64,000 nt of DNA, from the NCBI GenBank assembly GCA_002269645.1, contig NIVC01000373.1, positions 62,001 to 126,000 of the forward strand. Direction: 5' to 3'. Positions 1-64,000 of the stretch are shown piece by piece. The notes under the pieces were generated by a model. That model did no database searches and was not told the DNA's origin. It saw only the letters and a list, made by a program, of their open reading frames with translations. The position numbers and the translations under genes were made by a program. The stretch's first letter is position 1. Each line of letters begins with the position of its first letter. The DNA comes from Macrostomum lignano (lineage: Eukaryota).

Positions 1-410
1 TTCAAAATGCCAAGATTATCAGTAAGGGGGCAAAAGATACTAGAATTTTCTGGCATATAGGCCACCTTCTAGACTATTGGGAAGTTAACTAAAAATTAAC
101 AGATAGTTATAAGTAAATCTTAATCTATTAAAGTTAACACAGAAATTATAGAAATCTTGCACTTTTTTTCAAAATAGACATCCACAATGCACTGTCTTTG
201 CTTTTCCACCTTTTTAGCAAAATACAGAGGTCATCTAACCAATTTACAAGCTAAAAAGTATTAAATAATATATTTTAAAAACTTGTATGTATAATACTAC
301 TAAAAGTAAGCATATAGTAAAAGAAGTAACTTTTTTATTTAAAACTTGAAAGCTAATTAGTTATTAATAAAATACAAATACAAAGGTTGTTCACTAGCAT
401 TACTCGGCAC

Positions 411-1265
411 TAGTGTTCTGCCGCCGCGAGTTTTGACCTCCGTAACCGTAACCGTAGCCATAAGAAAGAAGCAACTTCCATAGCCGAATTTTGCCGTCAT
501 TACGGGCTAAAAAAGTCCGTAACCGTAATTTGCCGTAACCGTAGCCGTAATGTATAACAAAAATTGATATTTTTGCATGAAAAGTGAGGCAGACAGAAAA
601 GGACAGATAAAAAGGATAAAAGGATAGCAATAAAACGTACTTGTTGTTCGTTCATGCATTAATATTAATTTATTTTTTTCGTAAATATAATTTCTTTATC
701 TAAGTATTCTATAGCATTGTTGTATGCAATTGTGTGCTTGGTGCCTTTTTCAGTTTTCTGTGTTGTGATTCTGTTTTGTTTCGCTACAATATGCTAAGGA
801 GCTAAATGCTACATATGGCTAAGAAATAAGAATGGCAGATTCTTAGTCTCTTGCAGGCTTTGACTGGCTCTCTCTGTCTCGCTGCTATCATGCTATCGCT
901 ATGCTATGCTATGCCGTATGCCTAATGAGAAAATTTGTGAAAAAATTCATTTTTCGTTTTCAAAAAGTTTCGTAGATATTTAGAAACTTAACAAATGTAA
1001 AAAATAATAATAACTAGTAAAACAAAATGAAAACTGGTTAAAGTTGATATAAAAAAATTTTCTTTTATAACACTAAACAGTTAAAAATAAATAATTTTTG
1101 TTACGGCTACCAATTACGGCAAGTCTAGAAAAATCTCCGTAATCCGTAACTGTAACCGTAAGCTCAAAATATGTCCGTAACCGTAATCCATAATGAAAAT
1201 ATGGCTTCAAAAGTGTCGTAGCCGTAATTTGCCGTAGCCGTAGCCGTAATTACGGCGGAACACTA
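411..1265. mobile_element. Non-autonomous hAT-like DNA transposon (855 bp)
   Basis: Left end TAGTGTTCTGCCG (411) and right end reverse complement TAGTGTTCCGCCG (ends 1265). Flanking 8-mers CTCGGCAC (403-410) and GTCGGCAC (1266-1273) match 7/8, like a TSD. Dense CCGTAA/CCGTAG subterminal hexamers at both ends; no transposase ORF. Confidence 0.7.
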
Positions 1266-2052
1266 GTCGGCACAGCAGAAAGTTACAAATAAAGATTGGG
1301 AAAGAAGTGAATCAAAGCAATCCATGCTTATGTGCAAGCAAAAGCTTCACATTTTTACAAGTATAATTCATTACTAAAGTTCATTAGTAAGAAATTGTTA
1401 CTTTGCATGACCATCATTAAAAGATTTTTTGGGCTTTCAGGTAAATTGAATTACATCTAGTTGTAGCTTCTCTTCAGACTTATATTTTTGTTATTTCTTT
1501 ATGTCTTTGGTCATTGACATTGTTATTAACATTAACGATGAATTTGTCATTAACTCACAAAATTATTAACACAAATTCATTAATCCGTTAGTTCAAAAAA
1601 CTCTTAATGGCAGTCCATTAATGTTAATGAAAAATCTTAATGCTTATTAATGTTTATTAATGGACTGGTGCCCAACACTGTTTATACATATATAACATCT
1701 ACACCTAGCCAATCTAGCTAGCTAGCAAAAGGCCTAGGTAAGGTAAGTCACAAAAATGCCTACCTGAAAAATACAGATGTATTAATAATAAGATAATGAG
1801 GCATTTAGCCTTAAAAGGCATAGTTACTTTTCTAGTTACCTAAAATTGCATTATTTTTTGCTTTAAGGTTTCTTTTACAAGTAAGTCACATTTTTGGTCT
1901 AACTCTAAAAATAAGTTACATGGCCAATGTAAATCAGAGCAAACTTGACACCTTTTTCTCTAAATGTAGACTTGTTAAAATCATTTTTGCTTTTAAATAT
2001 AATATTTGTTATAAGCTCAATTTCAAAACCCTCCTACCTTGTTCCTATTTAG

Positions 2053-3855
2053 GACAACTTTGGCATAGAATGGACAGGCTGCTACTGGATATTTGACTGG
2101 AACCTGTGGAACAAGGGCATCTGGGAATGGATTGACCCACCATGGTTGATTGCTGTGCAGGCCATGTGTGGCCTGGCTTTCATCTGCCACTGCGTTAGCC
2201 TACTGTGCTCCCTGTTCCACTTCCTCATCATTGGCACTCGCTCTGCTGAGTCTGCCATCTGCTGTGGCACGCAGGGCGTGGCCTGTGTGTTCCTCTGCAT
2301 CAGCGTCATTGTGTTTGGCGTTAAGGTGGAGGACCGCGATTGGATGCCCCGGCCTGACCACAATCACCTGTCCTGGTCCTATGCCTTCGCTGTGCTGTCC
2401 TGCTTCTTCAGCGCCATCTCCTGCGTGTTCCTCTACATGGTGTACAAGAATGACAAGGAGGATGACAACAGGTGAGCGGGACTCTCGGGCCTATTGCTTT
2501 TTAGTGGTCTGCTCCATCCCAGATACTCGGTAGGCTGCTCCATCCCAGATACTCGGTAGGCTGCTCCATCCCAGATACTCGGTAGGCTGCTCCATCCCAG
2601 ATACTCGGTAGGCTGCTCCATCCCAGATACTCGGTAGGCTGCTCCATCCCAGATACTCGGTAGGCTGCTCCATCCCAGATACTCGGTAGGCTGCTCCATC
2701 CCAGATACTCGGTAGGCTGCTCCATCCCAGATACTCGGTAGGCTGCTCCATCCCAGATACTCGGTAGGCTGCTCCATCCCAGATACTCGGTAGGCTGCTC
2801 CATCCCAGATACTCGGTAGGCTGCTCCATCCCAGATACTCGGTAGGCTGCTCCATCCCAGATACTCGGTAGGCTGCTCCATCCCAGATACTCGGTAGGCT
2901 GCTCCATCCCAGATACTCGGTAGGCTGCTCCATCCCAGATACTCGGTAGGCTGCTCCATCCCAGATACTCGGTAGGCTGCTCCATCCCAGATACTCGGTA
3001 GGCTGCTCCATCCCAGATACTCGGTAGGCTGCTCCATCCCAGATACTCGGTAGGCTGCTCCATCCCAGATACTCGGTAGGCTGCTCCATCCCAGATACTC
3101 GGTAGGCTGGTCCATCCCAGATACTCGGTAGGCTGCTCCATCCCAGATACTCGGTAGGCTGCTCCATCCCAGATACTCGGTAGGCTGCTCCATCCCAGAT
3201 ACTCGGTAGGCTGCTCCATCCCAGATACTCGGTAGGCTGCTCCATCCCAGATACTCGGTAGGCTGCTCCATCCCAGATACTCGGTAGGCTGCTCCATCCC
3301 AGATACTCGGTAGGCTGCTCCATCCCAGATACTCGGTAGGCTGCTCCATCCCAGATACTCGGTAGGCTGCTCCATCCCAGATACTCGGTAGGCTGCTCCA
3401 TCCCAGATACTCGGTAGGCTGCTCCATCCCAGATACTCGGTAGGCTGCTCCATCCCAGATACTCGGTAGGCTGGTCCCAAACCAGCCTTGATGCGCAGGA
3501 AACGCACCGGACCGTCAAAAAGACATGCACAATAATTTACATTCGTAACCCATTAATAAGCCTGATACTACTGATGCAAGTAGCTGCAATCGCTCCCAAC
3601 CGCCCTGTCAATCGAATTCATAGGCAGGACGGCCAGTCCGGCTTCGCCTATCTGCAGCCGGGCGCCCAGCCGCCAGCGATGTCGGCCGCCGGCTCGGTGT
3701 ACGCGGCCGGAGCGGCCCGCGGTCAGGGCCAGCACACCATGTCCCTGCACAGCGGCTACTCGCAGGGCGCTGCCGGGGCGGCGGTGGCTACCGAAGCGGC
3801 GCTTATTGATTCGCCTGGCCGAGAGTGTCCGGTTAAGGCACTGGCCGGGTACTGA
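2053..3855 (+). CDS. Claudin/PMP22-family protein (Kune/Sinuous-like), 3' part; exons 2053-2471 and 3624-3855, 5' exons not identified
   Basis: After TTTAG| the exon reads DNFGIEWTGCYWIFD, then TM segments, then WMPRPDHNHLSWSYAFAVLS (invertebrate claudin second-loop motif). Phase-2 donor AG|GTGAG at 2472 joins acceptor CATAG|G at 3624, continuing in frame to a stop at 3855. Confidence 0.75.
2505..3480. repeat. 26-bp minisatellite (GGTAGGCTGCTCCATCCCAGATACTC), about 37 near-identical copies, in the claudin intron
   Basis: Directly visible tandem unit; it produces the 26-aa-periodic spurious ORFs on the minus strand. Confidence 0.97.
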
Positions 3856-3949
3856 CCGCCTGTGGATTCGCGTGCTTTGTTCTGGGCGTTAATGGGGCCT
3901 TTACTTGCTATATTGGAATCATTGCAAAACTGAACTTTTTGTAAACAGC

Positions 3950-4165
3950 CTCATGAGAATCACTCCCCCACAACTACTTGAGAATCACTCCTCCACCACC
4001 CCATGAGAATCACTCCCCCACAACTACTTGAGAATCACTCCTCCACCACCCCATGAGGGTCACTCCCCCCCACCCCATGAGAATCACTCCCCTACGACTA
4101 CTTGAGAATCACTCCCCTCCACCCCATGAGAATCACTCCCTCACCGCCCCATGAGAATCATTCCC
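3950..4165. repeat. Degenerate minisatellite with a GAGAATCACTCC core
   Basis: About 8 recurrences of (T)GAGAATCACTCC separated by C-rich spacers. Confidence 0.8.
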
Positions 4166-5372
4166 CATTCCTAACTCTCACAAAGCCAGTTCGTCAACTG
4201 CTTCCGGACCAATTGAAAGCGACACTGCTTCCATTACTTTACTGTTCTTTAAAGTTTTTGATCCTGTTGTAAACGGCAAGCTTTGGCTTATCAAGACCGT
4301 CAACTTGATTGAACTCGCAGTTCTGTACCAACTGCTTGGTTTTCTTAATTTCTGCTTTGTCATTATCTCCAATCCCATTTTGAGACTTGTAAGAAATATT
4401 TTCAGTGTCCGTGACTGATTTTTTCAACATCAATTTCTACCTTTTGTCACATTCCATGTGTCTACCAGTTTTTATTCGCTTTTGATAGTTCATTAATTCC
4501 CTTCTAAATGTACTTTTAACATTTTCAAGTTATTCAACACCAACGAAATTTTATTCGAATGCTCTTCCATTTCTACTTATTTTAAGTAGCTAGCTGCGCG
4601 CATTGCTCTACATTTTTGCACAGTCCAAATATTTATCCAAAATTTCGTGACCGCAGGAACCGTTTTGCGTGCCAGGCCACCTTGAAAATGAACAGCAGAT
4701 ACGGAAATGCACTTTGATGCGAATTCTATCATCGCAAATATATTTATCAATGCTGTGGCTATTTAACTTTAATAACTCAGACCAACCAACCGCACTAAAA
4801 TAGATAGCGAAAAATTCCAGCGGCAATTTTGTATTTCTCGTGTTTTTTGGATCTCTTGATCTGGGTTGTATCGATTTTCCTAATTGCATTCTGCTGCGGC
4901 TCAGCCAGGCTGCAGCAATGTAGCAGAGGCTTCTCTGCATTGATCAGCTGCTGCGAGTCCCGCACTTCCTCCACTTCAGTCCGGAAGCCGAGTCGGTCTC
5001 TGCCGGCTTCCACCGGCTCCACCCCGCTTCCCGGCCCCTTTGTCCCGCTGCCGGGTCCTTTCCCGCAGCTGCTGCTGTGGCGGGCGGGAAAGGAATGAGT
5101 TCCACTGCCTGGCGCGGTAAGCCCGCGGGCGTCAATTAATTCTGGGGCGGGCGGGCGGCACGGGCGCAGGGCTTCTGTACCGCGCCGGGGCAAACTTTGC
5201 CTGTCAGTTGGATCGACAGGTCTGGCGTCCCTTGGGATTGGCGGAGGCGGTTGGGAGTGAGACCGGTGCAGGACTAACAAGCAAATCAGGAAATCCCCGG
5301 GCGGGAGGCACTGCCAACTGAGGGTATTTCAGGCATTAGCTGAGACCGCAACGGCCCGCGCTCAGCCTTGCC

Positions 5373-7184
5373 ATGCAGATCCCGCTGGAGGAGCCGCCTG
5401 TGTGGGTGCTGCGGGAGGAGTCGGCAGCGGCCCACGCATCCCCGAGGCCGTCCCGCGCCCCAGCCGCGCCAGCCTCCGTCGTTGGTGGCGCCAAGTACCG
5501 CCAGCTGGCGCTGTCCCGCCATCGCAGGCGGACGGTGGCGAAGTTCCTGGACACCGCGGCAATCCACGGCCTGTGGCACGTGGGCTCAACGCCCTGCGGC
5601 CTCGCCTGGGCGGCGGTCCTGGCCGTGATGCTGAGCTGCCTGGGCCTGCACGTGTTCCAGCAAGTGTCTGAGTACTACAAGTTCCCACTGCAGTCCTCAA
5701 CGCGGGAGATCCTCAACGACTTCAGATTCCCCAGCGTGACCGTGTGCGAGGCCTGGCAGATGCGCTTCTTCAGCGCGGGCTACCCCGACGCGCTGAAGCG
5801 AATCCCGGACCTCAGCAGCTTCCTGACGCTCTCGCACGGCGTCTTCGAGCTGCCCAAGTCGGTGCCGGGGCTGCACTTTCTTGGAAACGCCACCGCCCTG
5901 GGGCTGTCCGTGCAGGACCTGCTGATCCAGTGCAAGTTCTGCGACTCGCTGTGCCAGCCCTCGCAGTTCTCGGCCTTTTACCACCGGCAGTACGGCAACT
6001 GCTTCACCTTCCGCCCCGAGGGCAGCCAGGAGAGGCCGCACGATGGCCTGAGCCTCATCATGTACTCGCCAGCCTCCGACCCGCACTTCCGCAACTGGAG
6101 CGACCCGGCGATGCTGGACGGCTCAACGGATACGGGTCTGGAGACGAACGGGGTGCTGGTGACGGCGCACGAGCCCGACTCGATGCCGAGGGTGAGCGAG
6201 GACTCCATCATGGCTGCCACCAGCCACGAGACGAAGATCGGGCTCCGGGAGGTGCGAACTCAGCTGCTCAACACGCCGCAAAGACCGTGCGAGGAGGCCT
6301 CGGAGTTCTCCGTTCGGGACCCGCTGGTGCCCACGGTGAGGACCTACAAGACCAGCCTGGCGGACCGGCTGGAGTGGCAGGAGGCGGCGCAGGTGCAGGC
6401 CAGGTGCGGCTGCCTCCCCACCGGCCCCGTCGGCCTGCCGACGCACCTGAGGCCGAGCCGGCACTGCGCCGACCTCTTCGACGCTCAGAGCGGCGGCTTC
6501 CGAAGATTCCAGCGGAGAATCAGCGACCTGTGCGATGGGCTGCTCAAGGCGGCGAACTTCTCAGCCTGCAGGGAGCTCGTCAGGCTCAACATGCCGGACC
6601 TGTGGAGCAACTGGGAGTCGCTGCGCTGCCACCTGAGACTGGCCGAGCAGCTGGTGCAGGAGGCTGAGCACGCAGAGGACCAGTGCTCCTCATCGAGCTA
6701 CCAGTTTCAGATCTTCACTTCCGAGCTGCCCGACTCCGCCAGCCACCAGCACGGCCGCTACGACGCCAGGCTGATCTTCCAGACCTTCTCCGGCATCCTG
6801 GACTCGTACCTGAAGCAGTTCGCCAACTCCAGCCTGCCCGATGCCCGCCTGCCCGCTGTGGTGAGGGCCGTGCGGGCCCGGCGGCTGCGGCCTGGCGACT
6901 GCACCCGCATGGACAGCAGCAGGAGGTTCGCGAACGAGTCGCACTGCCTGCAGGTGCAGGAGTTCATCTCCAGGCACTTCCTAAGGGTGCAGGTGTACCC
7001 GTTCAGCCTCAGCGTGGTGTACATCGCGGAGGAGCGCAGCTACTCCACCGTCGACCTGCTGTCGCATCTCGGCGGCATCCTCGGCCTCTGGATGGGGTCC
7101 TCCGTGATCTCGCTGGCCGAGCTGCTGGAGCTGCTGACCACCCTGTGCGCCTCCCACGCCGCCTTCCGCTTCAACTACAGCTGA
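5373..7184 (+). CDS. DEG/ENaC family amiloride-sensitive cation channel subunit, 603 aa, uninterrupted CDS
   Basis: N-terminal T-x-x-x-HG motif (DTAAIHG), TM1, FPSVTVC, YGNCFTF, Cys-rich thumb, and TM2 LGGILGLWMGSSVISLAELLE with a GxS filter; high GC3. Confidence 0.95.
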   Translation: MQIPLEEPPVWVLREESAAAHASPRPSRAPAAPASVVGGAKYRQLALSRHRRRTVAKFLDTAAIHGLWHVGSTPCGLAWAAVLAVMLSCLGLHVFQQVSEYYKFPLQSSTREILNDFRFPSVTVCEAWQMRFFSAGYPDALKRIPDLSSFLTLSHGVFELPKSVPGLHFLGNATALGLSVQDLLIQCKFCDSLCQPSQFSAFYHRQYGNCFTFRPEGSQERPHDGLSLIMYSPASDPHFRNWSDPAMLDGSTDTGLETNGVLVTAHEPDSMPRVSEDSIMAATSHETKIGLREVRTQLLNTPQRPCEEASEFSVRDPLVPTVRTYKTSLADRLEWQEAAQVQARCGCLPTGPVGLPTHLRPSRHCADLFDAQSGGFRRFQRRISDLCDGLLKAANFSACRELVRLNMPDLWSNWESLRCHLRLAEQLVQEAEHAEDQCSSSSYQFQIFTSELPDSASHQHGRYDARLIFQTFSGILDSYLKQFANSSLPDARLPAVVRAVRARRLRPGDCTRMDSSRRFANESHCLQVQEFISRHFLRVQVYPFSLSVVYIAEERSYSTVDLLSHLGGILGLWMGSSVISLAELLELLTTLCASHAAFRFNYS

Positions 7185-7427
7185 GCGAGCTGAGTGTAGG
7201 TTGACCCCACTGTACTTAGCAACACGGCATTACCCATCGGCCCAGAGCATCATTAACACCTGTACAATCAACTGTTTAACTACGAATCGCTAATAATAGT
7301 TTTACTAAGTGCTGCTAAACTGTCATCATGTTGATAACAAATAAATGAAAGTTTGACTCTGACGGACTGGTTAATTTATTTTGTCGGAATGTCAATCAAA
7401 TTAATTAGTTCAGTGCTGAGCAGCGGG

Positions 7428-9647
7428 TCAGAGCCAGTCCCGGCCCAGCTGCAGCTGAGCTCCCACCGCCTTCCTGATGGGCTCCGCATTCTCAAAGTAG
7501 AACTTGGTGCCGACGCCGTCGTACACCGCGCCAGATTTCTTCAAGTCGTGCACGGCCACAACAGGCTGGGTCCGGTCCGTGATGGGGTCCATGTTGTTCG
7601 GGTCCTTGCAGTACCTGCGCAGGAGGGGGTGCTGAGCAGTGTTGCTCCTTGCCATGTAGGCGATTTTGATGCATGTAAACCAGTTCATTGGAGATCTACA
7701 TCCAAGTTCAACGAGTGATTCGAGTTGGTCTTGCTTATTCACGAACCCGCTGCCCCAGACTGGGACACCCGAACCCGCTGCCCCAGCCTGGGACACCCGA
7801 ACCCGCTGCCCAGCCTGAGACACCCGAACCCGCTGCCCCAGACTGGGACACCCGAACCCGCTGCCCCAGCCTGGAACACCCGAACCCGCTGCCCCAGACT
7901 GGACACCCGAACCCGCTGCCCCAGACTGGGACACCCGAACCCGCTGCCCCAGCCTGGACACCCGAACCCGCTGCCCCAGACTGGGACACCCGAACCCGCT
8001 GCCCCAGACTGGGACACCCGAACCCTACACTCGGCAATAAGACCAGCAGAAGCGGAAAGTGGCAGCTGAAAAATCAGCTCACTTTTTGAGCTGCTCGGCC
8101 GAGTTCGGCCTGACACCCCGGCAGGCGTTCCGCATGGAGTCCACCCGCTGCTGCATGTAGGCGCTGCCCGAGGTGTTCAGCCGGTTGCCCTCGTACGGGT
8201 GGAAGCTGTAGGAGGGCGGCAGGTACACAGTCTCCAGTGCCGAGTTGGCCACCGGGAAGTCCCGCAAGTAGTCCTCCAGCAAGTACGAGAGCGCATACGG
8301 TCCAGCGAATGTGGACGGCTGATTCTTCACAAACGGCTTCTTCTGTAGCCTCTCCAGACTGTACCGGAAGAAGCTGTGGCCCGGCGCCGACATCATGAAG
8401 GCTGGGCTGGCGAAGGGCCTCGGCGGCCACTGGAAGCCGAAGTTCTGCAGCGAGTGCACCTCCGGCTCGCGTGTTATCACCGCGTAGAAGCGGCGGTACT
8501 CGTCCAGACTGGCCAGCAGGCTGTAGTCGAGGTCGGCGTACACTCCGCCGTACTGTAAGTAGGATATGCAGTTTTTGTTATGCTTTTGTGCTTTTCGGCA
8601 GTGACGGGCTTTTTGTTGTTTTATGCTTTGGAGAGGCTTCAATGCCAAAGCTGTTCAACACAGCCCCTCCCTTCCAAATTCTCAAAGCTGTGAGTCATTG
8701 CAGACTGTCTGTATATCAGCATATTGATCGCCACCCTGGCCCCAGACCTGCGATCTTCCAATCCCGATTAAGCGACTAACTCAAAGCTGCTCAACGTGAT
8801 CATAATATTTTTCTAATATAATCACAGTCAAACCGAGACTGTTTACATTGAATAATAATAATTGATTATACGTGCACCAAGGGCTTGAGGGGGGGGGGTT
8901 GGGGGATCACCACACACACCCTCAATCACCCCAGCTAATGCTGGCACCCATTTTACAACTGGGTAAACTGAAGCAATGCAGAGTTAAGTGTCTTGCTCAA
9001 AGACACAAATTGTTCCAGTGGGATCGGGAATCGAACCCCCCACCTTCAGAGGGGGGTCCAGTTAGCCTAGTGGTTGGAGCATCGGACTCACGACTTACCT
9101 TGAAGAGCAGCATGTACCTAATCATGTCCACCTGCATGATGGGAGAACTATCCAGCTCTAGGAACCGACGAACCGCAGCGGGGAAGTGCTTCCTAACAAA
9201 GGGCTTCAAGTCCTGATCTCTCCAGAGCACCACGGTCCAGTCGGGGTGCACCTGGCGCCAGGTGCGCAGCTGCTTAGCAAAATAAGCCGAGACATTTTCG
9301 CTCTTCCACAGCAGGTGGCGCACCGGCGGGATCGGATGCTCGCGCCTGCCTGCCTCCAGCAGGTGCCTGACGTAGGCCTCCTTGCAGGTGAGGTTCGAGC
9401 AGACCGTAGGCAGCTGCGCGTCTTTGTGAATCAGCCGGACTCCTGCAGTGCCGGGATCGGCCCAGCTCGCAGCTGACCCGCTGCCCTCCGACTTCGAGAT
9501 TCGGACTTTTGAATCCATCAGCTGAGCAACGGAAAGGAGGCGCACCGGGCCGTAGCGGGAGAACAGGTGGCTGGCGAGACTCAATGCCGCAGCCGCCGCT
9601 GCGATGAGCGAGGCGAGCTGCAGAAGGCGCTGAGCTAGAAGTCTCAT
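7428..9647 (-). CDS. GT32-like DXD glycosyltransferase (Gly_transf_sug domain), type II membrane; exons 9647-9099, 8552-8083 and about 7695-7428
   Basis: N-terminal TM anchor; WRQVHPDWTVVLWRD; the splice joins MQVDMIRYMLLFK|YGGVYADLD (DXD motif); GPYAL motif. The exon 3 acceptor is uncertain. Confidence 0.85.
7743..8025. repeat. 28-bp minisatellite (GAACCCGCTGCCCCAGACTGGGACACCC), about 10 copies, glycosyltransferase intron 2
   Basis: GAACCCGC recurs at 7743, 7771, 7799 and onward. Confidence 0.95.
8870..9095 (-). mobile_element. tRNA-derived CORE-SINE with an inverted 5' head, in glycosyltransferase intron 1
   Basis: Minus strand reads GGGTTCGATTCCC (B box, 9038-9026), then TGTGTCTTTGAGCAAGACACTTAACTCTG...CTTCAGTTTACCCAGTTGTAAAATGGG, which resembles the MIR/CORE domain. 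The A box TAGCCTAGTGG lies on the plus strand at 9063-9073. The 3' boundary is approximate. Confidence 0.7.
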
Positions 9648-10473
9648 ATTTTGCTGTTTATTAGCAAACTGCTGGCTGCGAGACCGAATAGGGCAATTTC
9701 ATTCTTCACGGCCTCAGACTGAAAACAGCTTTCTTAAACCTCTTCCTGCGACGGCGCATTCATACAGTCCCGGCAGCGCCCAGCTGTTGCCAACCAGACA
9801 GATCAGAAACAGAAACCAGGTGCACCCGATTAGCTGCAGCACGCAGCAACCGCGTGATCGGCAAACAATTTATGCGTAATAGCACTAGCTAGCCAAGTAA
9901 TCCAAATATTATATTAATCCTGATCTGGGACTTCTGGTTGGGTTTACCCAATTGCGTCTCATGCAGTGGATGAACAGGCCGACTTTGTCCTTGCAGACCA
10001 TGCAGCTTTCCAAACTCATAGAACTAGTAGTGTTCTTCACGACCCCGTCTCGTGTTAATCATTGGTAAGATCGGGAAGCCGGTACGCTCGCGTAACTATA
10101 AATTAAACGCTAAAAGGTGCTAGCTCTGACTCTGATGACAATGATTGAATGCTTCATCAGCGAGCCTGCTCATTATCGCAGCGAGTGGTTGCTGTAAAGA
10201 TGGTTCTACTCCAGTGCTAAATAAAAACAAAAAATTCTAAACTACGATCGTACGTCTGCAAGTCACCAAAAAGATATGCACCTGGATTTTTTCTTTCTCT
10301 CTGGATTCTGGATTTCCCTTCTTCCTATTAAATCAATTAAAGAGGAAGCCTAGCTATTTCTTACACTTGTTCCAGCGTATGAATAGCAATATGAATCTGG
10401 CACGCTCAAAATGTGCAGAAAGCATTTTTAACACCTTCAAACCCGCTGGCTGCTCTGCAGCCATCTGCCATCT

Positions 10474-11070
10474 GGGGCCGATTTCATAAAAAAAAACTAC
10501 AAGTGACAAGTGACAAGTCGACAAATGACAAGTGACAAGTGTCAAGCGTCAACGATTTTGGTTTCATAAACATCATGCGTTACTAGTGTTAAAAATAACT
10601 CACTTGTGTGTCTATGGTTGAACCACCTTATAAAATCGATCGAGCCTTTTGACCACAGACCAAAATTTTTGGAGTTATGTCTTGCTTTGCTTTGACGGAT
10701 TTGCTTAAAAGACGGCCTCTATGTTCTTCTCGGTCAAGCCAGAAGTCTAAAAGTGCTCAAAAGTTTAAGATAAAACATAAGAAAACGATTTGATAAAAGC
10801 TACAGTGTCACAGCGACTTGTCAAAAACACATGACAAGAGGAAGTATTTTTACACAGAAGCATCCAGCTTAGTGCATGTCTATGGACGAAACTCCCGAAG
10901 AAACGCTTGTACGAGCTAATTTGTCAAATTTCGCTTGTCACTTGTCACTTGTCGATTTGTCGATTTGTCAAGTTGTAGTTGTAATTTTTATGAAACGCAT
11001 TATTTTTTGGAATTGTCACTTGTCACTTGTAATTTGTCCGACAAGTGCTTTATGAATGCCCGCAGCCACA
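10474..11070. mobile_element. Possible non-autonomous DNA element with inverted heptamer subterminal repeats
   Basis: Tandem ACAAGTG at about 10500-10545 and inverted CACTTGT/CTTGTCA at about 10935-11040; partial terminal similarity (TTCATAAA). No convincing TSD. Confidence 0.4.
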
Positions 11071-11666
11071 GCTCTATATGGCCAGCACCATCGGCACCCC
11101 ACCCTGCCACTCACCCTGAGAAAACTCACTGTGGCTGCAGAGCAGCCATCAAAGAAACAGCACCCATTTTACACAGCTCATTAGTGAATCTATGGCTACT
11201 CTGCAGCTGGAAATTATCGACACGGATCCGTGTGGATAAAATTGGAATTATCGGCACGGGACCGTGGGGATAAGCACTTCCAAAACTAATAATGCTAAAA
11301 TATGACGTAGAAAATTCCGGCGCCAATCTAAAAATGCAAATATTTGTAATCATATTAACTGTCCTTAGATTCGAATAGATTTAAAAAATTAATTCAAATC
11401 AGGCAAGAAAAAATATTTTTGTTTAAACGAGTTTTTATCAAAACTTTGGTTTGTTTAAACGTCTCATTACTTTAGAACCTGATTCTAAAAAAGACAACTT
11501 TACAAGAATAATTTCCATGACAGACGATCCGATACGGCGATACATATAAGTTAAGGTGTCGTAAACGTTTGGCATGTTTGACTGCTTGTTTTGAATTTAT
11601 AATTGTGCCCAACAAAATCTAAATATACTAAATCCTATATACTAAATTTAAACGAAGCAAAGCAAC

Positions 11667-14207
11667 ATGTACGGTTTTGGTTGCTTATATAACTGCAGCC
11701 TACCTCTTCCTATGCCAGTAAAAGCAGCACATTCGTCTTCAATAACGCTACTGTACAATGGATCAAAGTTTAAGGGGACTCAGAAAAGCAAAGGGAGCAG
11801 TTACGATGTTGAAGTTACCATATTAGTAAGTTTTATTGATATTAATATACTAGCTGTGCAGCTTGTGCTATGCAAACTTAACATTTGGCTTTATAAGTAC
11901 ATTTGTTAATATAATTAGGGCCTATATACTTGCACTAATATTAAATATTAGTAGGACTTATTTATACTTAAACACTTGCATTGCTGGCCAATGATTTGGT
12001 ATAAGCAAATTAGGTAAAAAGAGTAGTAACTTTTTTATACTTTTATATTATTATATTAACCTAAATATCAATGATATGAAATATTCAACTAAAAAATCTG
12101 AATGAATTATAGATCAAATTATAACAAAAACTATTATTGGCATAAATTTGAGTTGGAAATTTTATATTGGCATGTTGCTAACTGCTAGGGTTGATAGGAT
12201 TTTGTCTGCTAGGGCCTAATACAAAGTCATTTTGTTTACTAATTTGGTCATTTTGTCTGCTATGCCCATAGAATATTTTAGGCCTATAAGCTACATATTA
12301 AGTTGTAGCACTCAGAACTCTGAATAAAGAGTTTCAGTCTCAGTGAGACCCTTACCAAAAAATTAATCTTTAGACATGCTTGAAAAATTTGTTTTATCTA
12401 TAGTAGACAAAAAGGTGATAGATGATATCATTGCATACCATTGCTAGTATAGCAGCTATTACTACTACCATTGACACAGTGTTTTTTTAAATACAAAGAT
12501 AGGAGAAAGTTTAGTATAAACTAGTCTAGAATTGCAAGGCTATGGAGAGAACTTATATTTAAATCTTTAGCTAAACATAAGCATTTAATATGAAATAAGC
12601 AAGTGCTGACACCACTAGATTAAATACACTACACCACCAATTTTACTGGTTTCATATATAGACATTTCCATATCTTTCTAACAATTTCAGTTAATTTTTG
12701 GAAAAAAATTTGATGCTGGAAAAAGGACACCACAGACATTTGAGGCTGTATAACATTAGTACTGACCTTCCCTCACATTCCCTGGTATAACTCTAACTGA
12801 AACCAGATAGAAAGGAAATTCAAATGACAGTTTTTTGTTGCAAAATTATCTTTAGTTTGACACATAAAACATAAAAATTGGTCAAGGTACTCATGCTTGG
12901 GCGCAACCTAGGGATTCACCCGGCCTTTTCTATTGGCAACACAGACATGTAAGTCGCTATTGGACGGGATAGTAGTCACGTGACTGTTCTCAGCCAATAG
13001 CGACTTACATGTCTGTGTTGCCAATAGAAACGGCCGAGTGATTCCCAAGGTTGCACATGTATGAAGGTACTGAGCTAGAGCAAACATTCCTGGAACTTTT
13101 GGGACACCCCTAGTAGTTTTATATAATAAATTAAATTAATTAGTCAAGTTGCTGAGAAATCATTGTAAAAAGTGTATATGCCATCAATTTTAATCCAGAC
13201 TACACTGCACTTTCGACCCAACAGAATGCTAATCTGGAGTCGCACAGGCTCTGTGGCCAGCTGTCCCTCCAGGGCCCCAGCATGGACTTGGCGATGACCA
13301 CCTACTTTGAGGGCGAGCTGGTGGGCCAGCGGCACTCGTTCCTCACCCGCAAGTGGGACGTTGATGATGAGGTGGACAGGCGGCACTGGAGCAAGTTCCC
13401 CGCCTTCGCCGAGCACCTGCAGTCTGCCTTCGAGGCCGACACGCTGGACTACGCGGCCCTCGAGGACTCTGACTTTGTCTTCATGCGCTGGAAAGAGCGC
13501 TTCTCCATCAGCAACTGCTCCGCCAGCAATGTCTCCTTTGCCGGCTTCTACTACATCTGCTTCCAGAAGTCCACCGGCCACATCGATGGCTACTACTATC
13601 ACCGCGGCAGCGAGATGTGAGCAGGGGTATAGGGCAGTGAGCAGGAATATGGGGCAGTCAGCAGGGGCATGGGGCAGTGAGCAGGGGTATGGGGCAGTGA
13701 GCAGGGGCATGGGGCAGTGAGCAGGGGTATGGGGCAGTGAGCAGGGGCATTGAGCAGGGGCATGGGGTATGGGACAGTGAGCAGGGGTATGGGGCAGTGA
13801 GCAGGGGTATGGGGCAGTGAGCAGGGGTATGGGGCAGTGAGCAGGGGAATGGGGCAGTGAGCAGGGGTATGGGGCAGTGAGCAGGGGAATGGGGCAGTGA
13901 GCAGGGGTATGGGGCAGTGAGCAGGGGTATGGGGCAGTGAGCAGGGTTATGGGGCAGTGAGCAGGGGTATGGGGCAGTGAGCAGGGGTATGGGGCAGTGA
14001 GCAGGGGAATGGGGCAGTGAGCAGGGGAATGGGGCAGTGAGCAGGGGTATGGGGCAGGGGTATGGGACAGTGGGCAAGGTATGGGCAGTCAACAGCGGCA
14101 TGGGGCGGATCCATTTACCGTGCTGTCACCCGCCGCACCGCAGGTTCCAGACGCTGTCCTTGAACCACGTCAGTCTCCGAAGCAGCGGCATCTACGAGCC
14201 CATGTGA
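11667..14207 (+). CDS. GID4: GID/CTLH complex substrate receptor GID4 (Vid24 family), about 204 aa; exons 11667-11825, 13225-13616, 14144-14207
   Basis: LLYNGSKFKGTQKSKGSSYDVEV|...LCGQL...TTYFEGE...FLTRKWDVDDEVDRRHWSKF...FVFMRWKERF...SFAGFYYICFQK...GYYYHRGSEM|FQTLSL matches GID4 motifs. Splice phases are consistent and total 615 nt. Confidence 0.92.
12892..13063. mobile_element. 172-bp palindromic MITE with a perfect 8-bp TSD (hAT- or P-like), GID4 intron 1
   Basis: AAGGTACT at 12884-12891 and 13064-13071. Inverted arms of about 61 bp (12903-12963 and 12994-13054) with about 5 mismatches; central palindrome AGTCACGTGACT. Confidence 0.85.
13617..14085 (+). repeat. 20-bp minisatellite (GTGAGCAGGGGTATGGGGCA), about 22 copies, starting at the donor of GID4 intron 2
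   Basis: The unit begins with the GTGAGC donor at 13617. Confidence 0.95.
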
Positions 14208-14463
14208 TGGGGTGGCCACTCAGCCCGAACAACTTGCTAATCAAATGACTGATTATGACTGTTCATAAGCGGTATTTAACATTTTTGTTTCAGATGTGTA
14301 AATAATGCTAATTGTAAATACATGTGAAAGTGAACTGTTTAGATTTTCATCTAACCTGCAGGATAAACAATAACAAGCAAACGAGGTGTTTTTATTTTTG
14401 TTGTTTTTCACAAAGAGAGCAAACAAACGCAGCCAGTTGAAATGCAGAGTTGAAATGCGGAAT

Positions 14464-17400
14464 TCAGAAATCGTAGCTCTGCAGCTGGTAGAGGCGAGGC
14501 CCCTTCTGCAGCAGGAAGCCCTGACTGTTCAACGCCTGCAGCAGGGCGGTGGCGTCCGTGGAGACGCCGAGGGAGCGCACGTGCTGCATGAGCTCCTCGG
14601 AGCTGAACAGCCGGTTCTGCCGCTGCTCGGCCGCCCGCTGCAGCCGTTGGAGGAGCCGCTTGGCCGCCGAGCGGCAGGAGACGCCACTGGAGCGGCTGAC
14701 GTCCACGGCGCCGGTGTCGTCGGAGAGGAGGTCGCGGACGCAGTCGCGGGTCAGCTGGATGGCGCAGCGGGCGTCCTCGGCGGTGCACAGTTCGCGCAGT
14801 TCGGCGCGGGCCCGGGCCTCGGTGAGGCGGACCAGCGACTCGAGCTGGCGGGTGGTCACCGGGCAGGCGTCCCGGCAGCGCAGGCCGGCGCGCAGCTCCA
14901 AGTAGAATTTCTGCAGCTCGGCGGCAGCCTCCCTGGTCAGGCGCGGCTGCACGTACTTGCGGGCGTACGCGATGTACTTGCGCATGAGCGCGTGCGGCAC
15001 CGGGTTGCCTGCGGGGAGCGCGGAAACTGCCATGAGCATGGCTTTACATTTTCGAGGTCTTGCAAGCTAGGTTCAAACATTAAGAATTGGAGTATGTGTT
15101 CCCATGCATTTACACATGTAGTACTGGAAATTTGATATCCCCGTAAGCACCCACAATATTTTCCCCATTTCATGGAATCTCCCCAGCTGCCCACCTCCGG
15201 CGGCGGCGGCCATGGCAGCAGAGACTCCGCCAACGCTGCTGCCAGCAGAGCTGCCTGCGCGAGAGTGCAGCGACATGACGTGCTCGGACAGCAGGCCGTC
15301 CAGCCGGCGGTCCGGCCGGTCCACCAGGATGAAGGCCAGGTCGAAGCGGCTGAGCAGCGCGGCGCTCATCCGCAGATTCTCGCCGACGGTGCGCGCCCGG
15401 TCGAAGTGGCCGCTGACTGGGTTGGCGGCTGCCACCACGGAGCAGCGGGCCGGCAGGCTGCAGACGACGCCAGCCTTGGCGATGCTGACGCTCTGCTGCT
15501 CCATAGCCTCCAGCAGCGCGGCGTGCTGCTTGGCCATCTTGTCAAACTCGTCGATGCAGCAGACGCCGCGGTCCGCCAGCACCAGGGCTCCGGCCTCCAG
15601 GCCCGACTCGTTGGAGCCGCGGTCCTTCGACAGTGAGATGGTCAAGCCTGGGGGAGTGCAGTGCACACAGGGTCTGACAGGGCATGATTGAGCTGACTGA
15701 ATTCCCCGAACTGACAGGACATGATTGAGCTGACTGAATTCCCCGAACTGACAGGACATGATTGAGCTGACTGAATTCCCCGAACTGACAGCACATGATT
15801 GAGCAGACAGAAATCCCCAAACAGAAGGCGCACCCACCCGCCGTGCTGGAGGTGTTGCCGCACACGTAGACGCTGCGCGGGGCGACGCTGGCCACGGCCT
15901 GCAGCATCTGGCTCTTGCCCAGGCCGGGGTCGCCCACCACCAGCACATGGCTCTCGCTGCGGACGCCCAACTCGCCGCCGCGCTGCGAGCCGCCGAACAG
16001 GGCCAACAGAAGGCCGGACTTGACGCTCTCGTGACCGAAGATGGCCGGGCACAGCGAGGCCACCAGGGTGCTGAATACATTCGGCAGCGAATGCATCGCC
16101 TCGATGGCGTACAGCTCCTTCACGGTGAACTCCGAGTCCACCATTGCGTCGCCGGGAGCGGAGCGGCGCTGCTGGTCGCTGTGCAGGGCGCACACGCGGA
16201 GCATCACGTTCAGCACGCAGCGGTCCTCGGCGGCGGCCCGGGCGGCCACCACGCCAGTGACCGTCACCGTGTCGCCGGGGGCGCACGAGTCCACGAGATC
16301 GTGGGACACCTCGCACTCCAGGGTGCGCGGCACGCGGCCCTGTCGGCGGGTGGACCAAAGTCTGGCGTGATTTCGGTTGATGCCTCTGTCTGCGCTGCTC
16401 CCCGATTCACCCGCCCCTCCAGTCCGCTGCTCCCCGATTCACCCGCCCCTCCAGTCCGCTGCTTCCCCGCCCCTCCAGTTGCATTCACGCCCCTCCAGTC
16501 CAGTCTGCTCCCTGATTCACCCGCCCCTCTAGCCCGCCATTTAAAACCGCCACCATCCCAATGACCCGCCATTTAAAACCGCCACCATCCCAATGACCCG
16601 CCATTTAAAACCGCCACCATCCCAATGACCCGCTATTCAAAACCGCCAAGAGCCTGATGACCCGCCACCAGCCCAATGACCCGCCATTGAAATCCGCCAC
16701 CAACCCAATGACCCGCCGATCGGCTGTTCACTCGCCTGATCATCCACGGTGGTCTCCTGCAGCCTCAGGGTCTGCGCGTCGGCCGTCTGAGTGAGCGGCG
16801 AGGCGCGCACGGGGCGGAAGGTCCGAGAGCGACAGCCGCCGGAGCACTGGGCTGGCGCGGCGAAGCGGCCGCTCTCGTCCAGCGCGAGCACGCAGACGGT
16901 GGCGCAGGCTTCGCACTGGAAGGCCAGTCGGCGACAGACGGCACGGACGGCGCCAACGCGAATGACGGTGCCGCGCACGCTGACCAGACGGCCCAGCATG
17001 CGGGCCTTCAGGTCCTGCATCTGGGTGAGCTCGGGTAGGCTGCCGATCCGGCAGTGCAGCAGCGGCACGCTCGGTGGCGACTGCTGCGAAGGAAGCAGAT
17101 TGAGGAGGGTCTGGAGGCGCTGGTCTGGGTGGTCCGGGCAATTCTATTGGTCAGTTCAGGAGGATTCTCTGGGGCTTTTAAAAAAGAAGTTCAGGTGCGA
17201 TTCTTGGGTAGCTCAGGAGCGGTTTCAGAGTAGTTCAGGAGCTGTTTTCAGGGTAGTTTAGGAGCGATCCTCAGGGTAGTTCAGAAGCGATTTTAAGGGT
17301 AGTTCAGGAGCGATTTTAAAGGTAGTTTAGGAGCTATTCTCAAAGTAGTTCAGGAGCGATTCTCAGGGCAATTCCCAGGAGCGATCCTCGGGGTAGTTCA

Positions 17401-18178
17401 GAAGCAATTATGGGTAGTTCAGGGGCGGTTTTCAGGGCAGTTCAGGGGCGGTTTTCAGGGTAGTTCAGAGCGATCCTCTGGGAAGTTCAGGAGCGATCCT
17501 CAGGGCAGTTCAGAGCGATTCTCAGGGTAGTTCAGGGGCGTATTATGGGGGCTCATAAACATCATTCTGATTGGCTAGAGTGTGAGTTGCAGTTCATGTT
17601 ATTCAGCTCTCCAAGCCGAGCCCCAGGCTCACCTGAGCAGCAGCCCGGTGTCGGCACACCAGCGAGTGCAGCGCCAGGTGCAAGCAGGCCAGGTAGGTGT
17701 CCGGCTGCGCCACCAGATCCTCGGCAAAGTTGGCTACTTCGGCCTGCGGCTCCGGCGCCTCCAGCAGCTGCTGGCTGGGCACCGAAAGGCCGCCAGCGTC
17801 CTGCACGGCTTCCAGGGAGACGCCGCACTCGTCAACGTAGCGGCCCAGGAAAGCGAGGAAGGCCCGCGTCAGGCGCACCTGAGCCAGCCCGGCCTGGTAG
17901 CGCAGCCTTGGAAAGTACAGGCTCCAGCCCGGGAACTCCACGCCTGCGGGCGCCTCCAGCACCAGGCCGCTGGACTGCTGCTGCTGAGACTGCTGCTGCG
18001 GCACTTCGTCCTCCTCCATGCCCGCCGCTCCCATCACGCTGTGGAAGCCGCCGCCTGCGCCACCTCTGCCGCGGGTGCCGCCGCGGTTGCCTCCACGGAA
18101 GCCGCCGCGCCACGAATTGCGAAAGAATCGGCGGCCGCCGCCACCACGGCCGCCTCGGTGCGGAGTGAAGGAGGCCAT
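14464..18178 (-). CDS. MCM8: DNA helicase MCM8, about 797 aa; exons 18178-17633, 17083-16736, 16339-15838, 15647-15195, 15008-14464
   Basis: RG-rich N-terminus, Zn finger, [20 protein letters not shown], Walker [12 protein letters not shown], Walker B IDEFDKM, Arg finger [42 protein letters not shown]. Exon phases are consistent (2394 nt). Confidence 0.93.
15676..15800. repeat. 37-bp tandem repeat (about 3.3 copies), MCM8 intron 3
   Basis: CATGATTGAG at 15683, 15720 and 15757. Confidence 0.9.
16390..16720. repeat. Two adjacent arrays with ~32-bp units, MCM8 intron 2
   Basis: Units CCCCGATTCACCCGCCCCTCCAGTCCGCTGCT and CCCAATGACCCGCCATTTAAAACCGCCACCAT. Confidence 0.85.
17150..17540. repeat. 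Degenerate ~22-bp minisatellite (GTAGTTCAGGAGCGATTCTCAGG-like), MCM8 intron 1
   Basis: Recurrent GTAGTTCAGG(A/G)GCG motif. Confidence 0.85.
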
Positions 18179-18872
18179 GCGCTGGGCTGCTGGCTGAAAG
18201 TGGCAGCTGTCTGACTAAACTTCTACACGCACACATTGGCCTTGACTTTGACTGCACCAGTTTTCACAGAGATTCCACAGTGTCTAATCTGCATGCTACA
18301 ATTTATGCTCTATCACAGAATTTAATGTGAATATTTTATACTTCTCTGATTTTAGCTTATAGATTTTAATAAACAATTTAAAAAATCAAACTTAGTCATT
18401 CATTGCCTTAATGAAATTTGTGGCTATGTTAACTGTTAGATATAATTAGACCACTATCTACTCTGATCAAGCTAGATGAGTAGGTTTGGCAAGTATATTT
18501 TTTGTTTAGAAGTGAAATTGGAATATTTGGCTTTGGTATCCTTAGCCAATCAAAGTTTTAAGATTTTATAGGTTCTAAAACCCCAAAAATAAGAATTTAA
18601 ATTAATATAGAACATATTTTATTTAATAGTAAGTATGTAAATGTAAACAGGTCTATTATTAATCTATAATAAGAAAAATTAAACAGAAATTAAAATTTAC
18701 TAAATTCAATTTTTTCTCATTGTTATAGCATAATATAACAGATACTAAGGTAAAAAATAGTATAAAGAATATAATTAGTATTTAATAGACTTTAGAAAGT
18801 TTTTAAACACTTTCTAAAATCTTTTAAATAGGCATAAGCTAGCCAAATAATAATTCCATTAATTTTTAAGAG

Positions 18873-19142
18873 CATACATGTGCAACCTCCAAAATTTGGT
18901 TGGCTGTGCAACTTAGTTTTTACAAAAATGCGACATAGTTTTTGGCCAAAACGTGAGTTACATGAAAAGAAACCCTATAGCAAAATTAACACAAATTTGG
19001 GTAAACGGCAAGAGTAACTATGACTGTCTTATTAAGGCAAAATGCCTCACCATCTACTTAGTATTACTTAAGTTTTTTTTTGGGTGGGCATTTTTGCAAC
19101 TGACCTTGGTTGGCCACCAAATCCAACTGTTGCGCATGTATG
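18873..19142. mobile_element. 270-bp MITE with TIR CATACATGYGCAAC (shares its terminus with the 12892 element)
   Basis: Left CATACATGTGCAAC; right GTTGCGCATGTATG. Flanks TTTAAGAG and TGTAAGAA match 6/8, as expected for a degraded 8-bp TSD. Confidence 0.6.
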
Positions 19143-21089
19143 TGTAAGAATACAAGCTTGCATGTTGCAAGCCTAATTATTTTTATTAATTATTAATAAC
19201 CTCTCTTAGTATAATTATAAATCTTATATCCAAATGTTAAAAATTCTTCTATTTGTCTAAGACTCAATAATAAAAAATAGATCCAGGCAATAAAAAGCAA
19301 AAACATTAGAAATCAAGACAATGCAAATTATAATAAATTTAAGATACATATATTAAGATATATTGTATCTTATCTTATTATTATCTTATATAATATACAA
19401 TATATTGTATATATTGTATATTACAAGTTAAGATATACTGCTATACAGGTATAGCAGTAAAGTACTGAGTCCGCTTCTTATTCCCACCATCACAATTCAC
19501 ATCCTTGGTATGGGTTCTTGGCACATTTCTGTAGAAAAGTTTCTATTTCTATAGAAAAAAAATTCTATTTAATGAGCATTAGTCATTAGATGTCAAAAGT
19601 TGCTGGTTTTTTGTCCTTTTTTAGGCCTCCAAACAGTATATTTACATGTATACTATAATCGCCAAATATTATGAGCAATCCTTTTACTTGATATTTTTCA
19701 TTGACAGATTAATGCATGCATATCTATTGCATTTTGGACAAACCATTGTTTGGCATAAAAGCCATACAGTACCTGTTTTTATAACTCTCTTCTTAATTAC
19801 CTGTCATTCTGTTGTTTGTTCATATAGTTTGTAAAAACTGCAAAAAAATCCTATATGCTCTTTCAAATATTATATTTTATACAATTTTGTTATCACCTGA
19901 TTAATATCTATATAACTTATTTTTATAACCTATGGGCTAAACTTTTTTGTGCAATATCACCAACTACATACATAAATTTCACGGAATACTTTTTTAACTC
20001 CTTGCTTTTTCTTTCACCTCATTAGTCGTCCAAAGTTTCGTCAACAAAATTTATATGTTCTTTCAAATACCATATTGCAAAACTCGTACTTGTAATTGTA
20101 GTAAATAACTAATGCTAAAATATTGCCTTCTGTTCCTGAAGTAATCTTAAAATACACAGAAATATATTGGCCAAACAGGCTTCTTGCCTAAGCCAACTTA
20201 CTACTACTTTTATATAATTTTAGTCAGATAGGCCCTATAAATCAATGATTTGTAATTGAAGATAGCACTAAAAATTATATCATAGACTACTTATAAAGTT
20301 AAACATGAGAGTTCCATTCATATATAGTTCACAAATATTATTTTTAAACAATATCAATAAACTCCTAAAATATCTAGTATGAGATATGAATACTTATAAA
20401 AATATTTATTGAATGACAAATAAAAAAATCTATTATACAATAAAAAAATCAAAACATGGCTATATAAACTAAATAGCTAAATTTAGTTAGCTAAATATAT
20501 ATAAGGGATTATAAGCTAGGCTATATAAACTAAAATTTCCAAAATCCATATTGTATTGTGATACTAGGCCTAGCACTTTTACTGAATGTCTAACATTTTG
20601 CATCAAAAATTGCAAAAAATATCAATGATCTTGATGAGGATGTCTACAAAAAGTCAGATACAAAAATTGACAACAAACTGAGCTAAAATCAAAATGTTCT
20701 AATTAAACAATAAGACAATTCAATCCATTCAGTCCACAGCTTAGGTAAATTTAAAAGATTAGAATCTTCATACCGTTCAAGGGTGGTATGCCAAGGAACT
20801 AAAAGGTACAAACGGCCAGTCAGCTAGCTACCAGACTCCAGAGCAGCTAAACTCGCACTCGCTAACTTGCCAATAAGCGTGCTCAGACTGATAGTAGTGA
20901 TTTTAAAGGGCCCGTCTGTCTTGTGGGGAAAATCTAAATTCGTGCGTAAAATTTCGTAATTATAATAAACAAGTTTTCCAGACAAAGAAATTTCAAGAAT
21001 TTTCTCTGAACCTAGCTCGTATTTTACTCTGATGGATCCCTGAAACTGATAGTCTGGTGGCTACTAATAGCTTTGAATAATTGAAATCA

Positions 21090-21278
21090 CAGGGGCGGAC
21101 TCACGGGGTCGGGGGCCTGCATGCCCCCCTCAGCCGTTGGCCAAAAAATTGGGCAATACATTTTTTGGCCTGTAACTACATGTACGCTCGTGTGCATGTA
21201 GATTTTCTTATATTGGGTTGTTGTAGTTCCTTGTTATAGCTTGTCCCCCCCACAAAAATATTTTTGAGTTCACCCCTG
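21090..21278. mobile_element. Short hAT-like MITE candidate
   Basis: Left CAGGGGCGGACTCA versus right TGAGTTCACCCCTG (12/14 inverted match). No TSD found. Confidence 0.4.
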
Positions 21279-22278
21279 GATTAAAAATATTTTCAATTTA
21301 TACTATTACTACCTAGCTTTGACTCTATATCTGTAACCGCTCTTAATCTGTAAAAAATCTGCGCAAAAAGACCTGAAGACTGTTAGATAGTCGACGCTGA
21401 AGCACAAATTAAAGCTTCTGATTCATTTTTCATTATTCATTTTGTAAACGAGGATTTTTTTACCAATTACATATGTATATGTCGATACTGGACTATTATT
21501 CCAAGTACCCAACAAATACAGTACGAGATCCCACAAAAGTACATGCACAAGTATATGCTGCTCGAAGGTCATATTTCAAGGCCCATCCGAAGAAGTAACT
21601 GTGCCATGCAGATTCGCACTGCTGCCAGTGTGTCATTAACGACGAGGCAAACATTAAACATATCGTGCGACAGTGCTTCTGGCTTGGCTAGCTGCATGCA
21701 GCACTTGCCGGTGATGCAGCACTGCAGCTGACACAGACCAGATACATAATTTTTTCCACCTAAATCCGCCCCTGACCCACTAAATGAGTGGGTCATTTTG
21801 AGTGGATGAGTGGATGAGTGGATGAGTGGACTAAATGAGTGGATTGTCTCAAGGCTTTCATTATAGTTTCTGATAAGTCACTTTGAAATGTTTAATGACA
21901 CGTTATTATAAGTTCTGCTTGATATAAGCTAAAGTGTAAGCTCCATCTGCTAACGAAACGCTGGAATTCAGTACGTGCTACACAATGCGTCAACCAGGAA
22001 CACGTCTACCAGTCTCACTGTGCTATTTTTAGCTCAGCGGTCAGAGCCGGTTAGGGAGTGACTTGGCGGAGAGTACTGGCAGCAAGACGAAAAGCACTGC
22101 ATGACACTAAAAATAGAACTGCACGGCTCAGGGTTGCACAAGACTGATTCATTTTAGATAAAAAATTTAGTATACACGCTCGTAGCAATGTGTAGATAAA
22201 ACAGAGAAGCAATTAACAGGGTGGAGAACTCACGAAACACTCAACAGGATTTAAAGAGACCCGATCAGCACAAGTAAA

Positions 22279-25200
22279 ATGTCAGAGTGGATCAAGTGTG
22301 AGTCTTCTAAGAGCCTGGACTTGCTCAGCTCGTCCGTCTTCGTCAGCGTGTCGGGCTGGCTGGCGGACTCCGCCTACTCGCTGACGTACGAGAACCGTAC
22401 GAAGGAGACTCTGAACGACGTGCGCTTCGTGTTCCCAGTGGACGACTCGTCGACGGTGTACCGCCTGCAGGCGGAGCTGAACGGCCGCACCATCGAATGC
22501 GAGTGCAGGGAGAAGTCGGAGGCGGAGTCGGCGTACCGGACCGCCGTGGACCAGGGGCTGTCGGCGGCGTTCGCGGCCGAGTCGGACGACACGTCGGACC
22601 TGATGAACTTCTACCTGGGCAACGTGTCACCGGGCGGTCAGGTGAACATCCGCATGCGGTCGCTGGTAGCGCTGGAGTCTCCGGAGCGTTGGGTGGCGTC
22701 GCTGACGATTCCGCGGGTGCTGGTGCCGCGGTATCGGCCGGAGAACAGCGGTGGCGACAAACCATCGAAGCGAGCGAAGGCAGCTGCAACCGCCGGGGTT
22801 GGAGAGCCGTGGCTCTCGGAGCTTCAGCTGCGCGGCTGCGTCTCCGACGACGGCTCCGCTCAGCTGCGGCGGCTCCGGTGCAGCCAGGGTCAGTTGCTAT
22901 GGCAACCAGGTCAGACCGAGTTCTCGGTGACGAAGCTCAAGCCCGACTGCGACATCGAGCTGACTGTCGAGTTCGAGGCTCCGCCGTCGGGCGCGTCAGT
23001 GTTGCGAGAGGCTGGCGAAGACGGAGACGCCGAGCTGTTCCGTCATGAGGCGGTCGCGCTGACGGCCTTCTTCGACGACTCGCAGCTGCAGAGCGCGACC
23101 GAGAAGCCCAAGGAGTTCGTCATCGTGGTGGACCGCAGCGGCTCCATGGGCGGCGACAAAATCACCGCAGCCAAGGAGGCGCTGCTGCTGTTCCTCAAGT
23201 CTCTGCCGCGCGGCTGCCACTTCAACGTCGTCAGCTTCGGCTCGAGCTTCGACAAGCTGTTCTCCTCGAGCCAGCCGTACAGCGAGTCCAAGCTGAAGGA
23301 GGCGCTCAGACTGCAGGAGCGAATGGGAGCCGACATGGGAGGCACGGAGATCCTCAAGCCGCTGCAGTGGGTGTTCGACAACCGGTCCAAGCAGTGCCAC
23401 ACCCAAGTGATTCTGCTCACGGACGGCGAGGTGAGCAACGTCGACCAGGTGAAGGACCTCGTGCTGAAGTGCTGCAGCGACGGCAGCGGCAGTCGCGCCT
23501 TCGCCATCGGCATCGGGCAGGGAGCCTCGACCAGCCTGGTGAAGGGCGTCGCTCGCGTCGGTCGCGGTCGTGCCGACTTTGTCCGGGGCGGCGACTCCGG
23601 ACAGTTGAGAAGGTCGGTGATCGGCCTGCTGAAGGCTGCTCAGCTGCCGTGCGTCGAGGACCTGCAGCTGAGCGCGTGCACTCCCGACGGAGCCTCCGTG
23701 CTTCTGGGCACCGTGCCGAGCGACCTGAAGACCGCGCCGATGACTCCGTTGAGCGCCTTCCTGCTGCTCCGGCCGGAGGCCACCGATCAGTCGGTGGTCA
23801 TCACCGTCCGAGCCACCGTCGGGGGTCGCGACGTGACGATCGTGTGCGACGCGGAGCCACCGATCCAACCGGAGAAGTGCAGTGCGGCGGCACCAGAGGA
23901 GGCGGAGTCAGCGACACCAGAGATCGCTTCGAAGACGGAGGCACGCGTTGCAGCCGATGAGGCTCGCGCAGACTCCCTGCTGGTGCACAGGGCGGCCGCC
24001 CGGCTGCAGCTGAAGGAGTGGGCCGACGAGAACTCGGTCGGGCAGCAGACGCGCAACATCGTGGCGCTGAGTCTCGCCGCCAACCTCGTCTCCAGCTGCA
24101 CGGCCTTCGTCGGCATCGACAGGGAGTCTGAGAATCCCGAAGGGGTGTTCATCGTGCCTATAAAGGAGGAAGAAGTTAGGAATTACTGCTTGGCCAGCTG
24201 CGTAAGTCATTTGAGTGCTTTTGAATTTGTTTCCTTTTCGTAAAAAACTCGGCACTCGCCTTGGCAGGGCTTGGCGGACGGCGGCGGTTTTTTCATGCCC
24301 AGTTGTAGCAGCCCCAGGGCTTTCAAATCCGCGGCCCCGACTCGGTCAAAGTCGTTTTTTAACTTCCGCCTGCCGTCCTTTAACCTGTTTGGCCGGAAGA
24401 GCAAAAAGACCTCTAACAGTGAGTGCCGCCCTGCTCTTGCTCCAGTGCCTGAGTAGAGGAAAGCTCAGCCGTTCCGAATATCCGTTTCAGTGAAGCGCAG
24501 TACCACGACTGACAGCTCGGCCGGCGCCAGCAGCTCGAGGGCGACAGGCGACTCGAAGTCGTGCAGTGTCGGCGACGCCGTCCTGAGAATCGCTGACAAC
24601 CAGCAGTTCGACGGCCGCTGGAAGCTCAGCAGCGAGCTGCTGGGCCTGCTGAGTCTGGCCAAATCCGATGTGGAAGCCGCGAAACCTGATGGAGTTGTGA
24701 GTTTGAAGCTGGGAGGATCTGCCATCTATCTGCCATCTATCTTCCATCTTCCTTCCATCTACCTTCCATCTGTCTTCCATCTATCTGCAGTCTATCTGCA
24801 ATCTATCTGCCATCTAGCTGCCGTCTATCTGCCGTCTATCTGTTATCTATCTTCCATCTATCTTCCATCTATCTTCCATCTATCTTCAATCTATCTTCCA
24901 TCTACCTTATATTTACCTTCCATCTGTCTTCCATCTATCTGCCATCTACCTTCCATCTGCATATATCTGCCACCTATCTACCATCTATCTACCATCTATC
25001 TGCCTTCAGCAACTCTCACTAAAACAGCTGCAGTTCCTGAGCCAGCATGCATCTATTGCACATCTGGGGCTTCAAAGCACTTTCTGCACCGCCCACTCCT
25101 CTATCCCAGCCTCTGGACGCCTGGTTCACTGCTCTGGTCTGCGCCCACCTGAAATCGCGGATGCAGAACCGGCGCACCGAGTGGGAGTTCCTGGTTGCCA

Positions 25201-25310
25201 AGGCTACGGAGTACCTGAAGTCCAGCTGCAGCTCCGATGTCGACCAGCTGATGACGAAGGCCAACTCGCTGATAGATGGAAATTCGGCCGCGTCTGCTTC
25301 GGGCAATTGA
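22279..25310 (+). CDS. VWA5A-like protein (VIT + vWA domains); exons 22279-24201, 24268-24418, 24491-24696, 25110-25310
   Basis: VIT domain (LTYEN...FVFPVDDSSTVY..YLGNVSPG); MIDAS motif IVVDRSGSM with LLTDG and FAIGIG; C-terminal AWFTALV...EWEFLVAKATEYL typical of VWA5A. Splice phases are consistent. Confidence 0.88.
24720..25010. repeat. Low-complexity CCATCTATCT repeat, VWA5A-like intron 3
   Basis: Recurrent CCATCTAT(C/T) units. Confidence 0.85.
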
Positions 25311-25359
25311 AAGTCGCGGACAAACAAATGCCTGTTTTGAGGCGTCTTTGAACAGCATG

Positions 25360-26063
25360 TTTTGAGAACTCTTCTGAGTAGGTTTTGAAAACTCTTCTGA
25401 GTAGGTTTTGAGAACTCTTCTGAGTAAGTTTTGAAAACTCTTCTGAGTAGGTTTTGAGAACTCTTCTGAGCAGGTTTTAAGAACTCTTCTGAGCAGGTTT
25501 TGAGAACTCTTCTGAGCAGGTTTTGTGAACTCTTCTGAGCAGCAGGTTTTGTGAACTCTTCTGAGCAGGTTTTGTGAACTCTTCTGAGCAGGTTTTGTGA
25601 ACTCTTCTGAGCAGGTTTTAAGAACTCTTCTGAGCAGCAGGTTTTGTGAACTCTTCTGAGCAGGTTTTAAGAACTCTTCTGAGCAGGTTTTGAGAACTCT
25701 TCTGAGTAGGTTTTGAGAACTCTTCTGAGCAGGTTGTGAGAACTCTTCTGAGTAGGTTTTGAGAACTCTTCTGAGCAGGTTTTGAGAACTCTTCTGAGTA
25801 GGTTTTGAGAACTCTTCTGAGTAGATTTTGAGAACTCTTCTGAGCAGGTTTTGAGAACTCTTCTGAGTAGATTTTGAGAACTCTTCTGAGCAGGTTTTGA
25901 GAACTCTTCTGAGTAGGTTTTAAGAACTCTTCTGAGTAGGTTTTGAGAACTCTTCTGAGCAGGTTTTGAGAACTCTTCTGAGCAGGTTGTGAGAACTCTT
26001 CTGAGTAGGTTGTGAGAACTCTTCTGAGCAGGTTGTGAGAACTCTTCTGAGTAGGTTTTGAGA
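25360..26063. repeat. 23-bp minisatellite (TTTTGAGAACTCTTCTGAGTAGG), about 30 copies
   Basis: ACTCTT at 25368, 25391 and onward. Confidence 0.95.
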
Positions 26064-26519
26064 AGCGGTCAAACAGGATTCCTTCGTTTTTGAGAAAGTG
26101 AAGTCACTGTTGTCATCGTGTTGTATAGTCACACTTTTGTCTGTCTGCCTTTGCTTTGCCGATAATCATCATTTTTTGTTAATGTGATTTACATAGGAAT
26201 ATTTTAAGTGGATGCTACGCTCGTAAATGTGAAAAATAGTTTAGACCTGATCCTTTTATTGTAACTGTTATCAACCTAAAAAGAAGAATTTTGGCTGCTT
26301 TATGACAGCTTACTTCTATTCCAGCTTTTCTGGGCCTTAAGACATGCCTGTTTAGTGAAGCTCATTGAAAGCAAACTCTCTTTTTTTCATCTCAAACGTG
26401 TGTCAATTCTAGAAGCAGCTTTGTATTCAAATATATATGGGGAATTATCGTGCAAAGTTGTGCCAGATCTGTCTGGCCGTTCACTGTTGTGGCATAACAT
26501 ATTGTTAAATATTTTTGAT

Positions 26520-27170
26520 TATCACTACTGCCAGTAGCATCCCTCCGCCCATAGACAACACTACTGCCAGTAGCATCCCTCCGCCCATAGACATCACTAC
26601 TGCCGGTAGCATCCGTCACGCCCATAGACATCACTACTGCCAGCAGCATCCTTCACGCCCACAGACATAACTACTGCTAGTAGCATCCCCCCGCCCATAG
26701 ACATCACTACTGCCAGTACTGTCAGTAGCATCCCCCCGCCCATAGACATCACTACTGCCAGTACTGTCAGTAGCATCCCCCCGCCCATAGACATCACTAC
26801 TGCTAGTAGCATCCCCCCGCCCACAGACATAACTACTGCTAGTAGCATCCCCCCGCCCATAGACATCACTACTGCCAGTACTGTCAGTAGCATCCCCCCG
26901 CCCATAGACATCACTACTGCCAGTACTGTCAGTAGCATCCCCCCGCCCATAGACATCACTACTGCCAGTACTGTCAGTAGCATCCCCCCGCCCATAGACA
27001 TCCCTACTGCCAGTACTGTCAGTAGCATCCCCCCGCCCATAGACATCACTACTACCGGTAGCATCCGTCACGCCCATAGACATCACTACTGCCAGTAGCA
27101 TCCCTCCGCCCACAGACATAACTACTGCTAGTAGCATCCCCCCGCCCATAGACATCACTACTGCCAGTAC
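26520..27170. repeat. 33/42-bp composite minisatellite (CCCATAGACATCACTACTGCCAGTAGCATCCC core)
   Basis: 11- and 14-codon periodicity in the spurious ORFs. Confidence 0.93.
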
Positions 27171-27624
27171 CATCCATACTTGGGAAGTACTTGCACTAGC
27201 ACTTGGGAAGTCGATAATAAACCAGCAGATTTGCACTCTAGAGAGCGCTGACAATCACTGGCATTCCCTCGTCTGCCAGAGAGTGGCGGCTGCTTCAGAC
27301 AAAGGCAGCAGGGATCGGGGGGGGGGGGTCTGAGAGGGCTCAGTAAAAAAAAGCTGCTGCATACATGGAAATCAGCAGAGCGAAACGCGAAAGGGGGATT
27401 TCGATCTCGTCCTGTCCCCTCCCTCTGCCCAGCATCGACACAGAAGAGCGTGCCCCCCCCCACGGCCCCGCAGTCTCTTGCTAAAGTTCCCAGCCCCCGC
27501 AGCGAGTCTGCTCAGGTTTGTTTGGAGGTAAAGACGGCACCGCAGCTTACTGAGAGTCTGGGCTCACCGGCTGGGTGGAAGGCCATGGCAACGGGATGAG
27601 GCAGCCAAGCACCGAGACCGCAGG

Positions 27625-27630
27625 TATAAG
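27625..27630 (+). promoter_or_regulatory. TATA-like box upstream of the lectin gene
   Basis: TATAAG in a GC-rich context, about 90 bp upstream of the ATG at 27716. Confidence 0.3.
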
Positions 27631-27715
27631 CAGCTCCCGCCCCCGTGCGATCAGAGCTGCGCACCGCCTGAGTCGGGCTCGCTGAGTAAAAATTGTTAAA
27701 GCTGAGAAGCCGAGG

Positions 27716-29148
27716 ATGCTGCTGGCTCTGCTGCTGCTCTGGGCCCAGCCAGTCAGGAGACCGTCTTCGAGGTGATCAAGTCGGCCAGCGCCACGGTTCC
27801 CGGAACAGCTGACTCGGTGCCGGGCTACAGCGCCGTGGACTGCTCGATGAAGTGCGCCCGGGCTGGCTGCTGCATTGGATTTGCCTGGGGGCGCAGCCCC
27901 TGCCGGCTCTTCAGCCTGGGCGTCTTTGGGGCCGCCTGGACCGCCTCGGATACCAGCGACATCTTCATCCGGACTGGTGAGGCTGGGTCGCTCAAAGACC
28001 ACAAGAAGCTACTTCTAAAACTTCTAGTGGTCCTTGAGGCCGCTAGCTATCAGTGTAATTGATGGATGCAGCACCTGATGGTGTGACTGATGGATGCAGC
28101 ACCTGATGGTGTGACTGATGGATGCAGCACGTGATGGTGTGACTGATGGATACAGCACCTGATGGTGTGACTGATGGATGCAGCACGTGATGGTGTGACT
28201 GATGGATACAGCACCTGATGGTGTGACTGATGGATGCAGCACGTGATGGTGTGACTGATGGATACAGCACCTGATGGTGTGACTGATGGATACAGCACCT
28301 GATGGTGTGACTGATGGATACAGCACCTGATGGTGTGACTGATGGATGCAGCACCTGATGGTGTGATGGGTAGATACAGCACTTGATGGTGATGGGTAGA
28401 TACAGCACTTGATGGTGATGGGTAGATACAGCACCTAATGGTAATGGGTAGATACAGCACCTGGTGGTAATGCGTAGATACAGCACCTGATGGTGATGGG
28501 TAGATACAGCACCTGATGGTGATGGGTAGATACAGCACCTGATGGTGATGGGTAGATACAGCACCTGATGGTGATGGGTAGATACAGCACCTGATGGTGA
28601 TGGGTAGATACAGCACCTGATGGTGATGGGTAGATACAGCACCTGATGGTGATGGGTAGATACAACATTTCATGCTAGGATGCAGATAGCAGGCTGACAG
28701 ACGATGGACGAATATCACGAACTGCTCAATCGCGCCATCCTCAGATCTGAAGCGGTTCCTGGGCATCGCTGGCTGCAACCAGAGCTCCCTGTCTACGGCC
28801 CAGGGCTCGGGCGGCGTCTGCAGCTTCGCTATAGATGGAGACCGAAAGCACAAGATGAACTCCTGCAGCAACACCCAGTCCGCACCCAACCAGTGGGTGG
28901 AGGTGCAGCTGAGCCGGCCGATCTTCGTCATGCTCGTCACCCTCTACAACAACGACAACTGCTGCCCGGAGTCCCTCAACGCGTTCTCGCTGCAGGTGGA
29001 CGGCGTCGAGTGCAACCGGGTGATTCGACAGACGCCGTTCATGGTGGCCAATTTCACCTGCAGGGCCTACGGCAGCCGGGTTCGGGTGCTCAGCCTGCTG
29101 AACATGAACCTGGCCCTGTGCGAGCTGGAGCTCTACGGGCACCAGTGA
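27716..29148 (+). CDS. Secreted PAN/apple-like + F-type (fucolectin-like) lectin; exons 27716-27976 and 28745-29148, with a 1-nt frameshift in the signal peptide
   Basis: ATG MLLALLLLWAQP (signal-like) is one base out of frame with ETVFEVIKS..DCSMKCARAGCCIGF...CRL. A phase-1 splice gives ..QSS..FAIDG..SCSNT..QWVEVQL..NNDNCCPESL..LALCELELYG, the F-type lectin pattern. Confidence 0.75.
28055..28670. repeat. Two related minisatellites (28-bp, then 26-bp) in the lectin intron
   Basis: GATGGATGCAGCACCTGATGGTGTGACT, followed by GATGGTGATGGGTAGATACAGCACCT. Confidence 0.95.
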
Positions 29149-30154
29149 GCACCGAAGTGGAGCATATGGACAGACGGACGCCGCAACTAAAAACAATTCT
29201 CGCTGATGTCTGAAGTACTTCTCAGAGGCTTATGGAGGGCTCTTCAACGAAAGCTGAAGATTCAAATAAATCTTAAAAATTATACAACTTTAGCAAGAGG
29301 GACGCGTCCGACTTCGGATTTAAAAGCGACCCTCTTGCTCTTTATTTATCTTTAGCTCTCTGCCTCTATATCATGTTTCCCGTCGGTGCCCCACGCATCT
29401 CATAAAGCTGGCTTTCTTAGTAGAAACTGGTAGGAACGGCCGTCTGCTGCCCAGCCAATCAGAAACAAGTGGTACCCTGATTGGCTGACCTTTTACTCTC
29501 GTCCCTTATTGGCACGCTGATTGGCTGTCTTTTTACTCTCGTCCCTTATTAGCACGCTGATTGGCTGGCTCGTCCCTATACTTTTGTAGTTTAGTTGAGA
29601 CTTTCCTTCATACGAAAAAATCTGAAAATTAATTTTTTAATAAGCTACTCATAACTGAATCCTTTGACGCGGTTTTTAGTCTCTATCTATTTGACAACAA
29701 TATAATCTGTACAATGCTATGCAATACTTAAGCACGCAGTTCTAAACTTTATATATAGGATTCTTATTGAATAAAAAAAGCTATCTAAAAGCTATCTAAC
29801 TCTCTAATATGACTTAAAAATTTACCTCAAAGTCTATGTGAATTAAATAAGTTTAAATTTGTGATACAGCTGCAAACATGAAGATCACTATTTTAACTTT
29901 AACTCTAAATTTCTGCTATCAATTATGCATCCAGCTCTGGGAACTCAATGCTTATTATCAGCTCCACTGTTTTCTGCCAATTTTTCCGATACATTTGAAG
30001 CGGAGTTATAAGCTCTCTGGATTTAAGGCAGGACTAATCCGTACGCTTCCTGAGGTCAAACAGGGATTTCTCCAGCGACAAATCCGCCAAAACCGGAACT
30101 GCTGGCCATCAAGATACCTCAGTGGGTTGAATGCAGGATTGGAAATGAAGTTGA

Positions 30155-30665
30155 GAGACTGGCACAGGTATGGCACAGGTGTGTCTGATGAGAGACTGGC
30201 ACAGGTGTGTCTGATGAGAGACTGGCACAGGTGTGGCACAGGTGTGGCACATGTGTGTCTGATGAGAGACTGGCACAGGTGTGTCTGATGAGAGACTGGC
30301 ACAGGTGTGTCTGATGAGAGACTGGCACAGGTGTGTCTGATGAGAGACTGGCACAGGTGTGTCTGATGAGAGACTGGGTGTGTCTGATGAGAGACTGGCA
30401 CAGGTGTGTCTGATGAGAGACTGGCACAGGTGTGTCTGATGAGAGACTGGCACAGGTGTGTCTGATGAGAGACTGGCACAGGTGTGTCTGATGAGAGACT
30501 GGCACAGGTGTGTCTGATGAGAGACTGGCACAGGTGTGTCTGATGAGAGACTGGCACAGGTGTGTCTGATGAGAGACTGGCACAGGTGTGACACAGGTGT
30601 GTCTGATGACATACTGGCACAGGAGGGTCTGAGAAGATACTGGCACAGGTGTGGCACAGGTGTGC
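30155..30665. repeat. 26-bp minisatellite (CTGGCACAGGTGTGTCTGATGAGAGA), about 18 copies
   Basis: Direct tandem unit. Confidence 0.95.
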
Positions 30666-31454
30666 CTGATTATAAGTTTGGACAATGAGAAGTACAGAGG
30701 GGCTCAGTCAAGACCCGTACTGATGCGGCAGATACCCGGACAGCCGCCACAGCCGCAGAGCAGGCGGATTCAGGTTGCCTCAAGCAGCTGACTAATTACT
30801 GGGCATGGGAGCGGCGGCCCGCACAGTCCCACTATTAGATGAGCAAAAGAAGACAGAGGCCGCCCGGCCGCAGCCTTGGCACAGGAAATTCGCAACACAA
30901 TATTGCTTGAGAGAAGGGCAAAGGAAGAAAAGACGGGGTGGAGGGGCGGAGCGCGGCAGTCACAGCCTCGCTCAGGTGCTCCCATAGTCAGAGAGGAGAA
31001 AACTTGTATGGGAAAGCAAAAAGTGAAAATTTGTAGCAGAATCCCGCACAGCCTCCGCCGTGCTCCATCATCTGCTGCCGCTCGAGCTCGAGGGGCTTCC
31101 CGTCCTGCCATCCGCCGAGCTCCGCGGCAGGTCTCAGCTGCGCTTCCCCTGCCTTCCCGCTGCTCCCATGCTCATTTGTATCCGGGGCGCAAAACTCGGC
31201 ACCTGCTACGCGAGTGGGAGATCCCGCAGTCCCGCTTTGCTCACGGGAGACTTGGCGCGGCAGGTGATGCTCCCGAAACAATATCAAATGCAAAATTAGG
31301 AGCATAAAATGAGAGGTAAACAGGTCGCATGTGAGCTCGCAGGGAGAGGATGAAGCCTCACGTTTAAACTCGTAGGAAACGGTTGTTCTGACCAGAGCTT
31401 TATTTACCAGAAGTGCGAGCCCAGAGCATGGAAATTTCAGTTTCAGGCGAAGCG

Positions 31455-32042
31455 TCAGAAGAAAGTCGTCGTTGCCGCGCGCTGCGACTGCAGGTCGGCG
31501 AAGTCGCAGCCGAGACTGTCGCCGACGCCAAATCCGCAGCCGCTGTGGTTCGGCGTCAAACAGCTGCTGCCGCCGCCTCCGCCGCCTCCGCCGCCTCCGA
31601 CGCCGCCGCTGCCGCCGCCGCCGCCTCCGCCAAGCGGCTTCTTGCGGAAGGCGCGCATGGCCATGGAAATCCCGGCTGCAGTGCTGCCGCCCGTGCGGCC
31701 GCTCCCGCCGCCGCTGCTGCCGACCCCGCCGCCGCCACCGCCGCCGCCGCCGCCGCTGCCAACACCGCCGCCGCCGCCGCTGCTGCCCCCGCCTCCGCTG
31801 ATGACGCAGCGGTCCTGCTGCTGTAGCCGGCGAAGGTGGCGTCGGGGATGGCAGACGGCGGCAGACACCGGGTCGTGCCAGCGGCCCTGCTTCCGGCGAG
31901 CGTGGTGCCTGGCGAAGGAGAAGACAAGGAAGGCCACGAACAGGAGGCCGATGGTCAGGTGGATGGCCCACACCGGCGGAGGGGACAGGCTGCTGAGCGG
32001 CTCCGTCGGGGTTGTCGTCTCTGGCGTCGGAGCTGTCGGCAT
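31455..32042 (-). CDS. Uncharacterised single-pass membrane protein with a Gly-rich tail, 195 aa
   Basis: High-GC3 frame: MPTAPTPETTTPTEP (T/P-rich), TM VWAIHLTIGLLFVAFLVFSFA, basic RHHARRK, two poly-Gly tracts. No family recognised. Confidence 0.5.
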   Translation of the reverse strand: MPTAPTPETTTPTEPLSSLSPPPVWAIHLTIGLLFVAFLVFSFARHHARRKQGRWHDPVSAAVCHPRRHLRRLQQQDRCVISGGGGSSGGGGGVGSGGGGGGGGGGVGSSGGGSGRTGGSTAAGISMAMRAFRKKPLGGGGGGGSGGVGGGGGGGGGGSSCLTPNHSGCGFGVGDSLGCDFADLQSQRAATTTFF

Positions 32043-32784
32043 GTTGTTTCGGTGCGGCCTGGCAAAGGAGCTCCGCAATGCCCGGCTTGCTAAATACCCT
32101 CTCCATTTCCACCTGCAGCGGCATTGGCTGAGCAGGGGAGGGCTGCCTGCGCACAAAATGTTGAGACTAACTTGAGCCTGAACAGCGAGTGTGTCATACG
32201 CGGAGAGAAAGGCCGGCTTGAGTCCGATTCGCTCCGTCAGCCGCTCTCTGAGGCCACCTGTTTGAGCTGCTTTGCGCTGCATGACGACTGCGCGGATCAG
32301 ATGCGGTGAAGGCTCCAGCTGTGTTGCTTAGTTGCACTCTGATCTGCGCCTGATTCAGTGCTGCTTCCCTTGAGCTGTGCGGTAACTCGGGTACCCGGAG
32401 CTCTTTTGCGCAAGCGGACCAGGCTCGATTCCAAGTGCAGTCGCATTCAGTAGGAATCCCAAGCCATTTTTCACCCGTCGAATTGACCATTTTTGAACAG
32501 GAACAGGAAATTCAAGAACACGGACTACGGCTGGTAACCTACTCAAACAGTAATCATGTCGCCAGCTCTCTCGTGCAAGAAAGAGTGCGGTATGGTTATA
32601 AAATTTCTATGGGATTAGTTAAATAAACCTTCTGGACCTTCAACAGATGGCACCAGGTGACTATGGACACCCTGTTGTGAATTTCTCTAGTTTAGCTGAT
32701 CAAGACCGAACAGTGCGCAAAACTCAACTGTTGGACGACCTCAGCTAATCTCTTAAGCATTCCGTCATCACGTCATTGTCATAG

Positions 32785-33372
32785 CTGGTTGAGCCACCCT
32801 GAGGGTCAGTACCCGAGCTGGTTGGGCCACCCTGAGGGTCAGTACCCGAGCTGGTTGAGCCACCCTGAGGGTCAGTACCCGAGCTGGTTGAGCCACCCTG
32901 AGGGTCAGTACCTGAGCTGGTTGAGCCACCCCGAGGGTCAGTACCCGAGCTGGTTGAGCCACCCTGAGGGTCAGTACCCGAGCTGGTTGAGCCACCCTGA
33001 GGGTCAGTACCCGAGCTGGTTGGCCACCCTGAGGGTCAGTACCCGAGCTGGTTGAGCCACCCTGAGGGTCAGTACCCGAGCTGGTTGAGCCACCCTGAGG
33101 GTCAGTACCCGAGCTGGTTGGGCCACCCTGAGGGTCAGTACCCGAGCTGGTTGAGCCACCCTGAGGGTCAGTACCCGAGCTGGTTGAGCCACCCTGAGGG
33201 TCAGTACCCGAGCTGGTTGAGCCACCCTGAGGGTCAGTACCCGAGCTGGTTGAGCCACCCCGAGGGTCAGTACCCGAGCTGGTTGAGCCACCCCGAGGGT
33301 CAGTACCCGAGCTGGTTGAGCCACCCCGAGGGTCAGTACCTGAGCTGGTTGGGCCACCCCGAGGGTCAGTAC
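32785..33372. repeat. 33-bp minisatellite (AGCTGGTTGAGCCACCCTGAGGGTCAGTACCCG), about 18 copies
   Basis: 11-codon periodic spurious ORFs on both strands. Confidence 0.96.
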
Positions 33373-33662
33373 CGACCGAGCCCGGGTCAGGAGGGACGCC
33401 TGGGGAGGGGACTCTCTTCTCAAGGTTTGCAAGACAAAAATCTGGCAAAAAATTGCCCAATTCCGTAACAGAAAGGAAGTTTTATTTTATTAATCAGAAT
33501 TCGCACGAGCGAAGTTGTAAGTCGGAGTAAGTCGCTTGAGACGGCAGGTGAAAAATAGTTTGTGGCCTGGCAAGTCTCCTAAGCGCCGCTGATCTCAGAC
33601 CAGGGCGCATAGTTACAGTGAATACAGGCAAAGGCAAGTGCTGCGATCTCCTTGTCGCAGCT

Positions 33663-36600
33663 TCAGGTCTTCTCTTCCTTAGCCAGCAGGTCCGCACCTG
33701 CGGCCCCAGCCTCCTCAGCTTCAACGGCTTCCAGTCTGCGGGAACGAATTGAAAAAAATGGACTATGATTTTAAACGAAATGTGTAGTAGGAGTGCAGTG
33801 AGTTGCGCTCACGGGCGTACCTGTTCGTGTTGATGAGGTCCTCGACCGAGTCGGGGATGGCGACGCCCCGGGTCTCCGGCACGGCGAAGGAAATCGCGGC
33901 GGCCAGGAAGGAGCTGCCGGCGAACACCGCGTAGGAGACGAGCGGCCCGAACTCGCCCGGGATGAAGTCGCGCTGAGGGCGGCGGATTGCCAAACATGTT
34001 TGCGATTTGCGACAGCCGCAACAGACTACTGACAACTGACAGCGAGTAGTAGTGCAAGTGGGGCATGAACTCACAATATTGCCGAGCAGCGGAGCGAACA
34101 GAGTGCCGAACCGGGCGCACATGGAGCTGGTGGACAGGCCGGAGCTGCGCATGTTGGTGGCGTACAGCTCCCCGGTCCAGATGTAGATGATGGCGAAGGC
34201 GGTGGAGTTGAGCATCTTGCCCAACAGAGACAACGCGATGACCAGCCAGGTGAGATCTGCAATGGCCACGCGGCTAGCAGTCAGATAAATTAAAAACAAT
34301 GCAGGTGTTCGCCAGTGGCAGTGAGCTGTGGTGCTGCCCCCCCCCCGTGATTGTCAGGTCGCTGCTCAGGCAATTTAGGCAGGAACCAGCAGGGATTCTG
34401 GGGAACACCCGCCAGCAACACAGACAGCGGCCGCCTACCCTTGGCCAGGTGGTTGGCGATCGCGAGGCCGACCAGCGCCAGGCCGGAGCCTCCGATGGCC
34501 CCGATGAAGGTGGTCTTCCGGCCCAGGCGGTCCGCGGCCAGGTGCATGATCAGGTAGGACGGCAAATCCACGATGCCGATGAGGCAGGAGGTCACGAAGA
34601 TGCTGCCCGGCAGGTTCTTGGCGCCCATTGAGATTCCGTAGTAGATTGCGGCCACCAGGAACCTGGGTGGGATTCCGGAGGCAGATGTTCTTGACATGGG
34701 GACTGAATCAGAGTCCCCTCTGCTCCGCTCCGACTCACCAGTCGATGCCGATGATGCCGTACCTCAGCAGCAGCCGGGGGCTCCTGGCCAGCAGCCCCAG
34801 CGACCGCCGCATCGAGTGCCGACCGTCCGACGCCGCTGTTTTGCCGTCGTCCTCCTCAGCGCCGCTGCCGCCGAGCAGCTCCTTGACGGCGGCGCTGGCC
34901 TGCTCGCCGGTTCGCCCGTTGTCCAGCAGCATCTGGCGGACGATGCGGCCAGCGGCGCGTTTCCGGCCGCGCGACAGCAGCCAGCGCGGAGTCTCCGGCG
35001 CCATGCAGGGCAGGTGCACCAGCAGCAGCAGCGCGACGGTCGGCACCAGCGAGGCAATGGCATAGTTGCGCCAGGACCTGCGGAGCCGAGGGAGCAGCGG
35101 TTCAGTGCACTCTTGGGTGAACTGCTCAGCAGTGCAGTGTGGCTTGACAGGGCTTAAGGCAAATATTCATTGTTTAAGCAGTGACAGACCGCTTGCATTG
35201 CTGCTTGAGAAGCGAATTCTTTTGTCTGTTTTGATTTGTTTCACTAAAAGCAAAGCGCCAATGCCCATTGTTTTCCGTTGTTGCCATCTGTTTGCAGACG
35301 GCGGCTCAGCAACTACGAGAGGGATTCCCTATGGAAAAGATTTATTTCGCGCCCGAATTCTTAATCAGTGAGCCCTCCTCCATGGCTTGATCAGTGAGCC
35401 CTCCCTTCCCCATAGCTTGATCAGTGAGTGAGCCCTCCCTCATGGCTTGATCAGTGAGCCCTCCCTTCCCCATAGCTTGATCAGTGAGTGAGCCCTCCCT
35501 CATGGCTTGATTAGTGAGCCCTCCCTTCCCCATGGCTTGATCAGTGAGCCCTCCCTCATGGCTTGATCAGTGAGCCCTCCCTTCCCCATGGCTTGATCAG
35601 TGAGCCCTCACCCATGGCTTGATCAGTGAGCCCTCACCCATGGCTTGATCAGTGAGCCCTCCCTTCCCCATGGCTTGATCAGTGAGCCCTCCCTTCCCCA
35701 TGGCTTGATCAGTGAGCCCTCCCTTCCCCATGGCTTGATCAGTGAGCCCTCCCTTCCCCATGGCTTGATCAGTGAGCCCTCCCTTCCCCATGGCTTGATC
35801 AGTGAGCCCTCCCTTCCCCATGGCTTGATCAGTGAGCCCTCACCCATGGCTTGATCAGTGAGCCCTCCCTTCCCCATGGCTTGATCAGTGAGCCCTCCCC
35901 CATGGGCCCTTCCCCATGGCTTGATCAGTGAGCCCTCCCTTCCCCATGGCTTGATCAGTGAGCCCTCCCTTCCCCATGGCTTGATCAGTGAGCCCTCCCT
36001 TCCCCATGGCTTGATCAGTGAGCCCTCCCTTCCCCATGGCTTGATCAGTGAGCCCTCCCTTCCCCATGGCTTGATCAGTGAGCCCTCCCTTCCCCATGGC
36101 TTGATCAGTGAGCCCTCACCCATGGCTTGATCAGTGAGCCCTCCCTTCCCCATGGCTTGATCAGTGAGCCCTCCCTTCCCCATGGCTTGATCAGTGAGCC
36201 CTCCCTTCCCCATGGCTTGATCAGTGAGCCCTCCCTTCCCCATGGCTTGATCAGTGAGCCCTCCCTTCCCCATGGCTTGATCAGTGAGCCCTCCCTTCCC
36301 CATGGCTTGATCAGTGAGCCCTCCCTTCCCCATGGCTTGATCAGTGAGCCCTCCCTTCCCCATGGCTTGATCAGTGAGCCCTCCCTTCCCCATGGCTTGA
36401 TCAGTGAGCCCTCCCTTCCCCATGGCTTGATCAGTGAGCCCTCCCTTCCTCATGGCTTGATCAGTGAGCCCTCCCCCATGCAAGCTTAAGAGAAGGCTGG
36501 CTGGCTGCGTGCTCTGAACACTTGTGCTGTGCTGAGTCTGGAGTCCTGAGCCTCCCTGCTCAGAGCTGGTTCGAGTGGGACTTACAAATACTGCTAAAAC

Positions 36601-39069
36601 TGCACAAATTGTTTCCAAGAGAACTGGGTCTCACCGGGTCAGGTAGGCCACCAGAGCCACAATGGCAGTGCCGACCGACCAGCCGTAGCCGAAAGCCGCA
36701 GTCACGTGGTGCCGCGCCCTGGACCCCACCAACTCGAGGATCATGACGTACACGACGGTGGATGATGACAGCGCGCCCAAGCCGACGAAGAAGCGGACGG
36801 CGGCGGTGTAGGCGACGGAGACGGCGAACAGGCCGGCCAGCTGCGCCCCCGTCAGCAGCCACATCGTGACGATGAGGGTGACGCGCCGCCCCAGCCTGAG
36901 GATCGGGTCAGCAAGGCTTTGGATTGTCAACGTAGTCAGAAATTGAGGGCCGTGAAGCGGCTTATCAGCGTCGCCAAGGCGGCAAGGGCTGCTGAGCTCC
37001 TAGATAATTCTGTACTTTAAAAAATTGGCTCGCCAACGCGGTTGTCAGGAATGCGACTGGTGCGATTAGTGACATAAAAGGCTGCGCAAGTTGCGTAACG
37101 ATAGGTAAAATTCTCTTAGATTGCTATGGCAACACGGATATCTAATAAAACTGCACAAAAACCCCGCCCAGTGGGCGCCGGAGCCCGACACTTTCAGTTA
37201 AACAGAAGCCGGCCCAGAAACTCGAGAAGGGCCGGACTGACTAAAGGCTTCAGTAAGCCCCAGAAACTCGGGAAGGGCCGGACTGACTAAAGGCTTCAGT
37301 AAGCCCCAGAAACTCGGGAAGGGCCGGACTGACTAAAGGCTTCAGTAAGCCCCAGAAACTCGGGAAGGGCCGGACTGACTAAAGGCTTCAGTAAGCCTCG
37401 GACTTGAAGGGGCCAGCGGGTCGGCTCTCACCAGTCAGCCAGGAGGCCGGACAGCACGATTCCCACCAGGATGCCGGCGAAGCTGCAGGTTGAGATGACG
37501 GTTGCCCAGTGGCTGTTGTCGCAGACCAGGCCGAGCTGAAAATGATATAAAAAGAACGCAAAATTAGGACTTGAGGACACACACAGGCTCCAATTTTCCA
37601 GCTCTCGTGCGCTCTCTCGAGCATTGCTGCACGGCTGCTGAACTGGAGGCACCGCCAGGATTGCAGACACCTCAAGCCTCTGCCGGACTCACCTCGGTGA
37701 CCAGCGTGCTGTCGAACTCTTCCGTGTCGAAGACCCAGTCTGAGCAGGCCTGGAGGCTGTCGTTGACTCGAATGAAGCAGCGATGCTGTCGCAGATTCGT
37801 GTCGTTTGCGTCCAGCTCCGGCTGGAACTGCAGGATGCTGGCGTTGTGCTCGGAGCTCTGCGCCAGCAGGCTGTCGTTGGCGTGCCAGCCGGAGTCCTCG
37901 GGCAGGCGGCACCTGCGAAGCAGGGAGGATGAGCGATATTTTAAATCCAAGACCGACAGTCTAATCTGAGACCGACAGTCTAAATCCGAGACCGACAGTC
38001 TAAATCCGAGACCGACAGTCTAAATCTGAGACCGACAGTCTAAATCTGAGACCGACAGTCTAAATCTGAGACCGACAGTCTAAATCTGAGACCGACAGTC
38101 TTAATCTGAGACCGACAGTCTAAATCTGAGACCGACAGTCTAAATCTGAGACCGACAGTCTAAATCTGAGACCGACAGTCTAAATCTGAGACCGACAGTC
38201 TAAATCTGAAACCGACAGTCTAAATCTGAGACCGACAGTCTAAATAGACCGACAGTCTAAATCTGAGACCGACAGTCTAAATCTGAGACCGACAGTCTAA
38301 ATCTGAGACCGACAGTCTAAATCTGAGACCGACAGTCTAAATCTGAGACCGACAGTCTAAATCTGAGACCGACAGTCTAAATCTGAGACCGACAGTCTAA
38401 ATCTGAGACCGACAGTCTAAGTCTGAGACCGACAGTCTAAGTCTGAGACCGACAGTCTTAATCTGAGACCGACAGTCTAAATCTGAGACCGACAGTCTAA
38501 ATCTGAGACCGACAGTCTAAATCTGAGACCGACAGTCTAAATCTGAGACCGACAGTCTAATCTGAGACCGACAGTCTAAATCTGAGACCGACAGTCTACA
38601 TGTAAATCTGAGACCGACAGTCTAAGTCTGAGACCGACAGTCTAAATCTGAGACCGAAACCAAGAGGTTACTAAAAATGCTTAGTTAACTTGCGAAGGGC
38701 TCAGGGTGCTGGGTGAGCAGTGGTGCACAATGCTACTGACATCTAAGCAAGCACTCGCACACGGATGCGTACGCCGGCACAGGCTCACACAGGGTAAACT
38801 TGCTGTGCAATTGAAGGTCGGCTCTCAAGAACCGCACGACAAGCTGCAGGCCAAGTTTTGCGCGCATCTCGCTGCGACCCCCCCTTCCCTAAGCGACAAA
38901 GCCGACCCTGAGGCGCAACTCAGCCTGACCTGAACTGCGGCGGGTCGTACAGCACGTAGATGGGAGCCAGGATGTGGAAGGCGGCCAGCAGCGAGATGAG
39001 CACCGCAACGGCGGTCACCTTCAGCTGGAAGCGGCCGAAGTGGCTGTTCTGCTGAAACACTCGCTCCAT
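33663..39069 (-). CDS. SLC22-family (MFS) organic cation/anion transporter, copy A, about 564 aa; exons 39069-38930, 37912-37693, 37535-37432, 36895-36635, 35077-34739, 34662-34439, 34256-34075, 33972-33821, 33735-33663
   Basis: FGRFQ, C..W.FD..EFDSTLVTE|LGLVCD, LADW|LGRR, ELVG, PETPRWL, DRLGRK, WTGELYATNMRSSG, VPETRG are SLC22 signatures. All nine splice phases are consistent (1695 nt). Confidence 0.93.
35365..36478. repeat. 30-bp minisatellite (CCATGGCTTGATCAGTGAGCCCTCCCTTCC), about 37 copies, SLC22-A intron 4
   Basis: Direct tandem unit. Confidence 0.97.
37205..37395. repeat. 46-bp tandem repeat (about 4 copies), SLC22-A intron 3
   Basis: CAGAAACTC at 37215, 37261, 37307 and 37353. Confidence 0.93.
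37950..38658. repeat. 20-bp minisatellite (AGACCGACAGTCTAAATCTG), about 35 copies, SLC22-A intron 1
   Basis: Direct tandem unit. Confidence 0.97.
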
Positions 39070-40283
39070 GGCCAGCGAAGGCGATCAGGGGGCTTAGAGG
39101 GCGAGGCAGAGAAGAGAAACGAAAGAAAAAAGCGAAATAGCAGCCAGCCGCACTACTTATGCGATGAAAGGCCGGCATTGTTCGCCACCGGCTTTTCTCT
39201 GTCCCGCCGCCCAAACCCGCAGACAGCAGCAGGCTCGGTGATGCCAAACCCAAGTGCTACAATTTTACCATTGTGAGGCCGTCTCTCCTGTCGCGCTCTG
39301 CATTCTCTCCAGGGCCCGCTGCGTCACCCTCCCCATCACATCTACCCAGCCTCCTAGCAGATCTTGCAGCATGCGTTGGCTCCAATCCTGACTTTCCTCC
39401 GGACCATTTCTCAGTCTCAGCCCTCTGTCCCCTCCCTGACTGTCTCCAGGAGATCCTTCTCGTCCCTCAGCGCAATCGGCCGAGGCCTTGTCGTGCGATT
39501 CGCACCCTTGGGGGCCAACCCGAAGGCACAGAGAGTGTACATGTCGCACACAATTAGAAGGTCAGGGCCGCTGCGCACGCCTATCCGCGCGCTTGTGTGC
39601 TCATGCCGGTCAGCGCAGTCGGCAGAACTGCCTTAGCGCTGGTTGCGGGATGATGGCGCCGAAATCGCTGCAAAATTACTAGAATTCTCTGTTCCCAGCC
39701 ATAAAGCCAAGTTGAAAAGCAGTCAAGCAGGTGGTGCAGCCCTGCGTTTGCTGTGGGTCAGCCGTGCCGGCGCCACTTTGGACATTGTGGCGCTTTATTG
39801 TTGATGGTGGCCACGTCACGGGGCGGTGCACTTAAAAACTCTCAACAGGCAAGAGAACTCGGGCTGTTCTCAAGCCGAGCGTGCGGGCGCCTCATCTGCA
39901 CTCGTCGTATCCACCTTTTCTCTTTCCTCTCTTTAGTTTAAGCGGGCAGCTTACAAGGCAAGTCTACTCGCAAATGAAGCCGCTCGCACCTGAATAATGT
40001 TAGCCTCAGCTGCAATCGTGTAACAAGTGCGCGTCGGTAGTGAGTCCAAATAGACATTGTTCTGCTTTGATCTTTTTAATTGGAGCATGAGAATTTTCAA
40101 GCTTGATTTTGCAATCAGGAGCGGCTCCATGCAAGGGGCCGATTTAACTGCGAGGGCCGACAGTCAATCAGCTGGGCCTGAAAACAGGTATTCCGGTATT
40201 TCTGCCTGTAGAAGATCAGAACCAAGAACGAATTAACAGCACAGAACGTTGTACACTAGCAAAGGATGGCACAGATACGTTCT

Positions 40284-40501
40284 TTAATCTCTGCCTCGCG
40301 CTGGCTGACTCGGCGGGGGCCGCATGTGATTGGCTGGCATCAATGGGCCCCCTCTTATCTGTCCTTAATCTCTGCCTCGCGCTGGCTGACTCGGCGGGGG
40401 CCGCATGTGATTGGCTGGCATCAATGGGCCCCCTCTCCTTATCTGTCCTTAATCTCTGCCTCGCGCTGGCTGACTCGGCGGGGGCCGCATGTGATTGGCT
40501 G
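40284..40501. repeat. 81-84-bp tandem repeat (3 copies; the third is interrupted by the MULE-like element)
   Basis: TTAATCTCTGCCTCGCGC at 40284, 40365 and 40449; the unit resumes at 41049. Confidence 0.85.
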
Positions 40502-41048
40502 GGCTACCGGACATTTGCCCTCCGGCATTTGCCCTCCGGACATTTGCCCTCCGGCATTTCCCCTCCGGACATTTGCCCTCCGGACGTTTGCCCTCCGGAC
40601 ATTTGCCCTCGGGGACATTTGCCCTCGGGGACATTTCCCCTCCGGACATTTGCCCTCCGGACATTTCCCCTCTGGAAAAGTACAGGTAAGGCTGGGGATA
40701 GGGTAGGGCGCGGGTATATATTGCTTACTAGAAAAGGATGAGTTGTTGGCTGGAGAAGAACCTGATGGATGTAAGAGGCGGGAGGATGAGGTTGGTGCTG
40801 GAGGAACGACGGGTGGGTACAGGAGGAGGTGAGGTGAGTAATGTGCGAGGGGGTAAATTTGCAGAGGGCAAATGTGCGGAGGGGAAATGTCCGGAGGGCA
40901 AATGTCCGGAGGGCAAATGTCCGGAGGGCAAATGTCCGGAGGGGAAATGTCCCGGAGGGCAAATGTCCGGAGGGCAAACGCCGCCGAGGGGAAGTGCCGG
41001 AGGGCAAGTGCCGGAGGGGAAGTGCCGGAGGGCAAATGTCCGGAAGCG
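40502..41048. mobile_element. Non-autonomous Mutator-like/foldback element (547 bp) with a 9-bp TSD
   Basis: GATTGGCTG at 40493-40501 and 41049-41057. Termini GGCTACCGGACATTTG and (reverse complement) CGCTTCCGGACATTTG; arms are built from inverted 15-mers GGACATTTGCCCTCC. Confidence 0.8.
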
Positions 41049-41564
41049 GATTGGCTGGCATCAATGGGCCCCCTCAACTACAAGTGCGCCATCTTTCGGA
41101 GTTACAAGCGCCATCCGGTATGAGAAGACTCAAAAGAATTTAAACACTTTAACAACCAATTCAACAGAGTTCTGGGTCGGCACCAGAGCCTCTAGACAGC
41201 ACAATACGTAACCAATTCTGTAATTTTATCGCGGATCATACACTAACACGGAGGCACTGGATAGCAATGGATAGCAAAGCAGAAGTCAGAGGAACACAAG
41301 AAAGAAGCTGCACAATGGGGTGCAGTAAAAAGTTACAAGAGAAATTGAGCAACACAAGAAGACGCATTGGAGCCCGACTGAGTTCCCTCGGTCCGAGTTT
41401 CGAGTCCGCCGCCTGTCAGTCAGGCCTCCTCCGCCTTGGCCTTCGCCAGTAGCTGCCGGCCAGCGGCCTCCGCCACCCTGATCTCGTCCGTCTTCGGACT
41501 GCGGGGATATGCGGGGATATGCGGGGATAGAAAACCATTGGCATTAATGACGGCTTCCAATGCC

Positions 41565-41830
41565 CAACCTGCAACCTGCAACCTGCAACCTGCAATCTGC
41601 AACCTGCAATCTGCAACCTGCAATCTGCAACCTGCAACCTGCAACTTGCAACCTGCAACCTGCAACCTGCAACCTGCAACCTGCAACCTGCAACCTGCAA
41701 CCTGCAACCTGCAACCTGCAACCTGCAACCTGCAACCTGCAACCTGCAACCTGCAACCTGCAAACTGCAACCTGCAACCTGCAATCTACAACCTGCAGCC
41801 TGCAACCTACAACCTGCAACCTGCAACCTA
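41565..41830. repeat. 7-bp microsatellite (AACCTGC)n
   Basis: Direct tandem unit. Confidence 0.97.
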
Positions 41831-42494
41831 ATCTGCAATATTTTAGACTGAATCAGAGCTGCCACCAGGAAACCTTCAGACCTGCTCTACTCGCATTCGG
41901 AAACCAAGGACCACTAGAAGTTGCTGAGATGGGAATCTGAAACTGCGAAGACTAACTGTCGGATATGAACTCATTGTGGAGAGAGGCCGCCATCTACAGT
42001 TCAGGTACCAGTATACAGCGGTAACTGCTGGTAGTCCTTGTCTGACACCAGGGCACCAAAACTCCCATCGTAGGCCACGTTTGGCCCCATTGAGGGACCT
42101 CGCTGGGCCTCACCAGTCGAAGCAGACGATGCCGTACCGCAGCAGCAGCCGGAGGCTCCTGGCCAGCAGCCCCAGCGACCGCCGCATCGAGTGCCGACCG
42201 TCCGACGCCGTCGTTTTTCCGTCGTCCTTCTCGTCACCACTGTCGCCGAGCAACTCCTTGACGGCGGCTCTGGCCTGCTCGCCGGTTCGCCCGTTGTCCA
42301 GCAGCATCTGGTGGACGATGCGGCCGGCGGCGCGTTTCCGGCCGCGCGACAGCAGCCAGCGCGGAGTCTCCGGCGCCATGCAGGGCAGGTGCACCAGCAG
42401 CAGCAGCGCGACGGTCGGCACCAGCGAGGCGATGGCATAGTTGCGCCAGGACCTGCGGAGCCGAGGGAGCAGCGGGTCTTTGATCAACGGTTTA

Positions 42495-42640
42495 TGGGTC
42501 ACTGGGTCAGCAGGGGTCACCAACTGGCAATGACAGGACAGTCACCTGGTCAGCAGGGGTCACCAACAAGCAATGGCAGGACAGTCACCTGGTCAGCAGG
42601 GGTCACCATCTGGCAATGACAGGACAGTCACCTGGTCAGG
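42495..42640 (-). repeat. 43-bp tandem repeat containing the exon 4 donor junction of SLC22-B
   Basis: GTCACCTGGTCAG at 42541, 42584 and 42627 (minus strand CTGACCAG|GTGAC). Confidence 0.9.
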
Positions 42641-42974
42641 TAGGCCATCAGCGCGACCGCCGCGGTGCCGAGTGACCAGCTGTAGCCGAACACCGCAGCC
42701 ACATGGTGCCGCGCCTTCGGTCCAACGAACTCGAAGATCATGACGTACGCCACCGAATACGATGACAGCGCGCCCAGGCCGATCAGGAAGCGGACGGCGG
42801 CGGTGAAGGTGACGGAGACGGCGAACAGGCCGGCCAGCTGCGCCGCGACCAGCACCCAAATGGTGACGATGAGGCTGACCCGCCTGCCCAGCCTGCCAGG
42901 TGGTCAGGAGGGTTCGGTTTGCGTTGGACGGGTTTTGGAGCCGCGCCGAGTGATGATGCTGTCCGTGAGGCTTC

Positions 42975-43462
42975 AGGTCTCAGTCTCAAGGGTCAGGTCT
43001 CAGTCTCAGGAGTCAGGTCTCAGTCTCAAGGGTCAGGTCTCAGTCTCAGGGGTCAGGTCTCAGTCTCAGGAGTCAGGTCTCAGTCTCAGGGGTCAGGTCT
43101 CAGTCTCAGGAGTCAGGTCTCAGTCTCAGGGGTCAGGTCTCAGTCTCAGGGGTCAGGTCTCAGTCTCAGGGGTCAGGTCACAGTCTCAGGGGTCAGGTCT
43201 CAGTCTCAGGGGTCAGGTCTCAGTCTCAAGGGTCAGGTCTCAGTCTCAGGAGTCAGGTCTCAGTCTCAGGGGTCAGGTCTCAGTCTCAGGGGTCAGGTCT
43301 CAGTCTCAGGGGTCAGGTCTTAGTCTCAGGGGTCAGGTCTCAGTCTCAGGGGTCAGGTCTCAGTCTCAGGGGTCAGGTCTTAGTCTCAGGGGTCAGGTCT
43401 CAGTCTCAGGGGTCAGGTCTCAGTCTCAGGGGTCAGGTCTCAGTCTCAGGGGTCAGGTCTCA
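42975..43462. repeat. 20-bp minisatellite (GGTCAGGTCTCAGTCTCAGG), about 24 copies, SLC22-B intron 3
   Basis: Begins at +2 of the donor at 43463 on the minus strand. Confidence 0.96.
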
Positions 43463-44479
43463 CCAGTCAGCCAAGAAACCGGACAGCATGATTCCCCCCA
43501 GGATGCCGGCGAAGCTGCAGGTTGCGATGACGGTTGCCCAGTGGCGCTTCCGGCAGACAAGGCCGAGCTGCAGGGATTCAGGGCAGCAAGAAGGTGAAAC
43601 AAGACTGCTCAAAGGCTTGAGTTGTCAAGGCTCACGTGAGAAAATGCTGTGATTTTAAGGCCCTAGGGAATAGCTGAAATGCTGTGGCTCATGGGGTTGA
43701 TTTAAAGCTCAAAGGGGATCTGATATCATAGGCTAGCTCGTAAACAGCTGGCTTTCAGGGGATGCTTTTTGCTTTTAAATATAAATTTTCAGTATAATGG
43801 ATTTTCCTTAAGAGATAAACTCCAGTGCAGAACCGGCGCAGGCCGCTACCGGACTCACCTCGGTGACCAGCGTGCTGTCGAACTCTTCCGTGTCGAAGAC
43901 TCAGTCTGAGCAGGCCTGGAGGCTGTCGTTGACTCGGATGAAGCAGCGATGCTGTCGCAGGTTCGTGTCGTTTGCGTCCAGCTCCGGCTGGAACTGCAGG
44001 ATGCTGGCGTTGTGCTCGGAGCTCTGCGCCAGCAGGCTGTCGTTGGCGTGCCAGCCGGAGTCCTCGGGCAGGCGGCACCTGGGATGCGGGAAAGGATCAC
44101 GGAGTTGCAGAGTGAGCACTTAACACAAGGACAACTAAAGCAACGTACGCTCGTATATACAGGACGCGACACTCGAAATCTATGGAAAATGTTTTGAGAT
44201 TTTGGGGAGAAACTATCAGTGAGCACTTGTAGGAAGTACTGTGAGGCTTACGAGGCTCATAATCTCAGTTGAGTTTCATATTAGTATCCCAAACTGCCGT
44301 CACAGTCTATCTCTGAGCAAGTGCTCCTCTGTCTGTTTGTCTCTCTTACCCATAATGCTGTAGATGTGGCATGTATAGTAAACTTAATTACATCCGAAAT
44401 TAACTTGAGAGCCCCAGCTCTACATATAGATTTACGACTACTTAGAATTTTATATAAATGGTGAATTTCCTTGTCTACA

Positions 44480-44945
44480 CAGAACTTGTTTACTCTACAT
44501 ATCGGCAACTTGACCCCAGTGAACTTGTTTACTCTACATATCGGCAACTTGACCCCAGTGAACTTGTTTACTCTACATATCGGCAACTTGACCCCACAGA
44601 ACTTGTTTACTCTACATATCGGCAACTTGACCCCAGTGAACTTGTTTACTCTACATATCGGCAACTTGACCCCACAGAACTTGTTTACTCTACATATCGG
44701 CAACTTGACCCCAGTGAACTTGTTTACTCTACATATCGGCAACTTGACCCCAGTGAACTTGTTTACTCTACATATCGGCAACTTGACCCCAGTGAACTTG
44801 TTTACTCTACATATCGGCAACTTGACCCCAGTGAACTTGTTTACTCTACATATCGGCAACTTGACCCCAGTGAACTTGTTTACTCTACATATCGGCAACA
44901 TGACTCCACAGAATTTGTTTACTCTACATATCGGCAACCTGACTC
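44480..44945. repeat. 39-bp minisatellite, about 12 copies, SLC22-B intron 1
   Basis: GAACTTGTTTACTCTACATATCGGCAACTTGACCCCAGT, with 13-codon periodicity. Confidence 0.96.
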
Positions 44946-45953
44946 TGTTGTAATTGATGCTTCAACTTGTGGATCAATCTTATGAGCAAACATAGATTAA
45001 AAGAAAAAACCGAATTTTGATGCGCTCTACTACTAAAAGCATTGTGTGTGGGTGTAGAGATCACGAACCAGTTTGATTCAGTCATAAATGCGTCTGTAGA
45101 CACGGTGGCAAAATGACCCGCTCCCCGGCCAATCTACACAGAATTGCAGGAGTCTGTCTGCACTTTCCTCGACAGAGAACAAGCTGGTACTCCAGCCAGC
45201 CTTTCTGCCACAGAGAAATGAAACTGTAAGCTCAGTGGCGTAGCATAATAAGTACTCAGAGCCGAACTACTCAAATGGCAGGAAAAGTTTTGCTCTCTGC
45301 AGCTGGGCATTGTGCCGCCACCGGCTGGCAGCCCCCGGCCCCACCGTCCACCGCGCCGCTTAGTTTTGCGTCTTTGAGCTGGAGGGAATTCCCCGGATGG
45401 ATGTGAAGGTAGGCAATGGATGTTGGAAGGAAATTTCCATAGTATTCAAGGGGTTTCGCTGCACTTGCGCGCTCAGCACAGCTTCATGCCGCCACCTGTT
45501 GCTGCAGTGCCCCTCATCCAAATAGTTGAAAACTGCGTGACGGCCCGTCACGAATGAATTAACTGATTTTGACCTTCAGAGCGTTCTTAGAGTGCATGCT
45601 CCCCACGAGCAGTTGAAAGGATTAAAGTTGCTTTGTGCATAGAGCAGTCCATTCACACAGCTGCACCAAGGACTTCTTTGATAAATTTTTATCCTACGTA
45701 ATGCCCTGTGTACAAAGCGCGATAAAAAGATTCATAAAATGAGGGAGGGAGTCAAACTGTGTAATTTTAATGATTTTTAGTCACAGGACATGGAATTGAA
45801 GTAAGATGTTAAAGCAACATAGAATCCTACCAATCTCAAATATAGTTCTTGAGTTGCATAAGCAGCAGGTGTTAGCGCCTAATTATGCATGCAGTTTGAG
45901 CACAGCCAGTGCTCAGTAGCGGCTCACCTGTGCGGCGGGTCGTAGAGCACATA

Positions 45954-47247
45954 CGAGGGGCATTCAAAAAGTTTTGGCAACTGCATATGCAGATATACTT
46001 TGGCTCAAGCAAAACACACTAAATTTTAGGGACATTTTTAGTAACATGCCTGAGACCACCATATAAATTTTCAGCTCAATGGCTTCACCCAATATTGCAC
46101 AATTCACACCTAACCATACCTACGTTTCAGCTTCTGACAAATTATGGAAAATATCAGCTCAGAAAACGCGCTTCTACATCTTCATGCGCGCACAACTTGG
46201 AGAAAACGCCACCAAAATCCATGCCGACTTAGCACAGGTGATAGGGGATCAAGCTCCATCTTATCGCACCGTTGCGCGATGGATTGAGGCTTTTGGCGCC
46301 GGCAGGAGCAGCCTCAGTGACGACCCTCGATCTGGGAGGCCGAGCACAGCCGTGACCAAGAGCAACATTGACGCTGTGCAATCGCTGGTGGCTGAGGACC
46401 CAAACATTTCTGTTGCCATGCTGAGCCAGACACTTGACATATCTGAGGGCAGCGTTTTAACCATCCTGCATGAGCAGCTGGGGCTCAGGAAGATCACAGC
46501 TCGTTGGGTGCCACATCAGCTCACTGAGGAGCAGCGCCAGGAGCGGGTTCGCTGCAGTCAGGAGTTCTTGCGCTGCTTCACTTCTGGCGGCACCAAGCGC
46601 CTCTCTGACATTGTCACCGGTGACGAGAAGTGGTTTTACTACTTCCAGGTGCCCAACAAGAGCCAGAACAAGGTTTGGATTGGCGCAGATGAAGAGCGTC
46701 CAACAGTTCTGCGATCAGGATTTCGCTCACGCAAGCAGATGTTCGTTGTGTTCTTCAGCATCTGTGGCCCAGTAGCTGTTGTCATGGTGCCCAAAGGCCA
46801 GAATGTGAACGCCAGCTTCTACACCAGCACTGCCCTGCCAGCTGTGGAGTCAGGTCGCATCCACCTTCACCATGACAATGCGTCAAGCCATTCTGCGGCG
46901 ATGACTTCAGCATTTCTGGAGGAGAACCGGCTGAAAACCATTCGCCACCCGCCCTACAGCCCGGACTTGGCTCCGTGCGACTTCTGGGCCTTCCCGAAAC
47001 TGACCGAGAGGCTGGCTGGGCGCCAATTTCAGAGGCCGCAAGACCTGGCGCGCGCTATCAATTCAGAGTTGAGGGCATTCACTGAATCGGAGTACCGCGG
47101 CGCCTTTGATTCGTGGCTACGGAGGCATCAGAAGTGCATAGAGCGCGGCGGAGACTACATAGAAGGACTGTAAACCCTTACTTTTAGAATAATGAGCTTG
47201 CACTAGATTTTAGTAGCCTGTTGCCAAAACTTTTTGAATACCCCTCG
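45954..47247 (+). mobile_element. Tc1/mariner (DD34D) transposon, 1294 bp, 28-bp TIRs, TA TSD
   Basis: Left TIR CGAGGGGCATTCAAAAAGTTTTGGCAAC; right reverse complement CGAGGGGTATTCAAAAAGTTTTGGCAAC (1 mismatch). TA at 45952-45953 and 47248-47249. Confidence 0.96.
46079..47173 (+). CDS. Mariner transposase (364-aa ORF; native start probably 46144, with a small frameshift)
   Basis: HTH region, WVPHQL, TGDEKW, HHDNA and YSPDLAPCDF, with 34 residues between D2 and D3. Confidence 0.92.
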   Translation: MASPNIAQFTPNHTYVSASDKLWKISAQKTRFYIFMRAQLGENATKIHADLAQVIGDQAPSYRTVARWIEAFGAGRSSLSDDPRSGRPSTAVTKSNIDAVQSLVAEDPNISVAMLSQTLDISEGSVLTILHEQLGLRKITARWVPHQLTEEQRQERVRCSQEFLRCFTSGGTKRLSDIVTGDEKWFYYFQVPNKSQNKVWIGADEERPTVLRSGFRSRKQMFVVFFSICGPVAVVMVPKGQNVNASFYTSTALPAVESGRIHLHHDNASSHSAAMTSAFLEENRLKTIRHPPYSPDLAPCDFWAFPKLTERLAGRQFQRPQDLARAINSELRAFTESEYRGAFDSWLRRHQKCIERGGDYIEGL

Positions 47248-47719
47248 TATATCGGCGCCATGGTGTGGAAGGCGGACATGAAGGACACCAGCAGCGGCAG
47301 GCTGCACACCCGCCAGTGGAAGCGGCCAACTGGCCACCCTGGCTGAGAATCTTCTCCATCACTGACAGGCGAGCACTCAGCGAGGCTCTGGGTCACACGC
47401 GAGCTGCAGCCAGCGTTCAAATAAAAGCATCCCAGCTGCGCGCCACCCCGGGCACTGCCGCCATTGTGTGGAGCCGGTTCGCTCCAGTCAGCCTTTGATG
47501 CTCTCTGGCATTTTCCACTCGGAAAAAAAGCTGCTAGATACTACTGCCGCCTGAGCAGCTGGAGCACCCCAGCCATTTTCCACTCTGTTCACCGGTTTTC
47601 CACTGGCAATTGAAGCCACTACAAATCCACGATGGACTTTGAGTTTATCGCCAGCGCATGCGGGACCTTCAACTCGATAAACTGGTACTTGAATTCTGCT
47701 TTGTTGGTTGAAATCATCG

Positions 47720-48290
47720 GGGAAACCCCGTGCCAGTCAGGGGAATCCCCGGTGGCCAGCGACAGGGATTGCCAGTCAGGGGAGCCCCGGTGGCCAGCGA
47801 CAGGGATTGCCAGTAGGGGAATCCCTGGTGGCCAGCGACAGGGATTGCCAGTCAGGGGAGCCCCGGTGGCCAGCGACAGGGATTGCCAGTAGGGGAATCC
47901 CCGGTGGCCAGCGACAGGGATTGCCAGTCAGGGGAGCCCCGGTGGCCAGCGACAGGGATTGCCAGTCAGGGGAATCCCCGGTGGTCAGCGACAGGGATTG
48001 CCAGTCAGGGGAATCCCCGGTGGCCAGCGACAGGGATTGCAGTCAGGGGAGCCCCTGTGGCCAGCGACAGGGATTGCCGGTCAGGGGAGCCCCGGTGGCC
48101 AGCGACAGGGATTGCCAGTCAGGGGATTCCCCGGTGGCCAGCGGCAGGGATTGCCAGTCAGGGGAATCCTCGGTGACCAGCGGCAGGGAGTTCCAGTCAG
48201 GGGAATCCCCGGTGGCCAGCGGCAGGGAGTTCCAGTCAGGGGAATCCCCGGTGGCCAGCGGCAGGGATTGCCAGTCGGGAATCCCCGGTG
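47720..48290. repeat. 38/39-bp minisatellite (CAGGGATTGCCAGTCAGGGGAATCCCCGGTGGCCAGCGA), about 14 copies
   Basis: Direct tandem unit. Confidence 0.95.
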
Positions 48291-48639
48291 CCACTGCTGG
48301 CCTGCAGCAGGTACATGTAAAGACTCAAAACAAAAACTCTTTTATTTTGAATTTTCAATAAAAAAGCCGCAGAACTTCGCAGCCCGCAGAGGCCGCTCTC
48401 TGATGTATTTAAGTAGCAAATGCAACACAAACGCGAATGCACAACAGCAAAATGGCATACATTTAGGAATTCCGCCGACAGTCAAATAGAACTCATTCAC
48501 GTAGAAGCAGGCAGGTCAAAGCTTTTAAATAATTGAAGATAAGCGAGATGCGCATCACCTTTGCTATGGAATAAGGGGAATCAAATGATGAGAATGGGGA
48601 ACACCATTTGCTATGAAACAGGACATTTTACTGTTAGGG

Positions 48640-48880
48640 AACAGGGGAATCCGCTTTTATAAAACATGGGAAATCCCGCTGCTATGGCACGTGGGAAATC
48701 CCATTGCTATGGAACGTCGGAAATCCCGTTGCTATGGAACGTGGGAATCTTCCGTTGCTATGGAACGTGGGAAATCCCGTTGCTATGGAACGTGGGAATC
48801 TCCCGTTGCTACGGAACGTGGGAAATCCTGTCGCTATAGAACGTGGGAAATCCCGTCGTTATGGAACAGGGGAATCCCCT
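48640..48880. repeat. ~25-bp minisatellite (GTTGCTATGGAACGTGGGAAATCCC)
   Basis: Direct tandem unit, downstream of the MED27 stop. Confidence 0.9.
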
Positions 48881-48929
48881 TAGACCAGACAAAATGTACA
48901 CTTTAAAATGCAGGCCAGAAGCGCTGGAA

Positions 48930-50192
48930 TCAGGCGGCGCACACGGCACTCTTGCAGGCCAGGTGATAGACTGGCCGGTCGTCCTTGCGAAAATCGAACC
49001 AGGTGGGCGGCAGCTGGTCCCGCAGGATGCGGTCGCAGCGGGCGCAGCGCTGCATGAAGAGGTTGCGAAAGGCGCAGAGCCACTTGATGAGCAGCTGCAG
49101 CAGGCTGGTGCCGCCGCCGCTCTGCCTGCCGGCCACCAGCAGCTGCAGCAGGCCGGCCGTCAGCTGGCGGAAACAGCGAAAATGGGAGCTCGGCCAGGCC
49201 TGGTTGGGCCGGGGCAGCGGCTCGCCGAGGCCCAGCACCTGCGGGCAGGGGAGAACCCGAAATGCACATGTATATTGCAGGTATACAGCTGAGCACGAAT
49301 ACGGAGCCAGGGGGGGGGATGGATGGGAAAACTCAAGAGGGGATCAAAGTCTCACCTGAGCCAGGGGGAGCGGGATGAATGGGAAAACTCAACAGGGGAT
49401 CAAAGCCTCACCTGAGCCAGGGGGAGCGGGATGAATGGGAAAACTCAACAGGGGATCAAAGCCTCACCTGAGCCAGGGGGAGCGGGATGGATGGGAAAAC
49501 TCAACAGGGGATCAAAGCCTCACCTGAGCCATCTCAATAACCAGGCCCCTTGTGAACAGCAGCACGTGGAAGCAGTCGGTGGTGACGACGGCCAGATTGG
49601 TGCAGGGCGACGCGGGCTCTACGGAGACGCTGAGCTGGCGGTCCGAGTCGCGGTGGTGCCGTTCGCACTGGGTCCGGTAGCTGCGGCTCAGCTCCCGCTC
49701 CAGGAAGTTCCGCATCTGCTGCGACTGCGTGGCCAATTCACTCTGGCGCCCTCCACCCGACCGGGAGGCGGCGGCGGAGGCGGTGGCAGCGGCGGCGGCC
49801 GGGGCGCGGGCGCGGGCGTGCAGGAGGGCGCGGGTGGCCAGGCCGTCGCGCACCAGGCCGCAGACGTCGGCGCGCCAGCGTTCGCCGAACAACGCCTGGG
49901 TTGTGGCGGCGTGCCGCTCCGGGTCGGCGTCAGCCAGCAGGATGTTGGGGTACAAACTGAGCTGGTCGGGCGGGACCGCCTGCTGGTACTGCTGCCTGGC
50001 AACCAGCGCCATCTTCTCGGCCAGCTGGTCCAGGCTCTGCACGCTCTCGGCCAGCTTGCGGGCGGTGGCGGCCAGCTGCTCGAAGCCGGACGACCCGGAA
50101 CCGTCGCTGGCCGGCTGGTGCAGCTGCAGCAGCTCGCCGCGAAGCTCGCGCACGTGCAGCAGGCTCTGGATGGACAGGTGGCTCAGGCTCTC
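48930..50192 (-). CDS. MED27: Mediator subunit 27; exons about 50192-49524 and 49238-48930; no in-frame genomic ATG found
   Basis: C-terminal AWPSSHFRCFRQLT...KWLCAFRNLFMQRCARCDRILRDQLPPTWFDFR..YHLAC matches the MED27 Zn-binding tail (WL..Y..LF..PC..CG..L...LPPTWRDFR..FH..C). The 5' end is inferred. Confidence 0.85.
49300..49530 (-). repeat. 56-bp tandem repeat containing the MED27 exon/donor junction (4 copies plus a partial)
   Basis: CACCTGAGCC at 49353, 49409, 49465 and 49521 (minus strand GGCTCAG|GTGAG). Confidence 0.95.
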
Positions 50193-50274
50193 CTGCGGGA
50201 TGGCGCACAGATTGCCACACAGTGGGGTTCTGATGCTAATGCTTGGGACTAAGAATGTGCTACATGGGATTCAA

Positions 50275-50845
50275 GATACTGCTGAGATCCCAGGTGAGTG
50301 AGACAGGTATCCTACAGGATGAAGCTGTGAGATACTGCTGAGATCCCAGGTAAGTGGGATAGGTATCCCACAGGATGAAGATGTGAGATACTGCTAAGAT
50401 CCCAGGTAAGTGGGATAGGTATCCTACAGAATGAAGCTGTGAGATACTGCTGAGATCCCAGGTGGGTGGGACAGGTATCCTACAGAATGAAGCTGTGAGA
50501 TACTGCTGAGATCCCAGGTGGGTGGGACAGGTATCCTACATGATGAAGCTGTGAGATACTGCTGAGATCCCAAGTGGGTGGGACAGGTATCCTACAGAAT
50601 GAAGCTGTGAGATACTGCTGAGATCCCAGGTGGGTGGGACAGGTATCCTACATGATAAAGATGTGAGATACTGCTGAGATCCCAGGTGAGTGGGACAGGT
50701 ATCCTACAGGATGAAGATGTGAGATACTGCTGAGATCCCAGGTGAGTGGGACAGGTATCCTACAGGATGAAGATGAGATACTGCTGAGATCCCAGGTGAG
50801 TGGGACAGGTATCCTACAGGATGATGTGAGATACTGCTGAGATCC
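50275..50845. repeat. 56-bp minisatellite, about 10 copies, between TBL3 and MED27
   Basis: GATACTGCTG at 50275, 50331 and onward. Confidence 0.95.
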
Positions 50846-50978
50846 CGGTAGGATCCGGAACAGCGGAGGCCTGAGCCAGACTAAGAGCCCTAAGCTATCT
50901 GCAGAACAAACAAAAGACTTGGCCAAAATTGGACCAGAATTCGCGCCCGAATGAATTCAAATCGGGTCAAAAATGCAG

Positions 50979-50984
50979 TTTATT
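50979..50984 (-). terminator. Poly(A) signal AATAAA of TBL3
   Basis: Plus-strand TTTATT, about 57 nt downstream of the TBL3 stop. Confidence 0.55.
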
Positions 50985-51040
50985 TCATTCGCAGGGTCGC
51001 AACTCATGATAAAAGCAAGCAGGCACAGGTAGTGGCATTC

Positions 51041-54000
51041 TCAGGCAGCGGGGTCAGCAGCCAGCAGGCGGATCAGGTGCCGACACGCTGCCAGCTGCTG
51101 CGCCCGCCTTTCGTGCCGCTCGGTGAAAGCGAGGAGGGCGGGCAGGTGGCGCCGCACGGAGGGCCAGGCCAGCAGCTGCTGCGGCGTCCGCACTAGCAGG
51201 AGGGCGTGCAGGGCGCACTGCGCCTCGTGGCAGGTGCGCGAGTTCGAATTCCAGCCGGCGCTGAACTCCAGCAGGCGCTGCTGCAGCGGCTCGTCCAGGC
51301 CGCGCACGAGCTCCGGGTCCAGGCGGCCGCAGCCGGAGGCCGCCACCAAGTCGGCCACGATGCCGCGCGCCCGCGATGGCTGGGCAAGGCTCAGCGCCAG
51401 GGCGAGGGCCTCGGCGAGGCGGCCGGAACCAAGCAGATTCTGAAGGCGCTGCTCGCGCGCCAAAGCGTCAGCGCGGGCTTCAGCGCGCTCGGCAACGGCC
51501 TCGGCGGTGGCATCTCGCCAAAGCAGCAGCCGGCCGTCCTCGCCGCCGGTGAGCCAGTGACCGCCAGAGCCGCTGGTGCCTTCGTCGGTGGCGTCAGCGG
51601 CCGGGGCGGCGTCTCCTAGCGAGGCGATGCACCAGGCGCGGCCGTTGTGGCCCTCCCGGGTGGCCACCGGGGCGCGGTCCCGCACCGACCAGACGCGAAC
51701 AAGGCCGGACTGCGGGGCGGGGTGGGAGTGGCCGAGGTGACAGGGGCGGAGGTGACGGGCGGAGGCGGATGCAGAGGTGGTGACAGGGGCGGAGGCGGAT
51801 GCAGAGGTGGTGACAGGGGCGGAGGTGGATGCAGAGGTGGTGACAGGGGCGGAGGCGGATGCAGAGGAGGTGACAGGGGCGGAGGTGGATGCAGAGGTGG
51901 TGACAGGGGCGGAGGCGGATGCAGAGGTGGTGACAGGGGCGGAGGTGGATGCAGAGGTGGTGACAGGGGCGGAGGTGGATGCAGAGGTGGTGACAGGGGC
52001 GGAGGCGGATGCAGAGGAGGTGACAGGGGCGGAGGTGGATGCAGAGGTGGTGACAGGGGCGGAGGCGGATGCAGAGGTGGTGACAGGGGCGGAGGTGGAT
52101 GCAGAGGTGGTGACAGGGGCGGAGGTGGATGCAGAGGTGGTGACAGGGGCGGAGGCGGATGCAGAGGAGGTGACAGGGGCGGAGGCGGATGCAGAGGAGG
52201 TGACAGGGGCGGAGGCGGATGCAGAGGTGACAGGGGCGGAGGTGGATGCAGAGGTGGTGACAGGGGCGGAGGTGGATGCAGAGGTGGTGAAAGGAGCGGA
52301 GGTGGCAGGGACGGAGGCGGATGCAGGCGGGTGGCAGGGCGAATATTCAAACACAGGCAGGCTTGGCGACAAGCTGCACCCAAACTCGCACCTGATCCAC
52401 TGTGACAAGGTGCTGTGAGCCCAGCCAGTCGAGGTCGTACAGCGGGTGGTCACCCTGCAGGCAGCGGTGGCAGCTGAGGTCGCGCAAGTCCCAAACTCTG
52501 GCACAGCAGTCGGCGGAGACGCTGGCCAGCAGCTGCTGGTGCCGGCTGAATTTGACGCTCCAGACGCCCCGCTTGTGGCCGGAGAGCCGCCCGATGGGAC
52601 GCAGCTTGGGCAGCGACCAGAGCGACACGGACTTGTCCCGGCTGCCTGCGGCCAGCAGGGTGTCGTTAGGCGACACCGCCAGGCAGTTGACGGCCTTCTC
52701 GTGCGGCCTGGTCACCATGGCAACCACGGTCGGCCCGGAGTCGGTGACGCGGAAGGCTTTGATAACGGGCGTCTCGCAGGCGGAGGCGGCCATATTGCCG
52801 TCGGCAGTAGCGGCCAGGGCGGTCACGTGACCCTCGTGGCCGGGCTCCAGGTCGCCAATGTGGACGGCGCGCACGCCGGCGAGGCTCTGGCCGGCGACCT
52901 CGAGGCGGTGAAGGCGGACCCGGCCGCCCTTGGCAGCGGTGAGAAGGCGGTTGCCGGGCAGCAGCGAGCAGCAGATCAGCGAGTCCAGCTCGCCGTGCAG
53001 CTGCAGGGAACGGCAGCGCCAATCAGCGGAGTCGCCCGGCCGCCACAGGAAGACGCGAAGGAAGGGGCCGGAGTCCGTGGCCAGCAGCAGCCGGGTAGCC
53101 GAGGCATCGCCAATTGGCGGGCCCGCCAGCACGCAGGTGACCTCGCCGAGGGCGCCGCACCACTCGGCCTCGAGGCGGCCGCTGCCACTGTACAGCTCGA
53201 CGGAGCCCGCCTGCCTGGCGACCAGCAGGCCGTCGCCCAGCGTTAGGGCGCACTGCACGCTGCCGGGGGAGTACTCCGCGCTCTCCCCGCCGCCTCCGCC
53301 GCCGCCGCTCTGGCCGCCGTCGCCGCGGCTGAGCTCCAGCAGGCAGCGGCGCCGGCTGCTGCTGAGGTCCCAGAACTTGAGCCGGCCGGACTGGCCGCCA
53401 GTCAGCACCAGCCCGCCGGCGACGGCTCCGAGTCCCAGCGACTCCGCCAGGCCTGCCGGGGCGCGGATGCAGCACTCCAGACTCTCGTCGGTGGGTACCG
53501 TTGCTAGGCGAGAATAATTGCTCAGCTGCCAGACAATTAGCACCTAAAATGCGAGAAATAGCGACCTTGGACTTAAATTTAGCATACTACTCTTATCTAA
53601 TAGGTGTAGAATCCTATCCCTGACACCCTAAAACTGATCCCTGACACCCTAAAACTGATCCCTGACACCCTAACACCTGATCCCTGACACCCTAACACCT
53701 GATCCCTGACACCCTAACACCTGATCCCTGACACCCTGACACCTGATCCCTGACACCCTAACAACTGATCCCTGATACCCTGACACCTGATCCCTGACAC
53801 CCTAACACCTGATCCCTGACACCCTAACACCTGATCCCTGACACCCTAACACCTGATCCCTGACACCCTAACACCTGATCCCTGACATCCTAACACCTGA
53901 TCCCTGACACCCTAACACCTGATCCCTGACACCCTAACACCTGATCCCTGACATCCTAACACCTGATCCCTGACACCCTGACACTTGATCCCTGACACCC

Positions 54001-54721
54001 TAACACCTGATCCCTGACACCCTAACACCTGATCCCTGACATCCTGAAATCCGATCCCGGACACCAAAACCGGCCTCACCTGATCCCTGCCGCTGGTGAC
54101 GGCCCAGCCCTCGTCCATCAGGCACAGGCCGGTGACGGCGCTCTGGTGGCCTTCCAGCGCTCCACTCAGCTCGGCAGAGGTGGCGGACCAAACGCGCACC
54201 CGATAGTCATGCCCGTCAGCTGAGAACAGTTGGCCCGCAGCGAGGCGCAGGAGGCTGAGCAGGCCGGAGTGCCCCCTGCAGGGCCGGGTGTCGCCGTTTC
54301 CCCGATCCCACAGCCGCACGGCGCCGTCCGAGCTGCCACTGGCCAGCCGTCGACCGTCCTCGCTGACGGCCAGCAGGGTGATGGGGCTGCGGTGGAAGCT
54401 GCGCCAGGTGCTGCCTGTCTCGCCAGTCTGCCAGTCCCAGCGGCGCAGCAGCAGCTCCTTGTTGGCCGTGTAGACGGCCGAGTCCGCCGGCGACACCGCG
54501 ACTGCCGTGACCTTCTCCGTCTGGCCGACGAGCTCCCGATGGATGCCGCAGTCTGTGGTGTCCACCACGAACAGCGAGGAGCCGTCCGAGGTGTTGCGCT
54601 GGCAGATGACGTGGCGCCCGTCGTGTCCAGCGTGAATCGCCGACCCCGGCGAGTGGAACGGGCGCAGCTCGGACACCTGACGGAGCTCCACCTCGTCGGG
54701 CGGCGAAGATGCTGAAGTCAT
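51041..54721 (-). CDS. TBL3: Transducin beta-like 3 / UTP13 (WD40 repeats + Utp13 domain), about 820 aa; exons 54721-54080, 53543-52392, 51709-51041
   Basis: Multiple WD40 repeats; HEKAVNCLAVSPNDTLLAAGSRDK and GHKRGVWSVKFS; C-terminal WNSNSRTCHEAQ..LLAFTERHERR (Utp13 domain). All exons are phase 0. Confidence 0.92.
51740..52310. repeat. 30-bp minisatellite (GAGGTGGTGACAGGGGCGGAGGCGGATGCA), about 19 copies, TBL3 intron 2
   Basis: Direct tandem unit; source of the mucin-like and extensin-like spurious ORFs. Confidence 0.96.
53618..54050 (-). repeat. 22-bp minisatellite containing the TBL3 exon 1 donor junction, about 19 copies
   Basis: Minus-strand unit CAGGGATCAGGTGTTAGGGTGT shares CAGGGATCAG|GTG with the real junction at 54080/54079. 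Confidence 0.93.
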
Positions 54722-54733
54722 GCCGGGCTGATG

Positions 54734-54750
54734 CTGCATAAAATAGAAAG
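54734..54750 (-). promoter_or_regulatory. Splice or trans-splice acceptor 12 nt upstream of the TBL3 ATG
   Basis: CTTTCTATTTTATGCAG|CATCAGCCCGGC-ATG. Confidence 0.5.
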
Positions 54751-54814
54751 CCGGCTGCGTATTGTGGCCGCTCCTCTGCCTGCTCAAAGTGTGAAAATCA
54801 GCTGTTGATACTGG

Positions 54815-55365
54815 CTCATAGAGTGGCAATCGGCTACTCCTACCTGCTCATAGAGTGGCAATCGGCTACTCCTACCTGCTCATAGAGTGGCAATCGGCTA
54901 CTCCTACCTGCTCATAGAGTGGTAATCGGCTACTCCTACCTGCTCATAGAGTGGCAATCGGCTACTCCTACCTGCTCATAGAGTGGCAATCGGCTACTCC
55001 TACCTGCTCATAGAGTGGCAATCGGCTACTCCTACCTGCTCATAGAGTGGCAATCGGCTACTCCTACCTGCTCATGGAGTGGCAATCGGCTACTTCTACC
55101 TGCTCATAGAGTGACAATCGGCTACTCCTACCTGCTCATAGAGTGACAATCAGCTACTCCTACCTGCTCATGGAGTGACAATAGGCTACTCCTACCTGCT
55201 CATAGAGTGACAATCGGCTACTCCTACCTGCTCATAGAGTGACAATCAGCTACTCCTACCTGCTCATAGAGTGAAAATCGGCTACTCCTACCTGCTCATA
55301 GAGTGACAATCAGCTACTCCTACCTGCTCATAGTGACAATAGGCTACTCCTACCTGCTCATAGAA
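54815..55365. repeat. 32-bp minisatellite (CTCATAGAGTGGCAATCGGCTACTCCTACCTG), about 17 copies, between CDK5 and TBL3
   Basis: CTCATA at 54815, 54847 and onward. Confidence 0.96.
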
Positions 55366-55967
55366 TGACACAAGGACGCGAACGGTGAATAAGTGTGTGG
55401 GCCAGCGGTGCCACCCAGTAGGCATATATGGAAATCGCATATATTTTATATTTAGTAATTCGCAGCATCACGAATCGGTGACCAGCCAAGCTCTGAGAGC
55501 GGATCACAGAGTACGCGGGAGGGGGGAGGGCAGGCCGGGCAAATCGGGCATTCGGATTATGCAATCATTTTGAGAACCTCAGCTGACCTGGCGAGTTGAT
55601 CCGACAAGGCCAGACAGAGGCAGTGGAACATACCAGAATTAGTAGCACAACACACGACACCGAATGACTAGAAGCGGTAATTGCAGCAGCAATAGCGCAG
55701 TACACTAGCAGCTAAGCCTAGGAGTCAACAGGCTAAACAGGCATGGCAAAATTCCGTGCAAATCAAAGAAAGGATCTGAAAACAAAGAGCGCATCAATAA
55801 CCGCGATTTCTCAATTAAAAACAGAATTGCACATTTGTTCTATACACTCTACTCATAGTAGGCTGAATCAGACAGTAGCAAACTTGCACAATTCGCGATG
55901 ACTGGAGCATCAATAATGAGCTGGACGGGCCGCGCCAGCAGAGCCAGGGGGAGCAGAGACCGGAGGC

Positions 55968-58218
55968 TCAGGCGGCGGGCTCGGAGAAGTACGGGTGCTG
56001 CAGCGCCTGGTCCGCGTGCAGGCGGTACTGCGGGTTGCAGACCAGCAGGCGGGAGAGCAGGTCCCGGCCTTTGCTGCTCATCCTGGGCACCACCTGCTGC
56101 AGGCTGGAGCTGCCAGGGTAAAGCGGGAACGACTTGTAGTCCGGCAGCTGCGTGACTCCCGGCCAGCTGTCCTCGGTTGGCGTGCCCAGCAGCCTGCGGG
56201 TGGCGGGGCGATTCCTTGTGGCTTATGGGCGATTCTTTGTGGCTTATGGGCGATTCCTTGTGGCTTATGGGCGATTCCTTGTGGCTTATGGGCGATTCCT
56301 TGTGGCTTATGGGCGATTCCTTGTGGCTTATGGCGATTCCTTGTGGCTTATGGGCGATTCCTTGTGGCTTATGGGCGATTCCTTGTGGCTTATGGGCGAT
56401 TCCTTGTGGCTTATGGCGATTCCTTGTGGCTTATGGCGATTCCTTGTGGCTTATGGGCGATTCCTTGTGGCTTATGGGCGATTCCTTATGGCTTATGCCC
56501 GATTCCACAGTTCCTTAGGGGTGTTTCCCAGTTTCTTAGAGGCGATTTCCACAATTTCTCAGGGGTGATTCCTAGTTGCTCAGGGGCGATTTCCACAATT
56601 CCTCAGGGGTGATTTCAACAATTCCTCAGGGGCGATTTCCACAGTTCCTCAGGGGCGATTTCCACAGTTCCTCAGGGGCGATTTCCACAGTTCCTCAGGG
56701 GCGATTTTCACAATTACTCAGGGGGATTTCCACAATTCCTCAGGGGCGATTTCCACAATTCATCAGGGGCAATTCCTGCAGCAGTTCAGGGACCAATTCG
56801 AAGGCCGCGCATTCATCAGGAGATTTCGATTCCGTGACCGAGGAGGTCGGAGTGGCTCACTTGAATATCCGCTTCAGCTGGTCGTCCACGTCGTTGCCGG
56901 GGAAGAGCGGCCGGCCGGCGTTGGACAGCTCGGCGAAGATGCAGCCGGCCGACCAGGTGTCCACAGAAGTGGAGTAGAGCTTGGCCCCGAACAAGATGTC
57001 CGGCGGCCGGTACCACAGGGTGACCACTTCGGCTGAGTAGCAGCGCACCGGGATGCCGTAGGCGCGGGCGAGCCCGAAGTCGGCCAGTTTGAGCTCACCG
57101 TTCTTGTTGATGAGCAGGTTCTGCGGCTTCAGGTCCCTGCGGGAATTGAGGGTGAAGCTGACACCTGCTGACCAGGGAACTGTGCAGGTTGCAGTCACAT
57201 CTAACTGATGGGTATGTCTGTTAGCGTAGGGGGTAAACTCTAGTTGGTGGTTGTCGGGTAGTCGCAATGTTTGGAGCCTGGTAGAGTTATGGAAAGGTGT
57301 CTGGTAGTTTATGTGAAGGTGTCTGGTAGTCTTTGAGAAGGTGTCTGGTAGTTTATGGGAAGGTGTCTAGTAGTTTTTGGGAAGGTGTCTGGTAGTTTAT
57401 GGGAAGATGTCTGGCAGTTTATGCGAAGGTGTCTGGTAGTTTATGGGAAGGTGTCTGGCAGTTTATAGGAAGGTGTCTGGTAGTTTATGGGAAGGTGTCT
57501 GGCAGTTTATAGGAAGGTGTCTGGTAGTTTATGGGAAGGTGTCTGGCAGTTTATAGGAAGGTGTCTGGTAGTTTATGGGAAGGTGTCTGGTAGTCTTTGG
57601 GAAGATGTCTGGCAGTTTATGCGAAGGTGTCTGGCAGTTTATAGGAAGGTGTCTGGGAGTTTATGGGAAGGTGTCTGGTAGTTTATGGGAAGGTGTCTGG
57701 TAGTTTATAGGAAGGTGTCTGGTAGTTTATAGGAAGGTGTCTGGTAGTTTATGGTAAGGTGTCTGGTAGTTTATGGGAAGGTGTCTGGAAGAGTTTATGC
57801 GTAGTTTAAATGTTGGGAGCCTGGTACAGCTTGCGGTGGGTTACCTGTGCAGCACGCTGTTCTTGTGGCAGTACTCGAGCCCCTTGAGCAGCTGATGAAA
57901 GAACGATTTGACAAGGTCGGCCTCGACCTCGCCGTTGCAGGAGTCGAAGTACTTCTTGAGGTCCTGGTCGCAGAACTCGAACACCATGGTGAGCTTGTGG
58001 TCAGAGTGCAGCACGTCCTGCAGGCGGACAACGTTCTTGTGCTTCAGCTCCTTGAGCAGGCAGAGCTCGCGCAGCGCCGAGCTCGGGACGCCCTCGTCGT
58101 CCTCGTCCAGGCGGACCCGCTTGAGGGCAACGATCTCGCCCGTCTCCTTATTCTTTGCCTTGAACACCGTGCCGTAGGTGCCTTCGCCGATCTTCTCCAG
58201 CTTCTCGAACTTCTGCAT
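55968..58218 (-). CDS. CDK5: Cyclin-dependent kinase 5, 291 aa; exons 58218-57845, 57136-56861, 56193-55968
   Basis: [19 protein letters not shown] helix, HR|[49 protein letters not shown]. Exons total 876 nt. Confidence 0.97.
56205..56790. repeat. 21-bp (ATTCCTTGTGGCTTATGGGCG) then ~24-bp (GGCGATTTCCACAGTTCCTCAGG-like) arrays, CDK5 intron 2
   Basis: Direct tandem units sharing GGCGATT. Confidence 0.93.
57280..57790. repeat. 22-bp minisatellite (GTAGTTTATGGGAAGGTGTCTG), about 23 copies, CDK5 intron 1
   Basis: Direct tandem unit. Confidence 0.95.
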
Positions 58219-58489
58219 CTTGTCGCCGAAGAGGGGCGGGACTGGCTGGCTGGGGGTCACGTGACTCTGCTTGCGGCTCTGGAGTCGGGCTGTTGCTGAA
58301 AGAGGCCCGGCGGCGTTGAGCACGACTTCTCAGAGAGCTTGCGATATGAGCAAAATTTAAGCAGAAATAAAGTTCGCGAGGTTTCCCATGATCGATGAAA
58401 GTTGCCGCTTTGACTTTTAAAGGCTACTGCATGATCTTTTTCATAATAGTGCGTTCTTATTTACATTCTAGCCTATGACCATTCACTTC

Positions 58490-58910
58490 GTAGCGTATGA
58501 CCACTAAAATTTTTATTGAATAAGTATTCCCGTTCTACTGTATGACCAATATATATTTCTAGTCCATGACCATTCCCATTCCAATCTATCACTATTCCAC
58601 TCTAATCTATGACCACTCTCATTCTAATCTGACCACTTCCATTCTAATCTATGGCCACCCTCATTCCAATCTATGACCACTCTCATTCTAATTTATGACC
58701 ACTTCCATTCTAATCTATGGCCACTCCCATTATAATCTATGGTCACTCCCATTATAATCTATGGTCACTCCCATTATAATCAATGGTCACTCCCATTATA
58801 ATCTATGGTCACTCCCATTATAATCTATGGTCACTCCCATTATAATCTATGGTCACTCCCATTCTAATCTATGACCCCTCCACTGTAGTACATGACCACT
58901 TTTATTATAA
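58490..58910. repeat. Degenerate 22-bp minisatellite (TATAATCTATGGTCACTCCCAT-like)
   Basis: Recurrent CTATG(A/G)(C/T)CAC units. Confidence 0.88.
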
Positions 58911-59454
58911 TCTATTGACAAGTTCCACCCCAGGCTGGTCATTCCTATTATAGCATATGCTAATTCCAAGAGTTCGCCCTATAAATAAACTGGACTAAAA
59001 AGATAACGAAATTACGTAAGAATAAATATTCGATGACACATTGCAAGGCCACAGCAAGCCTTTTGACGCCAGTGGAAAATCGGGCGATAATTAAAAGGCA
59101 AATTAAAGTTGAGAGCGCAGCAGTGACCAGCGCCCCCTAAGCACAGAAGAGCACAGCTAAGGAAATGTCGTTCGATCGAATTAAATGGAATTTCAGCGCC
59201 TGGCGCGATGGCAGAGGGGGCACCGGGGGGGGGACGCTGATACGGCAGCACGGCACAGAGCAGAGGTTAACTGAGTGAGCGCTCACTAAATGCACTTAGC
59301 AGCTCTATATCAGGCCTGCGCAAAACAGCCGCAGTGATTAACAGAGCTGTCTACAGTGCAGCAAATACTTTGATGCTGAACACATGTAAATTCACACCAC
59401 AGTCTATGACTATCTCTATGAATCCAATAAGGATATGTCTGTTTCTATATATTT

Positions 59455-59730
59455 ATCTATGACCGCTTTATAAGCCCAAGTCTATGACCATGCCTGCACT
59501 GGTGTATGACCATCCCTGCACTTGGGTATGACCATGCCTGCATTGGGGTATGACCATCCCTGCACTGGTGTGTGACCATCCCTGCACTGGTGTATGACCA
59601 TCCTTGCACTGGAGTATGACCATCTCTGCACTGGAGTATGACAATCCCTGCACTGGAGTATGACCATCCCTGCACTGGAGTATGACCATCCCTGCACTGG
59701 AGTATGACCATCCCTGCACCGGTTTATGAC
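59455..59730. repeat. 22-bp minisatellite (TATGACCATCCCTGCACTGGAG)
   Basis: Direct tandem unit. Confidence 0.92.
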
Positions 59731-60414
59731 TACACTGAATCGCCGAGAAAGAATCGCAAGCCGCAGACAGGCGGGTCGGTGAGCTAATTGCTGTATATTT
59801 GGCTCCGTAGACAGGTGGAGGGCAGGGGCGGGGGCAGGGACAGGTGGGCAAAGCGCAGAATAAAGCAAGATGAGGCAACATGGGAGTCTGGCACAGACAA
59901 TAAAAATAGCATAATCCATAATTAAGTCAGAGATGTACAAGTTGACTGATTATAAAAGGCAATGATTCAAAGGTAAAAAGCGGAAAAGCAGAGCACAGGA
60001 TTTGGCATTTGAATCGGTGATTTCTAGAGAGAGAGAGAGAGAGGAAGACGCGCTGGTTCCGCCTGGAGACCAGAATTAGCAGCGCAAAATCGCTTTAGCT
60101 CGTACCAATATGCGCAGAATTCGCACTGGAAATATGGTTTATACATCTAGCACGTACCGCAGAAAATTAAATACTTAAAAATTTACTTGAAAGGCATCAC
60201 AATGAGCTTTAGATGAGAACAGCCTTGCAATTTAAAACCAGCTTCATATAAAAGTGCATTATAATTAGAATACGCAATATAAGCCCGCATGTCAAAGCCA
60301 ACGTGGGATTTGCAAGTGTGTACAGTTAGAGTGAATTTCATGTAACAACAAATAATTGCATTAATCATGTACTATTGAGCCTGCAACACCCCAGCAGCCC
60401 TTACCAGTTCCTGC

Positions 60415-60950
60415 GACTGTCACAGCTGACTGGTCACTGCCACTGTCACAGCTGACTGGTCACTGCCACTGTCACATCTGACTGGTCACTGCCCACTGTC
60501 ACAGCTGACTGGTCACTGCCCACTGTCACAACTGACTGGTCACTGCCACTGTCACAGCTGACTGGTCACTGCCCACTGTCACAGCTGACTGGTAACTGCC
60601 CACTGTCACAGCTGACTGGTAACTGCCCACTGTCACAGCTGACTGGTCACTGCCCACTGTCACAGCTGACTGGTAACTGCCCACTGTCACAGCTGACTGG
60701 TCACTGCCACTGTCACATCTGACTGGTCACTGCCACTGTCACCGCTGACTGGTCACATGTGCCCTAGCACCTACACACTCGTTCTTTCCGTACTGGTATC
60801 TCACAGCATACTGGTCACAGCTCATATCGTTGTCACTGACTGCCCACTGCTCATAACTGACTGCTCACAGTCCCCAGTCTACTGCTCATAACTGACTGCT
60901 CACAGTCCCCAGCCTACTGCTCATAACTGACTGCTCACAGCCCCCAGCCT
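60415..60950. repeat. 26/27-bp array (ACTGTCACAGCTGACTGGTCACTGCC) plus a 35-bp array ending next to the EEPD1 stop
   Basis: Direct tandem units at 60415-60760 and 60840-60950. Confidence 0.92.
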
Positions 60951-60952
60951 GG

Positions 60953-62890
60953 CTACTCAGCATCAGAGTAGAACTCGGCGTACACCGGGCAGTGGTCGCT
61001 GACGGGGCCGCCGAAGCTCCAGTTGGCGGGGATGAGCGGGTGAAAAAGGCCGTTGCGGACCACGGCAGCCTGGCCGGTGAAGAGCCGCTTGCACAGCGGA
61101 CTGGCCCACAGGTTGTCATAGGAGCGGCTGCCGGCCGGGCACTCGCGGCTGATGTTGGTTGGCTCGTCAGCGGCCAGCAGACCGGAGTAACCCATCAGGC
61201 GGAGCGGCTCGAAAGCGGCGTGGTCGGGCGCCAGGTTGAAGTCGCCGAGAAGCAGGCAGCGGGCGTCGGAGCCGGCGACGGAGGCGAGGGCGTCGGCGAG
61301 GTCGGGCAGGAAGTCGGCCTCGGACTCGGTGCGAGCGGTGCCGGCGGAGTCGCCGCCAAGCGTCGTCGCCTTCAAATGCAGGCTGGCAGCCAGGAGGCGG
61401 CAGCCGCCGATGGACAGCTGCGCAACAAACGGACTGCGCGTGAATGCGCGACCGCCAGCGCCGGGCTTCTCCAGCGGGGCGGCCTGGCGGAACCGCAGCT
61501 GCGGGCCGGCGCGCCAGAGAAATCCGCCGAATTCGGCAGCCTGGAAGGCCCGGCCGACGGGCGCCTCGGAGACGCAGGCGGTCCAGTGGCCGCGGTCGCC
61601 GCCGCGCCAGCGCAACACAGCGGGGAGGCTGGGCTGGTTGAGCTCGTCGCAGATGCGCTGCAGAGCGGCCGGCTCCGTGAGCTCCTGTACAGCCAGCACT
61701 GAGATGGCGTTCTCCAGCAGGGTGCAGCAGATCACCTGGCGGGAAGGTCAGGACAGTATAAGACTTTTGTAAAATTTTCTTTTATTTGGACAAATTGGCA
61801 GCCCCACAAACCTCCATAACGCCCGGGTTGGAGGCCTTCTCCAGATTGAGCCGGTTGAGATTCCAGGCGGCGATCCGCACGGTAGGCCGCCCGGCCAGCA
61901 GGCCGTCGAAGGCGGCGCAGGTCGGCGGCCGCGCGTACGGCCGATCGAAGATGCGGCACTCGGCCAGCAGGCAGAGCTGCGACTCGCTGAACCGCCCGAT
62001 GCCGCCAGCGGGCAGGTCGCTGGCCGGCTCCTCCTCGGGGCGTCCAGGCAGAGGCGGCCACGAAGGCCGGCCAGGAGGCCCCAGCCAACGCCGTGGAGGG
62101 CGGCGACCTCGTCAAGGGAGCGAAAGCCGCCGCGCCGCTGCCGCTCGCCGATGATGGACTCGGCGGTGGACTGGGAGACTCCCGGCAGGCGCATCAGCTG
62201 GAACAGGTTCGCCGAGTTCAGCGCAAGCGGCTTTGCGCCGCCGTTTGCTGAGGTTGGCGACGCAGCGGACTGAGGAGAGGGCGAGCCGGCGCGGACGCAG
62301 ACCTCCGGGCGCAGCAGTCGCAGCTTGTCGCCGCCGATGCCGGGCACCAGCGCCAGGTCCTCGACGCGGCGAAAGGCGCCAATTTGGCGTCGATAGGCCA
62401 CGATGTTGCCGGCGGTGGTCCGGTTGACCCCGGGCAGGGTCATAAACTGCTCCTCGCTGGCCGAGTTCAGCTCAAGCAGCTCGAACTTCGGCAGCCGCTG
62501 CCGCTGAGGATCGTCAGGGTCGTCCGGGCTGGAGATCTGCGAGAAGGCGGCGCTGAGGTTGCGCCGGTGCGACTTGCCGGACTTGCCGCCGAAGGATTCC
62601 CGCAGAGACCAGCGACTTGGCCGGGCGGGCAGCGACTCTGTCGGTTGCGACGGCGGCGGCTGCTGAAGGTCGCCGAAGACGGCAGATGCGTCGGACTCGG
62701 CAGCGGCTGGAGCAGCTTCGCCCGCGTCAACACGAAGTGGAGTGCCGGGGGTCTTGGCCGCGGCTCCATTTTTGCACTGCAGGGAGGACGGCGGCAGCGG
62801 TCGGGGCGGCCGGCGCCAATGCAGGTGATTCTCCGGCGTGTCGGACGGGTGCCGGCAGCGGCCGATGCACAGGCTGTTCACGCCGCCCAT
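60953..62890 (-). CDS. EEPD1: EEPD1 (two HhH motifs + EEP nuclease-like domain); exons 62890-61812 (1-nt frameshift at about 62040) and 61735-60953
   Basis: MG-start with Cys (lipidation-like N-terminus); two HhH repeats (LNSASEEQFMTLPGV, LNSANLFQLMRLPGV); after a frame change RIAAWNL..EKASNPGVME|VICCTLLEN..LAVQEL; LHLKA, LLGDFN, SYDN, SDHCPV. Confidence 0.9.
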
Positions 62891-64000
62891 GGCTGCGGGC
62901 TACCGCTGGCTGGGATTCGAGTGGCTGGCCCGGGAGCAGCCCTGCAACAGAGGCACCAGCAGAGTGGCGGCGGCTACTGGCACTGGCTGGAATCGAAGCA
63001 GCGCATACAGGCGTTAGAATCATGAAATACGTTCAATATAGCGCAGGAAAGGGGCGGGGGTTGGCGGGCGAAGCAGATAGGCGGTGGGCAGACAGGCAAT
63101 AAGACGGGCGGCTCGCCACTTCGCCTGGCTGGAGGGACACGGGGAGGAGGAATGCCCGGGTGGGAGGGGGTTGCTCGCAGTTTTGTTGCAGATATCGCAG
63201 CCTGTCAGCTATTGGAATACCCGATCTGCACTGGCTGGGCCGGACAGTCGCCATTCTTCCTCAAGCGCCGTCTTCCCCATACTTTTATTACACTGGCGCC
63301 GTCTGTCTGCAAGCGTGCAGTCTGAGTGCCAGCTCTGCTCAGCATTTCCCCATTAGGTGAAAGCAAAACACCGAGCTGGAGAAGACAAGGGGAAGGCTGG
63401 GGGGGGGGGCTATCAGGCAAAATATTAGCCTATGCCGCCCGAACTAAACAAAAACAGTCCCTATTGACATCACATTGCACTGGCATTAAGGCGGCACACT
63501 ATTTTATTTACCACGCGCTTATTAGCGAACTGGCGTCACAGAGCAGCGCAGCCTGGCACAGGGAGGCCGCTGCTATCTGGGACGGAGGGACTGCCGCACT
63601 CTGGGGTGCGCGCGCAGCTTGGGGCGAACTTTGACCGCGGAGGGGGGGGGGCAGGGGCAGTTATCAGCACGGCCGCAGGCGCGCCTTGCAGTCGTGTAAG
63701 CCAGCGATATCAGAGCCAGCGCATCAGCCAGCGGTCAACTGAACTAACTTGAGAGCCTACAGTTGCACCGGAGAAACTCGAAAAAGGACTGCCAAAACAT
63801 TTGGAAACACTTGGAACGCTATTCAAAACCCAATAAGTTGTCTATAGGAATGAAATAGGACATTATAAATAATACTAGCTCATATTAAAGTCACAGAAAA
63901 AAATTGCTGGCCTATCATTTATAAATTAACTGTTCTGAATATACTACTCTTTCTTTAGAGCATAAGTAGCACATCAGAGATTTTCAAATCATGCAATGAA

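What the first reader, a model, noticed from the sequence alone, without database searches (positions are those of the whole stretch)
50150..50235. MED27 has no genomic start codon: candidate for a spliced-leader-donated AUG
The MED27 frame is open to about 50270 without an ATG, and no ATG-bearing exon was found in the ~800 bp up to the TBL3 stop. A typical acceptor CATCCCGCAG| (AG at 50194-50193) is followed exactly in frame by GAG AGC CTG, where homology to MED27 N-termini begins. Flatworm spliced leaders end in a conserved AUG that can act as initiator Met, so trans-splicing would give M-ESLSHLSIQSLLHVRELR and a ~326-aa protein of normal size. An essential gene would then depend on trans-splicing for its start codon. 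The taxon and SL use are inferred.
Basis: partly seen in the sequence, partly recalled or inferred. Interest (0 to 1): 0.75.

Follow-up and report, generated by a model that had tools for sequence, protein, structure and literature searches.

The report
MED27 start codon from spliced leader
In the flatworm Macrostomum lignano the MED27 gene has no start codon of its own for its first 60 codons and almost certainly borrows the AUG at the end of the trans-spliced leader RNA, a mechanism already documented in flatworms since 2006, so this is a clean new example rather than a new phenomenon.

Summary
The window is Macrostomum lignano assembly Mlig_3_7, scaffold NIVC01000373.1. On the minus strand the MED27 frame is closed by TGA at 50273-50271. 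It has no in-frame ATG until 50012-50010 (codon 61). A CCCGCAG| acceptor (AG 50194-50193) abuts GAG at 50192.

The 60 ATG-less codons are coding: GC3 is 0.97 against 0.62 upstream. They form the N-terminal helices that align, in register, with MED27 orthologues and human MED27.

The published M. lignano spliced leader ends in ...TTGCATG. Trans-splicing at 50192 would therefore give M-ESLSHLS..., 326 aa.

GenBank annotates this CDS as a 5'-partial protein of 325 aa starting exactly at 50192. That annotation set 5' boundaries by cutting transcriptional units at peaks of SL-containing reads. TBL3 and MED27 share one transcriptional-unit name, and CDK5 does too on a paralogous scaffold. MED27 is thus a downstream gene of an operon-like unit.

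I saw no SL-junction read directly.

SL-donated initiator AUGs are established for flatworms (Cheng et al. 2006) and noted for Macrostomum (2023).

The parts
51041..54733 (-). TBL3/UTP13 CDS (BOX15_Mlig032149g5, 824 aa, '5' partial'), the gene upstream of MED27 in the same transcriptional unit. Its CDS also starts directly after an AG acceptor (ttttatgcag|CATCAGCCCGGCATG).
50979..50984 (-). AATAAA poly(A) signal of TBL3, about 57 nt after its stop codon
   Evidence: read directly from the sequence
50274..50846 (.). Tandem array, 56 bp x 10.3 copies. It fills two thirds of the 848-nt TBL3-MED27 spacer (the outron).
50271..50273 (-). TGA, the first in-frame stop upstream of the MED27 exon. It closes the frame 26 codons before the acceptor.
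50193..50204 (-). 3' splice acceptor GCCATCCCGCAG (AG at 50194-50193), inferred to be the SL trans-splice site
   Evidence: the acceptor is conserved in paralogue L003
50013..50192 (-). The first 60 MED27 codons (ESLSHLSIQSLLHVRELRGELLQL...AEK), with no ATG. GC3 is 0.97. The AlphaFold2 model puts residues 2-29 and 37-70 (numbered from E1, so helix 2 runs past this stretch into residues 61-70) in two helices.
50010..50012 (-). The first genomic in-frame ATG (residue 61 of the exon; context GAGAAGATGG). It is the only candidate internal start.
49524..50192 (-). MED27 exon 1 (223 codons), donor CTCAG|GTGAGG
49239..49523 (-). MED27 intron 1 (285 nt). It lies largely within a 56-bp x 4.1 tandem repeat that copies the donor site.
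48930..49238 (-). MED27 exon 2 (102 codons plus TGA). It carries the Pfam Med27 domain and the CxxC...H..C motif.

Best explanation
MED27 of Macrostomum lignano is the downstream gene of an operon-like transcriptional unit: TBL3 then MED27, and CDK5-TBL3-MED27 on one paralogous scaffold. The pre-mRNA is cut and polyadenylated after TBL3. The 35-nt spliced leader is then trans-spliced to the acceptor CCCGCAG| at 50194-50193. The leader ends in AUG, so the junction reads ...UUGCAUG|GAGAGCCUG, and the leader's last three bases become codon 1 of MED27. Translation yields M-ESLSHLSIQS..., 326 aa, a full-length Mediator subunit 27.

Shown here:
- the genomic anatomy;
- the coding nature and MED27-like architecture of the ATG-less 60 codons;
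- the identity of the organism;
- the exact start of the deposited 5'-partial CDS;
- the shared transcriptional-unit names.

Taken from the literature:
- the leader sequence;
- the way the annotation set its boundaries;
- the use of the SL AUG as initiator in flatworms.

Inferred:
- that SL reads sit at 50192;
- that ribosomes initiate at the SL AUG on this mRNA.
For: 1. The window is identical to NIVC01000373.1 of M. lignano.
2. The published leader ends in ATG. 30% of the species' genes are trans-spliced and 15% lie in operons. Repeats commonly inflate operon spacers (PMC8629364).
3. The GenBank CDS BOX15_Mlig032149g6 is 'partial', is 325 aa long and starts at exactly 50192, directly after AG. 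A TransDecoder 5'-partial ORF starts at the transcript's 5' end. Inside transcriptional units that end was set by SL-read peaks (PMC5730564). The boundary lies 81 nt past the end of the tandem array, so it is not a mapping drop-out at the repeat.
4. TBL3 is Mlig032149g5 and MED27 is g6 on this scaffold. CDK5, TBL3 and MED27 are g2, g3 and g4 on NIVC01000195.1. Names share a prefix only within one transcriptional-unit cluster.
5. 50192 is the first AG in the scanned stretch (50330-50100), reading downstream, at which an SL-AUG ORF runs on into MED27.
6. GC3 is 0.97 in the 60 ATG-less codons, 0.90-0.91 in the rest of the CDS and 0.62 in the 78 nt upstream.
7. Orthologues of 300-350 aa align so that their Met falls 1-12 residues before E1. 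A phmmer match to a 302-aa orthologue covers query 11-318 against 10-300. The hhalign N-terminal match is in register, E 0.085. The AlphaFold2 model has helices at 2-29 and 37-70. Foldseek aligns human MED27 over 321-325 columns of the 325-residue query, E 1.5e-11.
8. Precedent: the SL AUG is in frame in 28% of S. mansoni trans-spliced cDNAs and more than 40 require it (Cheng et al. 2006, as cited in PMC9851317). The SL ATG is noted as a start codon in Macrostomum (PMC10468722).
Against: - No RNA read, cDNA or peptide spanning the SL-MED27 junction was seen here.
- The exact protein M-ESLSH...CAA is absent from the 15-billion-protein collection.
- The acceptor CCGCAG misses the commonest trans-splice motif [T/C]TNCAG by one base, though only 44% of sites carry that motif.
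- The SL AUG has U at -3, while the internal ATG at 50012 has a strong context (A at -3, G at +4). Some leaky scanning to Met61 is therefore possible.
- The 'partial' flag alone is not diagnostic. CDK5 g6 is 'partial' merely because its ORF stays open upstream of its real ATG.
- Sequence-only homology of the N-terminus is marginal.
Confidence: 0.85

Rival explanations
1. Translation starts only at the first genomic ATG (50012-50010), giving a 265-aa MED27 that lacks the first 60 residues. The stretch 50192-50013 would be 5'UTR.
For: This ATG has a strong initiation context, GAGAAGATGG. The SL AUG has a weaker context, U at -3 (leader sequence).
Against: - The 60 codons show GC3 of 0.97 and three-base periodicity with P 2e-10, as in the rest of the CDS.
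- They form the two N-terminal helices and align in register with orthologue N-termini and human MED27.
- On a trans-spliced mRNA the SL AUG is the first AUG, it is in frame, and no stop follows it.
- A 265-aa product would be 40-60 aa shorter at the N-terminus than every full-length orthologue.
Confidence: 0.07
2. A cis-spliced upstream exon supplies the ATG, either within the spacer or further upstream.
For: One ATG, at 51038, has an in-phase GT at 51026. Spliced to 50192 it would give MPLP-ESLSH.
Against: - That ATG sits 3 nt after the TBL3 stop codon, inside TBL3's 3'UTR and upstream of its AATAAA.
- Its donor, CCT|GTGCCT, is far from the species' GT[G/A]AG consensus.
- The other five ATGs open ORFs of 1-16 codons with no in-phase donor.
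- The deposited read-based model has no upstream exon, and its ORF runs to the transcript's 5' end at 50192.
Confidence: 0.03
3. The gene uses non-AUG initiation on an unspliced or differently spliced mRNA (for example CUG at 50222 or 50210). Alternatively it is made as a TBL3-MED27 fusion, as in the old UniProt model A0A1I8FAL8.
For: The six codons before the acceptor (CTG TGC GCC ATC CCG CAG) all end in G or C. An ab initio model on the ML2 assembly joined TBL3 to ...TPLCGNLCAIPQESL.
Against: - Six codons is within chance, and they double as the pyrimidine-rich acceptor tract.
- GC3 falls to 5 of 10 in each of the two 10-codon windows further upstream.
- The fusion model comes from a frameshift-ridden assembly, uses the donor GC|GTGTCG and drops the TBL3 C-terminus.
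- The later read-based annotation separates the two genes.
Confidence: 0.03
4. An assembly error or a pseudogene: the real ATG was lost in the assembly, or this copy is dead.
For: Mlig_3_7 is redundant and built from PacBio reads. Copy L003 carries a 1-bp deletion that breaks the frame further downstream.
Against: - L001 and L002 are 100% identical over the whole spacer and exon start.
- L003, at 96% identity, keeps the same acceptor and lacks an ATG. It has one synonymous change in the first 60 codons, against two changes in about 110 nt upstream.
- The independent ML2-based model reads the same.
- The ORF of this copy is intact through to its stop codon.
Confidence: 0.02

Closest known systems
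[quoted passage not shown]
   Same: The leader ends in AUG. The acceptor places that AUG in frame with an ORF that has no start codon of its own, so the N-terminal Met is encoded by the SL RNA gene and not by the protein's locus.
   Different: The species (a free-living macrostomid) and the gene (Mediator subunit 27) differ. No experiment on this mRNA exists. Here the evidence is genomic anatomy plus a read-derived annotation.
SL-resolved operons of M. lignano (Wudarski et al. 2017; Ustyantsev and Berezikov 2021)
   Same: Neighbouring genes on the same strand share one transcriptional-unit name. The downstream gene starts at an AG acceptor. The spacer is under 1 kb and mostly tandem repeat, as those authors describe for operon spacers.
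   Different: The raw spacer (848 nt) is long compared with the roughly 100-nt mode they report. It shrinks to about 275 nt only after the 56-bp array is subtracted. I could not see whether MED27 also has a promoter of its own.
slORFs: ORFs created by start codons inside spliced leaders in nematodes, Oikopleura and trypanosomes (slORFfinder, 2023)
   Same: The start codon is supplied in trans by the leader.
   Different: Those are mostly near-cognate NUG codons creating alternative or extended ORFs. Here a canonical AUG supplies the only start for the main, conserved ORF.
Human and mouse MED27 in solved Mediator structures (7EMF, 7LBM, 6W1S)
   Same: The C-terminal domain matches by sequence (E 8e-9, query 197-318 against 187-309). 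The whole length matches by fold (Foldseek E 1.5e-11 over 321-325 columns). The size is similar, 326 against 311 aa.
   Different: About 17-18% identity in the Foldseek alignments to human MED27. There is an Ala/Pro-rich insertion at residues about 129-149. The vertebrate genes encode their own ATG.

Membership tests
SL-AUG-initiated flatworm mRNAs (Cheng et al. 2006) | The organism has an SL RNA whose exon ends in AUG | tested here: met
   The window is M. lignano Mlig_3_7. The published 35-nt leader ends ...TTGCATG (PMC8629364). No SL RNA gene lies in this window, so the leader sequence comes from the literature.
SL-AUG-initiated flatworm mRNAs (Cheng et al. 2006) | The mRNA is SL trans-spliced at the acceptor directly before the ORF | tested here: inconclusive
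   The evidence is indirect but strong. The deposited 5'-partial CDS starts exactly at AG|GAG, in an annotation whose internal 5' boundaries come from SL-read peaks. TBL3 and MED27 share a transcriptional-unit name. No SL-junction read was available to me.
SL-AUG-initiated flatworm mRNAs (Cheng et al. 2006) | The SL AUG is in frame with the ORF, with no intervening stop | tested here: met
   ATG|GAG AGC CTG... stays open for all 325 codons across the one intron.
SL-AUG-initiated flatworm mRNAs (Cheng et al. 2006) | There is no usable genomic AUG at the N-terminus, and the ATG-less stretch is truly coding | tested here: met
   The first in-frame ATG is codon 61. GC3 is 0.97 with periodicity P 2e-10. 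The N-terminal helices align with orthologues and human MED27.
SL-AUG-initiated flatworm mRNAs (Cheng et al. 2006) | Translation demonstrably starts at the SL AUG | not testable with these tools
   This needs ribosome profiling, N-terminal proteomics or a reporter assay.
Mediator subunit 27 (Pfam PF11571) | C-terminal Med27 domain with the conserved C-x2-C ... H-x2-C motif | tested here: met
   Pfam E 2.3e-13, 50.7 bits against a cut-off of 25. C288, C291, H315 and C318 are invariant in the 22-sequence alignment. PDB MED27 hits reach E 8e-9.
Mediator subunit 27 (Pfam PF11571) | Full-length architecture: N-terminal helical hairpin plus C-terminal alpha/beta domain | tested here: met
   The AlphaFold2 model has pLDDT 71.8. 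Foldseek matches 7lbm_n and 7emf_0 over 321-325 columns, E 1.5e-11 and 9.4e-11.
M. lignano operon (criteria of Ustyantsev and Berezikov 2021) | Adjacent genes on the same strand, downstream gene SL trans-spliced, repeat-adjusted spacer under 1 kb | tested here: met
   Both genes are on the same strand. The spacer is 848 nt, of which 573 nt is a tandem array. The transcriptional-unit prefix is shared. The trans-splicing status itself is indirect, as noted above.

The most novel reading that the evidence does not exclude
Because the SL AUG sits in a weak context and Met61 in a strong one, trans-spliced MED27 mRNA might yield two isoforms by leaky scanning. One would be full length. The other would be a 265-aa form lacking helix 1 and most of helix 2, the N-terminal helices of the protein. 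The ratio could depend on how the trimethylguanosine-capped leader is read. In any case an essential Mediator subunit would be obligatorily coupled to SL trans-splicing, which in this species is enriched in stem-cell (neoblast) genes.
Probability: 0.12. Interest if true: 0.4.

Novelty: new member of a known kind. Interest (0 to 1): 0.25.

Why it matters
It matters on three counts.

1. Annotation. The GenBank protein (PAA84467.1 / PAA82563.1) is labelled 'partial', yet it is in all likelihood complete apart from a Met encoded elsewhere in the genome. Pipelines that trim the leader, ATG included, will systematically produce such 'partial' models. They may also mis-start them at internal Mets.

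2. Biology. This is a clean case in which a conserved, presumably essential transcription co-factor cannot be translated in full without trans-splicing. That gives the conserved flatworm SL AUG a concrete job.

3. Experiments. M. lignano has transgenesis, so the MED27 5' region would make a compact reporter for SL-AUG-dependent translation.

None of this changes current understanding of the mechanism.

Tried and rejected
- Exact look-up of M-ESLSH...CAA (326 aa) and of the Met61-initiated 265-aa form, in two allelic versions: none is in the protein collection. No transcript-derived protein could settle the start.
- Word-indexed homology searches with the N-terminal 125 aa and with a TBL3 fragment returned nothing, not even self. 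I recovered the names by rebuilding the spliced TBL3 and CDK5 proteins and looking them up exactly.
- Search for the SL sequence in the window: no match with up to 3 mismatches.
- Literature search for Mlig032149 (no paper holds it), and a search of the supplements of Grudniewska et al. 2018 for Mlig032149 or MED27: nothing. The Ustyantsev paper has no supplements held as text.
- The orthologue closest over its full length (P0027, GCA_001856785.1) has an ordinary genomic ATG not preceded by AG, and its taxon is unknown. It is uninformative for the question of whether flatworm orthologues also lack the ATG.
- L001 against L002 as independent evidence: rejected. They are 100% identical across the spacer, so they are redundant copies.
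- phmmer against the PDB aligned only the C-terminal domain. N-terminal homology had to be tested by profile and by fold.

Full report
**Where the window comes from**

A look-up of the 325-aa protein encoded at the finding returned two loci of assembly GCA_002269645.1 (Macrostomum lignano, Mlig_3_7). One of them, L002 (scaffold NIVC01000373.1), is 100% identical to window 38930-60192 on the minus strand over 21,263 nt.

**The observation**

All features lie on the minus strand.
- TBL3/UTP13 ends with TGA at 51043-51041 and has an AATAAA at 50984-50979.
- A 56-bp tandem array of 10.3 copies follows, at 50846-50274.
- Then come 81 nt of unique sequence ending in GCCATCCCGCAG, with the AG at 50194-50193.
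- The MED27 frame then starts: GAG AGC CTG at 50192.
- That frame is closed upstream by TGA at 50273-50271. It has no in-frame ATG until 50012-50010, which is codon 61.
- The 848-nt spacer holds six ATGs on this strand. Five open ORFs of 1-16 codons with no in-phase GT.
- The sixth lies 3 nt after the TBL3 stop, within TBL3's 3'UTR. Its only in-phase donor, CCT|GTGCCT, is poor.
- Among the AG dinucleotides between 50330 and 50100, 50192 is the first exon start, reading downstream, at which an added ATG opens a frame that runs on into MED27.
- The gene has two exons, 50192-49524 and 49238-48930. It encodes 325 residues with a Pfam Med27 domain (E 2.3e-13).

**Are the 60 ATG-less codons really coding?**

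If they were 5'UTR, the gene would simply start at Met61 and there would be nothing to explain. Four lines of evidence say they are coding.

1. Codon-position composition. G+C at positions 1/2/3 is 0.75/0.42/0.97 in these 60 codons, against 0.71/0.53/0.90 and 0.68/0.50/0.91 in the rest of the CDS. The 78 nt of open frame upstream of the acceptor give 0.38/0.58/0.62. The periodicity has chi-square P 2e-10.
2. Size and register. A full HMMER scan of 1.8 billion representatives found 46 MED27 relatives. Full-length ones are 300-350 aa. One 302-aa protein aligns 10-300 against query 11-318. In a 22-sequence alignment the orthologues' initiator Met lies 1-12 residues before the position of E1. The conserved N-terminal pattern (..AL....LR..V..VF..L.DG) matches SLLHVRELRGELLQLHQPASDG. 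A profile-sequence comparison restricted to the N-terminal 128 residues gives a match in register (profile 13-41 against query 8-36), but only E 0.085. Sequence alone is therefore marginal.
3. Structure. The AlphaFold2 model (pLDDT 71.8) has helices at 2-29 and 37-70. Foldseek aligns human MED27 chains 7lbm_n and 7emf_0 over 321-325 columns of the 325-residue query, at E 1.5e-11 and 9.4e-11. A protein starting at Met61 would lack helix 1 and most of helix 2.
4. Paralogue comparison. In L003 (NIVC01000195.1, about 96% identical) the first 60 codons carry one change, which is synonymous. The roughly 110 nt upstream carry two. The acceptor is intact and no ATG appears.

**Where the AUG comes from**

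The single 35-nt spliced leader of M. lignano is CGGTCTCTTACTGCGAAGACTCAATTTATTGCATG. About 30% of genes receive it and 15% lie in operons. Repeats commonly inflate operon spacers (PMC8629364). Joining the leader to 50192 gives ...TTGCATG|GAGAGC, that is Met-Glu-Ser-Leu..., 326 aa.

Direct RNA reads were not available to me, but the deposited annotation encodes their result.
- GenBank proteins PAA84467.1 and PAA82563.1 (BOX15_Mlig032149g6) are flagged 'partial'. They are 325 aa long and start with ESLSH. The CDS begins at exactly 50192.
- In that annotation, RNA-seq 'transcriptional units' were cut into genes by the TBONE pipeline, using only peaks of SL-containing reads (leader trimmed) and poly(A) reads. 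ORFs were then called with TransDecoder (PMC5730564).
- A 5'-partial ORF starts at the transcript's first codon, so the transcript's 5' end is the AG| junction.
- That end lies 81 nt beyond the tandem array, so it is not a coverage drop-out at the repeat.
- Trimming the whole leader, ATG included, is what turns an SL-initiated protein into a 'partial' one.

**Operon context**

I rebuilt the spliced TBL3 and CDK5 proteins and looked them up by exact sequence.
- TBL3 is BOX15_Mlig032149g5 on this scaffold, g3 on NIVC01000195.1 and g7 on NIVC01000462.1. MED27 is g6 and g4.
- CDK5 is Mlig032149g2 on NIVC01000195.1, but Mlig001509g6 and g8 on the other two scaffolds.
- The prefix names a cluster of transcriptional units. 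Unrelated genes share it only if they were assembled on one precursor RNA.
- TBL3's CDS also begins straight after an acceptor (ttttatgcag|CAT CAG CCC GGC ATG), again with the SL AUG in frame.
- Both spacers hold a tandem array of about 550 bp: 32 bp x 17 at 54814-55364 and 56 bp x 10 at 50274-50846. Without the array the TBL3-MED27 spacer is about 275 nt, inside the published operon criterion.

As a downstream cistron, MED27 needs the leader for its cap as well as for its AUG.

**Rival explanations**

- Initiation only at Met61 has the better Kozak context (GAGAAGATGG, against U at -3 for the SL AUG). It is contradicted by the coding signature, the fold and the protein size. Some leaky scanning cannot be excluded.
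- A cis exon with an ATG is contradicted by the ATG inventory and by the read-based gene model.
- Non-AUG initiation, or a TBL3-MED27 fusion, has only one source: an ab initio model on the frameshift-ridden ML2 assembly (P0002).
- Assembly error is contradicted by three copies and two assemblies that agree.
- The 'partial' flag by itself proves nothing. CDK5 g6 is 'partial' only because its frame stays open upstream of its true [13 protein letters not shown] start.

**Comparison with what is known**

All reported flatworm leaders end in AUG, and its use as initiator Met was shown in Schistosoma mansoni (Cheng et al. 2006). [quoted passage not shown] Tapeworm and schistosome genome papers repeat the point. 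[quoted passage not shown]

I found no paper naming MED27 or Mlig032149. The finding is a correct, well-reasoned reading of raw sequence and a new, clean instance of a known mechanism. It is not a new mechanism.

**Verdict**

- Observation: confirmed.
- Interpretation: supported, with confidence 0.85 that the SL supplies the initiator codon.
- Novelty: new member of a known kind.
- Interest: 0.25.
- Decisive test: look for the junction ...TTATTGCATG|GAGAGCCTGAGCC in the public RNA-seq, and for the peptide MESLSHLSIQSLLHVR.

Noticed in passing
window 54733-54715 (minus strand): The TBL3/UTP13 CDS also begins directly after an AG acceptor (ttttatgcag|CAT CAG CCC GGC ATG). The SL AUG would be in frame five codons before TBL3's own ATG, so TBL3 may carry an SL-encoded MHQPG extension.
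   Followed up: partly
window 58284-48930 (minus strand); L003 (NIVC01000195.1): CDK5, TBL3 and MED27 lie head to tail. On the paralogous scaffold they are named Mlig032149 g2, g3 and g4, one transcriptional-unit cluster. That suggests an operon of three or more genes. On this scaffold CDK5 carries another prefix (Mlig001509g6).
   Followed up: partly
window 54814-55364 and 50274-50846: Each of the two intergenic spacers of the cluster holds one tandem array of about 550 bp (32 bp x 17.3; 56 bp x 10.3). On the + strand every 56-bp unit contains CAG|GTGAGT, a perfect 5' splice-site consensus on the non-gene strand.
   Followed up: no
window 49304-49531: A 56-bp x 4.1 tandem repeat straddles the MED27 exon 1 / intron 1 boundary and copies the donor CTGGCTCAG|GTGAGG four times. 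Only the first copy keeps the frame, because 56 is not a multiple of 3.
   Followed up: no
window 51757-52305: A 30-bp x 18.4 tandem array sits inside a TBL3 intron. It is open in several frames, which produces long spurious ORFs of Ser/Ala/Thr/Pro- and Gly-rich repeats.
   Followed up: no
L003 about 5900 (NIVC01000195.1), equivalent to window about 49810: The third MED27 copy has a 1-bp deletion in the GC-rich Ala stretch (cgcg-ccgcgcc). It shifts the frame, and GenBank therefore annotates only a 166-aa protein from MRNFLER (BOX15_Mlig032149g4). It is either a PacBio indel error or a decaying homeologue.
   Followed up: partly
window 51090-50229 (minus strand): UniProt A0A1I8FAL8 (from the older ML2 assembly) is a predicted TBL3-MED27 fusion, joining donor GC|GTGTCG in the last TBL3 exon to acceptor atcag|A at 50229. 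It is most likely an ab initio artefact caused by the missing MED27 ATG.
   Followed up: partly
window 48000-48290 and 48663-48878: More tandem arrays lie just downstream of MED27 (39 bp x 7.6; 25 bp x 8.6, in or near its 3'UTR). The whole window alternates between GC-rich exons (GC3 about 0.9) and repeat-rich, AT-richer non-coding DNA.
   Followed up: no
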